DNA from: an uncultured Chlamydiae bacterium
GTDB taxonomy: Bacteria; Chlamydiota; Chlamydiia; Chlamydiales; Parachlamydiaceae
Length of the DNA stretch: 10,097 bases
Assembly (NCBI GenBank): GCA_963830365.1
Contig: CAWHMU010000024.1
Coordinates: forward strand, 1-10,097
Direction: 5' to 3'
Part shown: piece after piece, positions 1 through 10,097 of the stretch
How positions within the stretch are numbered: the first letter of the stretch is position 1
Layout of the letters: each line of letters opens with the position of its first letter
The notes under the pieces: model-generated
Told to the model about the DNA's origin: nothing
The model's input: only the letters and a program-made list of their open reading frames with translations
Database searches by the model: none
Made by a program: the position numbers and the translations under genes

Positions 1-339
1 AGCGCTATCTTGGCATATTCCGGCGGCTATTTCGCCTTGCCAACAAATATTGGAAAACACCGCCAGACCAAATTTGCCGCCATCCCCGAACTTACTTTCG
101 ACTTTGGATACCGCCTGTTGGATTGCATGCAACTAAAATTGGGATATACCGTGATGTATGTCAGCCAAGTCCTTTGGGCAGGCAAACAGCTTGATCGCCA
201 TATCAACCCCACCCAGGCCACCACCTATACCAATGCCCTTCCCCCCTTGCTTGTCGGACAGCCCAGCCCAAAGGCCCGCCTCAAGACCGAAAGCCTTTGG
301 GTGCAAGGACTGAATGCCGGCGTGCAATTCAATTTCTAA
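1..339 (+). CDS. Outer-membrane beta-barrel protein, BBP7 (DUF1551)-like; C-terminal fragment, 5' truncated by the window edge
   Basis: Frame 1 is open from base 1 (agc gct atc ttg gca...) to TAA at 337-339, so the TTG at 10 is not the real start. The translation GGYFALPTNIG...FAAIPELTFDFGY...LKLGYTVMYVSQVLWAGKQLDRHINPTQ...SLWVQGLNAGVQFNF matches my recollection of the BBP7 C-terminus (GGxxALPTNIG, PExxxxxGY, GY..xxxGxQID..VN, W.QGLNxG). It ends in an alternating beta-strand with a terminal Phe, the typical BAM beta-signal. Confidence 0.85.
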   Translation, partial: SAILAYSGGYFALPTNIGKHRQTKFAAIPELTFDFGYRLLDCMQLKLGYTVMYVSQVLWAGKQLDRHINPTQATTYTNALPPLLVGQPSPKARLKTESLWVQGLNAGVQFNF

Positions 340-342
340 CCG

Positions 343-371
343 TTGACTTTTCAGCAGACATGCACAATCAT
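343..371 (+). promoter_or_regulatory. Possible sigma70-type promoter for the protease gene
   Basis: TTGACT at 343-348 (5/6 match to the -35 consensus), a 17-nt spacer, then AATCAT at 366-371 (4/6 match to TATAAT). It lies in the 57-bp intergenic gap (340-396). Confidence 0.4.
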
Positions 372-384
372 TTTCACTTTTTAT

Positions 385-388
385 GGAG
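385..388 (+). promoter_or_regulatory. Shine-Dalgarno site
   Basis: GGAG at 385-388 lies 8 nt upstream of ATG 397. This supports 397 rather than TTG 343 as the start. Confidence 0.7.
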
Positions 389-396
389 ATTACGCA

Positions 397-1845
397 ATGC
401 TACTTCCACACTTAAGTCCCATCCTGACGCGTCTTTTGACATTACCGGTCACCCTGTTGATCTTATCACCACTGACCGCGTCTGTCAGTGAAAGCCCTTA
501 TACAGGCACCACAAGTGTATTCATAAAATATACCAATGCGGAAACGAACACGGACCTTGAGGACTCGCCCAGGATACGCCTGGGCTTCAACGGCAGCGAC
601 CACCATGTGCCGTTCATTATGGACACAGGATCCGTCGGCATCATCGCCTCGCCGGATATTTTCACCCCGGCCCGCGGCGCGAAATATCTTGGACAAGGGC
701 AGCAAATATATAGCAGCAGCGGCATCGTTGAAAATGGTACCTGGTGGTCGGCCACCCAGCAAATTTATGATGCCGACGGCACTTTGGTGGCCACAGCCAA
801 CGTGCCGGTCTTGCAAGTCACCTCAATCACATGCACGTCAGATCCAAGGGACTGCAGCATCAACCATAACCCGACCGGGATCTCGGTGATGGGCATTGGC
901 TTCGCGCGTGAAAGTCCCGAGCAGCAGCGCGGCACGCCGGACTACAATGCATTTCTCAACCTTCAGAGCGTTATCCAAGACGGTGTCTTGAAACCGCTGC
1001 CTGCTGATTGGTGCAATGGCTATGTGGTTTGTAAGGACGGCGTCTTTCTCGGCCTCACCGCCGACAATACCGCCAACGCGGGCTTTGTAAAGCTGTTGCC
1101 GTGGACCCAATATTCCACCCCGCAGCTGTCTGAATGGATGGCGGCGCCAATGACCGTCAAAGCCAACGGGACTAGCGGTGACGGCAATATCCTGATGGAT
1201 ACAGGCGTGGCTACGGCCTTTTTAACCCCACCGCCCGATGCAGTTTTAGGCCCGCTGGTACAATGTCCGGGAAGCACGCGCGTCGAATGCCTGCCGGACG
1301 GCGATGAGCTGCATATCTATTTGCCTGATGAGACGCAGCCGGTGGCACATTATAAGTTTACCGTAGGTGAAAGCGGCAATCCGATGCAGCCCGATGGCGT
1401 ACATAAGGTGGCAGGCAGCAAAATCTTTTTAAATACCAGCCGGCATGTGCTTGGTGGGATGAACTTCCTTTACGACAACACCAACGGGTACATCGGTTAT
1501 ATTTGGAATGGTGGTACTCCAGACAGTAAAGGTTCTGTTACCCCTGCCACGACATCATCGGCTACCGCACTGATCTCCTCGCATAATCCGGCCAAGCCGG
1601 GAGTAAATGTCACCTTTACGGCCACGGTAACGGGCGTTGGTTCCCCGCAGATACCAACCGGTGGCGTGACCTTTATGATCGGCGATAACCAAACATTCGT
1701 TCCTTTAGACAATCTTGGCGTAGCGACGTTTTCAACGTCACAGCTTTCGAGGGGAAGTTACACCATCGTGGCTAAATATTCAGGCGATGCCACCTATATC
1801 CGCTCTGCCTCCTCCCCCCTCATTCAAAATATCGGAAGATACTGA
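397..1845 (+). CDS. Secreted pepsin-like (two-lobed) aspartic peptidase with a C-terminal bacterial Ig-like (group 3, Big_3_5-type) domain; 482 aa
   Basis: Signal-peptide-like N-terminus MLLPHLSPILTRLLTLPVTLLILSPLTA (397-480). Two hydrophobic-hydrophobic-DTG motifs: FIMDTGS (DTG 622-630) and ILMDTGV (DTG 1198-1206). Flap Tyr in IYSSSG (Tyr 709-711), psi-loop VMGIGF (886-903), and a pepsin-like terminal strand FLYDNTNGYIGY. About 1549-1833 reads T-x-L-x-SS-x-NP...VTFTATV...PTGxVTF...GVATF...L..GSYTIVAKYSGDATY..S.S, typical of Big_3_5 repeats. Stop is TGA at 1843-1845, followed by TAA. Confidence 0.85.
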   Translation: MLLPHLSPILTRLLTLPVTLLILSPLTASVSESPYTGTTSVFIKYTNAETNTDLEDSPRIRLGFNGSDHHVPFIMDTGSVGIIASPDIFTPARGAKYLGQGQQIYSSSGIVENGTWWSATQQIYDADGTLVATANVPVLQVTSITCTSDPRDCSINHNPTGISVMGIGFARESPEQQRGTPDYNAFLNLQSVIQDGVLKPLPADWCNGYVVCKDGVFLGLTADNTANAGFVKLLPWTQYSTPQLSEWMAAPMTVKANGTSGDGNILMDTGVATAFLTPPPDAVLGPLVQCPGSTRVECLPDGDELHIYLPDETQPVAHYKFTVGESGNPMQPDGVHKVAGSKIFLNTSRHVLGGMNFLYDNTNGYIGYIWNGGTPDSKGSVTPATTSSATALISSHNPAKPGVNVTFTATVTGVGSPQIPTGGVTFMIGDNQTFVPLDNLGVATFSTSQLSRGSYTIVAKYSGDATYIRSASSPLIQNIGRY

Positions 1846-1858
1846 TAAGGGCGGATTT

Positions 1859-4800
1859 TCATACTAGGCTTTCGGCTGCACCGAGCTTGATGAAAAGCTG
1901 GTGCAGCGGGCTGTCGAAATAATGTGCGCGGCTTTCATCTTTCCAGAGCAGGATCTTCTGCATGAAAAGCTCGTAGAGCGCTTTAGTGTCGGCGCCCTTC
2001 AGCCATTTTTCCAGCTGGACGAGCTCCTGGCGGCTATAGTTGCTGTCGCCGCGGAAGAATTTGGCCTGCACCTTCAATGTGAGCAGTTTGCCATCTTTTT
2101 CAAAGCGTTCCGCGGCAATGCCTTCCTTTCCCTGCACAAGCGTGCCGCTGTCAAAGTGGTACAGCGTCAGGCGCAGCTCGCGCTTTTGCCCCTTGTCGGG
2201 GTTCAGACTGTCATCTTGCAGCATCGTCTTAAAGGCTGCCGCATCGTCGTTATCAAGCAGCATGAGGCGCAGTCCGCCTGTCTGTTTGTCCTCAATGGCC
2301 AGTGCATAGTCGGCTTCCTTCTGCGCAAACCCAAAAGGCGTTGAATCAACGAGACGCTCGGTTTCCGGCCATAAATTCAGACTGAACAGCAGCCTGCTAT
2401 CGAAACGGCTTCCCCCTCTAGCCAGTTCGGGGGTGTTTTTAAAGGCGTCCTGCACGGAGAATACGGGGCGGGCATCCCCCAGAATGCCGCTGAAATGATT
2501 CATCAGCCAAAGAGGCGTGCCGATGCCACTGAAAAATTTCCTGGTTGAGCTGTCGATAAACAGCGAGAGATCACTATCAAAGCTTTTCGGCGTGAAGTAA
2601 CTGTTGGTGAACAGATCCTTTAGTTCCCAGTTGGTTGGTGGACGGAACTTGCCGGGATTTGCAGGATATACCGCGCGTTCTTTTTTAGTTTCGACTTCTT
2701 TTTGCGTTTCACTTTCTTTTTCCACTTGGACGGTGCGCTGCCTGCCGTAGCGTGCGGATTGAACCAGCCGGTCGGGGAGAAGTTTCAATTCAGCTTCGGC
2801 CAGCGCCCGAATCTCCCTTTCGATGGCCTGACTGTCGAATTTTCCTTTCAGCAACGACAGGCTGCGGAAGGTTTGCATGGCTTTACTATTGAGGAAGTCT
2901 GCTACATCTGCAGCCACCACCTTCTCACGGGCGTCGGTGGAGGCTGTCTTGCCATAGAGTTCGAAGGGGCGGGCGGTCATGATGGAAGAAAACAACTCAC
3001 GGCAGCCGTCAAAAAGTTGGCTCAGATCAGTTTCGGGGAGGTTGGGATCCAAAGCGACCGCTAAAACCTTTTCAAGCAGATGCGCCTGCATCTTTTGCTT
3101 GAAGGAGCGGTAGTTGTCATTGCCCTGCCGCTCTGCCTGGTTGTTGATCACATAAAGGATGAGGTGCTTCAGCTCAAGCTCGCCGTTAACACTTATCGCC
3201 ATGCTTTGTTTTAAAGTCGTCTTGATGATCTCACGGTCTTCCGCTGTCACCAGGAAATTCACGCGCTGGGCTTTGTCCAGACCGCGCAGCCGCCAGACGG
3301 CCTGCAGCAGATCGCGCAGCAGGGTATGGCGGCCGACAGAGACTACCGCCGTCATGCGGGCGCCAAGCTTGATGTCGGAACCTGTGGTGTGCTCCTGGTC
3401 CCAGAAGGCGACGATCTCTTCCTTCGTAAGGCTGCTGCGTGCCAGCTCAACGCTATGAGGGCGCCCGTCGACAAGCGTCATCACCATCAGCTTGTTCTGC
3501 CCATCATAAAAAGCCACACCTTTAATGTCCGTACCCTGCCAGCAGTCCAGCCGCAGCATGGCTTCAGCCACATCGGCGCGGTTGGCCACATCGCGGAACA
3601 TACCGGCCGTATCGATGAAAGAACCATTGGGAAGGCCCTGGCGGCTGTAAATCTTTGCCAGCAGGTCTTTGATCCCCTGCCGGTTTTTTGCCCCACCGGC
3701 AGAGGGCATGTCGATCGTTTCTACATGCGGCGGACTATTTTGCCATAAGAGATTTAGAGTTTTAGCGGTGGTATCGGAAGGATAGGCCAGCTGCATCTGT
3801 TTTGGGAAGGTATCCACATTCCAAAGTGTGCCGCTCATGCCTTGCGTATGCTTGAACAGCAGACCGAACATTTGAGCGTCGGCGTTGAGCTGGGTGGCAT
3901 AGACTTTGATCTCAGGGACGACGTAGTTTTTGATGAGTTCAATTTGCAACTGCCGGTTGGTATTGACTATTTTAGTGATGGCTTTAAGGTCATCAGCCGA
4001 CAGCTTATTAATGTTATAGCGGGTGACGCCGCCGGTCAGCTGCAGAAATTTTTGATAGCTGTCGAGAGCCTTGATCGGTTTAGTCGCAAATTTCTTCCGC
4101 TCAGATAACAATAGCAGCTGCAAGCGGGCGATTTCCTTCTCGATGATGTCTTGCGGCAGGCCGGAGGCCAGATGCATCTGGATGGAATAATTGAGAACCT
4201 CCACTTCTGTACCAAATTGAGAGGTAGGGTTGGGCTTGCTGTGGTGATAGGGAACAGCCAGGTGGTCGCTCAACTTGTCCGGATTTTTACCATAGTGTTC
4301 GTTGAGGTTCTTTTGGGCCGTCAGCGGCAGTAGTTCATTGAATTCTTCTTTGTACAGGGCTAGCAGGTCTTGCACGTAAGGGGCAGCTTGTCTTTCAATC
4401 AACCCACCCCCTGCTTGCCCTGGACGATTCATCAAAAAATCTTCCAGCTGCAGCCGTTCCTTGCCGCTGAGCTTGGCAAGGAAAGCTTGCAACGGCTTAT
4501 TTTGCGCGCCAATTCTTCCCTCGAGCAAGGCTCTTGTCAGCATGGGTTTGACGGTGGCATCGTAGTGCTCTTTGGAGAATGGGATAGCACAGGCAAAATC
4601 TGTAAAGCCCAGCCGGACACTCTGGTTGACATTGGCGTCGGTAGCCAAAAATAAATACAGGTCGGTCAAAGCATTACTGTACACGGGATCCAAAGACTTC
4701 GATGCCCCCACGGTATAATGGAACGATTTCAGCACATCCAGCACGGTGTCGACTTCATCGATCATGACATTGCCGGAGGCTTTGAGCAGTCCGAAAATCT

Positions 4801-7800
4801 TTTGGAAAAGCCTGATTTCCTGCATCACAGAAGCTTGCTCGGCCTTTCCTGAAAGCACATTGGAGGTATAGATATCGAGCTTTTCAGCGAATTTAAGGTA
4901 CAGGCTCTGCAGGCTGCTATTCTTCATGAGCAGCAGCTTGCGCTCGCCCCTGATGCGTTCCAGCCGTTCATAGATGCGCTGCAGCTTAGCGTTATCAAGC
5001 CGGCTGTCGCGGTCGAATTCAAACACCTCCAGCACCTGCTCAAAACTTTGCCCCAAGGTTTTTTGCAGCTCAGGCGCCATCGAGGTCATCAGCGCATCTG
5101 GCAGGAGGGCGATAGCCAGTTGCTCCCCATCGGCATTGAGCAGGCTGAGCAGAGGCAGGATGACGGAGGTCTTGCCGGCGCCCATGATCATCTCAAGCAC
5201 AGCGCCCAGATGCTGCGGCGCCCCGACCTTGCCGTCATTAAGCTTCAGCTTGGCGAGATTGGCGGCCTGGTCCTTGCGCAGCAATACATTCATATAATAT
5301 TCGAAGACGAGGTATTGGGGATGTTTGGCCACGCTATAGGCGCGGTAAGACGTCGCGATGGCGGCCACCTCTTGCACGGCCTGCTGAAGATCTTCAGCCG
5401 GGGCCTTGGCATCTCTAAATCTTTCCAGCTGCTCGATAGCGGCCACAAAGCGCGCCAGATGCTGCTGGTAGGTGGCGGCTGCCAGGTAGGCCTGGACAGT
5501 ATTTACCAAAGCCACAACATCTTGATCGGTTAAGGCAGGGTTTCGCTGACGGTAGAAGGCCGTATCGGCATGCAGAAAGAGGCGCAGCGCCTCGTCGATA
5601 TCAATAGGACGTTCCACAACGGCTACAATGCGCACTTCGCGCGCCGCCTGCAGGGCACGATCAGGGAATGGCTGGTTAGCCAAGGCCTCTATTTTCAGGT
5701 GTTTCTCGGCCAAAGCCGTACGGCCCTGCGCCAAGGTCTGCTGTAGGTCGAGCTTCAGGCTATGCAACCTGGCAAAGTCTTTGACGGCATAAATCGATGG
5801 GGCTTCTTCTTTGGACAGCTTGGCGCCGGCAACCAAAGCCTTGATGCGCTGCAGTTCCCTTTTGGTGGCTGCGTCGCCGGCGGAAACAGAAAACACATCC
5901 AACAGCTCAGCTTTGCCTGGTGGGGTATTAGGCAACAAATTTTGGGAGGGCGCATCTTTTTTTATTAGATATTCTTGCAGGTTTGCGACCACCGCTTTAG
6001 AGCCGAAGGGATGATCCAGCAAGTTCAGGCACATGCCTTCAATCTGCTGCGGCGTGCGCGCGGTAGCCGAAGGCGCTTCTACGTCCATCATAGAGCCTTG
6101 AGGCAAGGCAGATTGAATGTCCATATTAAACCGTTGGGCAATTTCAAATACGCTTCCGATAACCCCTGTAGCAGATTCATTAGCAGTATAATTATCACTT
6201 GAGCTAGAGAGGGTGTTGCATGCATTTATTACTTCTTCTGCAGGTGGGAAGTCAATACCCAAAGACTGGGGAAAAGTAGGCCTCCATTGCAGTACATAAT
6301 TTAAAAGGCTGCGCAAAACCAAGGCTGTCATGCTTTCATATTCATCCTCGCCAGCAAGTTTGATCGCCAGCGTCTTGCGTACCACCTGCCAAAGCGCATC
6401 TGCGGTAAGATCTGTAGTGGCATAGTCAGTGCCGGCCATTTTAGAGACAAGCTTGATCAAATGATCACGTGTCAGCTCTGAGGGGTGGCTTAAAGCGCGG
6501 TAATAATAGGGGAAATCTTGCAGCAACGTTGGCTTTAGAATCGAAGCCGCCTGTCTTCTCGACTCATCCCTTTTCAATGAATTGATCAAATTTCCTATCC
6601 ACTTATCCTTCTCACAATTAAGGGTACTTGGTCTGCCATATTGATAAAACGGTAGCCGTTCGAAATATGTCTGCACCCATTGCAGCATATTGGCAGGGAG
6701 AGGCTGCAACCTGTCGTAGCTTTCTTTGGCGAGTGTACGGATGCGATTTGCCAGCACGGCCTGGACATTGTTTTGTTTTTTCTTTATCATTTCTGTATCT
6801 AGGAGTTTAAGCAGCAACACCTCTTCCTGAACAGAAAGCTTAAAATCTCCTAGGTACTCCAAATTTTCGAGATAGTTTGGATAGCCTTCATACAACATTT
6901 TAAAGACCTTCTCGCCCAATGCATTTGGAGTCTTTTCCTCTGTTTTCCTGTTAAAGACAGCATTCAATATTTCTTCTAAGGGCTCTTGATCTTGGCTGTC
7001 GATCGAGGATGGCTTGTAATGATCTTCATGATCAGCAAAAAGCAACACCAGGGCTTTCAGGCGCAAGGCTGCCGCCTTGGGATGAGGATCTTTGTTATTT
7101 TCATTTAACTTGGCGATGTCAAACAGGATAGCCTTTTCCTGCATCGATAGGGGCTGCAGCTGGGAGCCGAAACCATACAGATATTTCTTGGCTTGATCAT
7201 AGTCGTGCACCCATAAGTAGTTTCTGGCCAGCATCAGCCGGGCAGCCTCGCTGCGCGGCTCCAGCAGACCGCTTTGGACATTGACATCATAGGCGAACAG
7301 TTGCTTCTTTTGGCTACGGGACCCGGATTGCCGCACCGCTTCCGGAACCAAGCCGCGCTCCACCCCTCCAAATGAGGAATCCGAAATAATCACGCGCCGT
7401 TGTACATCCCCCGTCGCCGTCGGTTTTTCCAGTACCAGGTAGTCTTCGAATTTGGCAAGGGAGGCAACGCCTTGCGTCCCGGCCAACTGAAAGTCATCTA
7501 ATAGAGCAGAAACAGCCCGCCATTGGGCCTTCTCACGCCCCATCCCGTATCCCTTCGCAGAGATTTTTTCAACATTGAAGGTAATGCCATAGCGGGACAA
7601 TTCGATACTCCTCGCCATACCGGTAGCCGCCTCCTGCAAAATGATGATATGGGAGGGATCTTCGAAACGCCTAAGGAAAGAAAACGGAGCATCACGACAG
7701 GAGATGTCCATCACCACCAAACCGGTTTTTTCGCCCTTTTCATCGAGCTGGTGGATGACTGATGTACCGGCCGCTGCGCCTTGCTTGACAGGCTCAATAT

Positions 7801-9472
7801 GATAAAGGGGCGCATGCGTAGTCTGCTGAGTGATCCATGCCTCTTCATTAGGAGTGGCGGCGACCCACACATCAGCATTTTGGAAAATGAACGGCAAAAC
7901 AGAGGATGAGAATTTTTTATACAATTTATCATGGAACTGGCGCCGTATGATCAGTTCATTGCTATCCTGTCCTTTATCAGAGATACTCACACGATAATGG
8001 TTGCCGCGTTTATCACTGAATTCAAAGGTGTCTTTTTGGATCTGATGGGCAGCAAAGGTGGTTTCTTGCTGAAAGAGATCGGTGAAGGTTTTGTGGGTAG
8101 TGATACAGGCCGGCAGGATGCTAAGCTGGGCATGATTGGCATATATCCTGCCCCTGCGGGCATCGATGGTATAGGATCCGTCTGCCGTACTACAAAGTGG
8201 AAACTTGGCGGTATCCCATGCTTGCCTGGCAGCCTCAGGATAGAAGGCACGCAAGACTTGGTCTAAAATATCCCCATCGGTCTTGAAAATAGCCGCATGC
8301 AGCTCATCATTTCTCTCACGCAAAGCATCGCGTGTTTCGATTTCAACAAACGTATCCTTCTGCATTTCACCAGGATCAAATAACGATAGCTGGATGCTGC
8401 TTATCAAAAAGTCTGCCGTCTCCTCGGCCGTCAAGCTTTTTCGGCTGGTATAGTAGGCTACCAATTCGCGATGCAGGGCATGCTGAATTATTCTGGGCAG
8501 GTCCGCCCGGGCTTGCAGCTTCTTAATATCCTGCCGCGTATCAAAAAAACCGGCCTTAAAATGTGCCGGAAAAGATGGCGCCATTTCTCCTTGCACCCCT
8601 GCCACATAGTCGGCCAAGCGCCGGTTGATTTGGAGATAGAACAGGGCGGTATCCAGAGAGGGTGCGTCAGGCTGGAGGTTATCTTCCAGGCCCCGCTGGC
8701 AAAAAGCCGCTAGCTGACTGACAAAGCTGTCAACTGATGAAGGCGTTTTCATTTCCTCCAATAAGAGGGTGCTATCGAACATCAGAATATTGAATATATC
8801 GCGATAAGCCTTTTCAGCCAGCAGATGTGGCTGCTGTTTGAAATAACCCAAAGTTCCCTGAACCTGCAACTGCCGCCTGCTGCTCAATCCCAGCAGCTGG
8901 CGCATCTGTTGCAGAGAAAACTCCTGCCTAGCCTTTTCAGAAAGGCCCAGGTTATCAGGCTGCGCAATGCCAATCTCATTCGGCGACAAGCGGCGGCGTT
9001 CAGTTATCTTTTTATTTTTTTCATATTCTTTTCTTTGTATTGGTTTTCCTCTTTGGAATAATTCTAAAATTTCCTTATTGAAAATCTCCGAGGTCGTGAG
9101 TTTCAAATGAAATTCAGGCCAGACAGCTTTGCCTCGACTTATTTTATCAGCTGTGTCCATGTAAAAGTCAAATGAGTGATCATCTTCCTTGGAATCGACA
9201 ACCTTGTTGTAATAGTAATAATCTACCCCATCCCCATCGGATTCGTAGTTTGAGATAAATATATTCTTAAAAATTATAAACTCACCTTTATCTCCATCAT
9301 AACCACAAAAAAAATTCTTGCGAAAGTTAGATTCAAGTCTATCGTATAAAGGATGACTGAAAAAACCTGTCAAGAGATAATCCGTATAATGGGACATTTC
9401 CGCCAAGTCGAAGAAGGAGTGGGGGAGTATATTTTTTGGCTTTTCACCTTCCGGTAATTGGGAGTGGGTCAA
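1859..9472 (-). CDS. Giant DUF3638/DUF3645-type protein with an SF2 (SecA-like) P-loop ATPase module; downstream part of an interrupted ORF, true start uncertain
   Basis: Uninterrupted frame of 2,537 codons. Motifs in order: FEYYMNVLLRKDQ (Q-motif-like, ~5270-5305); Walker A EMIMGAGKTS (GAGKT 5182-5168); Walker B MIDEVD (DEVD 4759-4748); DUF3645-like HYG...LAVPY....P...SQF (~4200-4310); motif III GMSGT (3841-3827); motif V DQEHTTGSDIK (3400-3368); motif VI QAVWRLR (3304-3284); a charged tract (~2680-2725); C-terminal AKFFRGDSNY. The TTG at 9472 has no Shine-Dalgarno and sits one codon after an in-frame TAA. Confidence 0.85.
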   Translation of the reverse strand: MTHSQLPEGEKPKNILPHSFFDLAEMSHYTDYLLTGFFSHPLYDRLESNFRKNFFCGYDGDKGEFIIFKNIFISNYESDGDGVDYYYYNKVVDSKEDDHSFDFYMDTADKISRGKAVWPEFHLKLTTSEIFNKEILELFQRGKPIQRKEYEKNKKITERRRLSPNEIGIAQPDNLGLSEKARQEFSLQQMRQLLGLSSRRQLQVQGTLGYFKQQPHLLAEKAYRDIFNILMFDSTLLLEEMKTPSSVDSFVSQLAAFCQRGLEDNLQPDAPSLDTALFYLQINRRLADYVAGVQGEMAPSFPAHFKAGFFDTRQDIKKLQARADLPRIIQHALHRELVAYYTSRKSLTAEETADFLISSIQLSLFDPGEMQKDTFVEIETRDALRERNDELHAAIFKTDGDILDQVLRAFYPEAARQAWDTAKFPLCSTADGSYTIDARRGRIYANHAQLSILPACITTHKTFTDLFQQETTFAAHQIQKDTFEFSDKRGNHYRVSISDKGQDSNELIIRRQFHDKLYKKFSSSVLPFIFQNADVWVAATPNEEAWITQQTTHAPLYHIEPVKQGAAAGTSVIHQLDEKGEKTGLVVMDISCRDAPFSFLRRFEDPSHIIILQEAATGMARSIELSRYGITFNVEKISAKGYGMGREKAQWRAVSALLDDFQLAGTQGVASLAKFEDYLVLEKPTATGDVQRRVIISDSSFGGVERGLVPEAVRQSGSRSQKKQLFAYDVNVQSGLLEPRSEAARLMLARNYLWVHDYDQAKKYLYGFGSQLQPLSMQEKAILFDIAKLNENNKDPHPKAAALRLKALVLLFADHEDHYKPSSIDSQDQEPLEEILNAVFNRKTEEKTPNALGEKVFKMLYEGYPNYLENLEYLGDFKLSVQEEVLLLKLLDTEMIKKKQNNVQAVLANRIRTLAKESYDRLQPLPANMLQWVQTYFERLPFYQYGRPSTLNCEKDKWIGNLINSLKRDESRRQAASILKPTLLQDFPYYYRALSHPSELTRDHLIKLVSKMAGTDYATTDLTADALWQVVRKTLAIKLAGEDEYESMTALVLRSLLNYVLQWRPTFPQSLGIDFPPAEEVINACNTLSSSSDNYTANESATGVIGSVFEIAQRFNMDIQSALPQGSMMDVEAPSATARTPQQIEGMCLNLLDHPFGSKAVVANLQEYLIKKDAPSQNLLPNTPPGKAELLDVFSVSAGDAATKRELQRIKALVAGAKLSKEEAPSIYAVKDFARLHSLKLDLQQTLAQGRTALAEKHLKIEALANQPFPDRALQAAREVRIVAVVERPIDIDEALRLFLHADTAFYRQRNPALTDQDVVALVNTVQAYLAAATYQQHLARFVAAIEQLERFRDAKAPAEDLQQAVQEVAAIATSYRAYSVAKHPQYLVFEYYMNVLLRKDQAANLAKLKLNDGKVGAPQHLGAVLEMIMGAGKTSVILPLLSLLNADGEQLAIALLPDALMTSMAPELQKTLGQSFEQVLEVFEFDRDSRLDNAKLQRIYERLERIRGERKLLLMKNSSLQSLYLKFAEKLDIYTSNVLSGKAEQASVMQEIRLFQKIFGLLKASGNVMIDEVDTVLDVLKSFHYTVGASKSLDPVYSNALTDLYLFLATDANVNQSVRLGFTDFACAIPFSKEHYDATVKPMLTRALLEGRIGAQNKPLQAFLAKLSGKERLQLEDFLMNRPGQAGGGLIERQAAPYVQDLLALYKEEFNELLPLTAQKNLNEHYGKNPDKLSDHLAVPYHHSKPNPTSQFGTEVEVLNYSIQMHLASGLPQDIIEKEIARLQLLLLSERKKFATKPIKALDSYQKFLQLTGGVTRYNINKLSADDLKAITKIVNTNRQLQIELIKNYVVPEIKVYATQLNADAQMFGLLFKHTQGMSGTLWNVDTFPKQMQLAYPSDTTAKTLNLLWQNSPPHVETIDMPSAGGAKNRQGIKDLLAKIYSRQGLPNGSFIDTAGMFRDVANRADVAEAMLRLDCWQGTDIKGVAFYDGQNKLMVMTLVDGRPHSVELARSSLTKEEIVAFWDQEHTTGSDIKLGARMTAVVSVGRHTLLRDLLQAVWRLRGLDKAQRVNFLVTAEDREIIKTTLKQSMAISVNGELELKHLILYVINNQAERQGNDNYRSFKQKMQAHLLEKVLAVALDPNLPETDLSQLFDGCRELFSSIMTARPFELYGKTASTDAREKVVAADVADFLNSKAMQTFRSLSLLKGKFDSQAIEREIRALAEAELKLLPDRLVQSARYGRQRTVQVEKESETQKEVETKKERAVYPANPGKFRPPTNWELKDLFTNSYFTPKSFDSDLSLFIDSSTRKFFSGIGTPLWLMNHFSGILGDARPVFSVQDAFKNTPELARGGSRFDSRLLFSLNLWPETERLVDSTPFGFAQKEADYALAIEDKQTGGLRLMLLDNDDAAAFKTMLQDDSLNPDKGQKRELRLTLYHFDSGTLVQGKEGIAAERFEKDGKLLTLKVQAKFFRGDSNYSRQELVQLEKWLKGADTKALYELFMQKILLWKDESRAHYFDSPLHQLFIKLGAAESLV

Positions 9473-9475
9473 AAA

Positions 9476-10096
9476 TTAGGAGCTGGTCTGCCATGAAAGG
9501 GCCTGCGCAGCCTGCTCTTCGAACTTTTCATTCAGAAGCTCAGGGTAGTTTTTGGCAATTTCAGCTTGAATGTGATCTTGCTTTATCCATTCGACCACCC
9601 AGTACACAAAAGGTGGGACCGGTAGAAAATTGGTGGAATCATCCCCCCAAACTTGTGATGTTTGCCCAGCTGGATATTCTTCAAAATTGAAAAAACTTTT
9701 TTCTTTAATTTTAAAACCGGGCTGGGCCCAATACGCTTTAATAGCGGCGGCCTCAAGCGCCCATGCCGGGTCGAAAATGGCAAAATGCAGCGAACCATTA
9801 TCCAGGAAAAGGTCAAAAGATTGTTGACGTAGACTCGGCAGTTCAAAACCCAGTGTTTTGGCATGCTGGCGGGCTATTTTGTCCGATATGGTAAGGAATT
9901 TGACCAGTGTCAAAAAGTCCGTAGGCTTAACCTGCATGGACCGATTGGCATCCGCTTGACCGATATGTAGCTGGTTGGTAACAAAATCGCGGCTCAGCAC
10001 TGCAAACGTTTTTAATAGCCGGGGAGCCTGACTGCCGTCCAGCTGTTGCCAGAAGGCGGCATGCTCAAGGGGAATTTTTAGGGCAAATTCCTTAAT
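9476..10096 (-). CDS. Upstream segment of the same giant protein (partial; frame open to the window edge)
   Basis: I translated the frame beyond the listed GTG at 10000. It has no stop up to 10096 (IKEFALKIPLEHAAFWQQLDGSQAPRLLKTFAVLSRDF...). It is in the same frame as the 2537-aa ORF and ends at TAA 9478-9476. Confidence 0.7.
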   Translation of the reverse strand: MKEFALKIPLEHAAFWQQLDGSQAPRLLKTFAVLSRDFVTNQLHIGQADANRSMQVKPTDFLTLVKFLTISDKIARQHAKTLGFELPSLRQQSFDLFLDNGSLHFAIFDPAWALEAAAIKAYWAQPGFKIKEKSFFNFEEYPAGQTSQVWGDDSTNFLPVPPFVYWVVEWIKQDHIQAEIAKNYPELLNEKFEEQAAQALSWQTSS

Positions 10097-10097
10097 A

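Follow-up and report, generated by a model that had tools for sequence, protein, structure and literature searches.

The locus raises the question of whether its giant protein is a nucleic-acid helicase or a motor of the SecA kind that acts on polypeptides. The window analyzed is the entire contig C24 (CAWHMU010000024.1, 10,097 nt) of the draft, 82%-complete assembly GCA_963830365.1, and all features described here lie on its minus strand. It holds 2745 codons of a giant DUF3638-family gene (1859..10096), with the 5′ end off the contig and one in-frame stop. When this stop was written as X, the translation aligned as a single piece to homologues of 3220–3980 aa, beginning at homologue residue 659–1319. 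The TAA (9476..9478, read 9478-9476), as it appears in the draft assembly, lies between a 5′-open in-frame segment of 206 aa (9479..10096) and a 2537-aa ORF downstream (1859..9472; 2512 aa in the public gene call), which contains the whole motor. The 206-aa segment can be aligned with several homologues, among them paralogue P0075, where the match starts at residue 945, and homologues align across the TAA, joining both frames. An earlier note on this DNA had given the protein more than 2,500 aa; this is true of the ORF, but the ORF is not the whole gene, since it is bounded by the TAA in a frame that runs off the contig. No contig with the missing 5′ part was found. The N-terminal head, with a His-Asn-Gln-Cys site in the paralogue on contig C32 and in 182 aligned rows, would in this gene fall beyond the contig end. 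The head has no match in Pfam or among PDB sequences; its His-Asn/Asp-Gln-Cys site may be that of a papain-like or Ulp1-type cysteine enzyme.

The second DUF3638 copy of the genome, the paralogue on C32, has two frameshifts, both in its motor. Because of these frameshifts and the in-frame stop in the window, the locus is most likely decaying or split. For this locus only, we also considered that faulty assembly or a tolerated split accounts for the stop and that the gene, or its 2512-aa motor-bearing part, is functional. The single lesion in 2745 codons sits in a variable loop, which exceeds that of the closest homologues by up to about 16 residues, all motor motifs are intact, the assembly is an incomplete draft, and among 54 loci of relatives 5 have head and motor on separate ORFs. 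However, no break was flagged in 101 of 105 orthologue-like genes (45,079 aligned residues). Among the four flagged genes, one is a fused-versus-separate gene pair, two show overlapping matches typical of tandem paralogues, and the last has stops within the same tandem region; by contrast, three breaks fall within the two DUF3638 copies. A functional locus is therefore possible but doubtful. There was no sign of an alternative code or suppressor tRNA, as the frame closes with an ordinary stop and the tRNA scan gave no line with a suppressor or unassigned anticodon.

In the Pfam scan, PF12340 (DUF3638) matched residues 1378–1595 with an E-value of 2.1e-26 (93.1 bits against a cut-off of 31). 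Together with the structural model, this places DUF3638 (4688..5341) as the first half of RecA domain 1, comprising the Q motif and motifs I, Ia and II. The translation of the ORF contains motif I (Walker A) EMIMGAGKT (residues 1427–1435; 5168..5194), motif II (Walker B) MIDEVDTVL (1570–1578; 4739..4765), motif III GMSGT (1878–1882; 3827..3841), a motif IV region FIDTAG with the invariant D1954 (3602..3619), motif V HTTGSDIKLG (2028–2037; 3362..3391) and motif VI QAVWRLR (2057–2063; 3304-3284). R2053, four residues before the motif VI glutamine, occupies the position of SecA’s Gate1 arginine (3284..3316 with motif VI). Conservation was assessed in an alignment of 119 rows, the window and 118 homologues. 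K1434, E1573, G1881, D1954 and Q1402 are kept in all rows and D1572, T1882, Q2057, R2061 and R2063 in 118, with DExD at motif II in 113 and the Gate1-position arginine in 103. The putative acidic partner of this arginine is variable (D/N at 1579, E/S at 1583; compare D217-R566 in E. coli SecA). The five SecA-type motifs that the earlier note had listed are thus conserved in the 119 rows and not due to chance; the Walker lysine (5173-5171) and Walker B glutamate (4756-4754) that it had singled out are K1434 and E1573. Its spacing of about 300 residues between Walker B and motif III was also borne out (306 from D1572 to G1878). With two RecA domains carrying motifs Q, I, Ia, II, III, IV, V and VI, the protein is an SF2 ATPase.

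The final two motifs are more divergent. HTTGSDIKLG is present, but the likeness of its IKLG to SecA motif V is partly luck, as the family consensus reads TTGsDikq. The family has TTGxD and QxxWRxR in place of SecA’s GRGTD and QxxGRxxR, and its motifs V and VI differ from those of every SF2 group sampled. Such alteration, and the fusion of relatives to EF-hand, UBA, thioredoxin and UCH modules with signaling or ubiquitin roles, would suit an ATP-gated switch or scaffold of the STAND or RIG-I kind, in which the nucleotide state moves a clamp and licenses the head with no processive work. We consider this quite improbable, since the catalytic positions are all almost invariant, which fits real turnover, and the predicted clamp geometry is of the SecA type.

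To place the motor among SF2 families, its structural model was compared with known folds. Viral family members were the top fold matches (E 1.5e-27). SecA was the best structural match by two structure aligners, 5 Z units above the next family, and DinG was the first non-SecA match in Foldseek. The SecA superpositions extend to about window residue 2210 (SecA 818–830) and include a predicted 40-residue helix after the second RecA domain (residues 2101–2140; 3172-3053), which resembles the SecA scaffold helix and is followed by further helices (the whole at 2834..3172). Nucleic-acid helicases and restriction-enzyme motors, named in the earlier note as the best matches that would speak against a SecA relationship, did not lead by structure. 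The profiles leaned against its expectation: the first RecA half matched HsdR and DEAD-box with a probability of about 90, ahead of SecA (28–42), and HsdR scored best in hhalign (90.1). The control alignments (SecA, SecA2-like, DinG, RecG, Mfd, DEAD-box and HsdR) were narrow, with 4–43 rows and no secondary-structure term, and among them hhalign gave no preference for SecA. It found nothing for the insertion between motifs II and III. Searches of PDB sequences by phmmer and the family profile gave nothing relevant, the family profile does not recover the genome’s own SecA, and no SecA family appeared in the Pfam scan of the protein. An ordinary SecA is encoded separately in the same genome and is the only match there to PF07517. 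Based on the modeled fold, SecA is very probably the nearest structural kin of the motor.

Next, we consider the insertion (residues about 1582–1864; 3881..4729), which in the model exits and re-enters RecA domain 1 on two beta strands forming a stem (predicted at 1582–1588 and 1860–1864; E223-229 and E501-505 in the motor model). Folded alone, the insertion retained these strands (E9-18, E281-289) with a pLDDT of 94.4. Its top structural match was a construct of the preprotein-binding domain (PPXD) of SecA, though weak, and Foldseek with the insertion alone gave no match. The PPXD-like part spans residues 1594–1768 (4169..4693), and an extra helical sub-domain lies outside the PPXD match (3911..4159). 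The DUF3645-like motif HYG...AVPY...P...S.FG...NYSIQ (4178..4297), which the earlier note had placed here, aligns with eukaryotic PF12359 carriers, but PF12359 itself has no Pfam match at E<=1. That the insertion sits where SecA has its PPXD agrees with the model, in which it leaves and rejoins the first RecA domain at the same place. Length between motifs II and III is a less specific mark, as a long insertion there also occurs in DinG (median 171 residues). Homology of the insertion to PPXD is, on these predicted structures, reasonably probable.

These comparisons bear on a nucleic-acid-dependent SF2 translocase or sensor (DinG/XPD, HsdR or RIG-I-like), whose insertion would clamp RNA or DNA and whose binding would switch the head on. 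Nucleic acid is the substrate of nearly all SF2 enzymes, the profile comparison favors HsdR and DEAD-box, Pfam DEAD and ResIII weakly match two relatives, and DinG, the leading non-SecA match, has an insertion at the same place. Against this, SecA ranks clearly first by structure, and the 50 rows listed for the insertion alone include neither a DinG/XPD (Arch) nor a RIG-I insertion domain. DinG/XPD enzymes have DEAH and SAT motifs, lack the Met and Arg marks and carry FeS cysteines, whereas no cysteine is conserved at >=85% in the motor in the family alignment; their insertion gave no structural match. HsdR shares a GFTGT motif III, but its DExH, short II–III spacing and linked hsdM/hsdS were not found here, the upstream DNA being off the contig. 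Nor were DEAD, a SAT motif III about 30 residues on and HRIGRxxR, the marks of DEAD-box RNA helicases; the II–III spacing of DEAD-box and HsdR is just about 27–69 residues. A nucleic-acid substrate for the family is thus rather unlikely. SecA and SecA2, by comparison, share EM..G.GKT, DExD, GxxGT and the Gate1-position arginine besides the stemmed insertion and long helix. They differ in their 10–14% identity, an insertion about half as long, motifs V and VI, and in being stand-alone proteins of about 900 aa, whereas the motor here is embedded in a protein of 3,000–4,000 residues.

The giant DUF3638/DUF3645 proteins (PF12340, PF12359), labeled in databases as ‘DUF3638 domain-containing protein’ or ‘ubiquitinyl hydrolase 1’, comprise at least 9,709 clusters in chlamydia-type bacteria, giant viruses and microbial eukaryotes. 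Examples are Parachlamydiaceae P0004, Hokovirus, Fadolivirus and Harvfovirus entries and oomycete P0241; the present copy differs in being truncated and interrupted and in having no detected PF12359. It belongs to the bacterial branch, which an unrooted FastTree tree sets apart from the eukaryotic and viral rows sampled. Motor identity to the best relatives is 48%, and the alignment with eukaryotic members covers the full motif set and the insertion. With a stored homologue as query, the protein-cluster atlas gave nothing but DUF3638/DUF3645 clusters, at 0.9 or higher. The family is patchy and multi-copy: of 300 genomes of the phylum, 141 have PF12340 above its cut-off, compared to 25 of 25 for SecA, which nearly every genome encodes. 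Weak PF12340 matches in 1-Mb genomes (E about 5e-4) were rejected as a SecA signal and left uncounted, as all five checked were other helicases, by their motifs presumably four Mfd-like and one PriA-like. Neighboring genes gave no sign of an operon or defense system, the commonest neighbor family occurring in just 4 of 79 loci. What the earlier note had called its best candidate for an ‘undescribed system’ is thus not a multi-gene one, and the copy in the window is broken.

Relatives bear putative, swappable N-terminal export leaders, in some cases signal peptides, which bears on how the protein may leave the cell. Divergent SecA-like domains occur in giant or effector-like proteins of other host- or prey-associated bacteria, as described for Omnitrophota and actinobacterial giant proteins, Amoebophilus effectors and phage WO (10.1101/2023.11.21.568195, PMC3482391, PMC8195603, PMC5062602). 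Going by the published descriptions, the Omnitrophota domains are recognized as SecA DEAD plus PP-binding, have no scaffold and lie amid many transmembrane segments; the DUF3638 family, which SecA models do not recognize, is soluble and retains a scaffold-like helix. For such giants it has been proposed that a SecA unit pushes its own payload across a membrane (10.1101/2023.11.21.568195, PMC8195603). The same could apply here to the payload-like head N-terminal to the motor, or to partner effectors, given the predicted SecA-like fold with clamp and scaffold helix. However, unlike those giants, the window’s protein and its paralogue have no transmembrane segment, and just 13 of 184 relatives have a hydrophobic 19-mer. 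In addition, signal peptides are already present in some members, and eukaryotes and giant viruses share the head-plus-motor layout. Self-translocation is therefore improbable.

Taken together, we find the locus to be a broken copy of a giant DUF3638 protein with a predicted SecA-like ATP motor. Since SecA is the closest fold predicted for this motor, the family likely grips and pulls on proteins and not DNA or RNA, and we judge the chances of a polypeptide substrate to be about even. In the scheme we propose, the leader would take the protein out of the bacterium, and the two RecA domains would bind and hydrolyze ATP. The PPXD-like insertion may then swing over the second RecA domain and clamp an unfolded segment of a protein from the host or prey; no SecYEG channel would be involved. 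ATP cycles would pull or hold the chain while the His-Asn-Gln-Cys head acts on it by cleavage or modification, perhaps where it carries ubiquitin-like tags. The whole scheme, in which an exported ATPase threads proteins and feeds them to a cysteine-enzyme head, is a candidate with somewhat less than even chances. More tentatively, DUF3638/DUF3645 might be a second, channel-free branch of SecA-type motors, with DUF3645 as the clamp remnant, exported by bacteria into host or prey cells. The family, which occurs across eukaryotes, giant viruses and bacteria associated with protists, might then do within a single SF2 chain what AAA+ protease or p97-plus-deubiquitinase machines do.

In the literature available to us, mostly main texts outside subscription journals, we found no link between DUF3638 and SecA, and within the parts of it that we covered no tested function for the family. 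The value of the finding is in the family and not in this copy, cut off and interrupted as it is. To our knowledge, SecA is the sole well-studied SF2 motor that moves protein. If the SecA-like motor and clamp hold across the family’s clusters, they would constitute a second kind of protein-moving SF2 motor. This would make the ‘ubiquitinyl hydrolase 1’ label doubtful for the motor region and would attach a testable function to two DUFs of long standing.

The motor motifs lie on a minus-strand open reading frame of 2537 aa (9472..1859), in a draft genome of 2.73 Mb that is 82% complete and in which the window spans contig C24 entirely. The motif positions given in the earlier note were all recovered in the translation of this frame, and the gap between motifs II and III, put there at about 300 residues, measured 306. 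In an alignment of the window motor with 118 homologues (119 rows), Q1402, K1434, E1573, G1881 and D1954 were invariant (119/119), and D1572, T1882, Q2057, R2061 and R2063 were kept in 118 of 119 rows. Pfam called DUF3638 over residues 1378-1595 (E 2.1e-26) as the sole domain, and no transmembrane segments were found in the window protein. The insertion had also been said to carry a DUF3645-like motif; eukaryotic relatives have a DUF3645 motif with which residues 1726-1765 do align, but Pfam DUF3645 gave no match. The closest titled relatives are from Parachlamydiaceae and other Chlamydiota, which makes an environmental chlamydia the probable source of the window.

By its predicted fold, the motor is built like SecA. 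At the sequence level, the evidence runs against a close SecA link. The family profile matched neither the genome's own SecA nor any SecA sequence in the PDB. Comparison of the first RecA half with hhalign gave 90.1 for HsdR, about 90 for DEAD-box, 39-61 for Mfd and 28-42 for SecA, so that profile comparison as a test of SecA kinship leaned against it. The insertion alone scored below 1 against every group compared, and pairing with SecA was limited to the stretch before motif III, which aligns with TLASITFQNYFRMYxKLAGMTGT of SecA (E 0.001-0.003). The motor may be a nucleic-acid-dependent translocase or sensor, which we consider somewhat unlikely. The marks initially taken as typical of SecA are present but not specific to it: DExD is common to DEAD-box proteins and the family, GFTGT is common to HsdR and the family, and DinG also has a long II-III insertion (median 171 residues). 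Two residues were shared with SecA only, among sampled groups that left out SNF2, Ski2, RecQ, Cas3 and XPD: a Met before motif I (76/119 rows) and an Arg four residues ahead of the motif VI Gln (103/119 rows; 49/49 eukaryotic and viral rows). Our own alignment places this Arg at the position of R566, which belongs to SecA Gate1 (10.1101/2021.01.18.427065). Unlike SecA, the family has no GRG in motif V and has QxxWRxR as motif VI. This agrees with the proposal that the protein is not housekeeping SecA; it does not belong to the SecA family. Eight short SecA2-like proteins (L213-L220, 659-762 aa) were seen alongside ordinary SecA in five proteobacterial genomes; L221 is more divergent than these.

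An in-frame TAA (9478-9476) divides the 2537-aa frame from a 206-aa frame that is open at the contig end. When the stop is written as X, the translation of 2745 codons aligns in a single piece to homologues of 3220-3980 aa, beginning at homologue residue 659-1319; therefore, about 700-1300 N-terminal residues are absent from the window copy. The missing 5′ part was not found on any other contig of the genome. The sole paralogue (C32:22757-32316) carries two frameshifts within the motor, near 30,900 and 31,800, and is likewise open at its contig end, with the His-Asn-Gln-Cys head intact. As a control for break rate, 800 kb from two relatives was used; its 314 ORFs yielded 105 orthologue-like pairs (45,079 aligned residues). 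Of these, 101 were unbroken and four were flagged: one fused-versus-separate gene pair, two resembling tandem paralogues and one of no settled cause. The two DUF3638 copies total about 5,900 codons and show three breaks; their break rate is therefore above background, which favours genuine decay or splitting. We consider it likely that the window copy is decaying. Elsewhere, family breaks are not rare: the head and the start of the motor lie on separate ORFs in 5/54 loci, and the motor itself is split in 6/79. Just downstream of the TAA, GC is 0.36 across 9001-9500, compared with about 0.5 contig-wide, possibly a recombined or hypervariable stretch.

At 1-339 (+), the window also carries the C-terminus of a BBP7 beta-barrel porin; a BBP7-related gene adjoins the family gene at the closest locus, L039, as well. 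Between the porin and the motor gene, a 500-aa protein (343-1845, +) has a hydrophobic N-terminus, a C-terminal Big_3_5 Ig domain and two DTG motifs (622-630 and 1198-1206), which we take to be the pattern of two-lobed pepsin-like aspartic proteases. It had no match among PDB sequences at E<=1 and no paralogue was found in the genome. Across family loci (79 retained out of 222 confirmed), the commonest neighbour family recurs in at most 4/79, and the family gene therefore stands alone.

Of 300 genomes from the phylum, 168 have a PF12340 match (above cut-off in 141), with copies reaching at least nine per genome; none of 14 control genomes has one. Five weak matches proved on checking to be other helicases. 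Further titled relatives among bacteria belong to Oligoflexia/Bdellovibrionota, Myxococcota and Legionellales-type Gammaproteobacteria, eukaryotic ones to oomycetes, kinetoplastids, dinoflagellates and apicomplexans, and ten of 124 candidates were viral-contig relatives. A profile search of 1.84 billion representatives found 9,709 clusters at E<=0.001. An unrooted tree of 65 rows, built with FastTree, splits off each of three sets by one branch: 34 bacterial, 17 eukaryotic and 14 viral or virus-like rows. Because the eukaryotes are unevenly sampled and rows without a name carry labels that we assigned by inference, the tree yields no transfer direction. The family is already catalogued in Pfam. 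In the literature searched, DUF3638 is mentioned only in passing: in a large family of microsporidian genes that bear targeting signals (PMC5423893), a predicted Plasmodiophora effector that is polymorphic (10.64898/2026.10.14.759018), Tetrahymena peptides of undefined function (PMC12615304) and a gene table (PMC6237848). There is precedent for giant or effector proteins that contain SecA-like domains (PMC3482391, PMC8195603, PMC5062602). No paper linking DUF3638 to SecA was found in this limited collection.

Full-length relatives, including the C32 paralogue, share an N-terminal head, GGW..H..N.G.G...Q..G.C, and the head was found in relatives from eukaryotes and viruses too; in the window copy its position falls past the contig end. 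Among 182 rows, H is kept in 176, N in 166, Q in 158 and C in 169. We take this residue order to resemble Ulp1-type cysteine proteases, and Pfam and PDB sequence searches with the head gave no match. A 661-aa stand-alone protein on contig C2 of the window's genome (L264:1333-3315) has the same cysteine-enzyme-like head without the motor, and short proteins resembling it are present in other chlamydial genomes.

The extreme N-termini are variable. By a crude rule, signal-peptide-like N-termini occur in 16/184 proteins and 8/45 loci; signal-peptide- or lipoprotein-like starts (L040, L041, L043, L045, L050, L055, L081, L096) are mostly in the window protein's branch. Invasin Ig repeats open one relative, P0053. 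The C32 paralogue begins with a 180-residue leader common to five other proteins of the genome, one of them a protein kinase (L330, L331, L332, L333 and G000:C8:16965-19013; 545-1742 aa, otherwise dissimilar, sharing 100-180 residues). It looks like a lineage-specific effector leader, and the genome encodes an FHIPEP-family export gate. A self-export motor, as put forward for Omnitrophota giant proteins (10.1101/2023.11.21.568195), seems improbable. Fusion partners in relatives elsewhere include UBA, UCH, EF-hand and thioredoxin domains; in P0222, on a viral contig, a true ubiquitin C-terminal hydrolase domain immediately follows the motor.

That the motor, which carries the motifs for ATP turnover, is an ATP-gated switch appears quite improbable. 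Tentatively, we read the family as an exported protein-threading ATPase with a cysteine-enzyme head. The leader would drive its export, the motor would turn over ATP, a predicted PPXD-like clamp would hold a polypeptide without the involvement of SecYEG, and the head may act on the chain held there.
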